Positions 1 through 64,000 of a stretch of 64,000 nt of DNA are shown one piece after another (positions within the stretch are counted from its first letter, which is position 1; every line of letters starts with the position of its first letter). Origin of the DNA: a virus. The notes under the pieces are model-generated. The model saw only the letters and a program-made list of their open reading frames with translations. It searched no databases and was not told the origin of the DNA. The stretch lies in the IMG/VR virus record IMGVR_UViG_3300005066_000001. The stretch is one strand, 5' to 3'. The position numbers and the translations under genes are program-made.

Positions 1-394
1 GTCGCCGTCTTTGTGATTTACTTCTGGTAAATTGTCAGGGTTAGGTATAAACGCACAAGCAATTACCCTGTGCAATCTTACCTTTTTATAAACCCCTTCA
101 GTATTTTTCATTGTTACAAAACAATACCCTGCTTTATCTATATAGACTTTTAATCTTTTCCAGTTAGGGTTGATAACATAACCTTCTTCATAAATTTTAT
201 AATTAGGATATTCATTTAGTTGTGTAAACATATATCTCCTTAGTTGCTTCGCTGCTGATTACCCATTGTACATCTTGACAATTTTCAAACTTTCACACCT
301 AATGTTACCATTTATGTTGTAGTTTGTCAAGCTTTAGGGCTTTCCAGCAATTCACCTAATTTTCGATATACATTACTGTATAAAGGAACTATTT

Positions 395-1480
395 TTAATT
401 CAACATTTGACCAATAGCTAAGATACCTTTTTCATACCTGAATTGATCAACACCGAGGGCTGTTGCATACTCGGAAAAACCTGTGAACAGCTCTTGCATC
501 TGTCCGCCATTCATAACCTCTTTACCAGCTACACTCATCTGAACGAAACCTTGGGCCGCTGTCTTCAAATCAAGGCCCAGTCTATAAGCTTCGTCTCTAA
601 TAAATTGAATTTTAGAAGCTGTCTCAGAGGTACTGTCAGAGGTCATCGACATTGCAGCATTGATACCTTCAAACATCTGTCCTGTTCGCATAACTGCTGC
701 ACCACCAGTAAATGCAAGGTTTGCTGCTGTCAAGGCAATGAACGCTGAACGGACTTCCCGTAATGTTCCGAGGAAATCTCTACCACCTGCACTGGCTCGC
801 TTGAAATCACGCTCTAATGCTGCTACACTTTGTCTATAAACCTGTAAGCTAATTGCACCAGATTTTAATTGAGCATTCAACGATGCTATTTGTGAACCCA
901 TTGCTGCATTTCCAGCACCACCAAACATACTGGTGCGTCTGATGTTTCCCGCACTAATGGTCTCTTGTGCTCTTGCAGATCTATTAGCTTCATTTCGTTG
1001 ATTTCGTATTGCTTCTCTACGAGCAATCAGCATATCACGAGAAGGCATAGGGCCCATGAATTGCCCTGCAATCTTATTCTTAAATTGTTCTTGTCGTTTT
1101 GCTTCAGATTCTTGCCTGCGAGCATCAATCTCTCTTAATTTCCTAAGGGTATCATTATGCTTTTTTGTAGCTGCCTCTGTTTGTCTTGCAATTCGTGCCT
1201 GCTCTTGGACAGCTTTCTTTGCTTCCCGTTGCTGCATTTTAGTATTGGTTCCGGGAGAAAATGGCATAGGGCCGACAAATTGACTCTTGCTGCCTCCACC
1301 TCCCCTGCCAGATGTTCCTGCAATCCTACGTCCAGCAGACATAGTAGAACTGATTTTTCCCTGTACCTTTGCCCACTCTGCGCCAACTTTTCGTATAGCC
1401 ATTAATGCACGTTTATACGAGGCATTATCAACCTTGAATTGAACAATATTTGTGATTTTGCTCACATTTATTTCTGTCAC
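395..1480 (-). CDS. hypothetical virion/tail-associated protein (coiled-coil, Gly-rich)
   Basis: 361-aa ORF at distal end of the structural block. Charged coiled-coil stretch and two copies of an F[VM]GPMP[FS] motif. No family recognised. Confidence 0.3.
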   Translation of the reverse strand: MTEINVSKITNIVQFKVDNASYKRALMAIRKVGAEWAKVQGKISSTMSAGRRIAGTSGRGGGGSKSQFVGPMPFSPGTNTKMQQREAKKAVQEQARIARQTEAATKKHNDTLRKLREIDARRQESEAKRQEQFKNKIAGQFMGPMPSRDMLIARREAIRNQRNEANRSARAQETISAGNIRRTSMFGGAGNAAMGSQIASLNAQLKSGAISLQVYRQSVAALERDFKRASAGGRDFLGTLREVRSAFIALTAANLAFTGGAAVMRTGQMFEGINAAMSMTSDSTSETASKIQFIRDEAYRLGLDLKTAAQGFVQMSVAGKEVMNGGQMQELFTGFSEYATALGVDQFRYEKGILAIGQMLN

Positions 1481-1506
1481 TTTTCCTCACATTTATATTG
1501 TTGTGA

Positions 1507-1545
1507 AACAAAATAAGCCGCCACCTTTTCAGGGGCAGCCTAAGA
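1507..1545 (-). terminator. putative rho-independent terminator (minus strand)
   Basis: On minus strand GCUGCC...GGCGGC stem (one G-U pair) followed by UUAUUUUGUUU. Lies between two minus-strand genes. Confidence 0.35.
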
Positions 1546-1558
1546 GCTTACTTACAAA

Positions 1559-1846
1559 TTATTTACGTTTATTCATACGTTCTATTTCATCATTTTGAAC
1601 ATTATGAGATACATTCTCAAGGAAATCCTTCATCTTCAAAAACTCATTTAATGCCAATAAGTCAGTAAAATACATATTGTCTACTGATTGTACTGTCTCG
1701 TTTGTTGAAGATATCACGTTGAACCTAAGAAAATCTATCCAAGTCAGTTTAGTATTTTTACTAACATAATCTATTGCTATTTTTACAATAGGGTTCATTT
1801 TAACTTTGGACTTACGGACAACTAGAGCTACTTCTTCTCTGCTCAA
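1559..1846 (-). CDS. hypothetical protein (tail module)
   Basis: 95-aa ORF with tight stop/start overlap (ATGA) with the upstream gene. No motif recognised. Confidence 0.4.
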   Translation of the reverse strand: MSREEVALVVRKSKVKMNPIVKIAIDYVSKNTKLTWIDFLRFNVISSTNETVQSVDNMYFTDLLALNEFLKMKDFLENVSHNVQNDEIERMNKRK

Positions 1847-2286
1847 GCTTTCTTGTTCAAGGTTTGATCCAGATTGGCTACCTTCAGACCGTTTGCCAGA
1901 AGATCCTTGAGCTGGGTCAAACCCTTCTTGAAAAAACTTGAGAAGTAAAATTCAAGGCAAACAATCATCAACTCCAGAGCACACTCTGGTGACAACTCAT
2001 CTAAATCCACTTTTCCTTGTCCGCCTTCCCCTGTACAAGATGATGTCAACAAACCAAACAGCTTCTCAAAACCATCATCTTCTAACTCACCACACAAGTA
2101 AAGCATAGAAGCAGGGATTACTTCCGAGAGGCGTTCACCACCCTGCATTGCTTCCGTTAATGTAGCAGAAACAGGAGCAAATAGCTTGCCCAATTTAAAT
2201 AGATTGTTGTATACTTTTCGTGTAGTCCAAGGTTCAAGGATATACTCTTTGTTATTACTAAGTTTGACTTCTTTAATTTGTGACAT
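1843..2286 (-). CDS. hypothetical protein (position compatible with a tail assembly chaperone)
   Basis: 147-aa acidic ORF immediately downstream of the sheath/tube genes. The call rests on gene order alone. Confidence 0.35.
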   Translation of the reverse strand: MSQIKEVKLSNNKEYILEPWTTRKVYNNLFKLGKLFAPVSATLTEAMQGGERLSEVIPASMLYLCGELEDDGFEKLFGLLTSSCTGEGGQGKVDLDELSPECALELMIVCLEFYFSSFFKKGLTQLKDLLANGLKVANLDQTLNKKA

Positions 2287-2352
2287 TATGAAAATCCTTT
2301 AGCTTTGTAGTTAAATTCGTTTATATTACGTGATACTATAATTATTATTATT

Positions 2353-2382
2353 GCCAAAAAGAGGGTGCCATTTCTGACACCC
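2353..2382 (-). terminator. rho-independent terminator downstream of the tail tube gene (minus strand)
   Basis: Minus-strand GGGTG-TCAGAAATGG-CACCC hairpin followed by UCUUUUU. Confidence 0.45.
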
Positions 2383-2425
2383 AACTACATAGCAAACTTT
2401 ATTATATTAATTTATATTATTGTAT

Positions 2426-2899
2426 TTATACGATACCCAAGAAACCTGCTGCTGCACCAAGAACACCAGTTGCAGTAGATGGTGCATACCAGCAATCCAA
2501 AACATAGAGTTCCCAATCCAACTGACCTACTTCTGACCCATAAGTGAGATCAGGTTGACGTTGAATATTTGCAAAAGATGCAATAGTGGGGCCTTGAGAC
2601 CCTTCAAGTAGGATAGGGAACCATACCATGCCTGTAGCATCTGCTTGTTTTTGCCAAGCACTCAGATAATCATTATATCCAGAGGTATTCTGAAGGCTTA
2701 GTGTAAGTACGCCAGAACGGTCACGAGAAAGGGCGGCAGAAGCCTCCCCATCAGTGCCAGTCATAGTCATGATATTATCACTATTACGGCTTACAGTAAT
2801 CTTAGTATCTGGTGCAAAGCCGTATGCACGGACACCGCCCAAGTAAAGCTTGACGTTCTTAGGGTCATATGCTTGCAAGGAAAGTAGTTGTGTAGACAT
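2426..2899 (-). CDS. tail tube protein (myovirus-type)
   Basis: 157-aa ORF directly downstream of a 464-aa sheath-like gene, the conserved sheath-then-tube order. Size and beta-rich composition are typical of FII/gp19-like tube proteins. Confidence 0.5.
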   Translation of the reverse strand: MSTQLLSLQAYDPKNVKLYLGGVRAYGFAPDTKITVSRNSDNIMTMTGTDGEASAALSRDRSGVLTLSLQNTSGYNDYLSAWQKQADATGMVWFPILLEGSQGPTIASFANIQRQPDLTYGSEVGQLDWELYVLDCWYAPSTATGVLGAAAGFLGIV

Positions 2900-2923
2900 T
2901 GTTTATTATCTCCTGTTCAGCAA

Positions 2924-4318
2924 TTAAGCAGTAATACGGTCAAGTTCAACGAATGCACGGATCTTGATAAAGTGCAGACTGTTGTTGTAAACTACCTCGA
3001 TACGGCAGTTGTCAAGGAAGCGAGCTGCAAGATCGTTAGTTGGGATCTGATTGCGAGGCGGAATCACGATGATCGGGCTGTAATCTGTCTTACCATCTGA
3101 ACTAAACCCATCGAGAATACCACCATTGCGGATTGCTGGATTGATTGGGTCATTCAACCAAATGCTGCGCAATACAGGAAGGTCTTGGTCAGACATCTTC
3201 ATACTTTGTCCCAAGTTGCTACGGCGATAGAGGTAACCGAATGTGCTCTCGTCAATCTTAGCACTAAACCAATGGCTAAACCGAATAGTATCGAAATACT
3301 GACCTGAAGCTACCTTACCTTCCCAAATAACATTTTGACCTTTTACAGTACGATAAATGTTACCATTCTTATTCCAAACAGTTTCACGATCAGTAACAGA
3401 AGTGCTATAGACTCTAATAGAAGGCATAGTTTTTAGGTGTAACGAATCACCAAAACTTGGGTCAATAGTTGCACATGCACCAACAATACCACCTTCACTC
3501 CAATCTTCATCAGCATCTGGATGATAGAAACCAATTGAAGTATCGTATGCTAGAGCTTTCAATTCAGACATAATATCAGTGGTTGATGCAGGATTGATAA
3601 TATCTGCATCAGCAGAGCTATAAACATGCATACGGCTAGGTTCAGCACTAGCGGCATAAGCAGCAGCAGCCTTGATGTCAGTATCGGTATGACTTTCGGT
3701 ACTCAGGAAATACCAATTACTATCTTCAGTATTAATCAGCGGTAGGCCAACAGCTACAGTTTCAGAACTGGTGTTGTTGATTACATACTGACCTTCCATA
3801 GAATAACCAACGCTCACAACTTGAGATGCAGTAGGTTCAATGGTTACTACTTCAGCAGCGGAAGAGGCAGTTACCAATGCCCCAATATCTGTGTCAGCTT
3901 CAAGTGCAGCGGCAACAGCAGTAGCTGCTTGTGCAGGAGTAGATGCAGCAGATAGGGAGGCAGTAGAGATGACCTTAACAAAAGAGCTGGTGTTTGTCTT
4001 GACAGTAACGTTCAGAGTCAGAACACCTGAATAAGATGCTTGATTATAAGTCACAGTTGTGCCAGTATAAGCAAGTCGCCCAACTTTAACTACATCAGGG
4101 CGGAACTTACCAGCAAAACAGTTTTCAGCAAAACGATGAACTGGACTACCTACAGCAAAACCAGCAGAAACAATACTATCAAGATCGCTATAAGACTGAA
4201 CTCGTGTAGTAAAGACATTAGTAGGTGTAACGAAAAGGGGGGTATCGAAGCCTAGTTGGTCGAGGGGACTAGTCGAGAGACTTACGACCACATCGACAAC
4301 TTTATCCTTATATGCCAT
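2924..4318 (-). CDS. tail sheath protein
   Basis: 464-aa Ser/Thr/Ala-rich protein upstream of the tube gene and downstream of the neck genes. Typical size and position for a contractile sheath. Confidence 0.5.
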   Translation of the reverse strand: MAYKDKVVDVVVSLSTSPLDQLGFDTPLFVTPTNVFTTRVQSYSDLDSIVSAGFAVGSPVHRFAENCFAGKFRPDVVKVGRLAYTGTTVTYNQASYSGVLTLNVTVKTNTSSFVKVISTASLSAASTPAQAATAVAAALEADTDIGALVTASSAAEVVTIEPTASQVVSVGYSMEGQYVINNTSSETVAVGLPLINTEDSNWYFLSTESHTDTDIKAAAAYAASAEPSRMHVYSSADADIINPASTTDIMSELKALAYDTSIGFYHPDADEDWSEGGIVGACATIDPSFGDSLHLKTMPSIRVYSTSVTDRETVWNKNGNIYRTVKGQNVIWEGKVASGQYFDTIRFSHWFSAKIDESTFGYLYRRSNLGQSMKMSDQDLPVLRSIWLNDPINPAIRNGGILDGFSSDGKTDYSPIIVIPPRNQIPTNDLAARFLDNCRIEVVYNNSLHFIKIRAFVELDRITA

Positions 4319-4397
4319 GAATATTAATCCTCTTTATTTATGGATTTATTAAGTTTGTGTATTTAAATTTGATAGGTTTGTACAAGGTATTCTTGAT

Positions 4398-4940
4398 TTA
4401 TGTTTGAACAATAACTCCACTCTCGACTGTATCTACTGGATCTTTTATTCCTAGAAGAATTCTAATTCTTTCTAAATCTTCAAATGCTCCATAATCACCA
4501 TCAACAAACAATACATTAAAGACTACAACAAAACGCGCCCTGTCCTCAAAAGTTTGATAATCGATTGGTACTCGTTGTTTCTGAGCATCTGTGCAAGAAG
4601 CAAAAGCAAATCTTGGATCTTTAAAATAATCTGTATTAATCCAAGGAAGATGAAGAGAATGTTTTATTTTTGAAGCATCATTTAATGTATCACCTTTACA
4701 AACTGTAATGATGAAGTTAACTTGACTGTTCCAACTTTGCCTTACAAAACCGTTGTCATCTAATTCTTCGTTAGAATGCCAATTAGGGTCTGCAATAACT
4801 GATTGTTCAATCATTACATAATCATCAGTTTGTTTAGGGATTACAGATTCACCCACCAATACTAATTTTCTATTTGTTACTGTTTTTATAAAGAAACCTA
4901 ACTTGTTGGTAAGGTCTTGAATTAATGTTTCATCATGCAC
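4398..4940 (-). CDS. hypothetical neck/tail-completion protein
   Basis: 180-aa ORF between the head and tail genes in the same transcription direction. Confidence 0.35.
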   Translation of the reverse strand: MHDETLIQDLTNKLGFFIKTVTNRKLVLVGESVIPKQTDDYVMIEQSVIADPNWHSNEELDDNGFVRQSWNSQVNFIITVCKGDTLNDASKIKHSLHLPWINTDYFKDPRFAFASCTDAQKQRVPIDYQTFEDRARFVVVFNVLFVDGDYGAFEDLERIRILLGIKDPVDTVESGVIVQT

Positions 4941-4949
4941 TAAGACTCC

Positions 4950-5369
4950 TTACTCAAAAGCACTTGGTTCTAAGATAACTAAATATTGATAACGTGGAAC
5001 ACCAGTATAAGGAAAACTAAGAGCACGTAATACAGTAAACCACAATTGCCTACCTGTAACACTACTCAGTTGTATTTGGTCACTCATAATTCCTGTACCA
5101 TCAATGCCAACAATCAAAGGGTCTGATGTCCACAAATAATATGATTCGTAGCTCTTTAAACCTGCCTCAGATAATTGGCTTTCAAACTTCTTAACAGCAT
5201 CACCAGTCAAAGGTTGAACTGAGCACTTATTAATTGTTTTACTTGTAAGAGTTATTGTGTTATTATCATTCTCAAAAGGACTGTCGGGGTTTTTTACCGA
5301 GGATCTTGAACGTGCATTCAATGTAACTTGAGGCAAAAGTGTGTTAGACCCAATTAATGAATAACTCAT
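4950..5369 (-). CDS. hypothetical head-tail joining protein
   Basis: 139-aa ORF; stop/start overlap (ATGA) with the upstream gene at 5369. Confidence 0.35.
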   Translation of the reverse strand: MSYSLIGSNTLLPQVTLNARSRSSVKNPDSPFENDNNTITLTSKTINKCSVQPLTGDAVKKFESQLSEAGLKSYESYYLWTSDPLIVGIDGTGIMSDQIQLSSVTGRQLWFTVLRALSFPYTGVPRYQYLVILEPSAFE

Positions 5370-5875
5370 TAGAATCTACCTCCTTTGCTAAAATTATACT
5401 CCGCATTCTGAGTAACTTTGTATTTACAGGAGTCACGAAGATCTGAAAAATGAATCATCGCATCATCAAAGCCTTTTACTGCTGCCCATGCTGGACTAAC
5501 CTTCGGGTTAGAGAAAGTTCCAGCATCGATAGTAAATTGAATAGACTCAACGTACTTCTGACCTACAACCTTCAATGCAGTTTCTGGCATCTTTCCTGCA
5601 ACCACAATACTTCTGTAAACATTCTTAATTAATCTGGGAAGTTCATACTTGAAAGATAAAGAGCTGGTTAACATCACATTACGTTGAGGAAGATTCCCGT
5701 AGCCAAACTCATGGATATTCATCAGTTGTGCTGTTGTCATTCCAGAATAATGTGGGTCATCATAGAAACCAGCTTCAACTTGTGTTTTAACTAATTGCTG
5801 TAGCCTTTTCTCAAATCTTCGTAAACCTGACATATCCATTTTTGTTGTAGCTTTCATTTTAATCATATTCTGCAC
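5369..5875 (-). CDS. hypothetical head-tail joining protein
   Basis: 168-aa ORF in the neck region, translationally coupled to its neighbours. Confidence 0.35.
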   Translation of the reverse strand: MQNMIKMKATTKMDMSGLRRFEKRLQQLVKTQVEAGFYDDPHYSGMTTAQLMNIHEFGYGNLPQRNVMLTSSLSFKYELPRLIKNVYRSIVVAGKMPETALKVVGQKYVESIQFTIDAGTFSNPKVSPAWAAVKGFDDAMIHFSDLRDSCKYKVTQNAEYNFSKGGRF

Positions 5876-6413
5876 CTAAGTGATAAATATAATTAGTGTC
5901 TCGTGTACTGCTTTCTTCATTATATTTTACTATTGAATCTACACGATTCCAACCACGACTATCAGGGTTCTTACGGATATCATCAACAATACTTTGTCGT
6001 ACACCACCAACAATAATAGTCAGTCCTCGACTGGATAGAGAAGGGTCAATATATTCTGGGTTTTCTGTAATATAATTAAGCAAATCCTTCCATGCTTGAA
6101 TTTGGGATCCACCCTTTACCGAGATTTGCTCTTGCCCAATCTTTTCTGTTCTTTCTGTATTATATCCACCACTCATTGTTGATTTTGCAATCAACCATTC
6201 AAGGCAAGATACGCAAACATTCCAAAGGACAAGTGGCAATTTTTCAGGGTTATTTGTTAAATCAAAATATAAAGACCATCTGTTGTAAAAAAGAACAATA
6301 ACATTGTCCGGCAGAATATCTGTAGGTAAACCACCCAAGATTATTCTTACGAACTCAATGACTTCCTCTTGGGTCATGGTATTACTCCAAATAATATAAA
6401 TAACATAGGACAT
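5859..6413 (-). CDS. hypothetical head-tail connector/adaptor protein
   Basis: 184-aa ORF in the neck region downstream of the capsid gene. Confidence 0.35.
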   Translation of the reverse strand: MSYVIYIIWSNTMTQEEVIEFVRIILGGLPTDILPDNVIVLFYNRWSLYFDLTNNPEKLPLVLWNVCVSCLEWLIAKSTMSGGYNTERTEKIGQEQISVKGGSQIQAWKDLLNYITENPEYIDPSLSSRGLTIIVGGVRQSIVDDIRKNPDSRGWNRVDSIVKYNEESSTRDTNYIYHLGAEYD

Positions 6414-6452
6414 ATTAACATAAAATTAAAAAAATATCAATATGTTATAAAA

Positions 6453-6845
6453 TTATTTAGTAGTTTTTCTAGTCCTTGCTGATGGTTTCTTTTCTACTTT
6501 TTCAACAACCTCTTCTTTGACTTCTTTTGTCTCTTGAGAATTACTTTCTTTATTGATATTTTCTTTTAGTTTAATCTGATAATCTAGATTAGTTACATAA
6601 GAATAAAAATTGTCTCTCTCGATTCCTACATTGGAGTCAATCCAATCAATAAATGTAGTACGGTCATAGATGTCTACATAAGTGTCATCTACCAATAGTC
6701 TGTAACTAAACATACCACCAATGTAGCTTTTATCCATATCAATATTGATACCACAAACTTCTTTCAAACCAAGGATAAAATTTCTTGGGTCATATGCTTT
6801 GAGTATCTTGTATTCTTCGTTGTATGTATACAAACTTTCCTCCAA
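6453..6845 (-). CDS. hypothetical protein with Lys/Glu-rich C-terminal tail
   Basis: 130-aa ORF immediately downstream of the major capsid gene and its terminator. Confidence 0.35.
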   Translation of the reverse strand: MEESLYTYNEEYKILKAYDPRNFILGLKEVCGINIDMDKSYIGGMFSYRLLVDDTYVDIYDRTTFIDWIDSNVGIERDNFYSYVTNLDYQIKLKENINKESNSQETKEVKEEVVEKVEKKPSARTRKTTK

Positions 6846-6880
6846 ATAATAAAACCGCCACCCTTGACAGGGGGCGGCTT
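6845..6880 (-). terminator. rho-independent terminator after the major capsid gene (minus strand)
   Basis: Minus-strand GCCGCCCCC-loop-GGGUGGCGG hairpin followed by UUUUAUUAUUU. Typical strong terminator after a highly expressed capsid gene. Confidence 0.55.
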
Positions 6881-6911
6881 ATGTTTTAGACTATAATACC
6901 AAACTAACTTA

Positions 6912-7952
6912 TTAGGTCAGGTGGATAATAGTAGCAGGTTTGGTTGCAAAGTACAGAGGGCTGGACTCTACTTCCATGCGATGTTGGGTATCATCAGCGG
7001 CGCGATATTCGAATGCAAACATCTCGTTACCACCTTGGTTAGCCAGAGACAGCTTGTTGGCTGGGCCAAAGTAACCACGATACAGACCATCAGTGTTACG
7101 AGGAATAGCAATACCTTTACCAGCACCAAGAACTTGCTGAGTACCACCTACAGTGTCGAAGGAGGGGTTGTATGCAATAAAACGAACACCACGATGTTCA
7201 AAGAAATCAACAACACCAAAATCGAAGTAGCTGGACAGGTCATCACGGAGACGCTGAACACCACTGTTTACATACATGTTGTAAACTTCACGGAACTTAG
7301 GATTAGCAATGATTTCATCAAACAGTGCATGGTCCAGAATGAAGTCAATACCAGAAACACGGTGGCCTTTACCTGCACCAGCAAGCTTACGTTTGACAGT
7401 AGCAATATTCTTATCAAGGTCTACAGAAGCGTTACCGGTATCAAGGTCAACAGTATAATCAGCAGCAAGGTTCAGACCAAACTCGGAGTACATGTCAACA
7501 ATAGTGTTACCATCACCATCTTTGGTTTGACCAGTCAGAGCGGAGAATTGCAGGAATTCATGAGTCTGATCCATGTTCAGACGCAGATCAAGAAGTTTCT
7601 CTGCACGAACACGGTCAAGGGCTTCTGCCATATCTGCTTCGCCGGGACGACGCTGATCTTGTACATCTTGGACAGTAATGTTATCAAAATGCTTGAAGTA
7701 AGGCAGTGCCAGAGCAAAAGTCTTAACAACACGGTCTTTACCTGCCACACCTTCATTATGGCGGCGGTCTGCCTGACCTAGAACTTTGATATCAGTTTCA
7801 GTACGGTCAAAGGTAATAGAAGTTTGAGAAGTTGGTTGAGTACGGAAGTAACCTTGGGACTTGATAAACCCAAATTGGTTATCAAGCTCCATAATCTCCT
7901 GAGTCCAGTCAGTGATTTGGTTAGCATTAGTAAAGCTATGAGTTTGAGCCAT
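6912..7952 (-). CDS. major capsid protein
   Basis: 346-aa ORF directly downstream of a scaffold-like acidic coiled-coil protein and followed by a strong terminator. Composition and size fit HK97-fold capsid proteins. Confidence 0.55.
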   Translation of the reverse strand: MAQTHSFTNANQITDWTQEIMELDNQFGFIKSQGYFRTQPTSQTSITFDRTETDIKVLGQADRRHNEGVAGKDRVVKTFALALPYFKHFDNITVQDVQDQRRPGEADMAEALDRVRAEKLLDLRLNMDQTHEFLQFSALTGQTKDGDGNTIVDMYSEFGLNLAADYTVDLDTGNASVDLDKNIATVKRKLAGAGKGHRVSGIDFILDHALFDEIIANPKFREVYNMYVNSGVQRLRDDLSSYFDFGVVDFFEHRGVRFIAYNPSFDTVGGTQQVLGAGKGIAIPRNTDGLYRGYFGPANKLSLANQGGNEMFAFEYRAADDTQHRMEVESSPLYFATKPATIIHLT

Positions 7953-7971
7953 TTAAATCTCCGTTATTATA

Positions 7972-8349
7972 TTAAACTTGTTTAACTACTTCAATGCCTT
8001 TAGCGGCAAGGGCAGCAGAGGCGGTATCGATATCGGCTGAAACTACAGCGTCAGCAAAAGACAGTTTGGAGCGACCTACTTGAGAAGGGCCACGAACCAG
8101 AACAACCAGTTTATGGTCGCCTGCGGCTTTGTCATATACACGGTCATCTACCAGAACAGCTACAGCATTGGCTACATTAGCTTTTGCTACCCAAACATAC
8201 TTACCAGCAGAAAGTTCCAGCACAGCACCAACAGGCATGTTAGCTGCAACAGTAACGGTAACTTCTTGACGGCAGTAACCAGTAGTAGGCATGTATTCAT
8301 GCTTAAGAACGTCACCAACCTTGGTTTTACGAGTTGCGATTTGAGTCAT
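7972..8349 (-). CDS. hypothetical head protein (possible decoration or accessory protein)
   Basis: 125-aa Ala/Val-rich ORF between the scaffold and capsid genes. Confidence 0.3.
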   Translation of the reverse strand: MTQIATRKTKVGDVLKHEYMPTTGYCRQEVTVTVAANMPVGAVLELSAGKYVWVAKANVANAVAVLVDDRVYDKAAGDHKLVVLVRGPSQVGRSKLSFADAVVSADIDTASAALAAKGIEVVKQV

Positions 8350-8362
8350 TATTTCCTCTTAA

Positions 8363-9433
8363 TTATTTCTTTTGTTTGCGGGCTTTCAGGATTTCAGCAA
8401 CGCGACTCTTGGATTTTTCAAGGTCGGTATTAACTTCTACTTCAGCTTCAATACCAGCTTCTTTTTCTACTACTGAACTCATAGCTTCTTTAGCTTTTTC
8501 AAGAGTATTCATTACCAGAACAGAGGCTTCGGATTTGAACAGTGCGTCAGTCAGAGCAACAGCTTCTTCTTCGGTTACAAAAGAATAGCCTTTAAATACT
8601 TCTAGCATTTGTGCTTTATCTGCTTCTTCTTGAGCTTTAATAAGTTCAAGCCGCTCTTGTTCTGCTTTTTCTTTTGCTTTTTCCAGTTGTTCAATACGCT
8701 CATTTTGTTGCTTAGTTGCTTTTTCAATTTCAGCAGCGATGAGAGCTTGAACTTCACTGGATTTCAAGATTTCTTGATTAATTTCCAATGGGTTCTCCAC
8801 ATCTTTAGATTTATTAACGTTAATATCATCAGAATCAGCAACAATGGAGGTGGATGCTTTTTCCAAAGATTCTTTAAATTCTGTTACAGCTTTGAATAAT
8901 TTGAGCTGTGCATCAGCTTTATTAACAGACTTTGAAACAATTTCATACAGACCAGTTTCAAGTTTGTCTTCAGCTTCCTCGGAAAGCTTGACTTTACCAT
9001 CAACAATCATATAATCTGTAATCTGAACAACAGGGGCGGCTGTGGAACCAACAGTTACAGCACCATCTTCGGTCATAGTAAAAGATGTCACCATCATTTC
9101 CCAACCGTCATAGTCACCAGTGGAAAAGTAGACTTGACCATCTTTCCAATCTTCAACACACAACCACTCATCTTTATCGCAATAAGCTTCTTTAAGCGCA
9201 TTTTGTAGAAGCATAGATTGGTTTTTCATGGACATGGCTTTTTGGATTTCTTCTGGGAAATTCTCAACACCAAACTTTTCAATTGATTTCATGATTTCAT
9301 CAGTCAATTCGATAGTGTCAGATTTCATAAGCAAAGAGATATGTCGGTTGTTTGCACTACCACCTTGCCCTTCATGACAAATGGCAAGATGAGGTGTCTT
9401 TTTAGCACCATCTTTTTTAATATCTAGTTTCAT
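8363..9433 (-). CDS. head scaffolding protein
   Basis: 356-aa highly acidic, Lys/Glu-rich predicted coiled-coil protein (EAEVEVNTDLEKSKSR..., IEQLEKAKEKAEQERLE) immediately upstream of the capsid gene. Confidence 0.5.
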   Translation of the reverse strand: MKLDIKKDGAKKTPHLAICHEGQGGSANNRHISLLMKSDTIELTDEIMKSIEKFGVENFPEEIQKAMSMKNQSMLLQNALKEAYCDKDEWLCVEDWKDGQVYFSTGDYDGWEMMVTSFTMTEDGAVTVGSTAAPVVQITDYMIVDGKVKLSEEAEDKLETGLYEIVSKSVNKADAQLKLFKAVTEFKESLEKASTSIVADSDDINVNKSKDVENPLEINQEILKSSEVQALIAAEIEKATKQQNERIEQLEKAKEKAEQERLELIKAQEEADKAQMLEVFKGYSFVTEEEAVALTDALFKSEASVLVMNTLEKAKEAMSSVVEKEAGIEAEVEVNTDLEKSKSRVAEILKARKQKK

Positions 9434-9918
9434 TATTCCTCATCATAAGGGTCGAAGGTCACATCGGTAATTTCACCTGTTTCTTTGTCGATAGAACCAC
9501 GAGCGCCAATGCTGACGCCTTGGATAATTCCAGCTTTCTTTAAAAGCCACAGATCGGAGTCATTGTATTTTGTCTTGACTACCCATGTACCCGCTTTAAT
9601 AGGTTGATTAGTAGCTTCAACAACTACATCAATTTCTTGTTGGATCCACGATTTTTCAATGGAAAACAAATCTGTATTAGCAAAATGGAACAAATTAGGT
9701 TTGACGTTGCCAAGTTCAAGATTTTTGTTGAAATTTTCGCAAGCCTTAGATACAGTCTCTTGCGACATCCACTCCCCATGAGCATCTTTGGTGTCGGGTT
9801 CGTAGACTACTTCATATGCAATCATTTCTTCTTTGACTTGAGTCTCAGAGACCTTCTTTGTTTTATTTTTGGTAAGGCACTTTGAGGTAGAAGTTCCCTT
9901 TGATATAGTACAAGGCAT
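9433..9918 (-). CDS. hypothetical head morphogenesis protein (candidate prohead protease)
   Basis: 161-aa ORF between the portal and scaffold genes, the usual protease position. No catalytic motif recognised. Confidence 0.25.
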   Translation of the reverse strand: MPCTISKGTSTSKCLTKNKTKKVSETQVKEEMIAYEVVYEPDTKDAHGEWMSQETVSKACENFNKNLELGNVKPNLFHFANTDLFSIEKSWIQQEIDVVVEATNQPIKAGTWVVKTKYNDSDLWLLKKAGIIQGVSIGARGSIDKETGEITDVTFDPYDEE

Positions 9919-10074
9919 TTAATTTACACCCCATTAATTAAATTGTTAACTTTCATAACATAAAAGTAATCTTATCATAAAATTTTAAAATTTTCAAGAA
10001 CTTTTTAAATAAATGTTTATTATTTACAAAGATTTAGGGAGAAATGTTGAAATTCTCCCTAAAACCTAAGCCAA

Positions 10075-11622
10075 TTACACTGTGGTTTGAGCGTTATTTG
10101 ATACCGAGCTATCCGAGTCTGACACTCCATCGCCAGTGCCATTGTTCATTCCTGACTCCATACCATCACCTGCTCTTGTGGTAGGTTTACCAACAAGCTC
10201 CAGAATCTCCTCTGGGGTTTCATCTGTAATCTTCCAATCAACACCGATGATATGTAGAATGTGATTAATGACTTCCTTATTACGTGGGATAAAACCTGTG
10301 GCACCCATACGTTGAATTGCAGCAGAGAATGTGTTAAGGTCAGTTTCTTCAATTTCTCCTGCTTCGAATCTTGGCATATCTTCATCTTCAAGATAAATGC
10401 TATTCAATGCAAGAAGTTGAGGAATTAAATTAACATTAATTTGTTCACAGATGGTATCAACATCTCTTTCTACGTAATGTGCATGTAACGATTGCTTACC
10501 TTCACTTAGTGCATAGGAACCAACTCCATCGTTGCCTAAGTTTAGAAAACCTGCACCAAGGCAGTCAAGGATTGCTTTGTGGCGGACATTAATCAACTCA
10601 GTAGTGGAGAATTGTTTACCTGCACCTTCAACACCTTTCAGTGTCATCTTATAAAGTTCATGGCCTGCTTCTACATCAGAAGGCAACATGAAAAACGCTT
10701 GTTCACCAGCATGGGCGTTAGCAGCATCGCGCATCAGCCCTGTGACGAAATCAGCTTCTGCCGAAGATGGATCCAAAGCAGCTTTGTTCAGAACGTCTGA
10801 GGGAATTTTAAGCTCGATTACACCACCTAAATCTCTAGCAGCCCCAATAACTTCATAGTTTTGAATAAGGATCTTTTCTCGCCATGCTTTATAGCACCCC
10901 ATCAGGGGAGATTCGCCAAAAGGATTGGATTCAGTTGCATTATAGGCAAAGATAAGGCATTTGTTGACAGGGATTTCAATTTTACCACGATCACTTAAAT
11001 CAGGATAAAACATTTGCATTACACCAGAACTATTTTTAAAATAGCTTGGGTTTTGGTTAATGCTTCTTATCTCTTTTCCGCCATCAATAAATGTAAACGG
11101 CTCACTTGAATCAAGGGAAGCTTGTGGCCTAGATGCTAGTTTTTTAATTTTGTATTTGCCAGCATATTTACCTTCATTAATTAAAGTAAACACTTTCTCA
11201 AGAATACTGAAACCATATTCATTGAATGTAGCTGCACTTCTTGCCATTTGACGCACAGTCCCAGAATCCATATTCTTTAGGCACCAAGTTACAAAATCAG
11301 CAGCCTCTTTAGACTTAGCAGAGCCTTGCTTAGGGACTACTCTCCATGTATTAAACGCTTTTTCAATAAACATGTATTTTATATTGAGCCCCTGTGCTAC
11401 CGACTCATCTTGTTTCATTGAATAATACGTTTTAACACAATGAGGCCATTTAAGTTCTCTTGGAGCCATTGACTCTGAATCTAAATGGATTTGAGAAAGA
11501 GCTAATGTCCCCATTTCTGACATACGAAGCCTAGAGGTGGAGACATTACTATTACCAGCTTTTTCAATTGGGTTTTTACGTGGCCTTCCTCGTTTTCTTG
11601 GTTGGTCAGGTTGTGTTGACAT
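10075..11622 (-). CDS. portal protein
   Basis: 515-aa ORF immediately downstream of the terminase large subunit. Basic N-terminus (RKRGRPRKNP), size and position typical of portals. Confidence 0.5.
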   Translation of the reverse strand: MSTQPDQPRKRGRPRKNPIEKAGNSNVSTSRLRMSEMGTLALSQIHLDSESMAPRELKWPHCVKTYYSMKQDESVAQGLNIKYMFIEKAFNTWRVVPKQGSAKSKEAADFVTWCLKNMDSGTVRQMARSAATFNEYGFSILEKVFTLINEGKYAGKYKIKKLASRPQASLDSSEPFTFIDGGKEIRSINQNPSYFKNSSGVMQMFYPDLSDRGKIEIPVNKCLIFAYNATESNPFGESPLMGCYKAWREKILIQNYEVIGAARDLGGVIELKIPSDVLNKAALDPSSAEADFVTGLMRDAANAHAGEQAFFMLPSDVEAGHELYKMTLKGVEGAGKQFSTTELINVRHKAILDCLGAGFLNLGNDGVGSYALSEGKQSLHAHYVERDVDTICEQINVNLIPQLLALNSIYLEDEDMPRFEAGEIEETDLNTFSAAIQRMGATGFIPRNKEVINHILHIIGVDWKITDETPEEILELVGKPTTRAGDGMESGMNNGTGDGVSDSDSSVSNNAQTTV

Positions 11623-11652
11623 TAAATCTCCGTCATGTTATATTTACATAGT

Positions 11653-12786
11653 CTAATACGATTTATTATGATAGAATGCGGCTGTTGGTGCATTGAATCG
11701 CGGCATTGTTGGTGCTTTATGAATTTTCTTTGTTGCTAAAAACGAAAAGACTGAAGCACAGGCATCAGGCCAATCATCTTTTCTGTCTGCTGTAGATCTC
11801 TCTCCATCAAAACTTTCAAGTTCTTTATAGAAAGCTGCAAGTGTTGCTGGTTCAAAAGTGTCTTCTACAATAGAAACCAAACCATTTTGACAAGCAGAGC
11901 TGAACGCTTCAAATCGTTTAAGTTTAGATTTGTTGGAGGGGTTAGGGTCTTCTTTTACAATAAACCCCTCATTAGTGAACATCTTAGCCATCTCGTTAAA
12001 CGCAAATGCACCAGCTTGTCCTGGATCTTTAGGAAGAACCACAATAGTGTCTGAGCCATCGTGTTTGGCTTGTAACAACATCCACGTATCACGAACACCG
12101 GGACGTTTTCTAAACCTACCATTCTGTCTAGTCAATTCATCAAAAGTTTCTTGAATATAATCACCAACAATAATATAAGTATCTTGGTTTGTTTTTAACA
12201 TTTTGATACTTGCGGTATAGTCAGGATATCTATTCTTATCAGATGGTTCAGCAGAAGCTAAGTCCCATCCTCGTGCTTCTGTGCAATTCAAAGGTACTTT
12301 GTCCAGCTTATTTAACCAACTGCGTTGGAAATAATTAGAACCTTCTGGGCGAGCATACCAGTTACCGTCCAATAGTCTGGCGCGGTTAATTGGTGACTGA
12401 GCTTTCAGTGCAGACAAATACTTTGGGTTAGATTTTATTAGTGCTGGGTTATCGAAGATAGTCCCGCTGATAAAAGTAAATGACATAGGAGGAATATAAA
12501 TCCTTTCACCATCATTTTCTTGATAACAAATATCAGGGTACGCTTCTGCTAACTCTTCCTCTGTATTAGCAAAAATAGGTTTATCATCAACAATAACGAA
12601 GTACCTAATAACTCCGTCTTTACTCTGGTCTGGATAGCCTTCTGGATCCAAATACCACTCAACGAACGAAAGCACCCAACTGTCCGGTGATGGGTTACAA
12701 GTCCCCATACAGAAGCTATCGCACTCCGCTTCAGAACGGAGACGTCCTATAAGGTATAAAAATTGAGATTGTGAGAAATGTGTCAA
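11653..12786 (-). CDS. terL: terminase large subunit, C-terminal exon (ATPase motif III plus nuclease domain)
   Basis: Contains GTCNPSPDSWVLSFVEW, which resembles the T4 gp17 TTPNG...HFYDIW ATPase coupling motif. An RNase-H-like nuclease region follows. The frame is closed by TGA at 12793-12795, so the N-terminal part is encoded elsewhere (14053-14421). Confidence 0.7.
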   Translation of the reverse strand: MTHFSQSQFLYLIGRLRSEAECDSFCMGTCNPSPDSWVLSFVEWYLDPEGYPDQSKDGVIRYFVIVDDKPIFANTEEELAEAYPDICYQENDGERIYIPPMSFTFISGTIFDNPALIKSNPKYLSALKAQSPINRARLLDGNWYARPEGSNYFQRSWLNKLDKVPLNCTEARGWDLASAEPSDKNRYPDYTASIKMLKTNQDTYIIVGDYIQETFDELTRQNGRFRKRPGVRDTWMLLQAKHDGSDTIVVLPKDPGQAGAFAFNEMAKMFTNEGFIVKEDPNPSNKSKLKRFEAFSSACQNGLVSIVEDTFEPATLAAFYKELESFDGERSTADRKDDWPDACASVFSFLATKKIHKAPTMPRFNAPTAAFYHNKSY

Positions 12787-12820
12787 TTGTGTTCACAGAG
12801 GTTCGCAACACCTCTCCCGC

Positions 12821-12975
12821 ATCATTACATGCTGCTCTATATTACTATAGAAGTTCAGATCATATCATCACCTGTTATGGTGCTTTGCGCTTCGGAGTAC
12901 CATTGGCTTGTACCCTACTCTACTTGCTTCTTCATTTACAATTAAGTAAACTATGCTTTCGATGATCGTTGCTCT
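12821..12975. repeat. intron structural module, copy A (~150 nt; paralog at 13141-13268)
   Basis: Shared blocks CTATATTACTATAGAAGTT[CG]AGA[TC]CATATCATCA, GCGCTTCGG and [AG]TCGTTGCTCTT are seen in both copies. Confidence 0.6.
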
Positions 12976-12989
12976 TTCCTTATTTATGA

Positions 12990-13085
12990 TAAGGCTTAGA
13001 TCAGGATTGTCCTCAACTTAATGGTCGGAGTTTCCCTGAGTTCACAAAGTTTATTGAGCTCAACATTCTAAGCTCATCGAAACCC
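12990..13085. repeat. intron structural module X (paralog at 13955-14050)
   Basis: AGATCAGGATTG[TC]CCTCAA[CT]TTAATG[GA]T[CT]GG[AG]GT[TC]CCCTGA[GA]TTCAC is shared with 13955-14050. Confidence 0.55.
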
Positions 13086-13140
13086 ACAAAAGAATATTGC
13101 AGACCCTGCATCGATCTTCAATGTAGTTCGTTAAACCACA

Positions 13141-13268
13141 CCAGCAGCATTACCTGCATCTCTATATTACTATAGAAGTTGAGACCATATCATCATCCTG
13201 CAATAATTACAGGATGGATAGCGCTTCGGGATACTTACCCCTACTTCCTCTCGGAATGGTCGTTGCTC
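13141..13268. repeat. intron structural module, copy B
   Basis: Paralog of 12821-12975; lies directly downstream (on the minus strand) of the HNH ORF stop codon. Confidence 0.6.
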
Positions 13269-13931
13269 TTAATTAAATTTGTAATTTTTTGAAATTTCTG
13301 TGAAGTATATCCGGCGTTTTATACAAGAAATAGACCTTTTATTAGCATTGGTAATCTCTTCTATTTCTGCATAACTTCTACCTTCTTGAAGTAATTCACA
13401 GATATTGATCACTGTTTCTACGCTTATTCTCTGGTCCCTCTTTACTACAGAGAAGTCATATTCATCAGAAATATAATTATATGATTTTTTGTTTTTTATT
13501 TCAGAAACTGTGTATTTAGGAACACCAAACATGTTAGATATATCACTATTTCTAAATCCATCACAAATTTTAGAACAAATTGCGTGAACTTGTTCATCGG
13601 TCAGCAGTGCGTTGTTTCTTAACCCTGTCCTCTCTGCGTGAACACAATTTTCAGAAGGCGTTACCCACTCTAAGTTCTCTACAGTATTATTTAATTTATT
13701 TCCGTCTTTATGATTAACTTCTTTTTTATTCTCTGGATTTTCAATAAAAGCTGTAGCTACCAAGCGATGAACTGAAAATTTATGTTTTTTCCCGTTTTCA
13801 TAACACTCTATGTACTGGTATCCTGCTGTGTCTGAGAATGGTTTTAAAAATCTGTTAGATTTTAAACTAAATATTTTACCTTCCCGTGATACGCAATAGT
13901 TTGGCTGGTCAACAAAAATCATATTTTTCAT
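13269..13931 (-). CDS. HNH homing endonuclease (intron-encoded)
   Basis: 220-aa ORF with a canonical HNH core (HRLVATAFIENP...VNHKDGNKLNNTVENLEWVTPSENCVHA). C-terminal region resembles DNA-binding modules of intron endonucleases. Embedded in the terL intervening sequence. Confidence 0.85.
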   Translation of the reverse strand: MKNMIFVDQPNYCVSREGKIFSLKSNRFLKPFSDTAGYQYIECYENGKKHKFSVHRLVATAFIENPENKKEVNHKDGNKLNNTVENLEWVTPSENCVHAERTGLRNNALLTDEQVHAICSKICDGFRNSDISNMFGVPKYTVSEIKNKKSYNYISDEYDFSVVKRDQRISVETVINICELLQEGRSYAEIEEITNANKRSISCIKRRIYFTEISKNYKFN

Positions 13932-13954
13932 TACAAATCTCCTACTATTTTCGG

Positions 13955-14050
13955 AATAATATTAAGATCAGGATTGCCCTCAATTTAATGATTGGGTGTC
14001 CCCTGAATTCACTATCTTATCATTTACATGTTACCATGTAAGGCCACCAG
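13955..14050. repeat. intron structural module X' (5' part of the HNH-containing intron)
   Basis: Paralog of 12990-13085; lies immediately 3' of terL exon 1 on the minus strand. Confidence 0.55.
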
Positions 14051-14052
14051 AA

Positions 14053-14421
14053 TTAATGGTTGGCTTCTGCTGTATCTTCGTGCTCTAAGTGGGTGTATTT
14101 AAGGTTCCCACCACCTGTTCCTTCGAAAATAATCTCCATGTCTTTTTCACGGATTCTTGGATTAAGTGGTCTGAAAAGTTTCTTGCTTTCTGTAAACAAT
14201 CCGCCAGCACCTTTAAGGGGGCCAGTTGTTCTTCGAAACATTACACCTTCAAAATTAGGATCTTGATATGCGTGTTTTAATGCTTTTATTAAAAGAAGTC
14301 TCGACTTGCCGCTACCTGCGGCACCGCCGTATATCATTACATCTACTTTTGTATCAAAAGCTTTTCGTTGTTTTCCCTCTTGAGGGGCTAAGTTAACAAC
14401 ATTATTTTGTTTAGTTGCCAA
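14053..14421 (-). CDS. terL: terminase large subunit, N-terminal exon (Walker A ATPase)
   Basis: 122-aa ORF with Walker A (YGGAAGSGKS) directly downstream of the terS-like gene. The frame runs into a stop inside the insertion, as expected for exon 1 reading into an intron. Confidence 0.75.
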   Translation of the reverse strand: MATKQNNVVNLAPQEGKQRKAFDTKVDVMIYGGAAGSGKSRLLLIKALKHAYQDPNFEGVMFRRTTGPLKGAGGLFTESKKLFRPLNPRIREKDMEIIFEGTGGGNLKYTHLEHEDTAEANH

Positions 14422-14769
14422 TTAACCTCCAAAATTAACTACAATACCTTTCTCTTGTTCATTTTCTTCAATTTTATCTTCGGTTACTTCAACAGATTCT
14501 TCCAACTCTGCTGCTTCAGACTCGATTAGTTGTTTGTGAAGTTCACTGCTGAGTTCCAATATGATCTTCGCATTACCAGCCCTGACTTGTGAAGGTGAAG
14601 ATTTATCCATCATAAGTGAATAAATAGTCTCTATTGCGTCTACACTAACTTCAATAATCCTACTTTTTAATTTAAACTGTTGACGTTCTGAATCAATCAG
14701 TAACTTGTCCTCAGAACGAGGACGACCTCTCCCACGTTTTTTAGGTTTATTTAATGGTGTTGTACTCAT
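14422..14769 (-). CDS. terS: terminase small subunit (putative)
   Basis: 115-aa protein with a basic N-terminus (KPKKRGRGRPRSEDK) and an acidic C-terminus. Its stop abuts the terL start (ATG at 14421). Confidence 0.45.
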   Translation of the reverse strand: MSTTPLNKPKKRGRGRPRSEDKLLIDSERQQFKLKSRIIEVSVDAIETIYSLMMDKSSPSQVRAGNAKIILELSSELHKQLIESEAAELEESVEVTEDKIEENEQEKGIVVNFGG

Positions 14770-14924
14770 GCTTATTTCCTTTTATAAATACAAAAGGAGG
14801 AATCAACAAACGTCAATTCCTCTGATTAACTATAAACAATATTAACATAAAAACATTAAAAAATCAAGTTAATTCGTAAACTCTTGAAATCCCTAAGTTT
14901 TATTTTAATAATTAAATTTAAGTA

Positions 14925-15350
14925 TTATAAACTACTAACTTCTCCTGTTTCTCTATTAATAACAAAACCATATTTTGCAAAGATAGCATCCATTTCTTCA
15001 TCTGTGCTAGGTTCTCTGTTAACCTGTTCTAGATAATCTTGCCAACGTTCTTCAAGAAACACATCAGGTGTGTCCTCGAACTTCTTATGAGCTTCTTGAC
15101 AGATTTCACAATTACAATATGGATGCAAGGAATCTTGGTACATCCTATATTTCAAATCTTCTTTAAATTCTTGTTCTGTTTCAATTTTATTTTCTGGTTG
15201 TTTAGTTCGTAATGTTCTCCGTTGTTTTGTCAATTTATTTGTCCTTCTTTTTCTTGACTCTTCTATTGTCATAAACACACCTGTCCTTTCTTCTTTTGTA
15301 AAAGGACTTTTAACTTCTCTGAGTTGTTTTGTCAATTTATTCATACTCAC
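14925..15350 (-). CDS. hypothetical protein (CxxC/HxxC containing)
   Basis: 141-aa ORF; a YCNCEICQEAH zinc-binding-like motif is present. Confidence 0.4.
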   Translation of the reverse strand: MSMNKLTKQLREVKSPFTKEERTGVFMTIEESRKRRTNKLTKQRRTLRTKQPENKIETEQEFKEDLKYRMYQDSLHPYCNCEICQEAHKKFEDTPDVFLEERWQDYLEQVNREPSTDEEMDAIFAKYGFVINRETGEVSSL

Positions 15351-15481
15351 TTACTTAGATACTTTGTCAGTACAAGACATAAGGCAGCTGATGAAAGTAC
15401 AATAGCAGATGCTATATGTTCTCCATGACTTGAAAGTACACAAACTACCGGTATTTGTATTGCTACTACTAAGTAGCCCAT

Positions 15482-15910
15482 TTACTTCTCCTTATAATCT
15501 TCAAAGATCTGTTTCATATGTTTTACTCTAGCCTCTTTAGTGTAACCTAACACCTCTACGCCTTCTACTGATTTTGACAATTCAATAGCTGATTCAATCT
15601 TTGTTGTATCATAATTTATAATCCATTCACAAAATTCTTCTGGTGTTTTAATATGTTCAGGAACCACAATAGGATTCTCATGAGCATTCTTGATTCTCCT
15701 GTCCATTTCTTCAATGTCATAATAGAAACCTGAATCTTCTTCAAGATCATCTTCATAAACTTCTACATGGCTCTTCCAGAACTCTTTGTGGTTGCTTCCA
15801 TCGCTATGTAACCTCATACTGCAAACAGGGCACTTCTCATAGTACACCCATCCTCCATTTAGATAAATAAAATTATCAAATTGTTCATTTTTAATTTTAC
15901 AATAGATCAT
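15482..15910 (-). CDS. hypothetical protein
   Basis: 142-aa ORF; CPVCSMRLHSDGSNH putative zinc ribbon. Confidence 0.4.
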   Translation of the reverse strand: MIYCKIKNEQFDNFIYLNGGWVYYEKCPVCSMRLHSDGSNHKEFWKSHVEVYEDDLEEDSGFYYDIEEMDRRIKNAHENPIVVPEHIKTPEEFCEWIINYDTTKIESAIELSKSVEGVEVLGYTKEARVKHMKQIFEDYKEK

Positions 15911-16202
15911 TTATATTGTCCTTGGTGGAATGTGTACTAACAACTTGATTCTCTCCCCAATGTCTAATCTGCTCTTGTGTCATTTCTTCAGGACAGAACT
16001 CTAGCATCAGTGCATCAATTTTAGCTTGTAATGCACAATTGCGTTTAGCAAGGTCAATGATAGTTTCATTGCTTTTTCTTGTTGCAAACTGAACCCCTGC
16101 CCTAAATGTGTCACTCAGTTGGCTAGGCTTTCCAATAGGCAATCTATGTAACTCAAGTCCTTCTCGTTCCCACTCTGTCAACTCAATCTTGTGCATACTC
16201 AT
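15897..16202 (-). CDS. hypothetical protein
   Basis: 101-aa ORF overlapping the downstream gene start. Confidence 0.4.
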   Translation of the reverse strand: MSMHKIELTEWEREGLELHRLPIGKPSQLSDTFRAGVQFATRKSNETIIDLAKRNCALQAKIDALMLEFCPEEMTQEQIRHWGENQVVSTHSTKDNINDLL

Positions 16203-16216
16203 AGTAATCTCCTTGA

Positions 16217-16591
16217 TTATTCGCTACAACTGATTAATACCTTTTCAAGCACATCAATATACCCGTCTTGCTGTTGTGTCAGTTTATCAAGTTTACGCAC
16301 CTTTACAACAGGGTTATCGCTTTTCTTGATACTGATAGTAACATAATCTGTTCTGACAGGCAAATCCTTTTTATCAAGACAAGGCATGTAAACTGGTACT
16401 TTTACTTCCTGAATTACAACCTTGACAGCAGGTTCGGGCTTAGATGAACATCCTGATAAAATTAACAAAGCAAGTAGCAAAACAATAACAATATTAACTG
16501 GTGTCAATAGATACCTAATCCATGCACCTATACCATTTAAAATTTCAACTAAGTCTCTCATGTTTTTATTCCTTATAAAAGTAACCAACAC
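16217..16591 (-). CDS. outer-membrane spanin (o-spanin lipoprotein)
   Basis: Signal peptide ending in the lipobox LLILSGC|SS, followed by a short Pro-rich periplasmic segment. Lies immediately downstream of the i-spanin-like gene. Confidence 0.5.
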   Translation of the reverse strand: MLVTFIRNKNMRDLVEILNGIGAWIRYLLTPVNIVIVLLLALLILSGCSSKPEPAVKVVIQEVKVPVYMPCLDKKDLPVRTDYVTISIKKSDNPVVKVRKLDKLTQQQDGYIDVLEKVLISCSE

Positions 16592-16656
16592 TACACTTTT
16601 TGTATGTAAACTAATAATATTTAATTAAAGGTGTAACATTGTACACCATAATAAAA

Positions 16657-17061
16657 CTACTCTCCAATCTTTGATAGTTCTCTTAGAGTATCAACGCACT
16701 CATCCTTTGTCAATCCCTCTTTTGAATTGATGTACTCTTCCAGATTTTGATTTGCCAACTCGGCTTTTTGCTTTTCATTGTCAAGTAGCTCTTTCAATGA
16801 TTCTTGTTTTTCTTTTGATTTGTCGGACAGCTCTTTCAACTTAACATTCTGCTCAGTTAATTTAATCTGAAGTTGGTCTATAGAAGCATTGCTAACTTTA
16901 AGGCGTTCTTCAACATGAACATTCTTCTGCTCTGCAAGAGCTAGTTCTGACTCAAGAATACTGTTACTAACATTCAGATAAAATATTGTAGCAATCAAGA
17001 TTACAATCAAAGATTGAACCCAATATTTTTTAACAAATTCAAGTACAAGTTTTAGTTCCAT
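16657..17061 (-). CDS. inner-membrane spanin (i-spanin, Rz-like)
   Basis: N-terminal transmembrane helix (WVQSLIVILIATIFYL) followed by a long charged coiled coil. This is the classic i-spanin architecture, upstream of a lipoprotein gene. Confidence 0.55.
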   Translation of the reverse strand: MELKLVLEFVKKYWVQSLIVILIATIFYLNVSNSILESELALAEQKNVHVEERLKVSNASIDQLQIKLTEQNVKLKELSDKSKEKQESLKELLDNEKQKAELANQNLEEYINSKEGLTKDECVDTLRELSKIGE

Positions 17062-17144
17062 ATGTTTTCCTTTTGTTGTGGATAAAATAAAAGCCCCGAA
17101 TCACGAGGAAACGAGGAAACGAGGCTTGTTGGTTAAATTTAAAT

Positions 17145-17219
17145 TGGCACAGGTACAGCGATTTGAACGCTGACAATCTTTTTAGAAGAAAGATATGCTA
17201 TCCATTACATCATACCTGC
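17145..17219 (-). tRNA. tRNA-Arg (anticodon TCT)
   Basis: Manual cloverleaf, 75 nt: acceptor GCAGGTA/TACCTGT (G1-U wobble); D-loop with GG; anticodon arm TCTTT-CTTCTAA-AAAGA; T-arm CAGCG-TTCAAAT-CGCTG; discriminator G and an encoded CCA. Confidence 0.65.
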
Positions 17220-17228
17220 AAGTTAATT

Positions 17229-17303
17229 TGGTGGGCCTAGATGGAATCCAACCATCCTTGAACCAGTTATGAGCTGGCTGCATTCGCAGACTGCCATAGG
17301 CCC
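17229..17303 (-). tRNA. tRNA-Met-like (anticodon CAT), atypical D- and T-loops
   Basis: Manual fold, 75 nt: acceptor GGGCCTA/TAGGCCC plus A plus CCA; anticodon arm GCCAG-CTCATAA-CTGGT; T-arm GATGG-TTGGATT-CCATC. T-loop has G at the usual C56 position and the D-loop lacks GG. Could be an initiator/elongator Met or an Ile(lysidine) tRNA. Confidence 0.5.
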
Positions 17304-17325
17304 TGTAAATCTTTAAAATACTTAG

Positions 17326-17408
17326 TGTTGGATGTGAGACTCGAACTCACGATGAGGTTTCCCTGCTGGATTACAAAACCAGTCGTATCGCCACTAACGG
17401 AATCCAAC
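17326..17408 (-). tRNA. tRNA (83 nt, long variable arm; anticodon uncertain, UGU if the loop is canonical)
   Basis: Acceptor GTTGGAT/ATCCAAC; T-arm GTGAG-TTCGAGT-CTCAC; D-loop TAGTGGCGAT; variable hairpin AGG-GAAA-CCT; anticodon region CTGGT-TTTGTAA-TCCAG with a U-U mismatch at 31-39. No encoded CCA. Confidence 0.4.
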
Positions 17409-17543
17409 ACTAAATACTCTAAAGAAGTCTCTCTTTTATCTTGCAGAGACCAACAAGAACCTATTCTTATCAAGTTCATAGGATTTTAAAACCTATGTAA
17501 TTATCTTATCAAAGAAACCTAAAAGAGTCAATACTTAAAACGA

Positions 17544-17978
17544 TTAGTACCACAAATTCTCATAGTATTTTGCGAATAACACTCTTCCTTCTTCACACTT
17601 CTTGTTATGTTCTTCAAGAGCATCATAATAACGTTCTCTTTCTTCTTCATTATCGTACTTCAAAAAGATTTGTGTTGACCCGTTAGTCTTTGTCTCTTTA
17701 CGTTCCATTTCAATTTTGAATTTGAAATCTCGGATATCTGGTATATTAGTCTTATCAAAAGCATAAATCATCTTATCGATAACACCGTGCCATTCTGCAA
17801 CATCTTCATCTGTTATGGCTGACCCTTTGACAAATGATGATGGAACCACTGAAAATTGTGAACTAGTAATTGTTTCTTTAAACTTGACCAAACCAGCAAG
17901 AATAATCTGAGATAGTGTATAATCTAAATCCCAAACATCACGACGACTTGCAACCCACTTACCTTTTGACTTGCGCAT
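17544..17978 (-). CDS. hypothetical protein
   Basis: 144-aa ORF with good coding statistics; no motif recognised. Confidence 0.4.
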   Translation of the reverse strand: MRKSKGKWVASRRDVWDLDYTLSQIILAGLVKFKETITSSQFSVVPSSFVKGSAITDEDVAEWHGVIDKMIYAFDKTNIPDIRDFKFKIEMERKETKTNGSTQIFLKYDNEEERERYYDALEEHNKKCEEGRVLFAKYYENLWY

Positions 17979-17988
17979 ACAATACCCC

Positions 17989-18396
17989 TTACTTATATTT
18001 CTTCTTCAGATTAACGGCTTGCTGTTCAATCTGTTGGCAAAAACTTTTCAACATTTCATGAACAATCGGATTATTTTTATCAGGAGAATCATTATAAACC
18101 TGAACTCCATTATTGACAAGTTGTTTGTACTTTTGTTCTACAATAATTTGTTTTCCATTGGTTTCGGGCCTATCAAGAGCATAGATGTGATTAACAGTAG
18201 AATAAAACAGTTCTGAATTATCATTAGAAATCAACCCAATAGCAGAACAGTAATCTCGTTTGCTAGAAACCTCTGTTAGAACTTGTAGTTCCTGCCATGT
18301 GACTTCTTTACGGAATGATTGATAATAAGTATAACCACCAACCACACAAACCAAAAGAATTATATATACTACGATTGCTAAAATTTTATTTTTCAT
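17989..18396 (-). CDS. hypothetical membrane-anchored protein
   Basis: 135 aa; N-terminal transmembrane helix (ILAIVVYIILLVCVVGGY). Confidence 0.4.
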   Translation of the reverse strand: MKNKILAIVVYIILLVCVVGGYTYYQSFRKEVTWQELQVLTEVSSKRDYCSAIGLISNDNSELFYSTVNHIYALDRPETNGKQIIVEQKYKQLVNNGVQVYNDSPDKNNPIVHEMLKSFCQQIEQQAVNLKKKYK

Positions 18397-18400
18397 TTAT

Positions 18401-18643
18401 TTACTCCTTTTCATAGGTAGCTAAATCACTACCTAGTTGCTGATACAACTCCATAAGATTCTCTTGAACATTCTCAAGTAGTTTGTAATGTTTCTTGACA
18501 GCAGGAAGAACGTCATCTAAATCTAAACCGCCATCTTCATTTGGAATAAATACACTTCCTAATGTTTCAGAAACCATATTAATAAGAACTGAAGTCCTAT
18601 CAAGAGCTTGGAAAATATCAAATTCTGTCGACTCATTTTTCAT
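18401..18643 (-). CDS. hypothetical protein
   Basis: 80-aa acidic ORF. Confidence 0.35.
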   Translation of the reverse strand: MKNESTEFDIFQALDRTSVLINMVSETLGSVFIPNEDGGLDLDDVLPAVKKHYKLLENVQENLMELYQQLGSDLATYEKE

Positions 18644-18817
18644 TTCCTATTCTCCTTCAACATTAAAAACCATTATCTTTCAAAAGTGAGAGTGCAACAG
18701 CGTAGCTTGTATAATCCGCAGGAGGAACATTCTTGTTATTTTTATGCTTCTCTTTCCAGTTCCTCATGTTTTCTACAATAGCAATCGCTTTAGTAATTGT
18801 CAAGTGTTTTCCATATT

Positions 18818-19057
18818 TCATTTATATTCCCCTATAAAATGATTAACAATCAATTCTTTGTTATCAAGATAATAATGAACATAGTCATAAAATCCATCAC
18901 AATAATCTTTTCCGTCATAGTAATATGAAGGTTCACTCTCTGTACGAAGTATTTGACGAAATCTTTCAGAAGGGTCTTCTCCTGCTTCTAAAGATTTTTC
19001 CAGTAAGCTTTCGGCATATTTTACTCCTTGGATATAATTACCTTTGCTGCGATTCAT
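18818..19057 (-). CDS. hypothetical protein
   Basis: 79-aa Tyr/Asp-rich ORF. Confidence 0.35.
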   Translation of the reverse strand: MNRSKGNYIQGVKYAESLLEKSLEAGEDPSERFRQILRTESEPSYYYDGKDYCDGFYDYVHYYLDNKELIVNHFIGEYK

Positions 19058-19521
19058 TTTATTTCCTCATCAAATACTCTAAAACTTGAATGTAGGTACA
19101 CATTATCAGGGATCTTATGTGTTGTCAACATTTCATACAGCTCTTTTGAAGAATATCCGTTAAGGTTTTTGCTATCAGCTTTGTACACCACAAAGAATTT
19201 AAGATGTTTATTTTGTTCAGCACACTCATAAAACTCTTTGATATTTTCAATCAAATCTTCTTTACTGATACTACGATAGCCTACTTTATGGTGCGTTTTA
19301 GTAGTGCCATTTGCAAGTTTCTCAACAAAACATTCTTTAAGGTTCTTTGTCACAAGAGCATAAGTTTGTCCTTGTAATCCACGGCCAATGCCATACTTAG
19401 CACCAAACTTCAATGCTGCCTTTGCTGCACCAGCTCCATGCCTTCCTTCAGGATTAGAACCGAAGACAAAAACATAGTTTGGTTCAAGTTGAGTTATTTG
19501 TTCTCCTGTCCAACACCTCAC
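19054..19521 (-). CDS. hypothetical protein with Gly-rich Rossmann-like motif (SLOG/DprA-like?)
   Basis: 155 aa with YVFVFGSNPEGRHGAGAAKAALKFGAKYG...TYALVTKN. Resembles nucleotide-binding loops of SLOG/LOG/DprA-type Rossmann folds; family not resolved. Confidence 0.3.
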   Translation of the reverse strand: MRCWTGEQITQLEPNYVFVFGSNPEGRHGAGAAKAALKFGAKYGIGRGLQGQTYALVTKNLKECFVEKLANGTTKTHHKVGYRSISKEDLIENIKEFYECAEQNKHLKFFVVYKADSKNLNGYSSKELYEMLTTHKIPDNVYLHSSFRVFDEEIK

Positions 19522-19946
19522 GATTTTTCCTTCATTTTATAAAGCATTTCCATTGTCTCTTTATTATAACTCAGACAATAACCATCAATTTGTTCACTAC
19601 CACAAGCACCTTCTCCACCTTCACAAACTAAGTAAATACTAAGAACTTCGTACTCATTACTTAGTGGATTTTCATAGAAGTTACCATTTTTGTACTCATA
19701 ATGCAAGTATTCATGAACTTGTTTTAGAATCCCTTTCTCACAGATTGGGCAAATAGTTCCTTCTGTATCTTCACAAATAGAAGGGCGTTCTAACCCAATT
19801 TCATCAGCATGAAGCCTAGCTCTGATTGTTTTTACACCTAAGTCCTTGTTTTTGTGCATGTACCTTGAACTATTGCAAATAACTTCGTGTCCTGAAGGAA
19901 GATGTTTTACTCTTACACAATTTTTAGAATAACATGATATTGACAT
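19518..19946 (-). CDS. hypothetical Cys-rich (zinc-binding) protein
   Basis: 142 aa with several CxxC/HxxC pairs (CPICEKG, CEGGEGAC). Confidence 0.35.
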   Translation of the reverse strand: MSISCYSKNCVRVKHLPSGHEVICNSSRYMHKNKDLGVKTIRARLHADEIGLERPSICEDTEGTICPICEKGILKQVHEYLHYEYKNGNFYENPLSNEYEVLSIYLVCEGGEGACGSEQIDGYCLSYNKETMEMLYKMKEKS

Positions 19947-19949
19947 AAT

Positions 19950-21260
19950 TCATACCTCTATCCTACAATTAAAATCACTACCAACTACACTCTTATAAGA
20001 TGCTTTCATTACTGACAACACCTCGCCAACATGACTTTGTGGAACAATTACACTATCATGTACAGTCAAAATAGGGATCTCCCTTTGAACACAATATTCA
20101 ATCACCATACTAATAATATCAGAGTCTAGTCTTTGCAAGTCAATACCAGCATCACTATGGAAGTATTTACTAATCATTTCATTGTGATCACTAAGAAACT
20201 CAATTGCATTGTATGGGTCTACGTCAACCAATCCTGCAAAATCTTGTTCATCTTCTGGCTTCTGTCTATCTTCTAGTAACAGTTGTTGCATTTTACCAGC
20301 AACCTGTCCACTTGACCTACCGTTAATCATCACCAACAGTGTTTTCTTCAGGAAGTTACGAACAGGATTATACTTACGATCTGTTTCCCTACGTTTCAGC
20401 ACAATATCTGGAACTACTTGGAAAGTATATGCCGCACCTTCTCCGCCATAAACATCAAAGTTTTCATCGAGTACGATACCTTCTTTCTCATAAAGAATAG
20501 AAGGGTGGAGTGCTTTGAAATCCATCTCTATCGTAAATTCACCATCAATTAATACGTACTCTCTATCTTGTTTACTTAACTGTTGAATACCACGACCGCT
20601 ACTATAGTACCTCCCACCTTTATCGAAGGAACTGCGGGAGAAAGAGCGATGTACTTGTGTATTCAACCTCTTACCTTGAAAAGTCACTTCTACACCTTCC
20701 ATAAAGGCATTATAAGAGTTAATCAAATCAATCATGCTACGAATCTCCTTTGTTCTGCGAAAAGGTAAGTTTTCACCCTTGACATCTCTTAATACTACTA
20801 CGTTTTCTAATAATTTAAACTTTAGTTTAGACTTGTCCACATTCTCTTCAATCAATTCGATAAGTGCTGGTTTGAATGTGATATGCCCAGTTTTCTTATG
20901 TTTATCGGATATGTAAAATCCCTTACTTGATTCTATGAAATTATATTTTTCAAGAAAATCTAATGTTTTAGTTATAGATTCGTAACCAATACGAAAATTC
21001 ATAACTTTACCATTAAATATCACATCTGTCTTATAAAAATTGTAATCCCTAGAAACATATAAACCAACACAACCATAATTGTATGCACGAACAATATTGT
21101 ACAACACACAATAAAAACCATCAGTTATTTGACTGAAAGACTTAACGTTATATTCTTTTATATATAAATCTCTAAGTTTATCTTTTATATTATTTAAATA
21201 TTTAGGTTTATAATTACTCCTAAATAAATAATCTCGATACTCTCTCTCAACCATACACAC
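19950..21260 (-). CDS. hypothetical 436-aa protein with polymerase-like motifs
   Basis: Ordered motifs SSGRGIQQLS (compare T7 RNAP motif A SCSGIQH), RNFLKKTLLVMINGRS (compare the RxxxK...YG motif B of PolA/ssRNAP) and TVHDSVIV (compare RNAP motif C HDS). The assignment is speculative. Confidence 0.25.
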   Translation of the reverse strand: MCMVEREYRDYLFRSNYKPKYLNNIKDKLRDLYIKEYNVKSFSQITDGFYCVLYNIVRAYNYGCVGLYVSRDYNFYKTDVIFNGKVMNFRIGYESITKTLDFLEKYNFIESSKGFYISDKHKKTGHITFKPALIELIEENVDKSKLKFKLLENVVVLRDVKGENLPFRRTKEIRSMIDLINSYNAFMEGVEVTFQGKRLNTQVHRSFSRSSFDKGGRYYSSGRGIQQLSKQDREYVLIDGEFTIEMDFKALHPSILYEKEGIVLDENFDVYGGEGAAYTFQVVPDIVLKRRETDRKYNPVRNFLKKTLLVMINGRSSGQVAGKMQQLLLEDRQKPEDEQDFAGLVDVDPYNAIEFLSDHNEMISKYFHSDAGIDLQRLDSDIISMVIEYCVQREIPILTVHDSVIVPQSHVGEVLSVMKASYKSVVGSDFNCRIEV

Positions 21261-21368
21261 TCCAATTAACCAACTAACTACTAACCATAACCATTATCAT
21301 CCACTCTTGAAATTTTTATCTGTCTGGAAGCCTTGGTACACAAGGGCTAGAGCGTAATAACCATAGTT

Positions 21369-21635
21369 TCAACTTTTGTGTTTGTACTCCCAAATTTTAT
21401 AGTTAACCCACAAGTTCATCCAAGACTGAGCACTACGGCCAAGACCTTTTTCAAGCTTGAATGCCATCTCAATAGTCAAGTCAGATTTGTTGTTGATAAG
21501 ACGACTAATCGTAGCCTGAGTTACACCACAAGCATCTGCAATTTGTTGCATAGTCATTTTACCACCTTCTTCCGACATATAGACCTCACGAATAAATTCA
21601 CCAAGGCTCATGTCATTTTCTTTGTACATTTCCAT
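21369..21635 (-). CDS. HTH-XRE family regulator, HigA-like
   Basis: 88 aa; helix-turn-helix QQIADACGVTQATISRLINNK and a HigA-like C-terminal SAQSWMNLWVNYKIWEY. Confidence 0.55.
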   Translation of the reverse strand: MEMYKENDMSLGEFIREVYMSEEGGKMTMQQIADACGVTQATISRLINNKSDLTIEMAFKLEKGLGRSAQSWMNLWVNYKIWEYKHKS

Positions 21636-21918
21636 TTTAGTCTCCTATTTACTATGTTACGTATTAAGTATATAATGTAATAAATAAAAAGTCAATAGAT
21701 TTTATTTAAATATCTCAAATAACCTATCAAACCTTAAAACATTCATAGAAAGCTCTATAATCAATTCTCGGTAGTTCAGGCTACCAACATACTCCTATTC
21801 TCAAACTATCCAGTAGGGAGCTTCTGGTAGCCTTTAAAATTGATATTCAGAGTCTGATAATGTTTAATCTCAGTTAACACCCCAATTCAGGTTGAGATTT
21901 GGTCGTATCAATACTATG

Positions 21919-22128
21919 TTACAATTGAAGTCTCTCCAACTCGGCTTGGATAACTTTATGGGCAGCAAGGTAATCTTCAAATATCTGATTCAAGTTTTCA
22001 TACTTTTCTTTCAGTTCTTCTAGTTCCTGTTTTTCTTGCAAGTACATTTTTGCAAGTTTATATGAAGTTTGTACAACAGATAGGTTCATTGCTTCTTCGT
22101 GTAGTTCAAAATTGTTGAGGTTATTCAT
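21919..22128 (-). CDS. hypothetical coiled-coil protein
   Basis: 69-aa ORF with heptad-like Leu/Glu repeats. Confidence 0.35.
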   Translation of the reverse strand: MNNLNNFELHEEAMNLSVVQTSYKLAKMYLQEKQELEELKEKYENLNQIFEDYLAAHKVIQAELERLQL

Positions 22129-22385
22129 TTGTTTTCTCCTAAATATTTAAACAATGGGTCGTTCATACATGACTCTAACATGGTAGTTGCCTCATGTAAA
22201 GCGTCTTTAAACAGGAAAGATTTTCCTGATTTCATTACTAATTGCCCAGCATAGACAGTCCAAGTAACATCTTCAAGATAACTGTATCTGGTAACTTTTG
22301 CACCCCATCTTGTTTCTGTTGATAATGTTGCAAGTTTAGTAATTTTGCTACTCTTTTCAAATTTTGTTTTAATTTGAAGTTTCAC
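22125..22385 (-). CDS. hypothetical protein
   Basis: 86-aa ORF overlapping its neighbours by 4 nt. Confidence 0.35.
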   Translation of the reverse strand: MKLQIKTKFEKSSKITKLATLSTETRWGAKVTRYSYLEDVTWTVYAGQLVMKSGKSFLFKDALHEATTMLESCMNDPLFKYLGENK

Positions 22386-22609
22386 AGTTTATACTCCTTT
22401 GTTTCATATGTAAAAAGTTCTCGTGCAATACCGTATTGATAGAGGTTCTGGTAAACACTAAACGCAGCATCTGCTGCAAATTTGAACTCTCTACCACTAG
22501 CCATCAGGATATTGGAGAGGTTTTTGTAGTGCTTGATTGCCATTTTTAGTTCTCTGTCTGAGAATACAAATCCTTGCGAATAACATTCATAAATATCTTT
22601 AGTTTCCAT
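22382..22609 (-). CDS. hypothetical protein
   Basis: 75-aa ORF. Confidence 0.35.
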   Translation of the reverse strand: METKDIYECYSQGFVFSDRELKMAIKHYKNLSNILMASGREFKFAADAAFSVYQNLYQYGIARELFTYETKEYKL

Positions 22610-23166
22610 TACGTTTCTCCTCTATTAGTTGTGTAACTATCTAAGCTTGTTTAAACAGCTCCTATGGCACTTTAAATCAATTCTGTTAGCTTGTCAATAC
22701 CATCGTAGCACTAATGCTATAAAATTGCTTAGAAACGATTCTATGAGCCTTTGTGTATTGTAAGATAGATTGTCATGTGTGTCAAGAAAAATTTTAGATA
22801 AAAGAAAAGGGCCAACACCCGAAGATGTGGCCCAGTATGATTAAAGAGAGGAGATTATGAGAGAAAATAGAAATAGATTGTATATCATGTAGGTCTCACT
22901 CGTCGCTGCGTAAATATTGGCAACCACCGCAACGGAGTCCCTGTTGCCTGCGCTACATAATACATTGAGACATTAATGTCTCGGCATCTTTGATGCTACC
23001 TAATATAAAATCAAACCACATTGCGTGGACAAAGAGCAAGGAGAGGATAGGGTGGATGTACAACTAGAGAAGGAGGACTCATGATCATTGTACATCACTT
23101 GCGGCTCTGTGAGCCTAAACTTATTTTATAATCTATAAATAATATTAACATTTAAAATTAAACTTG

Positions 23167-23511
23167 TCAAGAATTATTTTTAGGATAAATAGTAATGCGA
23201 TGTACCAATCCCACTTTTTCTAAATCATTAATAGCATACTTGACAGCGATATCATTGAACGAATATTCCCAGAAACTCAAGGGAAGACCACTAACAGTTG
23301 TTGCTAATGTTTCAGAAAAAGTGGTTGCTTCATCTTCATTTGTGAAAACAGTATCCGTTTTTTCAATCAAAACACTGTTACATATCTTGGAGTATACGAC
23401 ATGAAGGTTTGTTGGGACAGCCTTGAAATATTCTACTTCTTCGTGAGATAAAAGAACAGCTTCCTTGCTGAGGTTTTCCTTACCAGACGGTTTGTTGTTT
23501 TGTTGTTCCAT
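23167..23511 (-). CDS. hypothetical protein
   Basis: 114-aa ORF downstream of a long non-coding leader. Confidence 0.35.
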   Translation of the reverse strand: MEQQNNKPSGKENLSKEAVLLSHEEVEYFKAVPTNLHVVYSKICNSVLIEKTDTVFTNEDEATTFSETLATTVSGLPLSFWEYSFNDIAVKYAINDLEKVGLVHRITIYPKNNS

Positions 23512-23919
23512 AATTAATAGTTCTTGTTAATAAATTAGTATATGATTTAACTTTATCATAAAATTTTTAATTATTCAAGAACTTTATTGTACAAGTATTT
23601 TATTATAATGGTAAATCTAACAATCCGTTATACAATTCTAATCTAGCACTTATGTTTTGCGCTGCCTCTAATGATTCTATTTCTAACAGTATTTCCTTAT
23701 TTGGCTCTATAATCCAACCTGATCCATATGAGTTCCCAACAGATCCTTTTGATTGGTTAGACTATTAATGCTTGCATCCATGCCCTAAAGAGCATGGTTT
23801 TACGCACTAACTGATAAAACCCCATTCTGCCACAAGAGCAAAATAGGGTTAATAGTTACTTGACAAACTTATATTAACATATTTTTATAAAATTTTCAAT
23901 GTGTTAACAAACTATGTTT

Positions 23920-24102
23920 TTACAGAATAAGATTTTTAAATTTAATCTTCTGTTGTCCTTTATCTTTATACCACACTTCAAGAGACAATATAGCTTTATC
24001 TTGTTTGATATTTAGATCATGAACAACAATCTTATCAGCCTTGTAACAGAAACAAGAGAGTGAGTGTTCAAGTAGCTGCTCAAGGTTCCTACTTGTTTTC
24101 AT
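23920..24102 (-). CDS. hypothetical protein
   Basis: 60-aa ORF adjacent to the next ORF. Confidence 0.3.
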   Translation of the reverse strand: MKTSRNLEQLLEHSLSCFCYKADKIVVHDLNIKQDKAILSLEVWYKDKGQQKIKFKNLIL

Positions 24103-24347
24103 TACTTATTGTACTCCAAAATAAACATAGAACCAATATGCTCATCTTTCATCAATTCAATCACATCTTCTTTTGCCGAGGTTGTTGGATCTGAGAGCAT
24201 ATCGTAAACAAGATTTGTAAGATCTTCATCGTAGAGATTGACAACATCGTCAAAAATGAGAGTAAAGATCCTACCCCACGCCACAGAAGTATCAAATACC
24301 TCAGTATGGGTGTAATCGTTGATGCGGGATAGTATAATTTTAGACAT
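24102..24347 (-). CDS. hypothetical protein
   Basis: 81-aa acidic ORF. Confidence 0.35.
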   Translation of the reverse strand: MSKIILSRINDYTHTEVFDTSVAWGRIFTLIFDDVVNLYDEDLTNLVYDMLSDPTTSAKEDVIELMKDEHIGSMFILEYNK

Positions 24348-24530
24348 TCTTATCCTCCTTTGTTAAATAAAAATAAAAGCTGCTACAGATTTAATAATGA
24401 AATCAAACAGTTTGAAAGAATAATACCAGAACACAAATGAAAATGCAAGCAACATGACCCATACAATTCGAATTGTTACTGGATTCCATTTAAACTTAGA
24501 TTTAAGATATTGATACACTGTTGTTTCTCC

Positions 24531-24986
24531 TTATTTATCTTGGTTCGTTAGTTGTTTTAAAATACCATTGTTGATTCCATTAGTCAACATCTGTGATAAG
24601 TCTTTCATCATCTTTTCAATTGGATGATCAACAATAATAGTACTCTTGGAAATAGAGTCAAACTTGATTTTATCTTCCTGTAACTCCAACATGAACATTA
24701 GACTCGCAAAATCCTCGGGAAGAATTAGTAGTTGCGTCTCTTTCTTGTTTTCTGGAATCCAAGCTGGATAATCAGCATACGTAAACTGTTTGTATTGGTC
24801 ATCTTTATACCAACTACTAAAGTCATGGCCTTCTGGATATCCTCCGTAATCATTCCATTCATATCCAAAGTTATCCTCATCTGATTTGAGAATAAATCCG
24901 TTAAGTTTCAACAGGTTGCGAAAGCTATCGTTAATTTTATTATCCCAGACACCCTTGAGTGATACCTTATAGATTATTACATTCAC
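24531..24986 (-). CDS. hypothetical protein
   Basis: 151-aa ORF; first gene of the leftward (minus-strand) block at the divergent region. Confidence 0.4.
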   Translation of the reverse strand: MNVIIYKVSLKGVWDNKINDSFRNLLKLNGFILKSDEDNFGYEWNDYGGYPEGHDFSSWYKDDQYKQFTYADYPAWIPENKKETQLLILPEDFASLMFMLELQEDKIKFDSISKSTIIVDHPIEKMMKDLSQMLTNGINNGILKQLTNQDK

Positions 24987-25152
24987 TTATGTCTCCTTCT
25001 TTCTAACTAGATGTGAGTATAGTAATACACAACTCTCGTGGTGTCAAGAGAACAATGAAAAACTTTTGAAAGATTTTTCGTATGTTAACTGTTGACATAC
25101 TTTTCTTACGTGATACACTAATAAAACTTAAGACAAACTAAAGGAGAATCTT

Positions 25153-25431
25153 ATGTCAGATAATTTTGATGAAAATTTCGAAGAGTTCAGCGTTAATGAG
25201 GACATGATTTTTACTCGGGATATGCTGCTATCACAGGCAAGCGAGTTGCAAGATGTATATCGTTATATTTATGACTTTCATAGACAACACCCTTGTGAAG
25301 AACTGGCTGTTGTGCTAAGATATGTAGAGCTTGCAAGAATCGGTCTTGAACAAGCTTTTGATGTTTTGGATGACAAACTGTTTGACTCCAGTGAAGGGAA
25401 AGATTATACTTGGATTCCGAGTAAAGATTAA
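25153..25431 (+). CDS. hypothetical protein
   Basis: 92-aa acidic ORF; first gene of the rightward block. RBS AAGGAGAATCTTATG. Confidence 0.45.
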   Translation: MSDNFDENFEEFSVNEDMIFTRDMLLSQASELQDVYRYIYDFHRQHPCEELAVVLRYVELARIGLEQAFDVLDDKLFDSSEGKDYTWIPSKD

Positions 25432-25441
25432 GGAGAAACAA

Positions 25442-25699
25442 ATGGATAAAGCACGAGAAGATTTTGAAAAGTGGTTGCGATCAACAACCGATTTTGATAC
25501 ATATAGGACTAATTATGCTATGACAAAACCCGAAGATCAGCAGTGCATGTGTCACAGGACAAACCTAGCTTGGTTCGCATGGGAAGCTTCACGAGAATCT
25601 ATTGTTGTACAATTGCCTGAACATTGCAAAGGAAATGCTTTGACAGTTTCAGAACTTAAAGAACAGCTTGATAAAGAAGGAATTAAATATGACTTTTAA
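25442..25699 (+). CDS. hypothetical protein
   Basis: Start set to the ATG at 25442, after the RBS AGGAGAAACAA, within the longer tracked frame 25331-25699. Confidence 0.4.
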   Translation: MDKAREDFEKWLRSTTDFDTYRTNYAMTKPEDQQCMCHRTNLAWFAWEASRESIVVQLPEHCKGNALTVSELKEQLDKEGIKYDF

Positions 25700-25967
25700 A
25701 GATAAACCAAAACAACTGTTTTCTGCAAAACAACTATTGGAAATTAATAGTGCCGCTACTAATTTGGCAAATACCTCAATATTTGAGGCAGGGATCTTGT
25801 CTCTCGGTGGAGATCGTTGGGTAGGGCAGGAAGAAGGTGCATTATTGCCTCACATGAAACAACTTCTAAAAGCACTACCTTTAAAATTAATTTTTGAAGT
25901 TATGTCAGAACAAGAAAAGGAGAAAATTAGTGGAAAAGAAAGTAACTCAGAAAAAGACAGCAACTAA
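25668..25967 (+). CDS. hypothetical protein
   Basis: 99-aa ORF; RBS GAAGGAATTAAATATG. Confidence 0.4.
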   Translation: MIKKELNMTFKDKPKQLFSAKQLLEINSAATNLANTSIFEAGILSLGGDRWVGQEEGALLPHMKQLLKALPLKLIFEVMSEQEKEKISGKESNSEKDSN

Positions 25968-26256
25968 AAGTACAACATCAAAATCTGCACAACCTAAGCC
26001 TAAGTTTGACACAACAGCTTTTGTTTTCAGTTATCCAATTGAAGATATTAAAGCATGGCTAGATGCATTTGATTCTTCCTGTGAAGATAAGGAAGTGGAC
26101 TGGCCTTCACAGGACGAGTGTTCAGTGTATTGCCAATTGAAAAAGGATTATTTGACAGCACTTTCCGAAGGTGATAAGGTTATGCTGTTGAATGCTATTG
26201 AGAGTCGTGTCACAGGACTTTATGAAGGAAAGAAGAAAGGAGGTAAGAAAACGTGA
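25930..26256 (+). CDS. hypothetical Lys-rich protein
   Basis: GTG start at 25930 preceded by AAGGAGAAAATTA; in frame with the tracked ORF 25894-26256. Confidence 0.35.
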   Translation: MEKKVTQKKTATKSTTSKSAQPKPKFDTTAFVFSYPIEDIKAWLDAFDSSCEDKEVDWPSQDECSVYCQLKKDYLTALSEGDKVMLLNAIESRVTGLYEGKKKGGKKT

Positions 26257-26810
26257 TTAAATTTGGACAAAAACTAAAAAGCACAGACAATAGGAAATAT
26301 TTCGTAACATCAGATTTACATTTCTATCACAAACGTATCATGGATTTTTGTTCTGAAACTCGTCCATGGAAATCACTAGAAGAGATGCATGAATCTTTGA
26401 TTTCACACTGGAATAGTAAAGTATCTCAGGACGATATTGTCTTCCATCTTGGGGACTTTAGTTTCGTTGCAAAAGAAAAGACACAAGAGATTCTTTCTAA
26501 ACTCAATGGTGATGTTGTTTGGATTGCAGGAAATCATGACTATCGTGTTTTTAATCAGATGAATATAGAGTATCACCATTATTTCGAAGTAAGTTTTGAT
26601 AATATAAAAATATGTATGAGTCACTATCCTATAGTTAGATGGAATAGACAAAATTACGGAGCGATCCATGCCCACGGCCATGTTCATGGGAGTTATCAAG
26701 TTGAAGGCAGAGGTTGGGATGTTGGTTGGGACAACAACGGAAAGATATTATCATTGCCTGAACTTATTGATATAGCAAACAGAAAAGATATTATCGATAG
26801 ACACAAATAA
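26253..26810 (+). CDS. calcineurin-like metallophosphoesterase (candidate 3'-phosphatase of the RNA-repair module)
   Basis: Motifs DLHFYH, GDFSF, GNHDY and HGHVH are canonical metallophosphatase motifs. Overlaps the upstream gene at GTGA. Confidence 0.65.
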   Translation: MIKFGQKLKSTDNRKYFVTSDLHFYHKRIMDFCSETRPWKSLEEMHESLISHWNSKVSQDDIVFHLGDFSFVAKEKTQEILSKLNGDVVWIAGNHDYRVFNQMNIEYHHYFEVSFDNIKICMSHYPIVRWNRQNYGAIHAHGHVHGSYQVEGRGWDVGWDNNGKILSLPELIDIANRKDIIDRHK

Positions 26811-26819
26811 AGAGGGATT

Positions 26820-27407
26820 ATGATTTACGGAGTAGGGATAAATGATTACGAATATCCTGTTAAAATAAAAGGAAAACATATACCTGAATATTTAGTATGG
26901 AGAAGTATGATCTCCAGATGCTATAATACAAACTATCACAAAAGTAAAAACTATGAAAATCACACGGTGTGCGAAGAATGGTTAAGTTTTTCAAATTTTA
27001 AAAAGTGGATGGACACTAAAGATTGGGTAGGAAAACAGTTAGATAAAGATTTATTAATAGAAAATAATCTAATATATGGACCAGATACTTGCGTTTTTAT
27101 AAGCAGTGCACTTAATAAGTTTATTACAACAAAGCATAATTATCGGGGAGAATGCCCATTGGGCGTAACAAGGCAAAATGATGGTAATAATTTTGTAGCA
27201 ACAGTATCGGTTAATAGTAATAATGTATATCTTGGTAGTTTTAGAACCATGTACGAAGCACACTGTGCATGGAGAAATGAGAAAATGAAATTATTAAACG
27301 AATATATCAAAAACGAAAAGGATCCTGATGTGGTCAGAGGGTTAAATAGGGTGTATGAAAAACTCAAAATAGAAAAATTGAACAATCAAGAAACAAAGAG
27401 GTTATAA
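26820..27407 (+). CDS. AP2-domain homing-endonuclease-like protein lacking HNH catalytic residues (paralog 1 of 3)
   Basis: Shares YxxWxxMxxRCYN...VCEEWLSFSNFKKW...LDKDL and a C-terminal AP2-like YLGSF...EAHCAW with ORFs 39653-40216 and 41071-41763, and with the HNH-AP2 protein at 55933-56919. Confidence 0.5.
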   Translation: MIYGVGINDYEYPVKIKGKHIPEYLVWRSMISRCYNTNYHKSKNYENHTVCEEWLSFSNFKKWMDTKDWVGKQLDKDLLIENNLIYGPDTCVFISSALNKFITTKHNYRGECPLGVTRQNDGNNFVATVSVNSNNVYLGSFRTMYEAHCAWRNEKMKLLNEYIKNEKDPDVVRGLNRVYEKLKIEKLNNQETKRL

Positions 27408-27409
27408 CT

Positions 27410-28315
27410 ATGAAATTTAATGTCGAAGATTTGGTAGAACAAGGTCTTGTAAAGAAAAAGACCTATACTTCAGGAGAGTTTGCAGGACTTTCTATTCTTA
27501 AATATTCTAAGAAAGTCTTTTATAACAATCTATGGAATAGAGACAAACGACTGTTGGATTGTCGTGGTATGGTAGTTGATTCTGAAGATAACATTATTGT
27601 TTGGCCTTTTACAAAAGTTTTTAATCTTTATGAAAATAATACAAAAGTCTCACGAGATAAGATTGTAATTGCACCACGTAAAATTAATGGTTTTATGTGT
27701 GCTGTTTCTGTTTATAAAGGAGAGCCAATTTATTCAACAACTGGCTCATTGGATTCTAAATTTGCTAAAATGGCAAAAGAAGTTATTGAAAACCAAATGT
27801 TTAAAGATGAGCAATTTGAAGAAGGAAGGACGTATTTGTTTGAGATCTGTCATCCAGATGATCCGCACATTATAGAAGAAGAGTTCGGGGCGTATCTAAT
27901 CGGAGTAAGAAAACACAGCTCTGGTAAAATGATGTCAGAGTACACACTAAATGTTATTGCAGATGCTGATGGGTTTTATCGCCCAAGATTGACAGTAGGA
28001 AAATTCTCAGATATTTTAGAAGAATCTAAATCTTGCAAACATGAAGGTTTTATGATTATTGATCATGAAACTGGTAAAACACTGTGTAAATTGAAATCAA
28101 ATCATTACCTATCTAAGAAGGCAATTATGCGACTTGGACAAGCTAAAGTTGATGATATGTTTGATAATCCTGAGAAATTTAAACAACGAATTGATGAAGA
28201 ATTTTACGGGATTACAGATTTTATTGTAAAAACTGTTGACAAAGACCAATGGAAGTCTTATAATGATCAACAACGTAGGGCTTTTATTGAAAAATATTTT
28301 GGAGAACAGGAATGA
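27410..28315 (+). CDS. RNA ligase (Rnl family nucleotidyltransferase)
   Basis: Nucleotidyltransferase motif I KINGFM (the KxNG/KxHG variant seen in T4 Rnl2); 301 aa. Flanked by phosphoesterase and kinase genes. Confidence 0.5.
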   Translation: MKFNVEDLVEQGLVKKKTYTSGEFAGLSILKYSKKVFYNNLWNRDKRLLDCRGMVVDSEDNIIVWPFTKVFNLYENNTKVSRDKIVIAPRKINGFMCAVSVYKGEPIYSTTGSLDSKFAKMAKEVIENQMFKDEQFEEGRTYLFEICHPDDPHIIEEEFGAYLIGVRKHSSGKMMSEYTLNVIADADGFYRPRLTVGKFSDILEESKSCKHEGFMIIDHETGKTLCKLKSNHYLSKKAIMRLGQAKVDDMFDNPEKFKQRIDEEFYGITDFIVKTVDKDQWKSYNDQQRRAFIEKYFGEQE

Positions 28316-28707
28316 AAACGTGTATTCTGGTCAGAGGTGTGAGCGGTGCAGGAAAGTCAACATTTGTCCAAGAATGTTTTGGACGGTTTTGCAATCTTGA
28401 AGCAGATATGTACTTCATGAGAGACGGTAAATATTTGTTTGAACCTTCTAAATTAAAACAGGCTCATGGTTGGTGTCAATCTGAGACAGAAAGACAAATG
28501 AAGTTTGGTTATGATATTGTTGTTTCTAATACATTCACAACAGAGTGGGAAATGAAACCTTACCTTGACCTTGCTGAAAAATACGGATATACTGTTTTCA
28601 CAGTGATCGTCGAGAAAAGGCATGGAAATAAAGATGTTCACAATGTTCCAGAGGAAACACGACAGAAACAAGCTGAACGCCTTTATAAAAGTATCAAACT
28701 TATCTAA
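28312..28707 (+). CDS. polynucleotide 5'-kinase (P-loop)
   Basis: 131 aa with Walker A VRGVSGAGKSTF near the N-terminus. Size matches the Pnk kinase domain; translationally coupled (ATGA) to the RNA ligase gene. Confidence 0.55.
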   Translation: MKTCILVRGVSGAGKSTFVQECFGRFCNLEADMYFMRDGKYLFEPSKLKQAHGWCQSETERQMKFGYDIVVSNTFTTEWEMKPYLDLAEKYGYTVFTVIVEKRHGNKDVHNVPEETRQKQAERLYKSIKLI

Positions 28708-28716
28708 GAGGTAATT

Positions 28717-28947
28717 ATGAAAAGCAAAATCAAATGGTTGACAATGTTGGTATTTATTGGTATCATTATTGTTATCGCTACATTTGTGCCTAGTGTCAGC
28801 GCTACTGAGAGCAAGGCATACTCACGATATAAACTTGTTTCTGAGTCGGTTTCAGGGAAATATAAGACCTGTTTGTACCGCAATGTTAGAGGTGAGACAA
28901 AATCTACTTCGATTAGCAAAGGTAAGCGTTGTCCTAGTATTTATTGA
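28717..28947 (+). CDS. small secreted/membrane protein
   Basis: 76 aa with an N-terminal signal/TM sequence (LTMLVFIGIIIVIATFVPSVSA). Confidence 0.4.
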   Translation: MKSKIKWLTMLVFIGIIIVIATFVPSVSATESKAYSRYKLVSESVSGKYKTCLYRNVRGETKSTSISKGKRCPSIY

Positions 28948-28961
28948 TTTAAGGAGAAATT

Positions 28962-29189
28962 ATGGAAATTATAAATGTTTTGGAACAACTATATTTATTT
29001 GATATCTGGGTGTTTAGTCAGTGGTGGCTCTACGCACCGCTATTTATCCCAGCTATGTTTTATTTTGCATTCTTTGTTATTAAGTGGTCAGTATTGACAT
29101 GGCCTGTCTGGTATCCAATCATTACTATTATTAAAGCAATCAAAACTAAAATAGTTGTACATGTTAAAGAAGATAAGGAGAAAGAATGA
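28962..29189 (+). CDS. small membrane protein (two predicted TM helices)
   Basis: 75 aa, hydrophobic (LYAPLFIPAMFYFAFFVIKWSVLTWPVWYPIITII). Confidence 0.4.
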   Translation: MEIINVLEQLYLFDIWVFSQWWLYAPLFIPAMFYFAFFVIKWSVLTWPVWYPIITIIKAIKTKIVVHVKEDKEKE

Positions 29190-30280
29190 AACAAATTTAT
29201 AACACAATCTATGCACCTAACAAAGATAAATCAATCCAAGAATGGTCTGTATATGTTGATGGTAATATTGTTGCTGTAAAGTATGGAAAGTGGGGTGGAA
29301 AACTACAGACTAAGAAAACTGTATGCGAGTCTAAGAATGTAGGTAGGTCTAATGAAACGACACCAGAACAACAAGCCGTGCTTGAAGCTGAGTCTAAGTA
29401 TCGTGACCAGATTCGTAAAGGTTATGTTGAACGTGTAGAAGATGTTGAATTTAATGCAAATAAAAAATCTGTTATGTTGGCGGCTGACGCAAGCAAAAAG
29501 CCACACTTTGTTAAGTACCCTTGTCACATTCAACCCAAGCTAGACGGGAATAGAATGCTAGTTACTTTTGATGAAGATGGCGAACCTATTTTTAATAGTC
29601 GTGGAGCTAAAGTTTATCCTTCTCACAAACACCTTGCAGAACAACTAAAGTATCTGAGAGATAAGACTGGATTTGATAGTTTTGATGGTGAGTTGTATGT
29701 TCATGGAATGCCTTTGCAGAAAATTGTAAGTCTTGTCAAGAAAGTACAACCAGATAGTGCTAAACTTGAATATAGAATCTATGATATCCCTTCGGATAAA
29801 GTTTGGGAAGAACGAGTAAAAGATTTGACAAAGTTAGCTGGTTATCCTACACTTAGTATTCATACAGTACTTACAGAAGTTTGCTATGATGAACAACAAG
29901 CCAAGGTATCCATTAATAAGTACATGGAACAAGGCTACGAAGGGTTGATTATCAGAAATCTTGTTGGGAAATACGAGTTTGGACAACGAAGTAATGATCT
30001 TCTGAAATGGAAAGTATTCGAGAGTGATGAAGCATTTGTTTATGATGTAGAAATTGATAAAAATGAAGAAGGTGTACTTTTGTGTCGAATGAAGAATGGT
30101 ACAGAATTCCGTTGCAAAATGAAAGGTTCGCATGAAGAACGTCTTTACGAAGAGCAGTTGAAACTTATTGGAAAACATGTTACATTTACCTATCAAACGT
30201 TGACAGTTGATGGTGTACCGCAATTTCCTGTTGGTATTGCTGTTCGTGAACTTGATGAAAACTGGAATCCACAAGATTAA
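29186..30280 (+). CDS. ATP-dependent DNA ligase
   Basis: 364 aa; adenylation motif I QPKLDGNRM (KxDG) and the size of T7-type ligases. Confidence 0.6.
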   Translation: MKQIYNTIYAPNKDKSIQEWSVYVDGNIVAVKYGKWGGKLQTKKTVCESKNVGRSNETTPEQQAVLEAESKYRDQIRKGYVERVEDVEFNANKKSVMLAADASKKPHFVKYPCHIQPKLDGNRMLVTFDEDGEPIFNSRGAKVYPSHKHLAEQLKYLRDKTGFDSFDGELYVHGMPLQKIVSLVKKVQPDSAKLEYRIYDIPSDKVWEERVKDLTKLAGYPTLSIHTVLTEVCYDEQQAKVSINKYMEQGYEGLIIRNLVGKYEFGQRSNDLLKWKVFESDEAFVYDVEIDKNEEGVLLCRMKNGTEFRCKMKGSHEERLYEEQLKLIGKHVTFTYQTLTVDGVPQFPVGIAVRELDENWNPQD

Positions 30281-30291
30281 AAGGAGAACAA

Positions 30292-31071
30292 ATGAACTTT
30301 CAAAATAAAACAGAATTTCTGAATAGCCTTGTCAAGAAAGATAATGAAGTTAAGAAAGCACTAATAAAACTCTATCAAGGTGTCCGTGCTACAAATAACT
30401 TCCTTGGACTAGAAAATAGTCCTGAACTTCAAGATACTTATTATAAGCTTCGTATTGAGGAAGTTGGTGAATTGTTTACCGCTATTGAAAATGGGGATAA
30501 AGTAGAGTTCCTTGATGCTATTGTTGATGGGTTGGTGATTGTTGGTTATGAATTCTTCCTACGTGAAGGTGATAATCCAGAGAATCTGATTTGGATCAGT
30601 GATAATCCAGACCCAATTCACTATGAGATCGAATGGGCATACAACGGCTACCTTTCAAAGAATAATTATGATTCAGTATTGGAAGTAATGGAAAGTGTTT
30701 TCTACCAACTTGATATTAACCATCTGAAAGCTGTCAACGAGGTTCTTGAATCGAATTGGTCTAAGTTCCCAACTGTAACAGAGTTTGGGGAGAGCAATTG
30801 GTGGTCAAATGTAAGTGTTAAGTGTAACGAAAAAGTTAAACTTCGTGAATTGATTGAACATCAGATTGTTGAGATCGAAAAACAAGGGCGTTATGTTGAC
30901 GTTTACCATGAACTTCGTTATGATGAGTCTGTTGGGGAAGATCGGATTATCTTCTGGGCTAAAGGTGAGAAACAGAAAAATGGTTCAATCAAAGAATTTA
31001 AAGCACCGAAGTATGTCAAACCCACTGCAACCTTCAGTGAGCCAGACTTTGCAAGTTGTTGGCTAAGTTAA
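30292..31071 (+). CDS. hypothetical protein
   Basis: 259-aa ORF; RBS AAGGAGAACAAATG. Confidence 0.4.
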   Translation: MNFQNKTEFLNSLVKKDNEVKKALIKLYQGVRATNNFLGLENSPELQDTYYKLRIEEVGELFTAIENGDKVEFLDAIVDGLVIVGYEFFLREGDNPENLIWISDNPDPIHYEIEWAYNGYLSKNNYDSVLEVMESVFYQLDINHLKAVNEVLESNWSKFPTVTEFGESNWWSNVSVKCNEKVKLRELIEHQIVEIEKQGRYVDVYHELRYDESVGEDRIIFWAKGEKQKNGSIKEFKAPKYVKPTATFSEPDFASCWLS

Positions 31072-31258
31072 AGGAGAATTAATTTATGGATCTAGGAATA
31101 ATTTATAATCTACTTCAGAAAGCACAGACATTGAAGAAAATGAGTTGATGAATTCTAGAGAATGTGGTAATATTGAGGCAAGCAATAAGGTAAAAGTTAA
31201 GAATAAAATCTTGAACTTCATTAATAGTAAAACCAAAACAATAGAAGGAGAATAAATA

Positions 31259-31528
31259 ATGAAACTTAAGAAAATCAACAAAGATGGTGATTATGTTGTC
31301 AAGATGTCACAAGCTGAAATTAATCTTCTTCATGAAATGTTGGGTTATGTTTCTTTTAAAGGAATTAAACATTACCCTCTGATGGAAAAGACAGTAAAAG
31401 ATATGTTGAATTTTACAGACGATAATGCTTCAATTGTAGATGTATACGAGTGTTTTAAATTTGTAAAAGATGAGACATTTAAAGATCATGGTTCACTTGA
31501 AGTTATTAAAGATCTAAAGACCCAGTAA
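31259..31528 (+). CDS. hypothetical protein
   Basis: 89-aa ORF; RBS GAAGGAGAATAAATAATG. Confidence 0.4.
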   Translation: MKLKKINKDGDYVVKMSQAEINLLHEMLGYVSFKGIKHYPLMEKTVKDMLNFTDDNASIVDVYECFKFVKDETFKDHGSLEVIKDLKTQ

Positions 31529-31574
31529 GTTAAAACAATTAGTATAATTTATCAAATAAACAAAAGGAGAAAAT

Positions 31575-32444
31575 ATGAAGAAAATTATTGGTATTGCTGC
31601 TCTGGTTGCAATGCTTTCCGGTTGTGGTCAAATGGTTGAAGTCCCGCCTGCCCATGTAGGTAAGATCATGACAAAAGATGGTTATCAACCAGAAGAGATT
31701 GGAACCTCTAAGTTCCGTCTTGCACCATGCTGGTCTTATTGTGATAAACTTGTTCTACTCGATACATCAGATCGTTCCACAGTTGAAAGTCTGTCAATCT
31801 TTATTCCAACTGATAAACTTGAACTGGCAGTAGATGTACGAACTACGCTTAGTCTGAATCCAACTAAAACAGCAGCACTATTTGGAACTATCTCTCCTGT
31901 AGAGACTGGAGATAAGACACTGATTCCTTGGGAAAAAGTTTATGCAACATATGCGCAACAAATCGTCCAAGCTGAGGTACGTGAATATCTTTCTAATTAT
32001 TCCATTGGACAGATCGCAAGTAGTATGGAAAAGGTAAACAATGACCTTCGTAATATTTTGAGTAAAGCTATTGCATCACGTACTCCATTTGATGTACGAT
32101 ATGTCGGTGTGACACGAGTTCAGTATCCTAAGATTATTACTGATGCACAGGAGAATGCAGCACAACGCCGTGAACAGATTCAACAAGAAGAAGCACAGCT
32201 TCAAATTTCTAAAGTGAAACTTGAACGTGAACTGCAAGAAGCTCGTCTGCAACGTCAAATTGATTTTGAAAAAGCTCAAGGTGAAGCTGCTGCACAGAAA
32301 GTTCAAAAAGAAGTTGTTGATGATAAAGTGCTTGAACTTCGTCGCCTTGAGAATGAACGTGAATGGATCCAAAAATGGAATGGTCAGCTTCCTACAACTT
32401 CAATGGGTAACGCAATCCCAATGGTTACTTTGAATAATAAATAA
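31575..32444 (+). CDS. lipoprotein with SPFH/band-7-like coiled-coil region
   Basis: Signal peptide with lipobox AMLSGC|GQ. A central region is followed by a Gln/Glu-rich coiled coil (QRREQIQQEEAQLQISKVKLERELQEARLQRQ), reminiscent of prohibitin-like proteins. Confidence 0.4.
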   Translation: MKKIIGIAALVAMLSGCGQMVEVPPAHVGKIMTKDGYQPEEIGTSKFRLAPCWSYCDKLVLLDTSDRSTVESLSIFIPTDKLELAVDVRTTLSLNPTKTAALFGTISPVETGDKTLIPWEKVYATYAQQIVQAEVREYLSNYSIGQIASSMEKVNNDLRNILSKAIASRTPFDVRYVGVTRVQYPKIITDAQENAAQRREQIQQEEAQLQISKVKLERELQEARLQRQIDFEKAQGEAAAQKVQKEVVDDKVLELRRLENEREWIQKWNGQLPTTSMGNAIPMVTLNNK

Positions 32445-32452
32445 GGAAAACA

Positions 32453-32773
32453 TTGATGGTTATTATTCTTAATATTTTGCTTCCAGTTTTGTTGTTGTCT
32501 GTACTCGCCGCAGGGATGTGGCGATATAATAAAACTAAAAACAAATTGACAGTAATTAATACTGGTGTTATTATGGTTGTGGCTATGATGATTTATATGT
32601 TGATTCAGCCATCTTACCTCCCAAAAGGGAAAGCACCAAGAATGCAAGGTGTGACTTTTGAACAAAAAGAAGTTGAATTGAAAGATAGTCTAAGTAAACC
32701 AAAAGAACGTAATATTAATGAAACTATCACAGTTAAAGAAGAAGTTAAAAATATTCTAAAAGAGGAGAAATAA
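32453..32773 (+). CDS. small membrane protein
   Basis: 106 aa with two N-terminal TM helices, then a charged tail. Confidence 0.4.
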   Translation: MMVIILNILLPVLLLSVLAAGMWRYNKTKNKLTVINTGVIMVVAMMIYMLIQPSYLPKGKAPRMQGVTFEQKEVELKDSLSKPKERNINETITVKEEVKNILKEEK

Positions 32774-32776
32774 GTT

Positions 32777-33157
32777 TTGAGTAAGAAGAAGTTAAAGAAA
32801 GCACAAGAACGAATTAAAGTGTTGACCAATGTTCTATACGATATTGGGGATCAAGACGAATGTAGTATGAAACACGTAGGCCATGGAATTGCAATGTTGA
32901 TTAAAGGAAAGGATCCAGCAGTACAAGATAACTATATGGATTGGTGTTATCGAACTTCTGGCTTTAGTAAGCTTCTTAGTTTTTATGACGACTCTAATAA
33001 ACCAGAAGATGAGAATGAGTCTGTCCTAGTCGAATCCGGTTTCCAAGAAGTTATTTGGCGTGAAATTAAGAATTTGTATGATGAATTTGGAGATAAACTG
33101 TTTAATCCGAGTCATGAAACAATCCCATACGTAAAATACTATAAAGAATTTTATTAA
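32777..33157 (+). CDS. hypothetical protein
   Basis: 126 aa; TTG start after AAAGAGGAGAAATAAG. Confidence 0.4.
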   Translation: MSKKKLKKAQERIKVLTNVLYDIGDQDECSMKHVGHGIAMLIKGKDPAVQDNYMDWCYRTSGFSKLLSFYDDSNKPEDENESVLVESGFQEVIWREIKNLYDEFGDKLFNPSHETIPYVKYYKEFY

Positions 33158-33184
33158 TATTAAAATATAAAGGAGAAATAAAAT

Positions 33185-33481
33185 ATGGCTAAAGTTGAAC
33201 TGAAGAATGAACTCCCGCAAGATCAACAAGAGCGTAAGCGTCTGAGCAAAACCATTGAAGAAATGGTTGAAGTAATGCTACAACTGCAAGATCTAAAAGA
33301 AGCACTCAAAGATATTGTTGATTCAGAAAAAGAAATTCACCAATACAAACCAACTATGTTAAAATTCTATGCAAAACTGGAATTCGATAAGCGATACAAG
33401 GCAGAGAAGGAACGCAAGTCTCTTGAGGAAAAAGTTGAGAAAATTAATGAGCTGGATATTCTTATGGGCCGTAGTGAATAA
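33185..33481 (+). CDS. hypothetical coiled-coil protein
   Basis: 98-aa charged ORF; a hairpin terminator follows. Confidence 0.4.
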   Translation: MAKVELKNELPQDQQERKRLSKTIEEMVEVMLQLQDLKEALKDIVDSEKEIHQYKPTMLKFYAKLEFDKRYKAEKERKSLEEKVEKINELDILMGRSE

Positions 33482-33499
33482 ATTTTAAATAATATAAGG

Positions 33500-33526
33500 T
33501 GGTCACGTAGTGTGACCCTATTTGTT
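33500..33526 (+). terminator. putative terminator/attenuator hairpin
   Basis: GGTCAC-GTAGT-GTGACC followed by CTATTTGTT. Confidence 0.35.
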
Positions 33527-34694
33527 AGGAGGAATATTGTTTCCAGAATTCCAAATTAAAAATATCGAAGATTATATCACACAAGATACAAAATTAGTGA
33601 TAGACGCAGATGGTATATGTTATATGCCAGCAAGTATTATTGATGAGATGTATATCGAAGTGCTTCATAAATCTTCTGGTAATGTTAAAGAGTTCAAAAA
33701 CATCACAGAATTTAAAGGCAGAACTAAAGCTGTATCAGACGACTCTTGGTTAGGCTCTTTGAATGTCTCTCGTATTGCAAAAGGGCAACAACCGTTTTTA
33801 TTGGAAGATTTTGAAGTAACACCAAAGATTCGTGAAAAAATGAAGATTGACATTGCAACCAATGCTATCGATAATCATATTTCCATGATCTGTGAAAAAC
33901 TCAAGGTTCCGGTAGAACGGACAATATTGTTGCTTGGGGGCAAGGAAAATTTTAGGTTAGACTTACCTCTCCCAATTCAATACAAATCGGACAGAAATCG
34001 TGATTTGACACCTACCAGATTAAAACAAGTAAGGCAATACTTGATTGATAACTACAATGTTGAGATTACAGAAGGGCTGGAGTCTGACGATAAACTTGAA
34101 ATTTATGGGTTCAAAGGTTATCTTGATTATTTGAAATCTGGTAAGTTTAGTTATATTGTTGGAAGTAACGACAAGGATGCACGAGCTACACCATCATTGT
34201 TGTTTGATTGGTCAAGAGAAGATGGACAATTTAAGCAAGAATTTCCTTGGTTAATTCCAGACAGTTCTAAATCTGTTGGGGTTGGTGAATTTAATAAGGG
34301 GAAAGGTAAGTATCTTGGTTTTATTAACTACTGTTATCAACTCTTGGCAGGGGATACAAGTGACACCTATGCACCACATAAACACCTTCCAAGATTACCG
34401 AAAGAGCAACAGATGGGTGAGACTAAGTTTTTTAAATTGTTAATGTCTTGCGAAGATCCAAAAGAATTGCTACAATGTGTAGTAGATACTTATGTTATGT
34501 GGTTTCCTGAAGGAACACAGTATGTGGACTGGAAAGGAAATGAACAAAACCTGAGTACACTTGAATGGTTAGAGTTGCAGTGGCAGTGTGTTTATATGAA
34601 ACGAACATTAAATGATCCATTGACAATTAAAATGTTATTTGATAAGTTTGGTGTTGATTACAGCAGAACGTTAACGAAGAAGGAGAATAAATAA
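33522..34694 (+). CDS. putative 5'-3' exonuclease / flap endonuclease (RNase H-like)
   Basis: 390 aa; N-terminal KLVIDADGICYM resembles the FEN/T4 RNase H acidic motif (hhIDGxxhxxR). Start uncertain; a TTG at 33536 follows AGGAGGA. Confidence 0.3.
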   Translation: MLGGILFPEFQIKNIEDYITQDTKLVIDADGICYMPASIIDEMYIEVLHKSSGNVKEFKNITEFKGRTKAVSDDSWLGSLNVSRIAKGQQPFLLEDFEVTPKIREKMKIDIATNAIDNHISMICEKLKVPVERTILLLGGKENFRLDLPLPIQYKSDRNRDLTPTRLKQVRQYLIDNYNVEITEGLESDDKLEIYGFKGYLDYLKSGKFSYIVGSNDKDARATPSLLFDWSREDGQFKQEFPWLIPDSSKSVGVGEFNKGKGKYLGFINYCYQLLAGDTSDTYAPHKHLPRLPKEQQMGETKFFKLLMSCEDPKELLQCVVDTYVMWFPEGTQYVDWKGNEQNLSTLEWLELQWQCVYMKRTLNDPLTIKMLFDKFGVDYSRTLTKKENK

Positions 34695-34936
34695 TGGTAG
34701 ATATTGTAAATATTAACGGGTCACACAAATGGAACCAACCTTGCTCTGTAACTATTAAATTACATGATGTTGACCAAGCACACCAATTAGCCTCTGCATT
34801 AGATGATTTGCTATATGCAAGTCAAGGAGGCGGTGATTTTAGTCTGATTGGTGAAATCAACGGTGAAACTACAAGTCCACAATTTGTAGGTCATGATATT
34901 GCTTTTAAAGGTATTGAACTCAAGATTGGAGAATAA
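34694..34936 (+). CDS. hypothetical protein
   Basis: 80-aa ORF coupled to the upstream gene (ATAATGG). Confidence 0.4.
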   Translation: MVDIVNINGSHKWNQPCSVTIKLHDVDQAHQLASALDDLLYASQGGGDFSLIGEINGETTSPQFVGHDIAFKGIELKIGE

Positions 34937-35112
34937 ATAATGGCACATTTCTTTAGCGAAGGTGGATTTACTGTCCTACATCTGTTCGGATATAGACTTC
35001 AAATCGTAGACCGAAAACGCAATCCAATTCTTAATAGTTATGATTTGCCTGTATTTCAACCAAAGGAATTCAGGGTTTGGAAATACGGCATTAGTTTTAG
35101 TAAGGTTTAATA

Positions 35113-35376
35113 ATGACATTTAAAATTCAAGATACAAATGGAAAAGGTCTCCCAGAATACCCATCAGAAGTTGAATTGGCTGATATTACTGTTTATATTC
35201 ATGACAGCATGATGTTTGCAACACACGACTATCCATGCCCTGTTTGTAAAGTTACTTCTGCCGTTTATAACATGAGTAATGGAATCTTTCAACCATGCTG
35301 GGATTGTCAAAAGAAAGGTTATAAAATTGTTAAAGTTACTAAGGTTAAATCTTGGTTTAGTAAATTATTTAAATAA
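35113..35376 (+). CDS. hypothetical zinc-ribbon protein
   Basis: 87 aa with CPVCKV...CWDCQKKGYK. Confidence 0.4.
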   Translation: MTFKIQDTNGKGLPEYPSEVELADITVYIHDSMMFATHDYPCPVCKVTSAVYNMSNGIFQPCWDCQKKGYKIVKVTKVKSWFSKLFK

Positions 35377-35385
35377 GGAGAATAA

Positions 35386-35943
35386 TTGCGACTAATATCC
35401 TGTGATCAATCCACATCTCATTGCGCCGTTATATTCTGGCAAGATGATAAACCTGTTGATAAAAAACTTATCAGAACAGGTTCAACACATTCAAAAACAA
35501 AGTCTAAAAATGTCAACTATTTTCCTATTATTACACAACAGATTGATTTTGTTTGTGATAAGTTGTGCGAATATATTGAAGATTTTCAGCCTGATTATTT
35601 TGTCTTAGAGTCCCCTGCAATGGGGGCATTTGGTGATGCTAAAGCAACACTGCTGATACTGTTCCGTGCAATAAATGAAACATTAGTTGAAAAAACATAC
35701 TTGACAAAAGACCAAATTTCAAGTTATACTCCAACAAGCGTCAAAGCTTTTGCTCGTGAATACCTTCCTGAAGAAGAACGGTTTGTTAACAACAAGAAAA
35801 GAAAGATGGAGAAGAAAGATATGGTACGAGCTTGTGAATTAACAGAAGAAGGTTTTCTTGAAGGTTTGACATTAGCGTCAGGGAAAGCAGATTATGCAGA
35901 TGCTTATTTTATTGGTCTTAAGTTTATCAAGGAAAAACAATGA
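35386..35943 (+). CDS. putative RuvC-like Holliday junction resolvase
   Basis: N-terminal LISCDQSTSHCAVIFW resembles the RuvC/A22 hhGhDxG motif, and the acidic YFVLESP lies further on. Weak. Confidence 0.3.
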   Translation: MRLISCDQSTSHCAVIFWQDDKPVDKKLIRTGSTHSKTKSKNVNYFPIITQQIDFVCDKLCEYIEDFQPDYFVLESPAMGAFGDAKATLLILFRAINETLVEKTYLTKDQISSYTPTSVKAFAREYLPEEERFVNNKKRKMEKKDMVRACELTEEGFLEGLTLASGKADYADAYFIGLKFIKEKQ

Positions 35944-36133
35944 AACTTCAATATGATGTCAGTGGTTCAAACAATTGTATTGATCTTATATTATTAAATC
36001 ATGCAACTTCGAACGCAATACGGTATGCAGACGAAGGAAACTATGATATCATTAACACTAAGATTGTACAGACAACAGCAAGCCATGAATTTGTTATTCT
36101 ATTCCGAATGGAAGTTTTGTTAAAGGAGAAATA

Positions 36134-36571
36134 ATGAAATTGGAAATCGAACTTGTCCCAAAAACTGCGTGGTTTAATAATCTCCGCAGTTTCTTGACAA
36201 AAGAAGAATGGGATATTGTGCGGAAGAAGTGTTACAAAGAAGCAAACCACCGCTGCGAGATTTGCGGGAGTCAAGGAGATAATTGGCCTGTAGAGTGCCA
36301 CGAGATTTGGGAGTACACTAAAGCACGTAAAGTAAAACTTAAAGGGTTGATTGCACTGTGCCCCGATTGCCATGAAGTAAAACATATAGGGTTGGCACAA
36401 ATTCGTGGTAGATTCTACCCTGCATTAAATCACTTCATGAAAGTAAACAACGTATCAAAACAAGAGGCAATTAAATATGTTAACTCTTGTTTTTCTTTGT
36501 GGAATGAGAGAAACAAAGTTGATTGGAAATTAGATGTTTCATATTTAAAAGAGTACATGGAGAAGAATTGA
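36134..36571 (+). CDS. HNH nuclease
   Basis: CEICGSQGDNWPVECHEIWEY...CPDCHEVKHIG matches the C-x2-C...H...C-x2-C-H HNH zinc-finger nuclease signature. Confidence 0.55.
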   Translation: MKLEIELVPKTAWFNNLRSFLTKEEWDIVRKKCYKEANHRCEICGSQGDNWPVECHEIWEYTKARKVKLKGLIALCPDCHEVKHIGLAQIRGRFYPALNHFMKVNNVSKQEAIKYVNSCFSLWNERNKVDWKLDVSYLKEYMEKN

Positions 36572-37140
36572 GAAAACCAAGAAAGAAATCAGTAACAAAA
36601 AGAACAACGAGTAGGCGAAGAGTAATCTATAACTTTGTGTACGATAAAGACAAATGGATTAAAGGTTCAACTCAGATAAAGAAGCATCGTGAGATGCTTA
36701 TTGAAAATGCCTCTGAAAGCTCCTGTATGGCCTCTGGATTGCATTTCAGTAGTGAGGGGCTACAAGGGTACACCTTAGACCATTGTCACTCTACAGGGGT
36801 GATTAGGGGCGTTCTTAGAAGCGATATCAATATTTTTGCGGGACGTATTGAGAAATACTATAATAAGATTTTAGGTAAAACTGGATTATCTCTGATAGAA
36901 GTTCTTGAAGGACTATTAAATTACTTAAAATCATCAGAAGAAGATAGACAAACTGGAAATTATATGTTAGACTTCCGTATTGTTGATGCTGAACTAAAGC
37001 GAATAAGTCGGTGGAAGACAGAAACCATCCTCAATAAACTTAAAAATAAACTTGAACTTTTACCAGTAGAAGAGTATAATCGTCAACAAATAGTAGAAAT
37101 GTATATTAATCAGTTTGTCAAAGAGAAGGAGAATCAATGA
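36523..37140 (+). CDS. recombination endonuclease VII-like resolvase
   Basis: YTLDHCHSTGVIRGVLRSDINIFAGRIE matches the T4 endo VII motif LHLDHDH...VRGLLC. True start probably an internal ATG near 36694, because the tracked frame overlaps the previous gene. Confidence 0.55.
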   Translation: MEIRCFIFKRVHGEELRKPRKKSVTKRTTSRRRVIYNFVYDKDKWIKGSTQIKKHREMLIENASESSCMASGLHFSSEGLQGYTLDHCHSTGVIRGVLRSDINIFAGRIEKYYNKILGKTGLSLIEVLEGLLNYLKSSEEDRQTGNYMLDFRIVDAELKRISRWKTETILNKLKNKLELLPVEEYNRQQIVEMYINQFVKEKENQ

Positions 37141-37460
37141 ATAGTAGTAAATCCACAAATTACGAACTACTTACAAAGGAGTTAGCCTACCTTGTAAATC
37201 ACAGGTCTTCTTTGATCTGGGCAATTAAGATATTAACCGGAGATTACGATAGTCCATACAAAGACCAACAACCTAGTGTTATTATTGGTGTAAAACAAAG
37301 TACTGGCCCAGTACATGAAGCAGTTCTGTGTCAACCTGACAGTGACATTACTGAAAGTTTTATTCCAATTTTGCATACACAATTAGATATTTATAACAAA
37401 CGCATTAATGAAATCGAAAGTCTAATTAAAAGTGTTGACAAACTACTTGAAAATAAATAA
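37137..37460 (+). CDS. hypothetical protein
   Basis: 107-aa ORF overlapping its neighbour (ATGA). Confidence 0.4.
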   Translation: MNSSKSTNYELLTKELAYLVNHRSSLIWAIKILTGDYDSPYKDQQPSVIIGVKQSTGPVHEAVLCQPDSDITESFIPILHTQLDIYNKRINEIESLIKSVDKLLENK

Positions 37461-37474
37461 GGAGAACAAATAAT

Positions 37475-37825
37475 ATGTACGAATCTCAATACAGCTCTAA
37501 CCCAACCCTGACTCTTAACCCATTCACCGATAGTATTGAAGCTATTGCTGTATTCAAAGCTAATAAAGAGTTTCTTGACAGCCTGAATAAAGCAATTGTA
37601 GATGCAGGCGGTAATCCAAAAGTTATTGTTCGTCCAGATGTGACACTAACAGAGTTAATGAATATTCTTGGTGTAAATGGTGTTCGTTTTACTTTTGACC
37701 CAACTTTGAATAAAGGTAGCAATAGTGATATTCCTGTAAGTAATGGTGCTACATCAGGTACACCAAATGAAGTAGTTATCCAGATTACTGGTGATACAGA
37801 TACTGTTGTAGAGCAAGGAGAGTAA
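37475..37825 (+). CDS. hypothetical protein
   Basis: 116 aa; RBS AAGGAGAACAAATAATATG. Confidence 0.4.
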   Translation: MYESQYSSNPTLTLNPFTDSIEAIAVFKANKEFLDSLNKAIVDAGGNPKVIVRPDVTLTELMNILGVNGVRFTFDPTLNKGSNSDIPVSNGATSGTPNEVVIQITGDTDTVVEQGE

Positions 37826-37997
37826 CTCATGTTGCAGTTAACGAAACTTGCAGGGAAGGTTAAACTGCATTTAGATGACAGATATTGTCTGGTATCTAGT
37901 ACCTTACACAATAAACTAGAGTTGTTTAAAGATGAACGGTTTATCCGAGACTTCACTAATTTGTATGCTGCGATTAAATACTATGAGGAAGTAACTA

Positions 37998-38507
37998 TTG
38001 ATTCTTGAAAGTATTTTAACTTATCATCTAATTGTTGGGGCCATCTTGCATGGCCCTCCACTTCAATGGAGGGAGAATATAGTTGCTAGTAACAACGAAT
38101 ATAGGTGCCTTTTAAGAGCGGTTTGGCACGAAAGCAGAGGAGAGGAGTTTAAAGGGAAACTTTGGACTGCGAAGACAATATTGAACAGAACAAGAAGTGA
38201 AAGATTTCCACAATCAATATGCAAGGTGGTTTATCAAAAGTATCAGTTCAGTTTCGCCCATAAAATACCCATGAACAAACAAAATGTTAGACCTAAGACT
38301 GAATTAGAGAAGCAAACTTTCCGACAAGTTGAGCTTGCTTCATTTATTTCTATCTGGTCAGACAGACTAGGAGTTGATTTTACTGATAATTCTAAATATT
38401 ACCACACAACAAAAGTTAAGCCTAGTTGGAATTATAATAAATTAGAAAAAGTACAAATTGTTGGAAATCATGTATTCTATAGAGACATAAGAAAGGAGAA
38501 CAAGTGA
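37998..38507 (+). CDS. cell-wall hydrolase, SleB/Hydrolase_2-like
   Basis: RAVWHESRGEEFKGKLWTAKTILNRTRSERFPQSICKVVYQKYQFSF fits the SleB-type hydrolase core (EARGE...NR...QFS). Confidence 0.5.
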   Translation: MILESILTYHLIVGAILHGPPLQWRENIVASNNEYRCLLRAVWHESRGEEFKGKLWTAKTILNRTRSERFPQSICKVVYQKYQFSFAHKIPMNKQNVRPKTELEKQTFRQVELASFISIWSDRLGVDFTDNSKYYHTTKVKPSWNYNKLEKVQIVGNHVFYRDIRKENK

Positions 38508-38689
38508 ACCTAGTTGATGCAGTTGTTACAAAAGTTCTAAGCGAACCATATCTACTATTTAATAAGTATTGGGTAGATGTTGAGTATAATTGTTACGGAC
38601 AGGTATCTGAAACCAATATTATGTGTTCAACCGAAGAAACTGCTAAAGCAATTAAAGTTGGGCATACATTTCAAGTTTAAGGAGAATAA

Positions 38690-39649
38690 ATGAATTTTAA
38701 ATATTACAACGAAATCATAGATAAAATTGTATCACTAAAGCAACAAGGTGTCGGTTCCCGTCAAATTGCAAAACAACTGAATATTGGCAAGTCAACAGTG
38801 AACCAGTATTATTCTGCTTGGCTTGAACAGAATAATATTATTAATGATGATGTTAAAGACGGACCAAAAGTATTGGTATTAGACATAGAGACAGCACCTA
38901 TCCTCGGGTATGTGTGGCGACTGTGGAAACAGAATGTAGGATTGAACCAAATAAACACAGATTGGTATTTAATGTCCTTTGCTGCAAAATGGCTGGGATC
39001 TTCCGAAGATGATATTATTTACATGGATTCCCGAAACAATAAGAGTCCAGAGGATGATTCAGAGATGCTTAAAAAGCTATGGGAGCTTCTTGACCAAGCA
39101 GATTGGGTTGTGCATCAAAATGGTCGCAAATTCGATATCCCCAAAATTCGAGCTCGTATGGTACTAAATAAGATGAAGCCATTCTCTCCTGTACGTCACA
39201 TTGATACATTAGAAATCGCAAAACGTTGTTTCGGATTTACAAGTAACAAACTTGAGTATATGACAGATAAACTATGTACAAAATATAAAAAACAAAAACA
39301 TAACAAGTTTGCTGGGTTTGAACTTTGGTCTGAGTGCATGAAAGGGAATGTTGAAGCTTGGGAGGAAATGGAAACATATAATAAGTTCGATATCTTAAGT
39401 CTTGAAGAACTTTACTTTGCCCTTGTTCCTTGGTATGATAAACTTCCAAACCCGAACTTGTACTCTGATTCGTTAAAAATTAAATGTATTTGTGGATCTG
39501 CAAGACTGAAAGAACATGGTTTTGCAACAACTGATGTATCAAAATTCCAACAATATATTTGTGAGGATTGTGGGAAACATTATCGTGGACGTAAAAATCT
39601 GTTGACAAAAGAGAAGAAAAGTACAATACTGACAAACGTAAGAGAGTAA
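38690..39649 (+). CDS. HTH domain fused to DEDD-type 3'-5' exonuclease (RNase H-like fold)
   Basis: N-terminal HTH (VGSRQIAKQLNIGKSTVNQYY); Exo I motif VLVLDIETAP; Exo II-like HQNGRKFDIP; C-terminal Cys cluster. Confidence 0.5.
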   Translation: MNFKYYNEIIDKIVSLKQQGVGSRQIAKQLNIGKSTVNQYYSAWLEQNNIINDDVKDGPKVLVLDIETAPILGYVWRLWKQNVGLNQINTDWYLMSFAAKWLGSSEDDIIYMDSRNNKSPEDDSEMLKKLWELLDQADWVVHQNGRKFDIPKIRARMVLNKMKPFSPVRHIDTLEIAKRCFGFTSNKLEYMTDKLCTKYKKQKHNKFAGFELWSECMKGNVEAWEEMETYNKFDILSLEELYFALVPWYDKLPNPNLYSDSLKIKCICGSARLKEHGFATTDVSKFQQYICEDCGKHYRGRKNLLTKEKKSTILTNVRE

Positions 39650-39652
39650 TAA

Positions 39653-40216
39653 ATGACAAAAATAAAGACTGTTTGTGGTTTTGGTATAAACGATGCAAAC
39701 TATGAAGTACAGACAATGTGTTATTCAGAAGGAAAAGTGGTTAGGGTACATACGTGCCCTTATTACTCTAGATGGTACGACATGATCCGGCGGTGTTATA
39801 ATAAAAGAGCATTAAGTAAAAGAAATAGTTATGAAAAAGTAACAGTATGTGAAGACTGGGCTGTGTTTTCAAAATTTAAAGATTGGATGAGTAAACAAGA
39901 TTGGGAAAATAAGGTATTGGATAAAGACTTACTTAGTGGTATCGAATACTCACCAACAACATGTCTGTTTATCCCCGAATCAGTAAACGTTTTTATTAAA
40001 GATAGAGTTAAAAACAAAGCAAATAAACGTGGAAGTTATTACCATAGTCGTGATAAAGTATATGAAAGCTATTGTTCAAACCCATTTACAAAAAGACTAG
40101 AATACCTTGGTAGGTTTAAAAATGAAGATGATGCTCATAATGCATGGAAAGTACGAAAACTAGAGTTATGTTTAGAGTTTCATGATCGAGGTATTATTTT
40201 AATAAGACTATCTTAG
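39653..40216 (+). CDS. AP2-domain homing-endonuclease-like protein lacking HNH motif (paralog 2 of 3)
   Basis: YSRWYDMIRRCYN...VCEDWAVFSKFKDW...LDKDLL...YLGRFKNEDDAHNAW; same architecture as 26820-27407. Confidence 0.5.
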   Translation: MTKIKTVCGFGINDANYEVQTMCYSEGKVVRVHTCPYYSRWYDMIRRCYNKRALSKRNSYEKVTVCEDWAVFSKFKDWMSKQDWENKVLDKDLLSGIEYSPTTCLFIPESVNVFIKDRVKNKANKRGSYYHSRDKVYESYCSNPFTKRLEYLGRFKNEDDAHNAWKVRKLELCLEFHDRGIILIRLS

Positions 40217-40450
40217 ATTTATTAGTAGATTATATTTATAAAGTAGTATAATTTTGGAGTAGATACAGCAGCAACTGAATATTCTGGTGTTCTTGGTTTT
40301 AGTTCTATACCTGCACAAGTAGTTATGTGGCATGAACCAGAGGATAATATTGGTAAGAGTTCAGTTAAAGAGTTTAAGACAATTCAACTTGCAATTGTAG
40401 AATAACTTAAGTATAATTATTTTAAGCCGCTTGATTATAATCGGTGGCTT

Positions 40451-41071
40451 TTGTTTTATAAAGGAGGAAATATGGAATATAAAGCAGGTGATATAGTGGT
40501 TGCTAGAAATATTCATAATGAAAATAAGGAATTTATTTTTGAGGTTGACAATATTGTTGTACAAGATGAGGTACAACTTCTTTATGGTAAAGATGTTTTC
40601 AGCGGAAAAAGTGTGTATGCTGTACATGGGCGGTATTGTAAGTTGTACAGTAGAAGTGTAAAAATTTCTGATGTAGAACGGCTATCAGAATTTACAAAAG
40701 AGGAACACCACAGAATGCCTCAAGGTTTGGATAGAGATTCACGCCACAAGTGGGCCAAGGAAACATTAAGTGCTGCTGAAAAACAGAATAAAGAACCGAT
40801 TGAATCAGATGGCAAATCATCCAGTTACTACGATCTACAACTTAGCCAGAAAACAATTGATTTTATTAAAGAAAATGGTTATGTCAAGACAGAAATGCTG
40901 ATTTATGATATTTTCGATAATGATTTTGATTTCTCTAATGCTTTTAAGTCTCTTGTTCGTGCATGGGGAACAGTGAATGGTGCAGGAAAGAAGGGTAATA
41001 GTCTTGACTACGAACTCAACAAAATTGATTACAGTGTAAATAAAATTCGTGAATACCGAGGTGAAGAATAA
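40451..41071 (+). CDS. hypothetical protein
   Basis: 206 aa; RBS AAAGGAGGAAATATG. Confidence 0.4.
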   Translation: MFYKGGNMEYKAGDIVVARNIHNENKEFIFEVDNIVVQDEVQLLYGKDVFSGKSVYAVHGRYCKLYSRSVKISDVERLSEFTKEEHHRMPQGLDRDSRHKWAKETLSAAEKQNKEPIESDGKSSSYYDLQLSQKTIDFIKENGYVKTEMLIYDIFDNDFDFSNAFKSLVRAWGTVNGAGKKGNSLDYELNKIDYSVNKIREYRGEE

Positions 41072-41763
41072 TGATAATGACAAGTTACCCTAAAAACATA
41101 ACTAAAATTAACTTAACCTATTGGTTTGAACACAACTTACCACTGTATAATAAAGATAATAGGGGTGGTGTTAGAAAACTAATACATGGTGTTGGTGTAA
41201 ATGATGCAAATTACTCTGTTGCGGTACGAATAAGGAAAGAGCATAATATGTGCCCTGTGTATTCTGAGTGGAAGAGTATGCTATCCAGAGCATATAGTCA
41301 CAACAGACATAAAGTGCAACCAACTTACGAAGATATTACTGTTTGTGATGAATGGTTGTCGTTTTCTAATTTTAGAGTGTGGTATATTGATAATTACAAA
41401 GAGGGTTATCAGCTAGATAAAGATCTATTGATTTTTGGTAATAAAAAGTATTCACCAGAAACATGTGTGTTTGTTCCACAATGGTTGAATTCATTCACAT
41501 TAGGAAGAGATAAATCTCGCGGTAAATATAAAATAGGTGTATATTGGAACAAGAGAGCTAATAAATTTCAAAGTGCATGTAGTAATCCAAAAACTAAAAA
41601 GAGAGATCACCTTGGTTACTTTAATGATGAAAACCAAGCACATCTTGCATGGATTATGAGAAAATTAGAACTAGCGTTAGAATTAAAACCAGAAATGGAT
41701 GAAATAGATAGCAGAATATACTACACTGTTATACGTATTATTAAAGAAAAAGGTGAAAATTAA
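41071..41763 (+). CDS. AP2-domain homing-endonuclease-like protein lacking HNH motif (paralog 3 of 3)
   Basis: YSEWKSMLSRAY...VCDEWLSFSNFRVW...LDKDLL...HLGYFNDENQAHLAW. Confidence 0.5.
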   Translation: MIMTSYPKNITKINLTYWFEHNLPLYNKDNRGGVRKLIHGVGVNDANYSVAVRIRKEHNMCPVYSEWKSMLSRAYSHNRHKVQPTYEDITVCDEWLSFSNFRVWYIDNYKEGYQLDKDLLIFGNKKYSPETCVFVPQWLNSFTLGRDKSRGKYKIGVYWNKRANKFQSACSNPKTKKRDHLGYFNDENQAHLAWIMRKLELALELKPEMDEIDSRIYYTVIRIIKEKGEN

Positions 41764-42338
41764 TGACCACAATCGGAATTGATTTTGATTTGACAGTTGT
41801 TGATTGTGTCTTTCAACAAGGAGGTTGGATAGACCACTTGAACGCAATGTCGTATCATTATATTTCAAAAGAACAATTTGCAGTAATGAAAGAAATTGAT
41901 TATAATCTTGGTAGATATTATCCAGACTTGACTGAATCAGAAAGCTTTAGTTTCTGGAAAGATACTTCACTGTATCAAAAACTGAAACCATATAGAAGTG
42001 CTGTTGAAGTTATCAATAATCTTGCAAAGCAAGGGCACAAAATTGTGTTTATTAGCCACTGCCAGCAGAACCACTTCAAGAGTAAGGTAGTTGCAGCAAA
42101 AGAGTGGTTTGATATTCCAAAAGATTCCTTTGGTTTTATTGCAACAAAAGAGAAACATTTTGTTAATGTTGATGTAATGATTGATGACCGTAATCTGTTC
42201 TTAAATTCTTTTGGTGATAAAGTTATTAAAATTAAATTCAACACACCATACACTCAATGTGAAGATCTGGAAGTTTCTATTGACTTTCACAGCAATAATT
42301 GGCAAAGTATTGGTAAATTCCTTGAAGAAGTCTTATGA
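41763..42338 (+). CDS. HAD-family 5'(3')-deoxyribonucleotidase
   Basis: N-terminal IGIDFDLTVVD (HAD motif I DxDxT/V) and C-terminal VMIDDR. Size and pattern match the NT5C-type nucleotidases seen in phages. Confidence 0.55.
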   Translation: MTTIGIDFDLTVVDCVFQQGGWIDHLNAMSYHYISKEQFAVMKEIDYNLGRYYPDLTESESFSFWKDTSLYQKLKPYRSAVEVINNLAKQGHKIVFISHCQQNHFKSKVVAAKEWFDIPKDSFGFIATKEKHFVNVDVMIDDRNLFLNSFGDKVIKIKFNTPYTQCEDLEVSIDFHSNNWQSIGKFLEEVL

Positions 42339-42592
42339 GCAAAGATGCAGAAATTTATAAACTAAAACCATGCATAAAATGTGGAAGTTATAATCTAGAA
42401 ACAGATTCTACAGGTTGTCTTGAAATAAGAGGTGTTTGTTATCAGAGTGGTTGGGTATTATGTAAAGATTGTGGTAACGAAATTTGCGTAGAGTTTGATG
42501 ATGGCGGTAGTAATTTGATAGAGTGGCAAGACATGCTTGATATATGGAATGCCGGGGTTGTTTATGAAGGAGATATTTCATGTGACAAATAA
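42335..42592 (+). CDS. hypothetical zinc-ribbon protein
   Basis: 85 aa with CIKCGS...CKDCGNEIC. Confidence 0.4.
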   Translation: MSKDAEIYKLKPCIKCGSYNLETDSTGCLEIRGVCYQSGWVLCKDCGNEICVEFDDGGSNLIEWQDMLDIWNAGVVYEGDISCDK

Positions 42593-42778
42593 TAAATACT
42601 ACGCACAACGAGGACAGTATCTGGTTGTTATTGATTCAACAGGGAATAGGCTGGTAGAGACAACAATTAAACATAACAAATGCAGAAAACAATTTGATAT
42701 TGAGTTAGTAACAATATATAATATCCCAATGTCAGACATAAACAACGTGCAGATATACCTTGATGGAGTAAGGATAAG

Positions 42779-43057
42779 ATGAAACAGTTTAAAACTATAA
42801 GTATTTATGAATTTGCTGAGAAACACAATCTAAAAACAAAACTCTCAGATTTAGGTTTGCCAGACAAAGGTGAGATTGGTGAAGTAATTAGTTTAATGAA
42901 AAGTTACAACAAGAGTGAAGCTGAAATTTGTGTTTGGTTTCAGGCTACCAATAGTTGGTTAGGTGGTGAAAAACCTATTAACTACGTTAAGTACGCCGAA
43001 GGCGACTATTTGGTATATGTTGCTGAACAACATGTTCTACCAATAATGCATGGTTAG
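42779..43057 (+). CDS. hypothetical protein
   Basis: 92-aa ORF. Confidence 0.4.
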   Translation: MKQFKTISIYEFAEKHNLKTKLSDLGLPDKGEIGEVISLMKSYNKSEAEICVWFQATNSWLGGEKPINYVKYAEGDYLVYVAEQHVLPIMHG

Positions 43058-43065
43058 GAGGTTAG

Positions 43066-43911
43066 GTGAGTCCAGAGAAACAATATCTAAAATTATGTGA
43101 ACAAATTATCGAATTTGGGGAATGGGTATGTAATGAACGTACTGGAAAACGTTGTTTGACTATTCCAAATACAACAATGTATTATTCTGAAGATATTCCA
43201 GTGTTGACAACAAAACAAGTTGCAGTCAACAGTGCAATTGCTGAGATTATTGGGTATCTCAGAGGTTATACAGATGCTTCAGAATTTGACCGTATTGGGA
43301 CAAAGACTTGGTATGCTAATGCGAATCAAACAAAAGCTTGGTTAGATAATCCTAGTCGTAAAGGTGAAAACGATATGGGGCGAGTCTATGGCGCGACAGC
43401 CAAAGACTTTAATGGGGTTAATTTAATCAAGAAAGTTGTTGATGATTTGATTTCAGGAAAAGATGATCGCGGGGAAATTATCACGTTCTGGAATCCTGCT
43501 GATTTCGATAAAGGTTGCCTTCGCCCTTGTTTGATGCAACATCATTTTACAATTATTAATGACAAACTGTATTTAACAAGTTATCAGCGAAGTTGTGATG
43601 TTCCACTAGGTTTATCATTTAACATGATTCAAGTCTGGTTCTTATTGAAACTTATGTGTCATATAACAGGTTTTAAATTTGGTCGTGCGACACATCATAT
43701 TGTGAATTCTCATATTTACGAAGATCAGTTAGAAATCTTGAAAGAACAGCAATTGACACGTAAACCATTGAAGATTAAACCAAAGTTTGAATTTACAGAC
43801 AATATTAAAACTTTCGAGGACATTTTGATTGACAATCATGTTGCCAAAGACTACTATACCCTTACTGGTTACGAGCACCAAGGAAAGATTGTATTCCCTT
43901 TTAGCGAGTAA
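43066..43911 (+). CDS. thyA: thymidylate synthase (ThyA family)
   Basis: GTG start. RTGKRCLTIPNTTMYY...PVLTTK, RPCLMQHHF (catalytic Cys), YQRSCDVPLGLSFNMIQ (dUMP-binding R, D and N) and NSHIY all align with ThyA signatures. A DHFR gene lies directly downstream. Confidence 0.7.
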   Translation: MSPEKQYLKLCEQIIEFGEWVCNERTGKRCLTIPNTTMYYSEDIPVLTTKQVAVNSAIAEIIGYLRGYTDASEFDRIGTKTWYANANQTKAWLDNPSRKGENDMGRVYGATAKDFNGVNLIKKVVDDLISGKDDRGEIITFWNPADFDKGCLRPCLMQHHFTIINDKLYLTSYQRSCDVPLGLSFNMIQVWFLLKLMCHITGFKFGRATHHIVNSHIYEDQLEILKEQQLTRKPLKIKPKFEFTDNIKTFEDILIDNHVAKDYYTLTGYEHQGKIVFPFSE

Positions 43912-43931
43912 TACTTAAATAAGGAGAGTGT

Positions 43932-44471
43932 ATGAGTCTTAAAATGATTGTAGCAACAGGTAGTAATTTTGAAATCGGTATTGATAATAAATTATTGTGG
44001 CACCTACCAGAAGATATGAAATACTTTAAAGAGAAAACACTGAAGTCTAGTTTTGTTATAATGGGTAGAAAGACATTTGAATCTTTGAACTCACCTTTTG
44101 GATTAAAAGATAGATATAACATGGTACTTACAAACCAAGAAATGTCTATTAAGGACAGATTTAAACGATTGGATACGAATACGTGTTTAGTTTATCCGTT
44201 GTGGGAAAATGCTGTACAAGATACATCAGTGTGTTGTAAAGAGTCTTGGCTTATTGGTGGGTCTCAAATTTATGAAGCGTTTATTGACTATGTAGATGAA
44301 ATTCATTGGACACAAATTGAAAAGAGTTATCCAGAAGCAAATAAATTCTTGACTGATAAGACAATTGATAAGATGGTCAAAGATTTTGATAAAGGTACAA
44401 GAATCAAACAATGTTATGATGAAAAATCAGATACACATTTTACAATTAATGTTTTGAAAAGAATTAAATAA
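43932..44471 (+). CDS. frd: dihydrofolate reductase
   Basis: MIVATGSNFEIGIDNKLLWHLPEDMKYFKEKT matches the DHFR N-terminal signature (IxAxxxNxxIGxxxxLPWxLPxDxxxFkxxT). Confidence 0.7.
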   Translation: MSLKMIVATGSNFEIGIDNKLLWHLPEDMKYFKEKTLKSSFVIMGRKTFESLNSPFGLKDRYNMVLTNQEMSIKDRFKRLDTNTCLVYPLWENAVQDTSVCCKESWLIGGSQIYEAFIDYVDEIHWTQIEKSYPEANKFLTDKTIDKMVKDFDKGTRIKQCYDEKSDTHFTINVLKRIK

Positions 44472-44482
44472 AGGAGAAGTTT

Positions 44483-44809
44483 ATGGGTGTTGATTACAAT
44501 GCAGTTGGCGGAATCGGTGTTGAATTTAATGATGATTTACAATACAAAGCAATTGAGCTGGAATATTTTACAGAAGAAGAGTGGGACGAAGACCCATATG
44601 CTTGTATGGAATATCTAGGTATTACTTACGAAAAAGCAGGAAATGGTTGTTATGGCGGTACAGACTATTGGTACTTTATTGTAGACGGAAGCAATCTAAA
44701 AGAAGTTAATAACAACAAAGAGTCGTTTTTGAATACGATTAATTCTAAATTTAATGTAGAATATACCGAAGAAGATTTGAAAGTTATTAGTGAACTCCAT
44801 GTTTGGTAG
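44483..44809 (+). CDS. hypothetical protein
   Basis: 108-aa acidic ORF. Confidence 0.4.
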   Translation: MGVDYNAVGGIGVEFNDDLQYKAIELEYFTEEEWDEDPYACMEYLGITYEKAGNGCYGGTDYWYFIVDGSNLKEVNNNKESFLNTINSKFNVEYTEEDLKVISELHVW

Positions 44810-44825
44810 TTAATTAAAATATAAC

Positions 44826-44853
44826 TTGACTTTCTAATTTAAATCATTATAAT
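44826..44853 (+). promoter_or_regulatory. sigma70-like promoter (TTGACT-16-TATAAT)
   Basis: ttgact / tttctaatttaaatcat / tataat, upstream of the 44927 gene. Confidence 0.4.
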
Positions 44854-44926
44854 CATACAAACAAAATAACAAAAGATAGTAATCATAAAAAGTTGTAGGT
44901 TGCTATCTTAACAAAGGAGAGTATTA

Positions 44927-45475
44927 ATGAATCAATCAATTTCAAACCTGTCCCCTGAAGATAAATATAAGTCTGTTACTATTGACTTTCTTCGATCACT
45001 CCCTGAACTTGATGTAGATAACAATAAAAATCACCTAATGGCTGCTCTACATGTAATTGGTTTTGATGTTTCAAAGAAATTTGACTGTGTAGAAGGTGTT
45101 CTAGTCCGTTATCGCCATAGTCCGATGCATGTTCGTGAAACAACTATTTTCCAAGGACAACTACGAAGTGATTATCCTTACAAAAGTATCTATAAGAATC
45201 ATGATGTACTTGATGTAAATGCTAAAGACCCTAAGACAGGCAAAGAATTTAATGTTGTCGTAGAAATGCTTCAAGCTGAAAGCAAGAAAGTAGTTACAGA
45301 TTTGCCGTTTGATGTACCCGACTATGAGGGCGTTAATGGTATTAGCGAGAAAAACTATAATCGCAGCCAAGAAGAGAAATCACGATATAAAATTATTAAT
45401 CCACAAGATCTAAGTTTGAGTGAGTTGATGAAGCAAGATAATTTGTTCGAATCACCTTTTGAAGAGGATAAATAG
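44927..45475 (+). CDS. hypothetical protein
   Basis: 182-aa ORF; RBS AAAGGAGAGTATTAATG. Confidence 0.4.
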   Translation: MNQSISNLSPEDKYKSVTIDFLRSLPELDVDNNKNHLMAALHVIGFDVSKKFDCVEGVLVRYRHSPMHVRETTIFQGQLRSDYPYKSIYKNHDVLDVNAKDPKTGKEFNVVVEMLQAESKKVVTDLPFDVPDYEGVNGISEKNYNRSQEEKSRYKIINPQDLSLSELMKQDNLFESPFEEDK

Positions 45476-46026
45476 TGGCATCACCAAACTCTAAGAGAAA
45501 TAAGAGCAAAGACTATTCAGATTTGTATTCAACACCAGAAGTTGCACTTGATAAATTATTTGAAATTGTGAATTTCAGTAAAGATAAAAAATATTTTGAA
45601 CCCTGTGCAGGTATTGGTATTGTTAGTGAGTATCTTCGTAATAGAGGTTTGTTTGTTGTAACTAATGAGTTGTTTGAACATGGTTATACAACAGAATACA
45701 ACGAAGATTTCTTGAATACAGATATTGAGTTTAATTACGATACTATTATTTCAAATCCTCCTTATAAGTTAGCAAACGAATTTGTCAACAAAGGTTTTGA
45801 ATGTGCAAAAGAACAATACTTACTTCTTCGACTTCAATTCCTTGAAAGCAAGAAACGATACGAACAACTATTCAGTAAAGGTCATTTGAAGAATGTTTAT
45901 GTGTTTGTTAGTCGCATCAGTTGCACAGAAGGTGTTGAACAAAAAGAAACAGCAAATAGTGTAACATACTGTTGGTGCCATTTTGATAGTGATTATGTAG
46001 GACAACCAACACTCCATTGGATTTAA
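45475..46026 (+). CDS. DNA N6-adenine (or N4-cytosine) methyltransferase, small
   Basis: Motif I EPCAGIGIVSEY and motif IV ISNPPYK (the NPPY catalytic motif). Confidence 0.55.
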   Translation: MASPNSKRNKSKDYSDLYSTPEVALDKLFEIVNFSKDKKYFEPCAGIGIVSEYLRNRGLFVVTNELFEHGYTTEYNEDFLNTDIEFNYDTIISNPPYKLANEFVNKGFECAKEQYLLLRLQFLESKKRYEQLFSKGHLKNVYVFVSRISCTEGVEQKETANSVTYCWCHFDSDYVGQPTLHWI

Positions 46027-46304
46027 ATACGAGGTATAAAATGAAATATAGAAAGAAACCAGTAGTTATTGAAGCTATTCAATGGGAAGGTACAGCAATC
46101 TCTTTTAATGCTATCATGGATACATTCAAAGATATCAAATGGACTCCCGGAGAAATGGGTTCCTACTCATTTAATATTGAAACACTGGAAGGAACACATA
46201 TTGTTTCAAAAGGTGATTTTATTATAAAAGGTGTAAAAGGTGAATACTATCCTTGTAAACCCGATATCTTTGAAATTACTTATGAAAAGGTGGAGGATCA
46301 ATGA
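46017..46304 (+). CDS. hypothetical protein
   Basis: 95-aa ORF. Confidence 0.4.
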   Translation: MDLNTRYKMKYRKKPVVIEAIQWEGTAISFNAIMDTFKDIKWTPGEMGSYSFNIETLEGTHIVSKGDFIIKGVKGEYYPCKPDIFEITYEKVEDQ

Positions 46305-46522
46305 GTAAGAAAGAAAAAGAAGAAGGTAAAATTCCAGCATGGCAATTAAAAGGGTTTGAGTGCAAGAAATCATACCAAGGTTGGCTCTACTTCAATGGAC
46401 TTGTCTCTGAAGAAGCAACATATGATAATATCTATCAGGATGCTTTCACAGGAAAAACAATCAACATTGAAGATTATTAATTCAGATTGAATATAAATAA
46501 TAAAAATATAATGGAGGAATAA

Positions 46523-48781
46523 TTGATTAAAAGTGTAATCAAACGTAATGGTGAAGTTGTTGAGTTCGACCCAAACAAACTGAATAAGTGGGCTGAGTGG
46601 GCCAGTGAATCTAAAGTATCTTGGTCAGAAATTGTAATGAGTGCAACTAAGAAACTGTCCGATATGTGCTCTACCAAAGATATCCACAAGGCGCTTATTG
46701 ACACCTGTCTTGAAAAGGCAACATACCAACATGCAGATGTTGCAGCACGACTCCTTGTTGGGGATATCTATAAAGAAGTGTTTGGTGATTTTGTAGAACC
46801 ACCCTCTCTTTTTGAGTTCTATACAAAAATGGTAGAATCAGAAAAGTGGATTGACATGGAGTACGTTGAAGAAGAACTTGACGAAATTGATTCTTTTGTT
46901 ATCCACAATAAAGATTTCGGATACCAATACTCAAGCCTTCGTCAAATGTGTGATAAATACATGCTTAAAAACAAGCATACTGGACAACTGTTTGAATCAC
47001 CTCAGTTTATGTATGTGGGTATTGCTCTGGCGGCTATGCAGAATCAACCACAAGAGCGGAGAGTTGAAGATGTAATCAAACTGTACACCTATCTGTCAGA
47101 TTTGAAGATTAATGTTCCAACACCAACTCTTTCTGGTATGAGAACTAAGTTTAAAGGTTATGCAAGTTGCTGTTTGTTTACTACGCACGATACAGCAGAG
47201 AGTATTGAAGTAGGTAGCCACATTGCCTATATGATGACTTGCGCATCAGCAGGGATTGGTGGTTACATGCATACTCGTTCAGTAAAAGACCCTGTTCGTG
47301 GTGGCGACATTGTACACTATGGTAAACTACCTTACCTTCGGTACTACGAAAGTGCTGTCAAATCTACAAAGCAAGCAGTACGTGGCGGTAGTGCAACAAT
47401 GCACATTAATATTCTAGATCCTGAAATTGAAGATTTGATTCGTCTAAAACATCCAACTACACCGACACAAAAACAGATTCGTGGGTTGGATTATAGTAAC
47501 AGCATGAACAAACTGTTTATTCAGAAAGTTGCTAAGAACGAGCAGTGGATGTTAATTAGTCCATACTACGCTCAAGATTTGTATGATAAGTTTTATAGTT
47601 CAGATTATGAAGGTTTTGTTGAACTGTATGACAAATACGACAAATCAGATATTAAAGAAAAGAAGTATGTCAATGCTCGTGAATTGGCAATTGATATTCA
47701 AAAGAACTGGCGTGAATCTGGTCGAACATACAAGACATTTATTGACGAGATTAATCGACATACTCCATTTAAAGAGCCAATCTACAGCTCAAATTTATGC
47801 CAAGAAATCACGCTACCTACAAAAGGATTTAAGAGTATTGTAGATTTGTATGGAACAGATGGTGATGCAGGAGAAGTAGCATTGTGTTTTATTGGTGCAA
47901 TTGTAGCAGGACGTGTTACACAAGAAGAGTACGAAGATGTTGCTTATTATACAACCTTACTAATCGACAACACTATTGACTTGATGGAATACCCATTCCC
48001 CCAGATGGAAGTAACAGCAAAAGCTCGCAGAAGTATTGGTGTTGGTATTGTTAACCTAGCAAACTATCTTGCATCACAGAATGCAGGTTATACAAGCAAT
48101 AAAGGTAAACGTCTTATTCACGAACTAGCAGAAATGCACAGCTACTATATGCACAAAGCTTCTCTTCGTCTTGCAAAAGAAAAGGGTAATGCAGAATGGA
48201 TTGGTAAAACTAAATATCCTAAAGGTTGGTTGCCTATTGACACATACAATAAAAATGTAGATGATGTTGTTGATAGTTCGTTGGTATTTGACTGGGAACA
48301 GTTACGACAAGAAATTATTGAACAAGGCGGGTTGCGCAATAGTGTCCTTGAGGCACACATGCCCGGAGAAAGTAGTTCTCTAGCATCAAACACAACTAAC
48401 GGTCTTTATCCAATTCGTAGTGAACTGATTATTAAATCTTCGGATATAAACAAAATTCCAGTGTTTGTACCAGATTATGATAATTTGATTACTCGATACA
48501 GTTACGAGAAGTGTTGGGATGTCCCATTTAAGGACTTGGTAGACATGTATGCAATTGTTCAGAAGTTCTGTGGGCAAGCTATTAGTGCTGACTTTTATTT
48601 CGATACCTCTAAATATCAAGATGGTAAGATCGGTACGAAGGAAGACTTGACGAACTTGCTATATATGTGTAAGATGGGACTCAAGACTCATTATTACTGC
48701 AATACAAAATCCAAATCCGATGAAGTTGAGCAACTGACTTCGCAAGAATCTGGTTGTGCGTCAGGTGGTTGCAGTTTGTAA
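46523..48781 (+). CDS. nrdA: ribonucleotide reductase class I alpha subunit
   Basis: 752 aa; N-terminal ATP-cone (VIKRNGEVVEFDPNKL); C-terminal Cys pair (GCASGGCSL); nrdB downstream. TTG start after GGAGGAATAA. Confidence 0.7.
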   Translation: MIKSVIKRNGEVVEFDPNKLNKWAEWASESKVSWSEIVMSATKKLSDMCSTKDIHKALIDTCLEKATYQHADVAARLLVGDIYKEVFGDFVEPPSLFEFYTKMVESEKWIDMEYVEEELDEIDSFVIHNKDFGYQYSSLRQMCDKYMLKNKHTGQLFESPQFMYVGIALAAMQNQPQERRVEDVIKLYTYLSDLKINVPTPTLSGMRTKFKGYASCCLFTTHDTAESIEVGSHIAYMMTCASAGIGGYMHTRSVKDPVRGGDIVHYGKLPYLRYYESAVKSTKQAVRGGSATMHINILDPEIEDLIRLKHPTTPTQKQIRGLDYSNSMNKLFIQKVAKNEQWMLISPYYAQDLYDKFYSSDYEGFVELYDKYDKSDIKEKKYVNARELAIDIQKNWRESGRTYKTFIDEINRHTPFKEPIYSSNLCQEITLPTKGFKSIVDLYGTDGDAGEVALCFIGAIVAGRVTQEEYEDVAYYTTLLIDNTIDLMEYPFPQMEVTAKARRSIGVGIVNLANYLASQNAGYTSNKGKRLIHELAEMHSYYMHKASLRLAKEKGNAEWIGKTKYPKGWLPIDTYNKNVDDVVDSSLVFDWEQLRQEIIEQGGLRNSVLEAHMPGESSSLASNTTNGLYPIRSELIIKSSDINKIPVFVPDYDNLITRYSYEKCWDVPFKDLVDMYAIVQKFCGQAISADFYFDTSKYQDGKIGTKEDLTNLLYMCKMGLKTHYYCNTKSKSDEVEQLTSQESGCASGGCSL

Positions 48782-48795
48782 GTTGTAAACAAGAG

Positions 48796-48820
48796 GAGGC
48801 TTATAATGAGCCTCTTTTAT
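48796..48820 (+). terminator. rho-independent terminator after nrdA
   Basis: GAGGCT-TATAATG-AGCCTC then TTTTAT. Confidence 0.5.
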
Positions 48821-48832
48821 TATGGATTTGTA

Positions 48833-48861
48833 TTGACATTTTCAAATTAAGGTAGTATAAT
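48833..48861 (+). promoter_or_regulatory. consensus sigma70 promoter (TTGACA-17-TATAAT)
   Basis: ttgaca / ttttcaaattaaggtag / tataat, 32 nt upstream of the 48893 gene. Confidence 0.55.
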
Positions 48862-48892
48862 GCAAGTTCATAGTAAAAGGAGGTAGAATTAA

Positions 48893-49753
48893 GTGGCTGA
48901 AAATAAGAAGAAACAACAAAAAGCTGAAGATTTTATAGGTGAGACGTTTAATAATGGCAGATTAAGGGTTGTAGGAATTGCAGGTAAGGATAAATGGGGA
49001 ATTTCATTATTTAAAGTAACTTGTACTGAATGTTCTAAAGATCCTGAACTGTTTCCAGATGGTTATTTTGTTAGTACAAAAAGTAACCTGAAGAATGGGC
49101 GGAAACCCTGCGGTTGTTCTAAGTACGAATGGGAAGATTGGCAATATCTGATTCTTGCTCGTAGAGCAGGAGAAGAGAAAGGATTTGTTGTTCATGGTTT
49201 TGCAGAAGAGTTTCATGGGGCATATACAAAACTAAACCTAGAATGTTTAAAAGACAGTTATAAGTGGACTGCAAGTATTGATAATGTAATCAATAACGGC
49301 AGATGTTGTCCTAAGTGTTCTGGAAATGCCAGACCAACAGAACAAGAAGCCCTGCAAAAATGTATTGATATCTGCAAAGAAATGGATTACGATGCTGTTG
49401 GCTTTGTTGGTGGATATAAAAATAACCGTTCTCATTTTGAATACAATTGTAAGATTCACGGAAAACAGGGTGTCAGCTATCACAATTTTGTAAACAATGG
49501 GACACGTTGTGGTGGTTGTTGGAAAGATAGGCAAGTTGAATTACTAAGAGATAACGGAAACGGCAACGGATACTATCCCGAAAGAAAAGATGAAATTGAT
49601 TTTCTTTATGTCTTAGACTTCAATGGTAAATTCATCAAAGTTGGAAGATCTTTTATTGTTGACGATAGGATTAAGAAGTTAAGGTCTTTATCTAAAATTA
49701 AAAAGATCTATAAATTGAGGACCTTTTACAGCAACACATCAAGAGATTTATGA
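48893..49753 (+). CDS. Zn-ribbon/GIY-YIG-like homing-endonuclease-like protein, copy 1 (C-terminus frameshifted)
   Basis: Paralog of 60545-61543 (same N-terminus MxENKKKQQKAEDFIG, CxxC repeats, YVLDFNGKFIKVGRS GIY-YIG-like segment). Relative to copy 2, one extra T in a T-run near 49726 shifts the last ~45 codons into another frame (continues to 49893). Confidence 0.5.
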   Translation: MAENKKKQQKAEDFIGETFNNGRLRVVGIAGKDKWGISLFKVTCTECSKDPELFPDGYFVSTKSNLKNGRKPCGCSKYEWEDWQYLILARRAGEEKGFVVHGFAEEFHGAYTKLNLECLKDSYKWTASIDNVINNGRCCPKCSGNARPTEQEALQKCIDICKEMDYDAVGFVGGYKNNRSHFEYNCKIHGKQGVSYHNFVNNGTRCGGCWKDRQVELLRDNGNGNGYYPERKDEIDFLYVLDFNGKFIKVGRSFIVDDRIKKLRSLSKIKKIYKLRTFYSNTSRDL

Positions 49754-49921
49754 CTACGAACAAGAGCTACATACTGAACTACGAGAAAGAAATTTCCAAC
49801 ATTATGTAGATTGGAGTACAGAGTGTTTTGATAATGACTGTCAATACACTCTAAACAAACTTCTTGACAACTGTGATTTAGAAGAAGTAAAATAACATAA
49901 ATTGAATAAAGGAGGAAATAA

Positions 49922-51007
49922 ATGGCAGTTTTTAATTATGAAAATACTCAACGACACGAAGGGCACTACCCTCTATTCCTTGGGCAGCAACCAGCACTTC
50001 ACGATAGCATCAACACAACATACCCACAGATCTTTAAACTTTACAAGAAACTGAAGTCTGTTGACTGGAGTGAAGATGAGGTTGACCTTCAACAATCCCG
50101 CTTCGATTTCGAGAATTGCCCAAAGAATCAATACGAAGTAATGGTTAAAACTCTGGCCTATCAGTGGGAGCTTGATAGCATTGCTTCTCGTTCTATTGCA
50201 CCGCTTCTTGCACCATTTGTATCAAATAGTGAATATTGGGCAGCAGCTTCTTATGTATCGCAAAATGAAGTGCTTCACAGTTTAACATATTCCGAAATTG
50301 GTCGACAGTGTTTCAAGAATCCAGAAGTATTGTTTGCTGAAGTAGAGAGAAATGAAGTTACTGAACGTGGCTATGATTTTGGTATCGTGTTCAAAGAACT
50401 TGAACAACTTGGTGCTAAGTATAATCTTGGTCTTGTAGATAAAAATGACCCAATCGTCAAAGAAACTATTGCAAAAACATTAGTAGCCCTGTATGCTCTT
50501 GAAGGTATTAGTTTCATGGCATCGTTTGCTTGCACATTTGCACTAGCACAACAAGATTTGTTTATCGGTGTTGCCAAATTAGTTCAGAAAATTATGATCG
50601 ATGAACAATATCATACCCAACTTGATAAAATTGTTATTGAGACCCTACAAAACGACCCTGAATGGAAGCAAACATTTAAAGATATTAAACCTTGGACAAA
50701 AGAATATCTTGACAAGGTTGTACAGCGAGAGCTAAACTGGAACGAATACTTGTTCTCAGAAGGGCGTAGTATTCTGGGCTTGAACAAGCAACTATTGGAT
50801 GAGTGGGTTGTTTGGTCTGCAACCCCATTGTACAAAGTGTTGAATGTTCATAATGACAATGTAGTTCCCGAATCCCACCCAATTCCTTGGTTGAATGACT
50901 GGATTGACATTGACTCCCATCAAGTAGCAGCACAAGAAGCTACTATTGTCAATTATGTTTTGAATGCAACTAAAGATGACCTTGGGGATGATGAATTAGA
51001 GTTTTAA
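49922..51007 (+). CDS. nrdB: ribonucleotide reductase class I beta subunit
   Basis: 361 aa, directly follows the nrdA region; ferritin-like di-iron helices; acidic C-terminal tail (DDLGDDELEF) typical of R2. Confidence 0.6.
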   Translation: MAVFNYENTQRHEGHYPLFLGQQPALHDSINTTYPQIFKLYKKLKSVDWSEDEVDLQQSRFDFENCPKNQYEVMVKTLAYQWELDSIASRSIAPLLAPFVSNSEYWAAASYVSQNEVLHSLTYSEIGRQCFKNPEVLFAEVERNEVTERGYDFGIVFKELEQLGAKYNLGLVDKNDPIVKETIAKTLVALYALEGISFMASFACTFALAQQDLFIGVAKLVQKIMIDEQYHTQLDKIVIETLQNDPEWKQTFKDIKPWTKEYLDKVVQRELNWNEYLFSEGRSILGLNKQLLDEWVVWSATPLYKVLNVHNDNVVPESHPIPWLNDWIDIDSHQVAAQEATIVNYVLNATKDDLGDDELEF

Positions 51008-51010
51008 ATG

Positions 51011-51039
51011 TTGACAAAGCACATGGAAGTGCTTATAAT
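51011..51039 (+). promoter_or_regulatory. consensus sigma70 promoter (TTGACA-17-TATAAT)
   Basis: ttgaca / aagcacatggaagtgct / tataat, upstream of the glutaredoxin-like gene. Confidence 0.55.
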
Positions 51040-51081
51040 TAATTTAATATTTACAGCATCAAATAACAAAAGGAGAAAATT

Positions 51082-51357
51082 ATGAATAAAGAAAGTGATA
51101 TCGTTGTTGCACAAAATACTTTTATTGTATATGGTGGTGCAGGTTGTAGTAATTGCCAGCAGGTAGTTCAATTGTTGAACCAAAAGAACAAGGCTTTTAT
51201 CTACAAATCCTTCGGAGAAGATTACGAGCTTCAAGAGTTGATCGATCTTGGGGTCAATTCTAGGAGTATCCCGCAAGTATTTGTCATGGGAGAAGGAAAT
51301 GTTCTGAAACATGTTGGTGGTTTGATGGAAGTTGTTCGTTTTCTGAAAGATAGTTGA
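51082..51357 (+). CDS. glutaredoxin/NrdH-like redoxin
   Basis: 91 aa; CxxC active site (GAGCSNCQQ) and thioredoxin-fold length. Sits between nrdB and nrdD. Confidence 0.55.
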   Translation: MNKESDIVVAQNTFIVYGGAGCSNCQQVVQLLNQKNKAFIYKSFGEDYELQELIDLGVNSRSIPQVFVMGEGNVLKHVGGLMEVVRFLKDS

Positions 51358-51433
51358 TTTGAATCAATGTCAAAACATGAAAATGTGATAAAATAGATGT
51401 CCACATACAATAACAAAGAGGAAATTATTTTAG

Positions 51434-53212
51434 ATGTTCACTAAGCTAACGGAAAAACAACTTAATAATAAAATCAAATATATCCACCAATACATTGATG
51501 CAGAAAATGCAGCAACAGGGAGTAAATTTAATAGTAATTCAAATGTAACCATGAAGAATGTTACAACACTACAAGGAAGTTTGTACGAAGACTTCGGTAT
51601 TCAACTCCATCGTAAAACAACTTACGATAAAATTGAAGAAATGTTTGGTAAAGACCTTGCAGAACAGTGCCTTAAGGACCTAGAAGAACATCGTATTTAC
51701 GTACATGATGAAACTAATCCGGTCTTCGGCTATTGTGCCTCAATCTCTATTTTCCCAATGGTCACAGAAGGATTGAAAAGTCTCGGTGGAATGAGCAATG
51801 CACCAAAGAATATTTTTAGTTTTATTGACCAACTTTGTTCTACTGTTTATCTTGTTAGTGCTCAAATTGCTGGTGCAGTAGGTGTACCGGAAGCTTTAGT
51901 TTATGCAGATTACTATTTCCGTAAATCTTTTGGTAATAATTATCATGAAAATGAGCTAACAAAACAACTACTCCAAGGTTTGATTTATAAACTCAATGAA
52001 CCATCGGGCGCTAGGTCATATCAATCCCCCTTTACTAACTTTTTGATTTACGACAAATATTATTTTGAAGCAGTGTTCGGTCAAATGGTTTATCCTGATT
52101 TTACACAACCTGTTTGGAACAGTATTAGTAAACTTCAAAAATTGTTTGTTGAGACCCTAGACAAAGAACGTGATAACGGTATTATTACTTTCCCTGTTGT
52201 AACATTTAGTATGCTGACAGAGAATGGTAGCCCGAAAGATAAAGAGTACCACAACTATGCAGCACAACAATTGCACAAAGGAAATAGTTTCTTTATTTAT
52301 CTGAGCGATAACCCTGACAGTATTTCGAGCTGTTGCCGCCTTGCTAATAAAACTAATTTCAAAGAGTTTGCAAATAGTTCTGGTGTTGGTGGTGTTAAAG
52401 TAGGTAGTGTTGGTGTGATTACCATTGACTTTAATCGAATCTATCAGACAATGAACGAAAAAGAGATTAAAGAACAGGTTAAACGTGTTCATAAGTATCT
52501 CGCAGCACGTCGAGCGTTTATTGCAGAGCTTGATGATAAAGGTATGATTCCTATTTATAAAGCTGGGTACATTGAGCTTGATAAACTATACTCAACAGTG
52601 GGTCTTGGCGGTTTGGTGGAGGCTGCTGAATATCACGGTTATACTCCGATCCATAAAGACAAAGATTATATGAACTTTATGGAAAACGTGTTGGTTATGG
52701 TTGAACAGCTTAATTCTGAAGCACAAGAGTACTTTGGTTTCAAAATCAATGCAGAGCAAGCTCCACTAGAGTCAGCAGGGTATAAACTTGCACAATGGGC
52801 AAAAGAAGATGGTTTGAAAGTTAACCGTGATGTTTATACAAGCTATATGTATGTTCCGTCTGACAATACTAATTTTATGGATAAACTTATTGCTCACGGA
52901 AAACAACTTACATCTAAAACTTCCGGTGGTAGTGCAGCACACATTAATCTTGAAGATTTGTTGACAGAACAACAATATTATGCAATTATTGAAGCATCAG
53001 CACAACTTGGTGTGCCATACTTCTGTTTCAATACTAAAATGACTATTTGTAATGATTGTGAACACATCTCGAGGACAACAGATCGTTACTGCAAGAAATG
53101 TGGTTCATCGGACGTAGATTCCGCCACACGAGTGGTTGGTTATTTGAAACGAGTTACTAACTTCTCTTCTGCACGACAACAAGAAGAGTCAACAAGACAT
53201 TATGCAAAATAA
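51434..53212 (+). CDS. nrdD: anaerobic ribonucleoside-triphosphate reductase
   Basis: 592 aa; C-terminal zinc ribbon (CNDCEH...CKKCGS) followed by glycyl-radical motif TRVVGYL. Confidence 0.65.
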   Translation: MFTKLTEKQLNNKIKYIHQYIDAENAATGSKFNSNSNVTMKNVTTLQGSLYEDFGIQLHRKTTYDKIEEMFGKDLAEQCLKDLEEHRIYVHDETNPVFGYCASISIFPMVTEGLKSLGGMSNAPKNIFSFIDQLCSTVYLVSAQIAGAVGVPEALVYADYYFRKSFGNNYHENELTKQLLQGLIYKLNEPSGARSYQSPFTNFLIYDKYYFEAVFGQMVYPDFTQPVWNSISKLQKLFVETLDKERDNGIITFPVVTFSMLTENGSPKDKEYHNYAAQQLHKGNSFFIYLSDNPDSISSCCRLANKTNFKEFANSSGVGGVKVGSVGVITIDFNRIYQTMNEKEIKEQVKRVHKYLAARRAFIAELDDKGMIPIYKAGYIELDKLYSTVGLGGLVEAAEYHGYTPIHKDKDYMNFMENVLVMVEQLNSEAQEYFGFKINAEQAPLESAGYKLAQWAKEDGLKVNRDVYTSYMYVPSDNTNFMDKLIAHGKQLTSKTSGGSAAHINLEDLLTEQQYYAIIEASAQLGVPYFCFNTKMTICNDCEHISRTTDRYCKKCGSSDVDSATRVVGYLKRVTNFSSARQQEESTRHYAK

Positions 53213-53261
53213 TTGTTAACCCGACTTGAATCTTTAAGTCCAAACTGGTAACATAAATTAT

Positions 53262-53289
53262 GGCTTGTTAACTCTGACAAGCCTTTTAT
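53262..53289 (+). terminator. rho-independent terminator after nrdD
   Basis: GGCTTGT-TAACTCTG-ACAAGCC then TTTTAT. Confidence 0.5.
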
Positions 53290-53467
53290 AAAACAAAGGA
53301 GAATAAATAATGGCTACACGCAAGCAAGCACGTAAAACATTCCAACGTGAACTACAAAAATCTCTTCGTCAGAACACAAAGAAAACTAAACAGCAACGTC
53401 AACCTTCACAGGAACATCAACTGTTTAGTGAACTTGATAACACTTTTAAAGACTAAGGAGAAAATAA

Positions 53468-53869
53468 TTGGAACAAAACAATGAACTAAAGACTAAACTA
53501 ATTTCTGAATATGTAGATCAGTACAGCCAAGAGTACATTGATTCTCAAGTAGAAACAGAAATGATGATTTTTGAAACGTTCGAACAACTAATGGGGGAAT
53601 ATCACAAGAATAGTAAAGAATACAAAAACGCTAAAAGTGAATATGACAAACAGGTGAAAGTTCTTGAATACTTTAAATCTAATAGTTTTGCCGAACTGTA
53701 CAAAGAGCAATACAAGAAAGAAATGGAAGTCCTGACTCTTGAGCAAGTTCAACATCTGATTATGCAACAAGAACTAATTTTCAAAGTAAAAGGTATTTCT
53801 AAGAACATGACAACTATGATTGTTGATCTTGCGGAAAATATCTCTGGTGAACAGAAACTATCGGCATAG
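53468..53869 (+). CDS. hypothetical protein
   Basis: 133 aa, no Cys, so not NrdG. TTG start after AAGGAGAAAATAA. Confidence 0.4.
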   Translation: MEQNNELKTKLISEYVDQYSQEYIDSQVETEMMIFETFEQLMGEYHKNSKEYKNAKSEYDKQVKVLEYFKSNSFAELYKEQYKKEMEVLTLEQVQHLIMQQELIFKVKGISKNMTTMIVDLAENISGEQKLSA

Positions 53870-53877
53870 GAGGTTAA

Positions 53878-54294
53878 ATGTTTAAACTATCACAACGTAG
53901 TTTGAATCGGCTTGTTGGAGTTAATGAAAATTTGGTTAACGTTGTAAAACGTGCAATTGAAATCAGTGAAGTAGATTTCATGGTTATCGAAGGTCTTCGT
54001 ACAAAACAGCGACAAGAGGAGCTGTATGCACAAGGACGAACCAAACCCGGAAAGGTTGTCACATGGACGATGAAATCTAAGCATATTGATGGGCTGGCCG
54101 TTGATATTGCTCCCTGCAATAAAGATGGAAGTATTAACTGGAACGACTTGAAAATGTTTGATAAAATGGCTGATGCAATGTTTAAAGCCGCTAAGGAACT
54201 AAACATCAACATTCGATGGGGCCGTGATTGGGACATGGACGGTATCAGGGGAGAAAAAGGTGAAACTGATTCCCCTCACTTTGAGTTAGTATAG
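53878..54294 (+). CDS. peptidase M15 (L-alanyl-D-glutamate / D-Ala-D-Ala carboxypeptidase-type) endolysin
   Basis: Zinc-ligand motifs SKHIDGLAVDI and DSPHFE (the SxHxxGxAxD ... DxxH pattern of the VanY/M15 family). Size as in T5-type endolysins. Confidence 0.6.
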   Translation: MFKLSQRSLNRLVGVNENLVNVVKRAIEISEVDFMVIEGLRTKQRQEELYAQGRTKPGKVVTWTMKSKHIDGLAVDIAPCNKDGSINWNDLKMFDKMADAMFKAAKELNINIRWGRDWDMDGIRGEKGETDSPHFELV

Positions 54295-54296
54295 TT

Positions 54297-54566
54297 ATGA
54301 AAATAAATAAAGATAGCTACCAAATACTTAAGAAATATTCAGACGACATTATCTATGATGATAAATATGAAGCAACATTGAAGCAATGGTTAGATTCTTA
54401 TGGTGCAAATATTCGCTCTGAACTAGATGAAGATGGGAACTATTGTGACCTAATTACTTTTGGTTCTGCCTATGCTGTGTGGAAGATGATGGAGAGATTT
54501 AGGAAACAAGTTGTTCGTGAAACTCTGGGTTTGTTGGTAGAAGGACAAGAAAATGATGCACTATAG
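54297..54566 (+). CDS. hypothetical protein
   Basis: 89-aa ORF. Confidence 0.4.
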   Translation: MKINKDSYQILKKYSDDIIYDDKYEATLKQWLDSYGANIRSELDEDGNYCDLITFGSAYAVWKMMERFRKQVVRETLGLLVEGQENDAL

Positions 54567-54581
54567 CGGAGGTTTAAAAGT

Positions 54582-54962
54582 ATGTCTGTACCTCTAGATA
54601 AAATTGTGTCCAGCATGACAGATGCAGATTGGTTGCAAGTACATGTAATATCGCAAGTTAATCTCTTCGAGACAAAATTCAATACTCGAATTGATTCACA
54701 AGACATCGAAGATGTTTGCAAGATTGTTGCAGATATGAAACTTCCAGAAGGGTTGGATACATATATTGCAATGTTGTTTTTGTTACCGTCTATTCATAAT
54801 GATTATGTTTATGCAGATATTGCTAAACTAAAGATGCAAGGGTTGACATTAGGTTTAGATATGTTAACATACATGTATAGTCAATTTTGTATCACAGATG
54901 GTTATGATGAACAAGTAGCTTTTATTTTTAAGAATTGCATTCAGCATACAATTCCATTCTAA
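54582..54962 (+). CDS. hypothetical protein
   Basis: 126-aa ORF; RBS GGAGGTTTAAAAGTATG. Confidence 0.4.
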   Translation: MSVPLDKIVSSMTDADWLQVHVISQVNLFETKFNTRIDSQDIEDVCKIVADMKLPEGLDTYIAMLFLLPSIHNDYVYADIAKLKMQGLTLGLDMLTYMYSQFCITDGYDEQVAFIFKNCIQHTIPF

Positions 54963-55016
54963 AGAGTAGTGTTAAACACACAATTCCATTTTAATCAACA
55001 CCAAGGAGGTGTTATA

Positions 55017-55805
55017 GTGAGAGAAGATTATTGGTCTGACGCACACGAGCAAGATTCCAGTTTTCAACAACATAAAGAGGTGAATAAAAAGATGAAAGGA
55101 CGCAACAATACTCCTAACACTTTTAAAGCGAAAACAGATAGTAATAGGGACACAACACCTCTTCGTCCGATGAATGACCGTCAAGCAGAGTACATTGACG
55201 CTATTTACAACCATGCCGTGGTTATTGCCACTGGTGTTTGGGGGTCAAGTAAAACATACATCCCGTCTGTTATTGCTTGTGATATGTTGCTTGCCAAAAA
55301 GATTGACAAAATTGTAGTAGCTCGTCCCGCAGAAGGTAAGGCTAAATCTGTAGGGTTCTATAAAGGAACTAAGAACGAAAAACTCGAAGGTTGGGTGGCT
55401 CCAATTGCAGATGTATTTAAGAAGCGACTGGGTATCGGGCACTACGAAGCTTATGTTGAAAATGGGAAGATTGAACTACTCTCACTTGAACAAGTGAAGG
55501 GTCGTTCTTGGGACAACACCTTTGTAATTGTGGATGAAGCTGAAGATTTGGCCCCAGAGGTAGCTAAATCTCTTGTAGGACGGCAAGGTGTAAATTCTAT
55601 CACAGTGATCACTGGGGATATTGACCAAAAAGATCTTAAAAGTTATAGTGGACTAGAGCTGTTACTCGAAGTTTCAAAGTACGGTAACATTGATATGAGT
55701 ATTATTGATTTTGATAAATGGGAATACTGTGTACGTTCTCAAGAAGCAAAAGCTTGGGGTATGGCATTTGAGAAATATGAGCGCCGAAATGGTAGAGTAA
55801 AATAA
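55017..55805 (+). CDS. phoH: PhoH-like ATPase
   Basis: P-loop VVIATGVWGSSKTY and the DEAQN-like FVIVDEAEDL. Start taken as GTG at 55017, after CAAGGAGGTGTTATA, within the tracked frame 54969-55805. Confidence 0.55.
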   Translation: MREDYWSDAHEQDSSFQQHKEVNKKMKGRNNTPNTFKAKTDSNRDTTPLRPMNDRQAEYIDAIYNHAVVIATGVWGSSKTYIPSVIACDMLLAKKIDKIVVARPAEGKAKSVGFYKGTKNEKLEGWVAPIADVFKKRLGIGHYEAYVENGKIELLSLEQVKGRSWDNTFVIVDEAEDLAPEVAKSLVGRQGVNSITVITGDIDQKDLKSYSGLELLLEVSKYGNIDMSIIDFDKWEYCVRSQEAKAWGMAFEKYERRNGRVK

Positions 55806-55824
55806 AGTGTTTATATAAGATGAA

Positions 55825-55850
55825 GCGACCCAAGAGGTCGCTTTTATTTT
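55825..55850 (+). terminator. rho-independent terminator after phoH
   Basis: GCGACC-CAAGA-GGTCGC then TTTTATTTT. Confidence 0.55.
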
Positions 55851-55885
55851 GCTTCAATAGTAAGGAAGAATCTTACCCAAAATAC

Positions 55886-55914
55886 TTGACATTTTGTGCC
55901 AAAACTGATAAAAT
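55886..55914 (+). promoter_or_regulatory. sigma70-like promoter (TTGACA-17-TAAAAT)
   Basis: ttgaca / ttttgtgccaaaactga / taaaat, upstream of the HNH-AP2 gene. Confidence 0.5.
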
Positions 55915-55932
55915 ATTCTTTTGTAATCAAAA

Positions 55933-56919
55933 TTGGAGGCGAAGTTGGATAATTTTATTAACACAAAACACGGTAAACTGACTGTTATAGCAATAACAGA
56001 TAAAGTAGACAAGTATAACAGAAAAATATATGAATTACAATGTGATTGTGGCAACACAACATTTAAAACCAAAAATGAAGTAACAAACAAAAGAGGGCCA
56101 AGGTCTTGCGGATGTATCCCAAGAAAACGTAAGACAAAAGACATTAGTGGTGAGAGGTTTACAAAACTAATAGCAGTAATGCCGACTGGAGAAAAATCAA
56201 AAAATGGGGATGCCTTATGGTACTGTGAGTGTGATTGTGGCAAAAGTACGATAACAACCATAGGAAGACTGAACTTTGGGCATACAAAATCTTGTGGTTG
56301 TTTGAAGAATGAGGTAATACCTTTTAAAAGTAATTATCACGGAATGAAAAACACGCCTGAGTATAATTCTTGGAGAAAGATGAAAGAACGGTGCTATGAT
56401 ATAAACAACTCTGATTATAAAAATTATGGAGCTGTCGGTATTACAATGCCGGAGGAGTGGAAAGATAATTTCCTTAGATTTTATCAAGATGTAGGTAAAT
56501 GCCCATGTAAGGGTTATACGGTGGACAGAGTAGATTGCAACCTAAGTTACAGTAAGGAAAATTGTAGATGGGCCAGCCCGCACATTCAAGCAAGGAACAG
56601 GTTAAAAACAAAGACTTCTAAAACATCAAAGTATAAAGGGGTTAGCTATGATAAAGCAGCAGATAAGTGGTCAGCAAGATTTACCATCAGTTCCGGGGGA
56701 AATCTCTATGGAGGACGGATCTTTAGATATGAAACAGAGGAAGAGGCAGCATCTGCTTATGACCTAGCTACAATGTTGGTTTTTGAAGGATTTCCAACAA
56801 GTATTTATAATTTGAACAATTCTGGGTTTGATGTAGATGAAATTAACAAAGATATTTATTTCTTTAAAGTGCACCTCCCAAAACTAAAAGAGATTGCGAA
56901 TTTAGTGTATAAAGATTAA
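55933..56919 (+). CDS. HNH homing endonuclease with AP2 DNA-binding domain (free-standing)
   Basis: N-terminal repeated CDCG/CGC zinc-ribbon units; HNH-type core GYTVDRVDCNLSYSKENCRWAS; AP2 domain YKGVSYDKAADKWSARFT...YLGG-like. Confidence 0.65.
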   Translation: MEAKLDNFINTKHGKLTVIAITDKVDKYNRKIYELQCDCGNTTFKTKNEVTNKRGPRSCGCIPRKRKTKDISGERFTKLIAVMPTGEKSKNGDALWYCECDCGKSTITTIGRLNFGHTKSCGCLKNEVIPFKSNYHGMKNTPEYNSWRKMKERCYDINNSDYKNYGAVGITMPEEWKDNFLRFYQDVGKCPCKGYTVDRVDCNLSYSKENCRWASPHIQARNRLKTKTSKTSKYKGVSYDKAADKWSARFTISSGGNLYGGRIFRYETEEEAASAYDLATMLVFEGFPTSIYNLNNSGFDVDEINKDIYFFKVHLPKLKEIANLVYKD

Positions 56920-56992
56920 AATCTTATCTTGACATCCTTGAGAAAGTATGCGAATATAACAATATTGAACTTGAGAGAAAAGGAGATTATGA

Positions 56993-57568
56993 ATGAAAGA
57001 TACCATCAAAATTAAAGTGGAAGAACGTTCTTGGGGACAACCTGAAGAAACCTATAACGAAGAGATTGACAACTACGAAGAAACAGATAATAATGTAACC
57101 AAATACGATATTAAGTGTAAAGTTGAAATTAACGGAAAAGAGATTAAGCACTACACGGATTTATATGCTTTTATTCGTGAATTTGTAAATAAAAGTGTCG
57201 TATCAAACTATGCTGATTGGTGTGGTGAAAGTTACAAAGATACCGGAATAGAATATATTCCAATTACCAAATCTTGGCATTATAACCTCACTTGTTTTTA
57301 TCCGTTTACTTGTTCTTGTGGAGTATCTGTGTGCGCCAGTATATGGGATGGTGTTCATGTCAAATGGCGTAAGAATAGTGTAGAGTGGAGAATCAAGGAT
57401 AAACATGATGGTTATGAAAAAATTCTAGATAAAATGTTTTATAGTTTTGACCGAAAACAATATGAACAAGAAGTATTGACAGCATATCAAACGTTGTGTA
57501 AACTTGTTGAAAATAATCCAAAGAACGAAAGTGCTTGGTTTGTTTATGAGTTTGAAGGTAAGATTTAA
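56993..57568 (+). CDS. hypothetical protein
   Basis: 191-aa ORF; RBS AAAAGGAGATTATGAATG. Confidence 0.4.
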   Translation: MKDTIKIKVEERSWGQPEETYNEEIDNYEETDNNVTKYDIKCKVEINGKEIKHYTDLYAFIREFVNKSVVSNYADWCGESYKDTGIEYIPITKSWHYNLTCFYPFTCSCGVSVCASIWDGVHVKWRKNSVEWRIKDKHDGYEKILDKMFYSFDRKQYEQEVLTAYQTLCKLVENNPKNESAWFVYEFEGKI

Positions 57569-57837
57569 GGAGAAATAGATGGTTTATGTGATTCTAATTT
57601 GTTTGGTTGTTACTGTAATTGCAGCCTGCCGTTCAATTCTAGGTTATGAAGAAATGAAAAAAGATAGTTGGTTAGATCGGGTCTTGTTGGCACTTCTTTG
57701 GTTGAACTTGACATTTGTTCTTCTAGAGAATATTCCAAAATAGTCCAATAGCTAATATTTTACAATTTTATTGTTAATAATTGTTACCATTGTATGTTTA
57801 TGGTAAACTTTTAAGTGTGTTGATATAAGAGGAGATA

Positions 57838-58044
57838 TTGATGAAGTGTATTATAATTTACATGATTGGGTGTGCTTTACTATACTTTATACCTTCATGC
57901 ATTGGTGCATTTGCACACCTAGATTGGGAGTTTTTTGATTTCTACACTTGGGACATAAACTCACGAGCCACTTACGCCATGTTTGTATTAATGTGGACAA
58001 TCCTAGCTATTTGTTATATTTGTGCGGAGAAGAAAACACAATGA
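57838..58044 (+). CDS. small membrane protein (tandem paralog a)
   Basis: 68 aa, two TM helices; IGAFAHLDWEFFDFYTW is shared with the next ORF. Confidence 0.4.
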   Translation: MMKCIIIYMIGCALLYFIPSCIGAFAHLDWEFFDFYTWDINSRATYAMFVLMWTILAICYICAEKKTQ

Positions 58045-58220
58045 ATTTTGTAGTTTGGTTAATTTTATGTATTGGGATTTATATCGCACCAGCAGGTATA
58101 GGTGCTTTTATTAATCTAGATTGGACATATCTAGATTTTACAACATGGTCTATTGAAGCACGTATTGTATATATTGTTATGGTTATTGGCTGCACTCTAG
58201 TATGTGCAATTGATGGGTGA
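58041..58220 (+). CDS. small membrane protein (tandem paralog b)
   Basis: ATG at 58041 inside the tracked frame 57948-58220. Sequence GIGAFINLDWTYLDFTTW; overlaps paralog a by 4 nt. Confidence 0.4.
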   Translation: MNFVVWLILCIGIYIAPAGIGAFINLDWTYLDFTTWSIEARIVYIVMVIGCTLVCAIDG

Positions 58221-58324
58221 AAATATGTTTAAATGTAATGAAATAGAGGGGAAACAAATAATGACAAAACACTACAATTCTAGAGTGTGGCTTAACTCTT
58301 CACAGTCCCCCATCAACAGGTAGC

Positions 58325-58522
58325 ATGGTTTGTTATTATGGTAAAAGTAGTTGGGATGGTGAGCAAATTGATATGTTTATAGAGGTATCCAGTTGCCATG
58401 AGATAGCTAGACTACATAAGAGCAGAACTGATACAGCACAACAATATATTGCAAAGTTAAGGAAAATGCAGAAAGAATTAAGTAAATATATTGAATTTCT
58501 AGACAATACAGCATCAAAGTAA
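58325..58522 (+). CDS. hypothetical protein
   Basis: 65-aa ORF. Confidence 0.3.
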   Translation: MVCYYGKSSWDGEQIDMFIEVSSCHEIARLHKSRTDTAQQYIAKLRKMQKELSKYIEFLDNTASK

Positions 58523-58554
58523 ATTGTATCGACGTATTAATTGAGGTATTTAAC

Positions 58555-58854
58555 ATGACAAAACAATATAATCCCAACGATTACATTTTTCTCTGTCAAT
58601 CAGATGAAGGTTTCGTACTTGCACAAAATACAATATCTGATATAATTACAAGTGTCCAGAAACCAGATAAGGTTCTTGGATATACAAAAGACTTTAATGA
58701 GGTTTGCAAATTGTTTACTGAGTGTATTGACATCATGGTTGAAGGTGAGTATAATATAGGTGACAAGATTAGTTATAATAACTGTCAATACTACGTTCTT
58801 GAAATTGGAGAGAACAGCGAAGAGGGTCTGCAAGAATTGATTGTTGGTCGGTAA
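58555..58854 (+). CDS. hypothetical protein
   Basis: 99-aa ORF. Confidence 0.4.
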   Translation: MTKQYNPNDYIFLCQSDEGFVLAQNTISDIITSVQKPDKVLGYTKDFNEVCKLFTECIDIMVEGEYNIGDKISYNNCQYYVLEIGENSEEGLQELIVGR

Positions 58855-58870
58855 CAAAAGGGAGGAATAA

Positions 58871-59074
58871 ATGGATAAACGTGATCTAAAAGAATATGGT
58901 ATTGCACATCGAGCTTGCCAAACTATCTCTGATATTATTGAAAAGCTGGAAAATATGGATACTGTCTTAGAGCATGACAGTGATAAAATGGAAGAATTCA
59001 TACAACACCTGTGTAATATCAGAGACAACGAGGTTAATTTTTATATTGATTTTGAGAATGACCACTGTAATTAA
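58871..59074 (+). CDS. hypothetical protein
   Basis: 67 aa; RBS AAAGGGAGGAATAAATG. Confidence 0.4.
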   Translation: MDKRDLKEYGIAHRACQTISDIIEKLENMDTVLEHDSDKMEEFIQHLCNIRDNEVNFYIDFENDHCN

Positions 59075-59088
59075 AGGAGGATACTAAT

Positions 59089-59538
59089 ATGCAAACAAGT
59101 ATGAGTTGTACCAAGATAAATGCACTTATGGACACACAATTGGTATACCCTGAAGTTATCCGTGAACACATGGAACGACTTTATGCGGTAGCTGAGAGCA
59201 ACTATGTCTACAAGAACCGAAAAAAGTTTAATTTCATGAAATTTGGATATACTTCTGAAGAAGTTCTTAAACAACAGTTTGAATCTATCTTCAAAGATTA
59301 CCGTGAACTTCACAAGGATATTGATACACTAAAACATCTGCATTGTTTGGAGCCGTGGCAAGTATCAGAGATGAAGAGGTTAATGAAAATCTACAATTGT
59401 CTTGTTGCATTGCAGAAAATTATTCGTTTATATTTGTTCTCTGATAATCCGGTACAAGTAGACTATAACACTGTTTCTTGGTTGAATTTCCTATACAAAA
59501 ACGAAGGAGAGATCCGTAGTTATATTAGGAATGTTTAA
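59089..59538 (+). CDS. hypothetical protein
   Basis: 149 aa; RBS TAAAGGAGGATACTAATATG. Confidence 0.4.
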   Translation: MQTSMSCTKINALMDTQLVYPEVIREHMERLYAVAESNYVYKNRKKFNFMKFGYTSEEVLKQQFESIFKDYRELHKDIDTLKHLHCLEPWQVSEMKRLMKIYNCLVALQKIIRLYLFSDNPVQVDYNTVSWLNFLYKNEGEIRSYIRNV

Positions 59539-59577
59539 GTTGTAAATTACTATTTAATAACAGAAGGAGAAATTAAT

Positions 59578-60456
59578 TTGACTACAATCGCAGTAAAAGA
59601 TGGTATTATGGTAGGTGACGGTCGTTGTTCACTTGGTAGCACCGTAATCAAAGATGATATGGTAAAAGTCTTTTGGGTTAACAACCACTTGATGGGTGGG
59701 GCAGGACGAGCACGGTCTATCAGCACCTTTGCCCAATGGTTGCAGAAACACACAGATTACACAATTGTTAATCAAGAAGTTGGAGATCTTGTTGATTTGA
59801 TTCCGCCTGTTCTACAGGACGACGAGGAGTTTACGGCGTTGGTTTTGACTCCAGACAAACAAGTTTTGATGTATGATGGTAATGTCGCTCTTAATCTTGG
59901 GCACGATGTTCAAGCATCAATTGGTTCAGGTAGTGTATTCGCCCTTGCAGCCATGGATGCTGGTGCATCAGCAGAAGATGCAGTCAAAATTGCAATGAAA
60001 CGGGATGTTTATTCTGGTGGTGAAATCACTGTCGTTCAACTAGAAGAAGAATCTGAACCTATAACACGAGAAGTTGCAGAGAACCTTTCAAAAGACGAGC
60101 TGATTAACATGTTTTTCGGGGAGCAAGAATCCAGTGAAGCTGTCGTAAATAAAGAAACATGCACGATTGGTGTTAAGGAGTACGATGACAGTTTGATTCG
60201 TATTTATTCTTGGACAGATGATATTGTAGTGTTGTTTAATGAGGATGCAAGAGAATATATTTTTAAAATTGACAATATTGAATATGATATCAATGGAGAT
60301 TTTACACCAGCTTACTTTGTTGTTGACTCAGGATTTAGTACAGAAGAGTTTAGAAGCCTCTGTAATGATATGGATATACAATATTCACTGAACAATACCA
60401 GAGAACAACTTTCTTCTAAGATTATCAAAGAAATAAAATCAAAGATTACAAATTAA
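59578..60456 (+). CDS. HslV-like Ntn-hydrolase (proteasome beta-type peptidase) with ~115-aa acidic C-terminal extension
   Basis: N-terminus (M)TTIAVKDGIMVGDGRCSLGSTVIKDDMVKVFWVNNHLMGGAGRARSISTF aligns with the HslV start TTIVSVRRNG...GDGQVSLGNTVMK...GFAG...AFTLFE, including the Thr1 nucleophile. TTG start after GAAGGAGAAATTAA. Confidence 0.55.
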   Translation: MTTIAVKDGIMVGDGRCSLGSTVIKDDMVKVFWVNNHLMGGAGRARSISTFAQWLQKHTDYTIVNQEVGDLVDLIPPVLQDDEEFTALVLTPDKQVLMYDGNVALNLGHDVQASIGSGSVFALAAMDAGASAEDAVKIAMKRDVYSGGEITVVQLEEESEPITREVAENLSKDELINMFFGEQESSEAVVNKETCTIGVKEYDDSLIRIYSWTDDIVVLFNEDAREYIFKIDNIEYDINGDFTPAYFVVDSGFSTEEFRSLCNDMDIQYSLNNTREQLSSKIIKEIKSKITN

Positions 60457-60460
60457 ATAT

Positions 60461-60494
60461 AGCACAAGGAGCAGTTTGCTCCTTGTGCTATTTT
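60461..60494 (+). terminator. rho-independent terminator
   Basis: AGCACAAGGAGCA-GTTT-GCTCCTTGTGCT then ATTTT. Confidence 0.55.
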
Positions 60495-60544
60495 AGCATG
60501 GGTATATTACATATGTATATTGATAGTATTGGATTGGAGTCTAA

Positions 60545-61543
60545 ATGACTGAAAATAAAAAGAAACAACAAAAAGCTGAAGATTTCATAGGTTGGAAAAG
60601 TAAAGATGGAAAACTAGAAGTTATTGGTATTATTGAGAAATCGAAGCATACCACTTTTAAAGTTACCTGTACGGAATGTTCCAAAGATCCTGAATTATTC
60701 CATGATGGATATTTTGTTAGTGTCAAAAGTAGTTTGGTTAAAGAAATCAAACCTTGTGGTTGTGGGAAAAATGTAAGATGGAGGGACTTTCAATATTTAA
60801 TATTAGCCCGTAGAGCATCAAAAGACAGGTTTATTGTTCATGGTTTTGTTGAAGGATTTAAAAATCAAAACACCAAACTAAACCTTGAATGTTTGAAAGA
60901 TGGGCATAAGTGGACTGCAAGTATTAATGATATTATTAATAGTGGCAAAGGTTGTTCAAAGTGTGCTGGTGTATATAGGCCAACAGAACAAGAAGCATTG
61001 CAAAAATGTATTGATATTTGTAAAGAAATGAGCTATGATGTTGTTGGTTTTGTTGGTGGATATAAAAACAACACTTCTCGTTTTGAGTACATCTGCAAAA
61101 TTCATGGAAAACAGAATGTTAGATATGGTAATTTTGTAAACAAAGGAACACGTTGTCGGGGTTGTGCTAAAGATGAAACCATTAGAAGATTAAGGGAAGA
61201 TGGAAATGGTAATGGATACTATCCCGAAAGAAAAGATGAAACTGATTTCTTGTACATCTTGAACTTCAATGGTAAATTCATTAAAGTTGGAAGGTCTTTT
61301 CTTGTTGATAAAAGAGTTGATGCTTTAAAGTCTATATCTAAAATCAAAAAGATTCACAAACTCAGAATATTCACAGCAACACATCAAGAGATTTATGATT
61401 TTGAACAAGAACTACATAACGAGTTACGAGAAAGAAACTTCCAACATTATGTAGATTGGTCAACAGAGTGTTTTGAAAATGATTCACTGTTCGTTCTCAA
61501 TAAATTTCTGGATAGTTGTGGTCTAGAAGAAATAAAACAATGA
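60545..61543 (+). CDS. Zn-ribbon/GIY-YIG-like homing-endonuclease-like protein, copy 2 (intact)
   Basis: 332 aa. CxxC pairs CTECSKD, CGCGKN, CSKCAG, CRGC; then YILNFNGKFIKVGRSFLVDKRVDALKS, a GIY-YIG-like segment. Paralog of 48893-49753. Confidence 0.5.
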   Translation: MTENKKKQQKAEDFIGWKSKDGKLEVIGIIEKSKHTTFKVTCTECSKDPELFHDGYFVSVKSSLVKEIKPCGCGKNVRWRDFQYLILARRASKDRFIVHGFVEGFKNQNTKLNLECLKDGHKWTASINDIINSGKGCSKCAGVYRPTEQEALQKCIDICKEMSYDVVGFVGGYKNNTSRFEYICKIHGKQNVRYGNFVNKGTRCRGCAKDETIRRLREDGNGNGYYPERKDETDFLYILNFNGKFIKVGRSFLVDKRVDALKSISKIKKIHKLRIFTATHQEIYDFEQELHNELRERNFQHYVDWSTECFENDSLFVLNKFLDSCGLEEIKQ

Positions 61544-61556
61544 TGTGATATATCTA

Positions 61557-61580
61557 GGTGCCCTTAGGGGCACCCTTATT
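61557..61580 (+). terminator. rho-independent terminator (palindromic, possibly bidirectional)
   Basis: GGTGCCC-TTAG-GGGCACC then CTTATTT. Confidence 0.55.
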
Positions 61581-61591
61581 TGAATTTTGTA

Positions 61592-61620
61592 TTGACACTT
61601 TAATATTTATGTTGTAGTAT
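61592..61620 (+). promoter_or_regulatory. sigma70-like promoter (TTGACA-17-TAGTAT)
   Basis: ttgaca / ctttaatatttatgttg / tagtat, upstream of the 61641 gene. Confidence 0.45.
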
Positions 61621-61640
61621 ACAAACATAATTAAGACAAA

Positions 61641-61829
61641 ATGGGAAATAGAGTGAGACCTTGTTTTAACACATGTTGTGAAAATGGAAAAGAAGTAGAG
61701 TACCTTGACGATGACACAATAGTTGTAACAGAAGAGGATTGCCATATCTGCCACGGAACAGGTGAAGTTGAAGACTATTGTTTCTGTGCTGCCTATGAAC
61801 CAAATGAATGTGTGCGGTGCATGGGATGA
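61641..61829 (+). CDS. small zinc-binding protein
   Basis: 62 aa with CCENG, CHICHGTG, CFCAAY, CVRC; four Cys/His pairs. Confidence 0.4.
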   Translation: MGNRVRPCFNTCCENGKEVEYLDDDTIVVTEEDCHICHGTGEVEDYCFCAAYEPNECVRCMG

Positions 61830-61899
61830 TGTACGGGATAGTTGGTATGATAATGAAGAGCAATTTTATAATGAAGATCTTGAAGAGGAAGAATAATTA

Positions 61900-62121
61900 A
61901 TGGCACGAAAACCTAAGAAGAAAGTAGATGTTTATTGTGAATTTGAGGATATAACTTTTCCATGTACAGTATTGGCTATTGGTCAGCCAAACAGGCCTGA
62001 GGTACTAGAAGGGTGTGAGTATATTTGTGTTGACAAAGTAGGTCAGAATCTGGTAGTACTGGACTCTCGTGGAAGGGAACTGTTCTTCCATAAGCAATGG
62101 TTTGTGTTGGTTGACGAATAG
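61900..62121 (+). CDS. hypothetical protein
   Basis: 73-aa ORF. Confidence 0.4.
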   Translation: MARKPKKKVDVYCEFEDITFPCTVLAIGQPNRPEVLEGCEYICVDKVGQNLVVLDSRGRELFFHKQWFVLVDE

Positions 62122-62131
62122 GGAGAGCTAC

Positions 62132-62425
62132 ATGATTTGGTATAAATATGTTAATTACAAGGTATTACCTGACGAATTAACAAAGAAGATGATAGATGCT
62201 TGGGATTCAAGCCCAAATAATAACGAAGATGATAATGTTAATATGCGAGAAGCATTTTATGCAATGTTCAAAGCAACTGAAACAGAAACAGTTGGTGAAA
62301 TTTGTGTTGATATGCTAGAAAATATTATTGAAGCCTATAAAGTGTACCACAATACCACGCACAATAACTACATTACTATGTTGGAAAACACCATCAACTA
62401 TCTTAAAACGGAGAGTAAAGTTTAA
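62132..62425 (+). CDS. hypothetical protein
   Basis: ATG at 62132 after TAGGGAGAGCTAC, in frame with the tracked ORF 62069-62425. Confidence 0.4.
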   Translation: MIWYKYVNYKVLPDELTKKMIDAWDSSPNNNEDDNVNMREAFYAMFKATETETVGEICVDMLENIIEAYKVYHNTTHNNYITMLENTINYLKTESKV

Positions 62426-62977
62426 ATGAATAAAGATAAAGTATATGAAACATTAATGAACCAATCATCCACGGATTCATACTATTTGCATTGTATTGTT
62501 GAATGCACGGAACAAATCAAACACATGAAGACAAGACTTGAAGATATGGTTAAACACCAAGAAACTTATGAAAATAAGCCCTACATTCTTTATCATAAAG
62601 GTCTTTGGGATAACTATAGTTTAGATTTGGATAGTCTTGTAGAGTTGACTTTGGAGTTCAAATCTGAATACGACAAAGCAGTAGAATCAGGAAAGTATTT
62701 AAACGTTGATTTCTGTAAAATAAAGCATAAAGACGAATGCCCAGAATCAGATGTTGACCAATTTGGTTGGGATGAAGAACACGGTAACTGTTATGTTTAT
62801 GAGTGGGACAGTTATGAAGGTTGGCACAATTATGGTGAACTGTGGGTAATTGTTGTTACTGACAAGATGACAGGAAAAGTTGAAGACACCATAACATACA
62901 AGAATCTTCAAAAACAACTAGAACAACTTGAGCGCGACCTCAAGAATAACATTGAATATTGTAAATTGTTTGAATAA
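62426..62977 (+). CDS. hypothetical protein
   Basis: 183-aa acidic, Tyr/Trp-rich ORF. Confidence 0.4.
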   Translation: MNKDKVYETLMNQSSTDSYYLHCIVECTEQIKHMKTRLEDMVKHQETYENKPYILYHKGLWDNYSLDLDSLVELTLEFKSEYDKAVESGKYLNVDFCKIKHKDECPESDVDQFGWDEEHGNCYVYEWDSYEGWHNYGELWVIVVTDKMTGKVEDTITYKNLQKQLEQLERDLKNNIEYCKLFE

Positions 62978-63711
62978 GGAGAGAAGATGAACATAATCTT
63001 TGGACAACAAACACAATTTGAGTATATTAATTACAAAGTAATCAAATCAACACGAAATGTTATCCCTATGTCACTATATTTTGGTGCAACAGAATTTCAC
63101 CCAGAAAACCAATGGTTAACGACTGTATATGACCTAGATAAATAGTGTGAACGAACTTTTGCACTAAATGATATTGTTGTTGGTTCTTTTGCAGAACAGA
63201 TTAGTCAGTTGTCTTGGAAACAACACAAGATTAGTATAACACACAATCCAATACCTGCGCCTATTCCACAATGCCGGAGTAATTACAGTAAGTGTTTGGT
63301 TTGTTGGAAATATCACTACAACGGGAACCTTCCGTGCCCTTACGGTAAATTTACAAGTGGGGAATAATTATGAAATATATTTATATTTGTTATAAATGCA
63401 GACACGCATATAAGCACAATGTAAAATGGTGTACACAAACATATTGGTCTGAATCAGAACGACGCATAATCAAATGTGGAGGTAGGTGTTTGGAGAGAAT
63501 TGATGAAAATAACTGATTGTTTAATTAGAGTTATTGATTTCTTTGATAACATCATAGATCCACCCTAAACTTGGCGTAAACACCCTAAATATCCTTGGAT
63601 ACTATTAAGTTCTAAAGGTTATTGGAAACTTGATACAAAGAATGAAGAGTTTTGGAAAGGTGTGTTTGAAAAATGGGACAAAGCTGATGGTCAAAAGAAG
63701 GGGAACCACAA

Positions 63712-64000
63712 TTGAAATATTATACAGGGGTGGGTAGTCGAGAGACACCACAACACATTCTAAAATTTATTGAACAAGTTGCATATTGGTTGGCTGGACG
63801 AGGTTATACTGGTCGTTCTGGGAGTGCAGCAGGTGCTGATAGTGCTTTTGAACAAGGTTTTAATCATTATGAGATTATCAATGGTGTTTCAGACCATGTT
63901 AGTTTTGAAGCATACCTTCCTTGGAAAGGCTTCTCGGATATTCGTGAAGACAGTACACACCTTGTTACACCAACCCTGCCAAACTATAATGAAGCTGTAG
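63712..64000 (+). CDS. DprA/SLOG-like Rossmann-fold protein (partial; runs off the window end)
   Basis: TGVGSRETPQHILKFIEQVAYWLAGRGYTGRSGSAAGADSAFEQG fits the DprA/Smf pattern (GSR...G...A..LA..G..vvSGxAxGxDxaAh.ga). TTG start after AAGAAGGGG; in a different frame from the tracked 63770-64000 ORF. Confidence 0.4.
   Translation, partial: MKYYTGVGSRETPQHILKFIEQVAYWLAGRGYTGRSGSAAGADSAFEQGFNHYEIINGVSDHVSFEAYLPWKGFSDIREDSTHLVTPTLPNYNEAV

Follow-up and report, generated by a model that had tools for sequence, protein, structure and literature searches.

Terminase large subunit genes (terL) with multiple introns and HNH endonucleases are already known from rV5, CB7, ICP1, and the Bastillevirinae. 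Group I introns carrying HNH genes have been found to splice from the terL of CB7 (PMC7344957), ICP1 (PMC10448857), and the Bastillevirinae (PMC11878797), with RT-PCR as the evidence in the case of CB7 (PMC7344957), and the terL of rV5 has been reported to consist of three segments and to have one homing endonuclease (PMC3606486, PMC7344957). Here, we describe the terL locus of a Plateaulakevirus-like Aeromonas phage, analyzed as a window of 64,000 nucleotides (IMG/VR virus record IMGVR_UViG_3300005066_000001). The sequence makes it highly probable that this gene comprises three exons split by two tandem group I introns, predicted to be self-splicing and to spread by HNH homing. The features of the locus are:

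14056–14421, minus strand: terL exon 1, 366 nt or 122 codons, matching Terminase_6N model positions 1–91
14044–14059, minus strand: P1 of intron 1, exon CCAU (plus intron U) with guide GGUGG, U.G at the splice site
13109–14055, minus strand: group I intron 1 ("site 1"), 947 nt, with the endonuclease ORF inside
13939–13943, minus strand: ribosome-binding site AGGAG of the endonuclease gene, 7 nt ahead of its ATG
13269–13931, minus strand: I-HmuI-like HNH homing endonuclease gene, 220 aa
13183–13261, minus strand: catalytic core of intron 1, P7 GACCAU (13261–13256) with AUGGUC (13188–13183)
13070–13108, minus strand: terL exon 2 (micro-exon), 39 nt, encoding QGLQYSFVGFDEL, the Walker B motif and catalytic Glu
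12784–13069, minus strand: group I intron 2 ("site 4"), 286 nt, ORF-less, RF00028
11653–12783, minus strand: terL exon 3, 1,131 nt including the stop, opening ACA CAT TTC (THF...)

The two terL halves recognized in the initial annotation are indeed present as minus-strand ORFs at 14053–14421 (122 aa, Walker A GAAGSGKS) and 11653–12786 (377 aa, GTCNPSPDSW...FVEW), separated by 1,266 nt. This block had been taken for a single 1.27-kb intron; it instead consists of two tandem group I introns with the 39-nt coding exon (13070–13108) between them. Exon 1 begins with TTG downstream of GGAGG and ends in ...AAC CAT, its end being set by alignment to phiA009, 2L372D, and TS9, in which site 1 has no intron. 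As had been noted, its frame stops at once, TAA being the first triplet of the insertion. Exon 3 encodes motif III (GTCN) and the Terminase_6C nuclease domain. The splice junctions are AACCAT/CAGGGT for intron 1 and GAGCTT/ACACAT for intron 2. The reading of the insertion as a group I intron and not an intein holds in that the block contains RF00028 cores and in-frame stops; besides the TAA directly after exon 1, an intein is contradicted by the many stops encountered when the exon 2 frame is continued into intron 2.

The exact boundaries follow from empty alleles. Among related Plateaulakevirus phages, introns occupy four alternative sites within a 46-nt stretch of terL, so that an empty allele is available for each site occupied in the window: introns are missing from sites 1 and 4 in 2L372D and phiA009, and exon 2 follows exon 1 without a break in phiA009 and runs directly into exon 3 in 2L372D. 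Splicing in silico gives the identical sequence NHQGLQYSFVGFDELTHF in six of six phages. A twintron was considered and rejected, as the two cores lie side by side and the 39 nt between them are exon sequence in the relatives. At least one intron is found in the 46-nt stretch in all 14 related Plateaulakevirus records (a set in which six are duplicate RefSeq/GenBank copies or a near-identical partial genome), and introns at site 1 and at site 2, which are separated by 7 nt, never occur together in them; no intron-free Plateaulakevirus terL was found in the phage collection or in IMG/VR. That the locus is a decaying pseudogene or an assembly artifact, a notion favored by nothing besides the interruption itself, has a negligible probability: the same architecture is seen in the independent complete genomes of the viable isolates phiA047, PhAER-3, TS9, 2L372D, and phiA009, purifying selection acts on the exons, and no second terL is seen in the related records, with one matching place in 12 of 14 and the two matches in TS9 and DL being halves of one gene.

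Joined at these boundaries, the three exons form an in-frame coding sequence of 1,536 nt for a protein of 511 aa. It matches Terminase_6N without a break (model positions 1–214 of 215, 96.7 bits) and Terminase_6C (26.2 bits), exon 2 supplying Terminase_6N positions 92–105, which neither exon 1 nor exon 3 covers. Walker A, Walker B with its catalytic Glu, and motif III fall at residues 33, 127, and 162, and only the three-exon product has a contiguous ATPase and RNase H-like nuclease. Alignment to intact homologs, which had been proposed as a check, places both junctions without gaps against the uninterrupted TerL proteins of ESCO5, LTH01, Barba1S, Sf13, and KLEP7. A sequence search for a solved TerL structure gave no match. 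From the three-exon product, a TerL peptide that spans ...AEANHQGLQYSFVGFDELTHF... is predicted, and likewise one spanning AEANHQGLQYSFVGFDELTHFSQSQ.

The single splice GGGNLKY/THFSQ put forward in the initial annotation fares differently: it has neither a U.G pair in P1 nor a terminal G, it loses 26 residues (LEHEDTAEANHQGLQYSFVGFDELTH) including Walker B, and its product reaches only 57.7 bits over Terminase_6N positions 105–214, versus 96.7 bits over positions 1–214. More generally, removal of the whole 1.27-kb block in one step, whether as one intron or through obligatory exon skipping, would join exon 1 to exon 3. ASCE ATPases depend on Walker B, and a TerL without it could not hydrolyze ATP. 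Joining of exons 1 and 3 at the true splice sites does keep the frame, the 3' ends of the two introns are 80% identical, and exon skipping between tandem group I introns gave the dominant in vitro product of the SIOphi terL (PMC11878797). We nevertheless regard one-step removal as extremely unlikely, given two complete and independent cores, each with its own P1 guide, and given that the 39 nt which would be lost encode a Walker B motif conserved in every homolog and are an ordinary exon in 2L372D and phiA009.

Searching the insertion with the Rfam group I model, as had been suggested, gives matches to both cores. Intron 2 matches RF00028 over the full model (12835–13079, 61.5 bits, E 9.3e-15), above the gathering score of 50, whereas intron 1 scores 45.7 bits through its 3' half (13160–13397) and stays below that threshold because the 663-nt ORF splits its core. 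A gathering-mode scan of the whole window with Rfam returned tRNAs only and missed both introns, which are recovered when the search is confined to the sub-region or run in E-value mode. In the Rfam alignment of intron 1, the 5' half of the model falls within the HNH ORF, a placement that was rejected; by homology to the ORF-less intron of phiA047, the true 5' half is 14055–13961. A profile built without the window sequences matches 14062–13960 (E 2.9e-19) and 13270–13106 (E 2.1e-37). The intron 1 core is 90.9% identical to that ORF-less phiA047 intron, which itself scores 89.2 bits against RF00028 (89–91 for the near-identical ORF-less form); across relatives, ORF-less versions measure 268–300 nt and ORF-less homologs score 85–109 bits. 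In nhmmer profile searches of the intron family, together with motif searches, no further copy was found outside terL in the window.

An alignment of eight introns supports a shared structure from P1 to P9.2 including the P3/P7 pseudoknot: 92.7% of cells are paired, versus 37–45% with slid partners, and in 35 of 65 pairs both partners have changed in a compensatory way; none of 500 shuffles attained the observed value. Covariation is seen in P3 (six of seven pairs), P7, P8, and P6, and both introns possess the conserved RF00028 core P3–P8 with its pseudoknot. Each also has a P1 with an internal guide and a U.G pair whose U corresponds to the invariant U in the model; the guide sequence varies to suit the exon context at the four insertion sites. 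The predicted G-binding region, comprising J6/7-P7 GCAACGAC(C/U)A and GAUAU(G/A)(G/A)UCU, agrees with the Rfam consensus; P7 opens with two invariant pairs, G-C and A-U. The terminal G assigned to each intron is the only in-frame position giving NHQG and DELTHF, and the tail from P9.2 to this G measures 10–11 nt in all five intron types. Michel and Westhof reportedly defined subgroup IA by P7.1/P7.2, a pair of additional hairpins located between P7 and P3'. The corresponding region folds into two hairpins of differing sequence in five of five intron types, with z values of only -0.9 to -1.7, so that no hairpin taken singly is better than shuffled sequence, and because such P7.1/P7.2-like hairpins are found in both introns, both appear to belong to this subgroup.

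In intron 1, which opens with the in-frame TAA and ends in ...GAUCGAUG with its terminal G, the P1 pairing is based in part on the Rfam alignment of the phiA047 homolog, and a putative P10 can be read from the sequence between CUG, just 5' of the guide, and CAG of exon 2. The P7 strands enclose P7.1/P7.2, P3' (13223–13217), and P8. An alternative end at ...CATTG (13119), guessed from repeat similarity, was rejected in favor of ...GATCGATG (13109) because it would end exon 1 in phase 2, lack a splice-site U, and add residues present in no homolog. In intron 2, GAGCUU pairs with GAGCUC with the U.G at the splice site, P10 is weak, and the 3' end reads ...CACAAUUG; its core is 96.1% identical to the site-4 intron of phiA047 and PhAER-3, which has an HNH ORF. 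The internal duplications that had been called unusual are real, forming four collinear families of direct repeats (14–79 nt, 77–93% identity) in the 1,266-nt block, but there is nothing unusual in them: they represent the conserved cores of two distinct introns, the duplication being simply the second core. Two further impressions from the initial annotation do not survive closer reading. The insertion is not GC-richer, the cores having a GC fraction of 0.39–0.40, the exons 0.40, and the HNH ORF 0.31; and the supposed UUCG tetraloop, GCGCUUCGG, lies on the plus strand, antisense to the terL transcript, the RNA reading CCGAAGCGC, a conserved stretch leading into P3'. Promoter and terminator scans gave counts equal or close to those expected from shuffled sequence.

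The endonuclease gene with its own ribosome-binding site was correctly recognized from the start (ORF 13269–13931, AGGAG 7 nt before the ATG). It is looped out between the P6 strands UCUUAAU (13967–13961) and AUUAAGA (13273–13267), the latter including the stop codon of the endonuclease. The protein matches Pfam HNH_3 (42.7 bits), PHROG 59 (E 2.8e-53), and I-HmuI (PDB 1u3e, E 6.7e-16), retaining the motif HKDGNKxNNxxxNLxWVT; its segment VNHKDGNKLNNTVENLEWVT aligns with VDHKDGNKDNNLSTNLRWVT of 1u3e and contains the HNH (beta-beta-alpha-metal) motif with its catalytic His and Asn residues.

The conserved RNA structure also bears on whether the introns are dead and unspliced, with TerL made as separate polypeptides of 122 and 377 aa. 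Aeh1 NrdA, split by mobE, functions as separate polypeptides. GenBank lists two separate terminase large subunit coding sequences in all relatives, and the last codon of intron 1 is an in-frame AUG; a non-splicing HNH insertion has been reported in one CB7 gene (PMC7344957). Yet the Walker B exon is absent from the ORFs as annotated, the TTG start of the second ORF is created by the 3' end of the intron with a stop before it, and the terminal AUG of intron 1 is not conserved in the site-2 and site-3 introns. Core pairing has moreover been kept through many compensatory changes and ORF-less introns have been maintained, which together indicate selection for folding. We therefore consider a gene in unspliced pieces very unlikely.

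A further line of evidence comes from the exons themselves. Exons 1 and 3 of the window resemble 2L372D and TS9 (exon 1 differing at zero to two positions per 60 nt), whereas the micro-exon is identical at 38 of 39 positions to that of phiA047, a phage 14.5% divergent overall, and differs at 9 of 39 from 2L372D. All of the micro-exon changes are synonymous. This mosaic is a recombination footprint, interpreted as co-conversion, and is consistent with homing. The endonuclease gene sits in intron 1 in the window and in intron 2 in phiA047, PhAER-3, and TS9.

For the three-exon gene, we propose that a late pre-mRNA would span both introns, that each ribozyme would fold, and that ribosomes would halt at the first codon of intron 1 because of the in-frame TAA there. 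Each intron would then excise itself by guanosine-initiated two-step transesterification, and ligation of AACCAU/CAGGGU and GAGCUU/ACACAU would yield an mRNA for the 511-aa TerL, with Walker B supplied wholly by the 39-nt middle exon. The HNH enzyme would most likely nick or cut the intron-less terL of co-infecting relatives, whereupon repair would copy the intron (homing), and intron 2, 39 nt away and without an endonuclease, may be carried along through co-conversion. Splicing in the window phage, and likewise the activity and target of the endonuclease, are what we infer from these comparisons. It is conceivable, though unlikely, that the introns and the Walker B micro-exon are more than parasitic. 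They could form a cluster for competition or exclusion between phages, each intron destroying the target of a rival endonuclease, a notion prompted by the presence of introns in every related record and by the fact that site-1 and site-2 introns are never found together; and/or they could act as a GTP-sensitive packaging switch, in which loss of the 39-nt exon, with the frame kept, would leave TerL ATPase-dead.

The corrected gene model matters beyond this locus. All public Plateaulakevirus genomes present terL as two unrelated coding sequences and miss the 39-nt exon with the catalytic Walker B, so that TerL trees, predictions of packaging strategy, and structure models use truncated proteins. 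The locus is also a compact natural case of intron and endonuclease turnover, with four sites in 46 nt, one intron found in forms that have and that lack an endonuclease gene, and a very short co-conversion tract; and it illustrates that whole-window Rfam scans at the gathering threshold can miss genuine introns.

Compared with the systems described previously, the locus shares the TerL type (Terminase_6N/6C) of rV5, the Vequintavirinae, and CB7, with the LTH01 protein 43.9% identical to that of the window and the HNH protein of ECML-10 41.6% identical to the window endonuclease. In A145 and in the vequintavirus ECML-10, however, the intron lies at residue 244/245 and not at Walker B, and unlike in rV5 and CB7 the introns of the window flank a 39-nt exon, the genus using four sites within 46 nt. 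ICP1 has a TerL of a related clade (34.6–34.7% identity), tandem introns, and HNH-3 genes that occupy different introns in different isolates while splice junctions remain fixed (PMC10448857); its terL nevertheless has a single intron next to a free-standing T5orf172 endonuclease, its multi-intron gene being that for the tape-measure protein. The Bastillevirinae phages SIOphi and phiAGATE (PMC11878797) and orf142 of Twort offer two or three tandem group I introns with small internal exons, located in one structural or packaging gene and with documented exon skipping, but they infect Gram-positive hosts, have TerL proteins of an unrelated clade, and use partly different endonuclease families; splicing is experimental there and deduced from sequence here. 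I-HmuI and I-HmuII, in the DNA polymerase genes of SPO1 and SP82, belong to the same endonuclease family, likewise reside inside a phage group I intron, and represent competing introns at nearby sites in related phages, although the host gene differs and the window enzyme is known by homology. In Shewanella phage 1/40 (NC_025470), the TerL is 61.5% identical, an intron with an HNH gene occupies exactly site 4 (after D-E-L), and a similar leader precedes the endonuclease gene; its second intron, by contrast, lies at residue 275/276 and not at site 1, and its terminase is annotated in three pieces, the micro-exon being annotated in none of the records considered here.

Both halves of the terL gene recognized by the initial annotation are present on the minus strand with the motifs it described, and its assignment of the insertion between them to group I introns was supported with Rfam; however, the insertion is, as read from its sequence, two group I introns and not the single one of 1.27 kb that had been proposed. 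The ORFs and the proposed exons and introns are:

14421-14053, minus strand: ORF of 122 aa with the Walker A motif GAAGSGKS
13931-13269, minus strand: ORF for a 220-aa protein (putative endonuclease)
12786-11653, minus strand: ORF of 377 aa with GTCNPSPDSW...FVEW
14421-14056, minus strand: exon 1, 366 nt
14055-13109, minus strand: intron 1, 947 nt
13108-13070, minus strand: exon 2 (the micro-exon), 39 nt
13069-12784, minus strand: intron 2, 286 nt
12783-11653, minus strand: exon 3, 1,131 nt

The gene is flanked downstream by a portal gene (Portal_Mu) and upstream by one for a 115-aa protein with no assigned function. The closest DNA to the window is that of five Plateaulakevirus phages of Aeromonas (2L372D, phiA047, phiA009, TS9, and PhAER-3; 85–94% identity), referred to here as the relatives.

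A scan of the whole 64-kb window at the Rfam gathering threshold returned only tRNAs and no intron. Sub-region scans with the group I intron model RF00028 gave a full-model match of 61.5 bits at 12835-13079 (gathering score 50) and one of 45.7 bits at 13160-13397, in which the 3' half is convincing and the alignment pushes the 5' half into the HNH ORF. The former was found again by a whole-window E-value scan; that it was overlooked at the gathering threshold reflects Rfam speed filters, which conceal real introns in long inputs. A cluster of three tRNAs, Arg(tct), Met(cat), and Thr(tgt), lies at 17145-17408 on the minus strand, its middle member showing an antisense Plastid-ycf2 match of 44.6 bits, below the gathering score of 65.7. 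Profiles made without any window sequence matched three places only in the 64 kb: intron 2 (E 3.6e-67) and both halves of intron 1 (14062-13960, E 2.9e-19; 13270-13106, E 2.1e-37). The internal duplications noted earlier are real, comprising four collinear families of direct repeats (14–79 nt, 77–93% identity), and are the conserved segments of the two intron cores. Two further features ascribed to the insertion did not hold: it is not GC-richer (0.39–0.40 in the cores, 0.40 in the exons, 0.31 in the HNH ORF), and the tetraloop GCGCTTCGG is on the plus strand and so absent from the terL transcript.

For the intron ends, the region was aligned with the five relatives and the introns were then extracted. 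Plateaulakevirus terL carries group I introns at four positions in 46 nt of coding sequence (context AAC CAT CAA GGG TTA CAA TAT TCT TTT GTT GGC TTT GAT GAG CTT ACA):

Site 1, after CAT: occupied in the window, phiA047, and PhAER-3
Site 2, after GGGT: occupied in 2L372D and TS9
Site 3, after GGCTT: occupied in phiA009
Site 4, after GAGCTT: occupied in the window, phiA047, PhAER-3, and TS9

The ends of the window introns are fixed because each site occupied in the window is empty in some relative. No intron-free terL was found among 14 Plateaulakevirus records, all of which have at least one terL intron. In-silico splicing of the window and five relatives yields coding sequences of 1,536 or 1,542 nt, with the protein segment NHQGLQYSFVGFDELTHF identical in all six phages. 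Directly after the splice-site U, UAA is found in six of eight introns examined, or four of five intron types (window 14055-14053 and comparison sequences L001–L005); at phase-0 sites it is an immediate in-frame stop that would halt ribosomes ahead of the ribozyme. Intron 1 ends (13109-13111, minus strand) in an AUG that shares the exon 2 frame and at which translation could in principle restart if intron 1 were unspliced; this AUG is not conserved in site-2 and site-3 introns.

The three-exon product of 511 aa gives one continuous Terminase_6N match (model positions 1–214 of 215, 96.7 bits) and also matches Terminase_6C. Exon 1 alone covers Terminase_6N positions 1–91 and exon 3 positions 106–214, and the 13 residues of the micro-exon close the gap. 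The single splice suggested initially (NLKY|THFSQ) loses 26 residues including Walker B and reduces Terminase_6N to 57.7 bits (positions 105–214). Alignment with uninterrupted TerLs (Escherichia phage ESCO5, 54%; LTH01; Rheinheimera phage Barba1S; Shigella phage Sf13; Pseudaeromonas phage KLEP7) is gap-free at both junctions. Splicing of terL in vivo is predicted from the sequence, and an exon-skipped transcript would stay in frame, without Walker B.

The relatives' ORF-less introns score 85–109 bits against RF00028; that at site 1 of phiA047 (89.2 bits) is 90.9% identical to the window intron 1 core. In an alignment of eight introns of five types, with ORFs cut out, RNAalifold recovered P1, P3, P4, P5, P6, P8, P9, P9.1, and P9.2. 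Once P2 and the P7 pseudoknot are included, standard pairs occupy 92.7% of cells, compared with 37–45% with slid partners; both sides have changed in 35 of 65 pairs, and the observed covariation was reached by none of 500 shuffles. In P1 the proposed 5' splice site always falls at a U.G wobble, the guide sequence varying to match each of the four exon contexts, and all intron types have a terminal G 10–11 nt past P9.2. The intron 1 ORF loops out from P6, and its stop codon is part of the 7-bp P6 stem. All five types have two hairpins between P7 and P3', a weak indication of subgroup IA.

The 220-aa protein, whose gene has AGGAG 7 nt ahead of its start, is a putative homing endonuclease; it matches HNH_3, PHROG 59, and I-HmuI (solved structure 1u3e, E 6.7e-16), and conserves the catalytic motif of the last. 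Within its HNH motif region, 75 nt (13665-13739) share 85% DNA identity with a stretch of Staphylococcus phage IME1318_01 that carries a dUTPase annotation. The endonucleases of window intron 1, phiA047 intron 2, TS9 intron 2, and the terL intron of the vequintavirus ECML-10 are 28–42% identical. Intron 1 has an endonuclease gene in the window and none in phiA047 and PhAER-3, whereas intron 2 (96.1% core identity) has one in those phages and none in the window; the endonuclease genes therefore come and go independently of the ribozymes.

Window exons 1 and 3 are near those of 2L372D and TS9 (exon 1, 0–2 differences per 60 nt). The micro-exon differs from that of 2L372D at 9 of 39 positions, all synonymous, and matches that of phiA047 at 38 of 39; overall, phiA047 terL diverges by 14.5%. 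Intron 1, the micro-exon, and intron 2 therefore seem to have been brought in as one cassette, along with only ~10–15 nt of flanking exon, the footprint expected from homing with co-conversion.

Site 4 is shared with Shewanella phage 1/40 and with IMG/VR contigs whose TerL is only ~40% identical, making the codon that follows the Walker B Asp-Glu a recurrent insertion point in distant phages. In phage 1/40 (L012, 1-2950) the site-4 intron (after D-E-L) bears an HNH gene, a second intron lies at residue 275/276, and a detached upstream piece matching TerL residues 11–43 hints that the gene is interrupted a third time near Walker A; in the contigs (L024, L037, L039) the same-family intron follows D-E-G. 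A window-family intron occurs at residue 125 in an IMG/VR contig with a TerL ~53% identical, and ECML-10 and A145 have a terL intron elsewhere (residue 244/245). Aeromonas phage PhAER-4 (L023, 1368-2600) has, just upstream of a tape-measure-like CDS, two tandem same-family introns (~2083-2252 and ~2403-2589) with an HNH endonuclease gene (237 aa), so that in a related phage tail genes too are invaded by the family. The tape-measure-like gene of IMG/VR 3300027985_000062 (L035, 2783-4025) contains at least four consecutive same-family introns, separated by micro-exons down to ~18 nt. In IMG/VR 3300020049_006352 (L022, 139-250), a site-2 intron match ends after P5 and unrelated sequence follows, which points either to a chimeric assembly or to another insertion within the intron.

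GenBank records of the relatives annotate the terminase as two separate CDSs, and the paper on plateau-lake Aeromonas phages makes no mention of introns (PMC6669705). Group I introns in terL are known from LL-H and rV5, the latter gene being in three segments, of which one has a homing endonuclease (PMC3606486); from CB7, with splicing seen by RT-PCR (PMC7344957); and from ICP1, with RNA-seq and RT-PCR evidence (PMC10448857). The terL genes of Bastillevirinae have two or three introns with small exons and demonstrated exon skipping (PMC11878797). The phenomenon is therefore already known, and what is corrected here is the gene model.

What the first reader, a model, noticed from the sequence alone, without database searches (positions are those of the whole stretch)
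12787..14052. Insertion is built from two tandem copies of the same RNA modules: twin introns with a mini-exon, or an internally duplicated intron
On the minus strand the order is X'(14050-13955), HNH ORF, B(13268-13141), 47-nt spacer, X(13085-12990), A(12975-12821). X and X' are about 80% identical, and A and B share long identical blocks. A 5'-half/3'-half pattern repeated twice suggests two adjacent introns, one with and one without the endonuclease gene, separated by a tiny exon (13090-13136). The alternative is a duplicated intron core. Either is unusual.
Basis: seen in the sequence. Interest (0 to 1): 0.65.

Follow-up and report, generated by a model that had tools for sequence, protein, structure and literature searches.

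The report
Two tandem introns splitting phage terminase
The large-terminase gene of this Aeromonas phage is interrupted by two related self-splicing group I introns only 39 bases apart, with the enzyme's Walker B motif on the tiny exon between them; this layout is already known from other phages, so it is a well-documented new example rather than a new kind of element.

Summary
The repeated modules are real. They are two complete, related group I introns in terL on the minus strand.

- **Intron 1:** 14055..13109, 947 nt, with an I-HmuI-like HNH endonuclease gene in its P6 loop.
- **Intron 2:** 13069..12784, 286 nt, no ORF.
- **Mini-exon:** It encodes QGLQYSFVGFDEL, the Walker B motif.

Joining the three exons gives a 511-aa TerL that aligns without gaps to uninterrupted homologues. 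Both ribozyme cores are intact, and ten base pairs differ between them by compensatory changes. Each intron has its own guide sequence that pairs with its own 5' exon through a U·G pair.

Related Plateaulakevirus phages carry this intron family at four sites within 39 nt. The sites occur singly or in pairs, and the endonuclease gene sits in either intron. In the window, the two introns and the mini-exon are phiA047-like, while the surrounding terL is 2L372D/TS9-like. The pair therefore appears to have moved as one unit.

A single duplicated intron is rejected. Precedents exist in Twort orf142, Bastillevirinae terL and ICP1 TMP, so this is a new member of a known kind. No RNA data are available.

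The parts
14056..14421 (-). terL exon 1 (TTG start; 122 codons, contains Walker A GGAAGSGKS; ends ...GCC AAC CAT)
   Evidence: ORF list. Pfam Terminase_6N on the spliced product. Alignment to uninterrupted homologues.
13109..14055 (-). Group I intron 1 (site a, 947 nt). It starts with an in-frame UAA and ends with a terminal G at 13109. IGS GUGG 14047-14044; P2 14041-14024; P3 14016-14010/13223-13217; P4-P5 14006-13968; P6 13967-13961/13273-13267; P7 13261-13257/13187-13183; P7.1 13256-13245; P7.2 13241-13228; P8 13216-13194; P9 13177-13160; P9.1 13157-13144; P9.2 13141-13121.
   Evidence: Rfam hit on the 3' half, 45.7 bits. The ORF-less orthologue in phiA047 (92% identical) scores 89.2 bits. 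All helices are paired. The MFE fold of the ORF-deleted RNA reproduces them, z = -3.8. P1 hairpin with U·G. Coordinates.
13269..13931 (-). Intron-encoded HNH homing endonuclease gene (220 aa, I-HmuI-like) in the terminal loop of P6. It has its own Shine-Dalgarno sequence (AGGAG, 13942-13938), and its stop codon lies inside the 3' strand of P6.
   Evidence: Pfam HNH_3 E 4.2e-11. PDB 1u3e (I-HmuI) E 6.7e-16. PHROG 59 HNH endonuclease E 2.8e-53. Coordinates.
13070..13108 (-). terL mini-exon, 39 nt, phase 0 at both ends, encoding QGLQYSFVGFDEL (Walker B)
   Evidence: Translation. It matches the same segment of uninterrupted homologues, with Q123, G124, Q126, S128, D133, E134 and L135 invariant. 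It is contiguous with exon 1 or exon 3 in relatives that lack one of the introns.
12784..13069 (-). Group I intron 2 (site c, 286 nt, no ORF, no P2). IGS GAGCUC 13061-13056; P3 13049-13043/12889-12883; P4-P5 13039-13001; P6 13000-12973; P7 12967-12963/12862-12858; P7.1/7.2 region 12962-12890; P8 12882-12869; P9 12852-12835; P9.1 12832-12819; P9.2 12815-12797; terminal G at 12784.
   Evidence: Rfam RF00028 61.5 bits against a gathering score of 50, E 8.7e-15. Pairing and covariation. P1 hairpin. Coordinates.
11653..12783 (-). terL exon 3 (starts ACA CAT TTC = THF...; 376 codons plus stop). The 377-aa ORF listed mechanically (and annotated in relatives) starts at a spurious TTG at 12786, inside intron 2.
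   Evidence: ORF list. Alignment to homologues. Pfam Terminase_6N/6C.

Best explanation
terL of this Plateaulakevirus-like Aeromonas phage is interrupted by two independent members of one group I intron family with subgroup IA-type architecture. They sit 39 nt apart, on either side of the Walker B codons. Shown by sequence: each intron has a complete P1-P9.2 core, its own internal guide sequence that pairs with its own 5' exon through a U·G wobble, and a terminal G. The three exons join in frame to a canonical 511-aa TerL. Inferred: on the late pre-mRNA the two ribozymes fold separately, each carries out guanosine-initiated self-splicing, and the mini-exon is retained. The I-HmuI-like HNH enzyme encoded in P6 of intron 1 is inferred to nick or cut intron-free terL alleles of co-infecting relatives near site a. 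Because site c is only 39 bp away, repair would copy both introns and the mini-exon together, so the ORF-less intron 2 would hitch-hike. The window's exon mosaic is a footprint of such a transfer. The differences between the two introns in P3, P7 and the guide sequence would also limit mis-pairing between the tandem copies, and hence exon skipping. This last point is inference only.
For: - **Rfam:** intron 2 scores 61.5 bits and the 3' half of intron 1 scores 45.7 bits. ORF-less orthologues and paralogues in relatives score 85-109 bits.
- **Covariation across 8 introns:** 91.8% of cells are paired against 35-43% for slid controls, and 27 of 54 pairs show compensatory changes.
- **Window intron 1 versus intron 2:** 33 pairs are identical, 10 are compensatory and 2 are broken in one copy. 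Examples are P3 GAUAGUG/CGCUAUC versus CUUUGUG/CGCAAAG, and P7 GACCA/UGGUC versus GAUCA/UGAUC.
- **Splice sites:** P1 hairpins have U·G at both 5' splice sites, and a G ends both introns.
- **Spliced product:** TerL aligns gap-free with 11 uninterrupted homologues across both junctions and matches Terminase_6N at E 2e-27.
- **Independence of the two introns:** site a occurs alone in L031; site c occurs with site b in TS9; sites b and d occur alone in 2L372D and phiA009; the a+c pair with the endonuclease gene in the other intron occurs in phiA047, PhAER-3 and metagenome contig L033.
- **Exon mosaic:** window exons are 97-98% identical to 2L372D/TS9 up to about nt 353 and TS9/2L372D-like again from about nt 412 (about 85-100% per 60-nt bin). 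Nt 354-412, including the mini-exon, is phiA047-like (1 of 39 differences against 7-8 of 39). The flanking 60-nt bins are only 67% identical to phiA047, whereas the introns are 92% and 96% identical.
- **Endonuclease:** similar to I-HmuI.
Against: - No RNA or biochemical data exist, so splicing, its order and endonuclease activity are all inferred.
- In the window, intron 1 stays below the Rfam gathering score because the 683-nt P6 insert splits it.
- The default Rfam scan of the whole window reported neither intron.
- The MFE of intron 2 is no better than shuffled sequence (z = -0.42), although the predicted helices match the model.
- Exon-guide pairing in P1 of intron 1 is short: 4 bp, plus 2 bp within the intron.
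- The mosaic could also come from ordinary recombination between co-infecting phages rather than endonuclease-driven homing.
- The donor lineage is not exactly phiA047 (two TS9-like bases at nt 359-360).
Confidence: 0.92

Rival explanations
1. The whole 1272-nt insertion is one intron whose core was internally duplicated. It is removed in a single event and no mini-exon is retained.
For: The two halves are about 75-77% identical and lie in the same order. Exon skipping by tandem group I introns has been seen in vitro in Twort orf142 and SIOphi terL. Removing the 39 nt would keep the reading frame.
Against: A single excision would delete QGLQYSFVGFDEL, which contains the invariant Walker B residues D133, E134 and L135. 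Each intron has its own P1 guide, its own terminal G and its own closed P3/P7. Hybrid P3 between the two copies pairs at only 4 of 7 positions, and the guide sequences are not interchangeable. Each intron occurs alone in relatives. Viable isolates phiA047 and PhAER-3 share the layout.
Confidence: 0.02
2. This concerns origin, not architecture. Intron 1 (site a) arose as a local copy of the site-c intron, or the reverse. The copy moved 39 nt within terL by guide-sequence-directed reverse splicing or illegitimate homing and then retargeted its guide sequence.
For: The closest non-orthologous relatives of the site-a introns are the site-c introns (75-78%, against 67-73% for the others). ORF-less a and c copies share nearly the same P6 hairpin, GCCUUAU...AUAAGG. 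Across the family the guide sequence tracks a 4-6-nt exon word: GCCC/GGGU at site b and also at site c of a terL only 40% identical (L006/L016/L018), and GAGC/GCUU at sites c and d.
Against: Site-c introns are equally close to the site-d intron and to introns in distant phages and at the Walker A site (76-79%), so a and c are not sister copies. The identity values have no resolving power at this depth, no phylogeny was built, and P1 similarity may be convergent.
Confidence: 0.2
3. The tandem layout is used for regulated alternative splicing. Exon skipping would give an in-frame TerL that lacks Walker B and modulates or poisons packaging.
For: The mini-exon is a multiple of 3 nt. There are published precedents for exon skipping between tandem group I introns.
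Against: The window offers no evidence for it. P3, P7 and the guide sequences have diverged in a way that disfavours cross-pairing. Relatives manage with one intron or none.
Confidence: 0.07
4. The introns are decayed remnants and terL is a pseudogene, or is expressed as separate polypeptides.
For: GenBank relatives annotate the pieces as separate CDSs.
Against: Every core helix is intact in both introns. The exons are under strong conservation. terL is essential, and isolates with the same layout are viable phages. The 13-aa mini-exon has no start codon of its own.
Confidence: 0.01

Closest known systems
Staphylococcus phage Twort orf142, introns 2 and 3 (Landthaler & Shub 1999, as summarised in PMC10136302)
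   Same: Two highly similar subgroup IA-type group I introns lie in tandem in one phage structural or packaging gene, separated by a very short exon (23 nt there, 39 nt here).
   Different: The host gene is different (tail tube versus terL) and so is the phage lineage (Gram-positive Herelleviridae versus Aeromonas Plateaulakevirus). Exon skipping was shown experimentally in Twort and is untested here. Here one intron carries an HNH endonuclease gene. Whether the Twort pair does is not stated in what I read.
Vibrio phage ICP1 tape-measure gene with three introns (Barth, Dunham & Seed 2023, PMC10448857)
   Same: It is a multi-intron phage gene with HNH_3-type endonuclease genes. Which intron carries the endonuclease gene differs between isolates while the splice junctions stay fixed, and the endonucleases are only about 30% identical. 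Here the figures are 28-38%. The same paper notes that Plateaulakeviruses are rich in homing endonuclease genes.
   Different: The gene is different. In ICP1 splicing was verified by RNA-seq and RT-PCR. The ICP1 report does not describe several alternative insertion sites within a few tens of nucleotides.
Bastillevirinae terL and DNA polymerase introns (PMC11878797)
   Same: Some terL genes there are split by two or three group I introns. Small internal exons occur, and an internal terL exon is skipped in vitro in phage SIOphi.
   Different: These are Bacillus phages with a different terL family and different endonuclease families in terL (VSR-like). No sequence relationship to the present introns was tested.
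Bacillus phage SPO1 DNA polymerase intron encoding I-HmuI (PDB 1u3e)
   Same: A phage group I intron carries an HNH nicking-type homing endonuclease. The window enzyme matches I-HmuI at E 6.7e-16 over residues 10-103.
   Different: That is a single intron in a different gene. The C-terminal DNA-binding part of the window protein does not match I-HmuI at sequence level. Nicking activity is untested.
Coxiella burnetii 23S rRNA tandem group I introns (Hicks et al. 2011, as cited in PMC10136302)
   Same: Two group I introns are separated by a 34-nt exon.
   Different: It is an rRNA gene in a bacterium, and the two introns belong to different subgroups, so they are not paralogues.

Membership tests
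Group I intron (Rfam RF00028) | Covariance-model score at or above the curated gathering score (50 bits) | tested here: met
   Intron 2 scores 61.5 bits. In the window, intron 1 scores only 45.7 bits on its 3' half because the ORF splits it. Its ORF-less orthologue in phiA047, 92% identical, scores 89.2 bits.
Group I intron (Rfam RF00028) | P1 helix between the 5' exon and the internal guide sequence, with a U·G wobble at the 5' splice site | tested here: met
   Intron 1: CCAU|UA pairs with UGGUGG. Intron 2: GAGCUU|AG pairs with UUGAGCUC. In both, the last exon U pairs with a G.
Group I intron (Rfam RF00028) | Conserved core P3-P8 including the P3/P7 pseudoknot, supported by covariation | tested here: met
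   91.8% of cells are paired, against 35-43% for slid controls. 27 of 54 pairs show compensatory changes, and P3 and P7 are 96-100% paired.
Group I intron (Rfam RF00028) | Terminal guanosine at the 3' splice site | tested here: met
   G at 13109 and G at 12784. These are the only positions that both end in G and restore the TerL reading frame.
Group I intron (Rfam RF00028) | Guanosine-dependent self-splicing | not testable with these tools
   This needs in vitro transcription and splicing, or cDNA.
Subgroup IA group I introns (T4 td / Twort type) | Extra hairpins P7.1 and P7.2 between the 5' strand of P7 and the 3' strand of P3 | tested here: met
   In intron 1, UUCC-GAGA-GGAA (13256-13245) and GGGGU-AAGU-AUCCC (13241-13228) appear in the unconstrained MFE fold. 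Intron 2 has a 73-nt region at the same place. A formal IA1/IA2/IA3 assignment was not made.
I-HmuI-like HNH homing endonucleases | HNH catalytic domain with sequence similarity to I-HmuI | tested here: met
   Pfam HNH_3 E 4.2e-11. PDB 1u3e E 6.7e-16.
I-HmuI-like HNH homing endonucleases | Encoded in a peripheral loop of a self-splicing intron, with its own translation signals | tested here: met
   The ORF lies in the terminal loop of P6, has AGGAG upstream of the ATG, and its stop codon lies in the 3' strand of P6.
I-HmuI-like HNH homing endonucleases | Site-specific nicking or cleavage of the intron-free allele | not testable with these tools
   This needs a cleavage assay on intron-free terL DNA.
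Twintron (intron nested inside another intron) | One intron interrupts the sequence of the other and must be removed first | tested here: not met
   The two ribozymes lie side by side, each is complete, and a coding exon separates them.
Tandem paralogous group I introns flanking a mini-exon (Twort orf142 I2/I3 type) | Two related, complete introns separated by an exon of a few tens of nucleotides that is part of the functional product | tested here: met
   The introns are 75-77% identical. The 39-nt exon encodes conserved Walker B residues.
Tandem paralogous group I introns flanking a mini-exon (Twort orf142 I2/I3 type) | Exon skipping as an alternative splicing product | not testable with these tools
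   This needs RT-PCR or RNA-seq.
Terminase large subunit, Terminase_6N/6C (PF03237/PF17289) | Full-length match of the spliced product, with Walker A and Walker B | tested here: met
   Terminase_6N E 2e-27 over residues 30-293, and Terminase_6C E 8.6e-6. The product is 60-68% identical to uninterrupted 500-520-aa homologues over at least 96% of its length.

The most novel reading that the evidence does not exclude
The 39-nt Walker B coding segment of Plateaulakevirus terL may be a natural arena of intron retargeting. One intron family occupies at least four positions there (a, b, c, d) and also the Walker A codons. The guide sequence of each lineage tracks a 4-6-nt exon word wherever that word occurs: GGGU at site b, and at site c of a distant terL; GCUU at sites c and d. 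This would be comparative evidence for guide-sequence-directed ectopic insertion (reverse splicing) of phage group I introns. The resulting intron pairs would then be mobilised as single cassettes by whichever intron carries an endonuclease.
Probability: 0.15. Interest if true: 0.65.

Novelty: new member of a known kind. Interest (0 to 1): 0.4.

Why it matters
- **Annotation.** In every deposited relative, terL is annotated as two or three separate CDSs ('putative terminase large subunit', 'HNH homing endonuclease', 'terminase', or 'hypothetical protein'). The 13-codon Walker B exon is not annotated at all, and exon 3 is given a spurious TTG start. The correct product is a 511-aa protein joined from three pieces.
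- **A tractable system.** This genus has cultivable Aeromonas phages that differ only in which of four closely spaced sites are occupied and in which intron carries the endonuclease gene. The window also carries a visible short co-conversion footprint. Mixed-infection crosses could therefore address hitch-hiking of ORF-less introns, competition between introns for neighbouring sites, endonuclease-gene turnover and exon skipping.
- **Limit.** The finding does not reveal a new kind of element.

Tried and rejected
- **Default Rfam scan of the 64-kb window:** it reported only tRNAs. Both introns were missed by the speed filters and appeared only in 'evalue' mode or in a local scan.
- **Thermodynamic folding:** the result for intron 2 is not significant (z = -0.42), so I did not use MFE as evidence for that intron.
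- **Custom covariance model:** not built. The roughly 300-column alignment would exceed the calibration limit, and the Rfam scores for ORF-less orthologues plus the pair counts already answered the question.
- **TerL-based scan of viral contigs:** it returned mostly the same four isolates.
- **Metagenome pattern scan:** it gave one relevant contig (L033) and one chance match (L034).
- **Contigs L029 and L032:** they end at the intron and gave no information on the architecture.
- **Literature searches:** searches for introns in Plateaulakevirus or Aeromonas-phage terL found no description of these introns.
- **Recent local duplication:** rejected as the explanation for the similarity of the two introns. 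They are no closer to each other than intron 2 is to introns at site d, at Walker A, or in a terL only 40% identical.
- **Twintron, intein and pseudogene readings:** rejected (see rival explanations and membership tests).
Full report
**1. The observation**

On the minus strand, the region 14055..12784 interrupts a large-terminase gene.
- The upstream ORF (14421..14053) encodes the N-terminus with Walker A and stops at ...EANH*.
- The downstream ORF (12786..11653) continues with THFSQSQFLYLIGRLRS....

The repeat search pairs 12792-12870 with 13117-13195 (79 nt, 80%) and 12989-13045 with 13956-14012 (57 nt, 77%), plus shorter blocks. A 23-nt core motif occurs exactly twice in the 64-kb window, against none in shuffles. 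With the ORF cut out, the upstream copy aligns end to end with the downstream copy at 75-77% identity.

**2. What the modules are**

A local Rfam scan calls 13079..12835 a full-length group I intron: 61.5 bits against a gathering score of 50, E 8.7e-15. It also matches 13397..13160 at 45.7 bits, with a correct 3' half and a 5' half mis-aligned into the ORF. The default scan of the whole window missed both introns. The permissive scan found only the ORF-less one.

The ORF 13931..13269 is an HNH_3 endonuclease. It resembles I-HmuI (PDB 1u3e, E 6.7e-16) and PHROG 59. It sits in the terminal loop of P6, has its own AGGAG, and its stop codon lies in the 3' strand of P6.

**3. Exact boundaries and the mini-exon**

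Reading the sequence gives these boundaries:
- Exon 1 ends ...GCC AAC CAT at 14056.
- Intron 1 is UAAUUCUGGUGG...GAUCGAUG (14055..13109, 947 nt).
- The next 39 nt (13108..13070) read CAG GGT CTG CAA TAT TCT TTT GTG GGT TTC GAT GAG CTT, which translates to QGLQYSFVGFDEL.
- Intron 2 is AGAAUGUUGAGCUC...CACAAUUG (13069..12784, 286 nt).
- Exon 3 starts ACA CAT TTC at 12783.

The joined 511-aa protein matches Terminase_6N (E 2e-27) and Terminase_6C. It is 60-68% identical over at least 96% of its length to many uninterrupted proteins of 500-520 aa. In an alignment with 11 of them there is no gap at either junction.

**4. Both ribozymes are complete and separate**

I aligned eight ORF-deleted introns of this family: the two from the window and six from relatives. 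I then wrote the helices P2, P3, P4, P5/P5a, P7 (pseudoknot), P8, P9, P9.1 and P9.2 onto the alignment.
- 91.8% of cells form standard pairs, against 35-43% when the partners are slid.
- 27 of 54 pairs show changes on both sides.
- No shuffle out of 500 reaches the observed covariation score.

Comparing the two window introns over 47 comparable pairs, 33 are identical, 2 differ on one side, 10 are compensatory and 2 are broken in one copy. Examples are P3 GAUAGUG/CGCUAUC versus CUUUGUG/CGCAAAG and P7 GACCA/UGGUC versus GAUCA/UGAUC.

Each intron has its own P1 hairpin in which the last exon U pairs with a G of the guide sequence: CCAU|UA with UGGUGG, and GAGCUU|AG with UUGAGCUC. Each ends in G.

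The unconstrained MFE fold of ORF-deleted intron 1 reproduces P2, P3, P4, P5, P6, P7.1, P7.2, P8, P9, P9.1 and P9.2 (z = -3.8). The fold of intron 2 shows the same helices but is not more stable than shuffles (z = -0.42). P7.1 and P7.2 place the family in the IA type. Intron 2 lacks P2.

Cross-pairing between the copies is poor. Hybrid P3 pairs at 4 of 7 positions and the guide sequences do not fit each other's exons. By analogy with engineered tandem Tetrahymena introns (PMC10136302), this should favour exon inclusion. That is inference.

**5. Relatives show four insertion sites and mobile endonuclease genes**

The window is a Plateaulakevirus-like Aeromonas phage. The terL exons are 85-95% identical to deposited genomes, and no record covers at least 80% of the terL query region. 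I call the sites a (H|Q), b (inside the Leu codon of QG-L-Q), d (inside the Phe codon of GF|DE) and c (DEL|T). Reading the loci gives this occupancy:

| Phage or contig | Sites occupied | Endonuclease gene |
|---|---|---|
| Window | a + c | in a |
| phiA047, PhAER-3, metagenome contig L033 | a + c | in c |
| L031 | a alone, plus a Walker A intron | n/a |
| TS9/DL | b + c (32-nt mini-exon) | in c |
| 2L372D, 2L372X, 4L372D, 4L372XY, L008 | b alone | n/a |
| phiA009/phiA019 | d alone | n/a |
| L030 | Walker A + d | n/a |
| L026 (TerL 52% identical) | b | n/a |
| L006/L016/L018 (TerL 40% identical) | c | n/a |
| L019 | Walker A | n/a |

- **Rfam support.** The ORF-less copies score 85-109 bits in Rfam.
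- **Guide sequences.** Each guide sequence matches its own exon: a GUGG/CCAU, b GCCC/GGGU, c GAGCUC/GAGCUU, d GAGCC/GGCUU.
- **Endonucleases.** The three enzymes (window a, phiA047 c, TS9 c) are all in P6 and are only 28-38% identical. The best match of the window enzyme in the phage collection is 44%.
- **Identity between introns.** Introns at different sites are 67-79% identical. Site a versus site c gives 75-78%, which is no closer than c versus d, or c versus introns in distant phages. The two window introns are therefore family members at two sites, not a fresh tandem duplication.

**6. Footprint of transfer as a unit**

I compared the spliced terL sequences in 60-nt bins.
- The window is 97-98% identical to 2L372D/TS9 through nt 360. 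It drops to 85% in the bin that contains both junctions and is TS9/2L372D-like again beyond it (about 85-100% per bin).
- Against phiA047 the pattern is reversed: 67% in the bin before the junctions, 95% in the junction bin, and 67% in the bin after.
- At base resolution the phiA047-like tract runs from about nt 354 (12 nt before site a) to less than 10 nt past site c. The mini-exon differs from phiA047 at 1 of 39 positions, and from TS9/2L372D at 7-8 of 39.
- The introns themselves are 92% (a) and 96% (c) identical to those of phiA047.

The simplest reading is that intron a, the mini-exon and intron c entered a 2L372D/TS9-like terL together, with very short co-conversion tracts, as expected for homing. 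Ordinary recombination is not excluded. Because the endonuclease gene sits in a different intron in the two lineages, endonuclease-gene gain and loss must be faster than divergence of the ribozymes.

**7. Mechanism**

- **Shown:** the anatomy, the reading frame, base pairing and covariation, site polymorphism and the exon mosaic.
- **Inferred from established group I and HNH biology:** each intron self-splices independently and the mini-exon is retained. The HNH enzyme nicks or cuts intron-free alleles near site a in mixed infections, and repair copies both introns. The in-frame UAA at the start of intron 1 terminates translation of unspliced RNA.

**8. Comparison with what is known**

- Tandem, highly similar IA-type introns around a 23-nt exon, with exon skipping, are known from Twort orf142.
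- A 34-nt exon between two introns is known from Coxiella 23S rRNA (both as cited in PMC10136302).
- Bastillevirinae terL genes with two or three introns, and a skipped internal terL exon in vitro, are described in PMC11878797.
- ICP1 TMP has three introns whose endonuclease-gene occupancy varies between isolates, with endonucleases about 30% identical. The same paper notes that Plateaulakeviruses are rich in homing endonuclease genes (PMC10448857).

I found no paper that describes the terL introns of this genus.

**Verdict:** This is a new member of a known kind. Its added value is the four-site hotspot and the cassette-transfer footprint.

Noticed in passing
window 1-64000 (introns at 12784-14055): The default Rfam 'gathering' scan of the whole window reported no group I intron, although intron 2 scores 61.5 bits, above the 50-bit gathering score. 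It appeared only with permissive filters or in a short sub-window. Intron calls from the default scan of long windows are therefore not reliable negatives.
   Followed up: yes
L030:2700-2980; L031:1-142; L019 (minus-oriented match region); L024:3028-4001: Relatives carry further group I introns inside the Walker A codons of terL (YGGA|AGSGKS in L030, GGAG|SGKS in L019). The one in L030/L031 looks like a different intron lineage. The window's Walker A is uninterrupted.
   Followed up: partly
proteins P0018 (656 aa, Vibrio phage PWH3a-P1) and P0008 (829 aa): Longer TerL homologues have in-frame insertions of about 146 and 325 aa exactly between GGSAG and SGKS of Walker A. These are probably inteins at the same motif that hosts introns in other members.
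   Followed up: partly
L006, L016, L018: A terL only 40% identical has an intron at site c (DEG|TQF). Its guide sequence GCCC pairs with the exon word GGGU. This is the same guide/word pair used by the site-b introns of TS9/2L372D, and the P1-P2 region is similar to theirs. This hints that the guide sequence directs site choice.
   Followed up: partly
window 13957-13932 and L002 (TS9) upstream of its intron ORF: The leader CCGAAAA(A)UAGUAGGAGAUU upstream of the endonuclease start codon is nearly identical in the window's intron 1 and in TS9's site-c intron, although the two proteins are only 38% identical. It may be a conserved translation or regulatory element of the endonuclease cassette.
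   Followed up: no
window 48893-49753 (+) and 60545-61543 (+): There are two free-standing genes with CapR/DUF4379 (and T5orf172) domains that look like homing endonuclease genes. One lies between nrdA (46523-48781) and nrdB (49922-51007). This agrees with the reported enrichment of T5orf172 endonuclease genes in Plateaulakeviruses.
   Followed up: partly
window 55933-56919 (+) and 36523-37140 (+): An ORF with an AP2 domain (below the Pfam cut-off, possibly an endonuclease-associated DNA-binding protein) lies next to phoH (54969-55805). There is also an Endonuclease VII-domain ORF.
   Followed up: no
window 17148-17408 (-): A cluster of three tRNA genes lies on the minus strand at 17148-17219, 17232-17303 and 17326-17408. 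The third has a long variable arm.
   Followed up: no
L029 and L032 (Logan contigs): Two metagenome-assembled relatives end within or just upstream of exon 3 of terL. Assemblies may break at these repeated introns.
   Followed up: no
phage records DQ832317/NC_011041 (Escherichia phage V5) and relatives: HNH endonucleases about 40% identical to the window enzyme lie under or next to 'terminase large subunit' annotations in rV5-like coliphages. This suggests similar terL introns there.
   Followed up: no

Follow-up and report, generated by a model that had tools for sequence, protein, structure and literature searches.

A putative minus-strand non-coding RNA gene with a covarying pseudoknotted module in an Aeromonas phage

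What might a GC-rich, hairpin-dense stretch of DNA between two phage genes encode, and from which strand would it be read? The stretch considered here lies in a window of 64,000 nucleotides (IMG/VR virus record IMGVR_UViG_3300005066_000001) and comes from an Aeromonas phage that falls in the genus Plateaulakevirus, with phage 4L372D as the top match (90% identity across the intergenic region). It occupies the gap between the minus-strand ORFs 22382-22609 and 23167-23511, both of which are intact and separate; a Pfam search of these flanking ORFs was uninformative, returning no domain. The ORF listing contains no reading frame above 44 aa in the gap, bearing out the initial annotation, made from the sequence alone, which had seen no long ORF there. 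That annotation had also described the centre of the gap as far richer in GC than its surroundings; the rise is present but modest, with a GC content of 0.43-0.445 at 22800-23099 against ~0.30-0.35 on either side. All three perfect hairpins that it listed occur (GGCAAC...GTTGCC, GAGACATTAATGTCTC and GATGTACAA...TTGTACATC), the last of them with a loop of 24 nt instead of the 27 nt first given, and both of its pairs of a Shine-Dalgarno (SD) sequence and a mini-ORF are found on the plus strand.

Folding of the island gave z = -2.85 for the minus strand, with 0/100 shuffles equally good, and z = -2.42 for the plus strand, with 1/100 shuffles equally good. Comparison provides stronger evidence for a structured island than these z-scores: the conservation and the covariation among relatives that had been put forward as a check were both found (8 Plateaulakevirus phages; 20 module sequences). 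The original suggestion of a structured or small regulatory RNA is thus strongly upheld for a 74-nt core, while several of its details are not. This core would represent a previously unannotated RNA family, for which we infer a function below.

Strand and extent of the transcription unit

The island had initially been read from the plus strand. The minus strand is indicated instead by the promoter, the terminator, the wobble pairs and an orientation shared with tRNA genes, and on it the following elements are predicted:

23142..23170, minus strand: sigma-70-type promoter TTGACA-17 nt-TAATAT with a TG extension (promoter scan; conservation)
22793..23135, minus strand: non-coding transcription unit of ~340 nt, from the predicted start to the predicted end of the terminator U-run
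23103..23115, minus strand: hairpin H1, GGCUC-ACA-GAGCC, with an invariant stem
23055..23096, minus strand: hairpin H2, with the 9-bp stem GAUGUACAA/UUGUACAUC and three stem versions in relatives
23005..23047, minus strand: CU-rich stretch UCCUCUCCUUGCUCUUU, then hairpin CCACGCAAUGUGG and UUUGAUUUUAU (terminator-like scan match)
22967..23000, minus strand: two small hairpins, GGUAGCAUCAAAGAUGCC and GAGACAUUAAUGUCUC, kept in 7/8 relatives
22886..22959, minus strand: 74-nt pseudoknotted RNA module, the GC-rich centre (covariation)
22843..22854, minus strand: third CU-rich motif UCUCCUCUCUUU, the reverse complement of the "strong SD" first reported at 22843
22800..22833, minus strand: intrinsic terminator GGGCCACAUCUUCGGGUGUUGGCCC then UUUUCUUUU (Rfam-model alignment; minimum-free-energy fold)

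The promoter begins right behind the stop codon of the upstream gene and scores 10/12, which is near-consensus, with the TG extension in addition; its hexamers and the TG are unchanged in 8/8 aligned Plateaulakevirus phages, and transcription would start near 23135. The unit is kept end to end in these relatives (8 phages aligned), and its minus strand holds no ORF >36 aa. The terminator, which aligns with the terminator portion of an unrelated Rfam sRNA model (mmgR), exists among the relatives in a second version, AAAGCCAC...GUGGCUUU, different yet equally complementary. Additionally, phiA009, 4L372XY and 2L372D carry a tRNA-Pro gene in minus orientation between the promoter and H1, ahead of the rest of the RNA. 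Because of the invariant promoter, the two-version terminator and the co-oriented tRNA-Pro in three relatives, we conclude that the island is an independent minus-strand non-coding transcription unit of ~340 nt with predicted ends; a conserved sigma-70 promoter and a Rho-independent terminator around a non-coding stretch are the predicted hallmarks of an independent sRNA gene. The promoter scan showed no plus-strand promoter upstream of the island. A further strong minus-strand promoter, at 22785-22757, would serve the next gene, and in some relatives plus-strand genes are inserted beside the island.

In the 5' part of the unit, H1 lacks covariation support because its stem is invariant. The stem of H2, by comparison, occurs in three versions among the relatives (GAUGUACAA/UUGUACAUC, GGUAUGCAC/GUGUGUACC and GAGUUUAUC/GAUAAACUC), unrelated to one another and all 9-bp complementary; the second version contains two G.U pairs on the minus strand, and G.U pairs on that strand are present in the stems H2 and H3 and in the terminator. 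The H2 loop carries the motif AGUCCUCCUUCU (23068-23079), which is anti-SD-like and the same in 8/8 phages. The hairpin CCACGCAAUGUGG shows a G.U to G-C change in relatives and is swapped for AGUUAUGCAAUAUAACU in 2L372D, a phage in which the two small hairpins at 22967..23000 are lost along with the module. A weak terminator-like hairpin at 23028-23005, internal to the unit, could free a 5' sRNA of ~125 nt. Within the third CU-rich motif, CTCTCCTC is unchanged in 8/8 relatives.

The three CU-rich motifs (AGUCCUCCUUCU, UCCUCUCCUUGCUCUUU and UCUCCUCUCUUU) are the minus-strand faces of the SD sequences noted initially, and given a minus-strand RNA, what looked like SD boxes with mini-ORFs would be plus-strand shadows of these motifs. 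The plus-strand ORFs themselves are poorly kept. An 11-codon ORF (MRENRNRLYIM*, 22857-22892) retains its length in some relatives, but shrinks to 3 codons in PAc and is ATG-less in TS9. A 16-codon ORF starting at 23081 has no conserved counterpart, since relatives carry other stem sequences and with them no ATG at this place. A "strong SD plus mini-ORF" in AT-rich phage intergenic DNA can accordingly mirror CU-rich sRNA motifs of the opposite strand.

With three CU-rich, anti-SD-like motifs in hairpins and single-stranded stretches, the 5' part resembles an sRNA of the base-pairing kind. The SDs of the phage itself are of the AAGGAG(G) type. A search of the window for mRNA targets of the CU motifs gave generic SD-like matches only, none of them specific, and matches to the 12-nt complement of the first motif were no commoner in the window than by chance; the specificity of the CU-rich motif is unclear, because it nearly equals the anti-SD sequence.

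Structure and covariation of the 74-nt module

The core of the island is a module whose position 1 corresponds to 22959 and position 74 to 22886. Its parts, all on the minus strand, are as follows:

1-7 with 68-74, minus strand: S1, the 7-bp closing stem
8-11, minus strand: junction CGCA
12-17 with 36-41, minus strand: S2, a 6-bp helix, the GGCAAC/GTTGCC hairpin of the initial annotation
18-21, minus strand: AGGG linker
22-35 with 48-62, minus strand: long helix of 12-13 bp, with bulges G32 and A57-C58
63-67, minus strand: GAGAC

Three covarying helices (S1, S2 and the long helix) emerged from the comparison of module copies, and since the long helix joins the "loop" of S2 to the strand 3' of S2, the fold is an H-type pseudoknot. 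A covariance model scores the module at 108 bits and finds it as the sole copy within the window.

The helices are supported by alignments of increasing breadth. Eleven A-type sequences alone have 99% of cells paired and 11 pairs changed on both sides, with 0/500 shuffles as good. Inclusion of the B paralogues, aligned with the covariance model, gives 17 sequences with 99.2% of cells paired and 14 pairs changed on both sides. Finally, the alignment of all five types (20 distinct sequences, the whole alignment having been hand-fitted to the structure, which is a bias) has 99.0% of cells paired and 17/26 pairs changed on both sides, compared with 75% paired in shuffles and 22-46% with slid partners. 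G.U pairs occupy 42 cells of the module alignment; pairing amounts to 99.0% on the minus strand versus 91.0% on the plus strand, and these wobble pairs favour the minus-strand reading of the module.

The unpaired junction nucleotides CGCA, AGGG and GAGAC are nearly invariant, an invariance that in types C and D the search pattern partly imposes, but not in types A, B and E, for which BLAST was used. How the parts are arranged in three dimensions is uncertain, because the 4-nt AGGG must span the 12-13-bp long helix; the helices may be kinked at the bulges, or S2 and the long helix may alternate instead of coexisting. Two further pairings were considered and rejected. Within the S2 loop, type B cannot form the local hairpin CCG-UUG-CGG, and the long-range helix covaries instead; a tertiary pair C10-G35, suggested by C-to-U and G-to-A changes in 4L372D, is better read as a change of G35.U48 to A-U.

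We compared the sequence with the 4227 covariance models of Rfam 15, at both the gathering score and E<=10. At the gathering threshold, two tRNAs near 17.2-17.4 kb and nothing else were found in the whole window. At E<=10, positions 22500-23400 yielded, besides chance matches, just one to mmgR that was confined to the terminator (19.7 bits vs a gathering score of 41), so that the scan of both strands suggested at the outset assigns the island to no family even at this threshold, and module types B, C and D likewise gave no match at E<=10. A literature search found no description of the module RNA, which could be among the thousands of unnamed candidates of phage surveys (PMC10690425), and no transcriptomes of phages that carry it.

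Distribution and possible roles of the module

The 64-nt tract 22891-22954 is 82-98% identical in the otherwise unrelated Aeromonas phages AhSzw-1 and AhP_Mru1 (both T5-like), ST4 and APT65, where it lies in or beside a tRNA gene cluster and on the tRNA strand; between the T5-like phages and the phage of the window, identity reaches 95-98% with flanks that share no similarity. Carriers span at least five lineages (Plateaulakevirus, Shenzhenvirus, which is T5-like, APT65, ST4, phiA005/4_L372X and AsC4_1), and their cultured hosts are all Aeromonas. Shenzhenvirus phages hold paralogues, with copies A and B in AhP_Mru1, A in AhSzw-1 and B in Akh-2, and type D occurs on at least two metagenomic or viral contigs. 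The module looks horizontally mobile among Aeromonas phages. It is deleted in 2L372D and 2L372X, and is dispensable in the laboratory, since both phages lack it.

The placement of the module relative to tRNA genes varies. It starts 4-5 nt past the encoded CCA in AhSzw-1 (A), APT65 and Akh-2/Mru1 (B), in APT65 4 nt past the CCA of the cluster's final tRNA, and copy B in Akh-2 and Mru1 sits in the slot between tRNA-Lys(UUU) and tRNA-Glu. In ST4 it lies ~600 nt upstream of three tRNAs on the same strand, and in phiA005, 4_L372X and the metagenomic relatives listed ~160-325 nt upstream of the tRNA cluster, again on the same strand; L136 likewise has it upstream of a same-strand cluster, within the overall span of ~160-600 nt. 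The sequence stretch examined for AsC4_1 and the D-type members contained no tRNA, and in the window no tRNA adjoins the module, the nearest being at 17145-17408. AU-rich single-stranded flanks border the module on both sides. Downstream of it lie a terminator (~50 nt away in the window, ~25 nt in L182), a tRNA (Akh-2, Mru1) or unrelated ORFs (APT65, AsC4_1). The L194 copy has an HNH-like ORF 115 nt away, and close to the tRNA cluster of Akh-2 there is an endonuclease gene.

Searches beyond these phages were made with simpler patterns. A scan of GTDB species representatives with CGCAG-N5-8-GGGACNCCG-N20-45-GTGAGACC, a pattern that is A-type-specific and does not reach host or prophage copies of types B-E, returned 59 matches, all by chance in GC-rich genomes and none in Aeromonas. 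Viral contigs scanned with the 3' motif of the module alone gave mostly chance matches, and E. coli genomes contained the D-type flank only, the module being absent. Together, the comparisons show a module family, with a predicted new pseudoknot, that is absent from Rfam, horizontally shared and linked to tRNA clusters.

On balance, we lean towards an account in which the island is a stand-alone minus-strand ncRNA gene, the module a stable tRNA-sized RNA released from tRNA-type transcripts to act in trans, and the CU motifs elements that damp translation. Host tRNA-processing nucleases would cut the module from tRNA-type or ncRNA polycistronic transcripts, with RNase E at work on the AU-rich flanks and RNase P on neighbouring tRNAs; the T4 stable RNAs rnaD and rnaC, which follow tRNA-Arg, offer a precedent. 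The module would then persist as a stable RNA of ~75-85 nt, shielded by its closing stem, and its junction pocket would act in trans by binding a host factor or ligand relevant to Aeromonas infection, while the CU-rich motifs of the surrounding RNA would pair with Shine-Dalgarno regions. For the module itself, the most likely function is that of a stable tRNA-sized RNA acting in trans, with a new self-cleaving ribozyme as the chief alternative.

Phage tRNA clusters are increasingly regarded as devices of counter-defence and translation takeover. A bolder and less likely proposal is that the module represents a new functional RNA class placed in tRNA operons for high expression, either an as yet unknown self-cleaving ribozyme or a decoy or sponge against host defence. 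As a decoy, its junction pocket would sequester a tRNA-targeting nuclease or an immune signalling nucleotide; if true, this would parallel, in RNA, the anti-defence sponges made of protein, and the spread of the module among unrelated Aeromonas phages would be explained. A module that proved catalytic, or that sequestered a ligand or protein, would constitute a new RNA class.

We consider it unlikely that the module represents a small self-cleaving ribozyme of a new class, one that trims tRNA 3' trailers or splits polycistronic ncRNA, a trimming role of the kind proposed for theta ribozymes beside phage tRNAs (PMC10879173). Its 74-nt length, pseudoknot, multi-helix junction, invariant junction nucleotides and covarying helices are features by which ribozyme candidates have been shortlisted (PMC10085705); several copies begin 4-5 nt past a tRNA CCA, and theta cleavage sites lie within +/-5 nt of a tRNA 3' end (PMC10879173), and the module is found in phages and looks horizontally mobile. 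However, no known ribozyme family matches at E<=10, and the core motifs of hammerhead, twister, pistol and hatchet are absent from the module. The topology is not that of HDV, with no P3/L3 or P4, and the closing stem would keep both products together. In T5-like phages just 1-2 of ~30 tRNAs bear a module, and many copies lie away from tRNA 3' ends. Moreover, 10 motifs shortlisted by the same criteria reportedly failed to cleave (PMC10085705).

Likewise improbable is a module that serves processing or stability in cis alone, as a structured roadblock or nuclease guide with no trans function, setting where the preceding tRNA or sRNA ends at its 3' side or protecting the transcript. Its position directly past a tRNA or near transcript 3' ends (~50 nt from the terminator in the window, ~25 nt in L182) and the RNase E-like character of the AU-rich flanks on both sides would suit such an element, but a plain hairpin would suffice for it, whereas invariant unpaired nucleotides and a pseudoknot across five diverged types imply recognition of a specific three-dimensional shape. 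The placement relative to tRNAs also varies, from directly after them to between them or hundreds of nucleotides upstream.

An action of the module as DNA, whether as a recombination or homing-endonuclease target or as the single-stranded DNA hairpin of a mobile element, would account for near-identical copies in unrelated phages, including the 64-nt tract embedded in dissimilar flanks, and homing endonuclease genes are common nearby, among them the two mentioned above. We nevertheless regard it as very unlikely, since compensatory changes have kept three helices, pseudoknot included, over five types, which is unexpected for a duplex site recognised by a protein; the wobble bias is strand-specific, and the module is consistently co-oriented with tRNA genes.

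Scarcely credible is the view that the module is a tRNA pseudogene remaining in a tRNA slot, or a tRNA that is degenerate or non-canonical: the module has tRNA length and a 7-bp terminal stem and fills the gap between two tRNAs in Akh-2 and Mru1, but ARAGORN and the Rfam tRNA model are blank there even at E<=10, the D, anticodon and T arms and a 3' CCA are missing although neighbouring phage tRNAs encode CCA, and the compensatory evolution of a different fold is unexpected for a pseudogene. Equally hard to credit is a plus-strand leader with SD sites and mini-ORFs, riboswitch-like or derived from an intron, for which the SD-like boxes with ATG codons, the length of the 11-codon ORF in some relatives and the plus-strand insertions beside the island could speak, but against which stand the missing upstream plus-strand promoter, the unconserved 16-codon ORF and the truncated (PAc) or ATG-less (TS9) 11-codon ORF, the A.C mismatches that replace G.U pairs on the plus strand (pairing falls from 99% to 91%) and the co-orientation of the module with tRNAs everywhere. 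Of the readings first offered, the riboswitch-like or structured leader finds no support, as the downstream context varies and no Rfam riboswitch matches at E<=10, and neither does the remnant of a self-splicing intron, with no Rfam intron match and with flanking ORFs that are intact and separate.

Comparison with known RNAs

Theta ribozymes, found chiefly in Bacteroidota and Bacillota gut phages, have a cleavage site within +/-5 nt of the tRNA 3' end, a nested double-pseudoknot HDV fold (P1, P1.1, P2, P3/L3) and cleavage at their own 5' end (PMC10879173). The module resembles them as a small pseudoknotted Caudoviricetes RNA, in some copies a few nucleotides from a phage tRNA 3' end on the same strand; copies within +/-5 nt of that end are those of AhSzw-1 (A), APT65 and Akh-2/Mru1 (B), and not those of the window, ST4, types C and D or AsC4_1. 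Unlike theta ribozymes, it has a closing stem, a single H-type pseudoknot, no P3/L3, a base-paired 5' end and Aeromonas carriers. No HDV-family model of Rfam matches it at E<=10, and an HDV-like mapping in two registers was rejected for want of P3/L3. Hammerhead, twister, twister-sister and pistol, as well as hatchet, were discarded in the same way, with no Rfam match at E<=10 and no CUGANGA...GAAA core; the fold also differs from that of hatchet, whose four helices are joined by bulges without a pseudoknot (PMC4604424).

Several other likenesses were weighed. Length and the 7-bp terminal stem are those of a tRNA, whereas D, anticodon and T arms are absent, and at the module copies neither ARAGORN nor RF00005 gives a match and no CCA follows the closing stem. 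A type III (ToxI-like) antitoxin is not indicated either, with a single copy in the window, no Pfam domain in the flanking ORFs and single or separated copies elsewhere. Likenesses by eye to the sarcin-ricin loop, 5S rRNA, RNase P RNA, attC and a CRISPR repeat were dropped because the matching letters fall at positions that vary among family members.

The SAM-II and preQ1-II riboswitches and the T4 gene 32 leader pseudoknot are compact H-type pseudoknots with conserved loop or junction nucleotides. By analogy, the conserved junction nucleotides of the module could make a binding pocket. It differs from these RNAs in its extra 7-bp closing stem, its longer second helix (12-13 bp, bulged) and the lack of an Rfam match, and, unlike H-type riboswitches, it has no consistent downstream gene and no expression platform.

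For the 5' part of the island, the comparison is with Staphylococcus RsaE and the UCCC motifs of RNAIII, C/U-rich sRNA seeds that occlude Shine-Dalgarno sequences. The island RNA similarly presents CU-rich motifs in a loop and in single strands ahead of terminator-like hairpins; unlike RsaE and RNAIII, it is phage-encoded and belongs to a gamma-proteobacterial host.

We know of no explanation, over decades, for non-tRNA RNAs in phage tRNA clusters such as T4 species 1 and 2. The module offers strong covariation, a defined fold, natural paralogues and natural deletion variants (2L372D, 2L372X), and it is found in cultured phage-host pairs, including several aquaculture phages; with its compact fold, paralogues, deletion variants and cultured hosts, the role of such RNAs becomes directly testable. 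T4 species 1 and 2 (rnaC, rnaD) are non-coding RNAs of a phage tRNA operon, presumably freed by the tRNA-processing machinery; they measure 119-139 nt and have tRNA-like 3' parts, and they come right behind the operon's last tRNA, rnaD lying 1 nt past tRNA-Arg on the tRNA strand. The module differs from them in being 74 nt long, pseudoknotted and without a T-arm, and in forming part of a separate ncRNA unit in the window. A search of T4 positions 69000-75000 with the module covariance model, filters off, gave 13.2 bits at best, for a partial hairpin, indicating no homology. The context of rnaC and rnaD, directly after a tRNA on the same strand, is nonetheless matched by the module in Shenzhenvirus and APT65, and T4 rnaD and rnaC would thus be its closest analogue, by context and not by homology.

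Promoters of the locus and natural loss of the module

Comparison with relatives of the window phage revealed a clean loss of two small hairpins together with the entire 74-nt module in 2L372D and 2L372X (in 2L372D, L114, equivalent to window ~22880-23010). In both phages the ncRNA unit still has its promoter, CU-rich 5' part and terminator, which makes these phages natural null variants of the module. In the window itself, we found three near-consensus TTGACA-17-nt promoters within 500 nt on the minus strand (22669-22785 and 23142-23170), suggesting that the early region is densely punctuated by promoters and transcribed by host RNA polymerase.

tRNA genes, an inserted ORF and a cassette around the unit

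In three relatives, but not in the window, the conserved promoter is separated from the ncRNA by a tRNA-Pro(TGG) gene, so that some phages have the unit as a tRNA-plus-ncRNA operon. The window carries a cluster of three other tRNA genes, which shares the strand of the island at a distance of 5.5 kb and is adjoined by no module copy.

tRNA genes
tRNA-Pro(TGG), equivalent to window ~23123-23129: phiA009 (L003:4207-4281), 4L372XY (L113:1795-1869), 2L372D (L114:2473-2547)
tRNA-Arg(TCT), tRNA-Met(CAT) and tRNA-Thr(TGT): window 17145-17408, minus strand

Just beyond the island terminator, four phages contain an inserted plus-strand ORF of 184-200 aa, for which only the phiA009 version gave a Trypsin_2 match, itself weak. 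Most phages with this ORF have the alternative version of the terminator, which looks bidirectional. Additionally, two plus-strand genes whose annotations point to similarity with Vibrio phage ICP1 hypothetical proteins form a cassette that is missing from the window. In 4L372D this cassette is on the right side of the island and in 4L372XY on the left; it appears to be mobile around the ncRNA locus.

Inserted ORF and cassette, both on the plus strand
184-200 aa ORF, insertion point window 22789-22795: TS9 (L002:3255-3809), phiA009 (L003:3267-3869), phiA047 (L112:1734-2288), 2L372D (L114:1719-2273)
Two-gene cassette: 4L372D (L001:3651-4855), 4L372XY (L113:265-1463)

Surroundings of other module copies

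Approximately 10-35 nt 3' of the C-type module in two stretches (L117 and L136), we observed a hairpin, CCACGGAUUCUAAAUCUGUGG, whose 7-nt loop, UUCUAAA, resembles an anticodon loop carrying CUA (amber); no tRNA was called at this hairpin by ARAGORN in either stretch.

Upstream of the D-type module in contig L194, an HNH endonuclease-like ORF (658-1617, minus strand; Pfam HNH and colicin-DNase matches, both weak) ends ~115 nt away, and the tRNA cluster holding the module copy of Akh-2 is likewise adjoined by endonuclease genes.

D-type copies are carried at the tip of a ~19-bp stem (CACAACAGGTAAGAGCATTG...CAGTGYTCTTTCCGTTGTG), which is covered by no Rfam family and whose 5' arm has matches in 219 enterobacterial phage records.

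Stem locations
D-type module on the stem: contigs L194:440-565 and L116:5450-5560
Same stem: lambda-like phage HK630 (L243:1204-1279)

Lambda-like phages have the same stem in their late leader, just past the terminator tR', with a different tip of 37 nt, and it looks like a hairpin whose tip is exchangeable.
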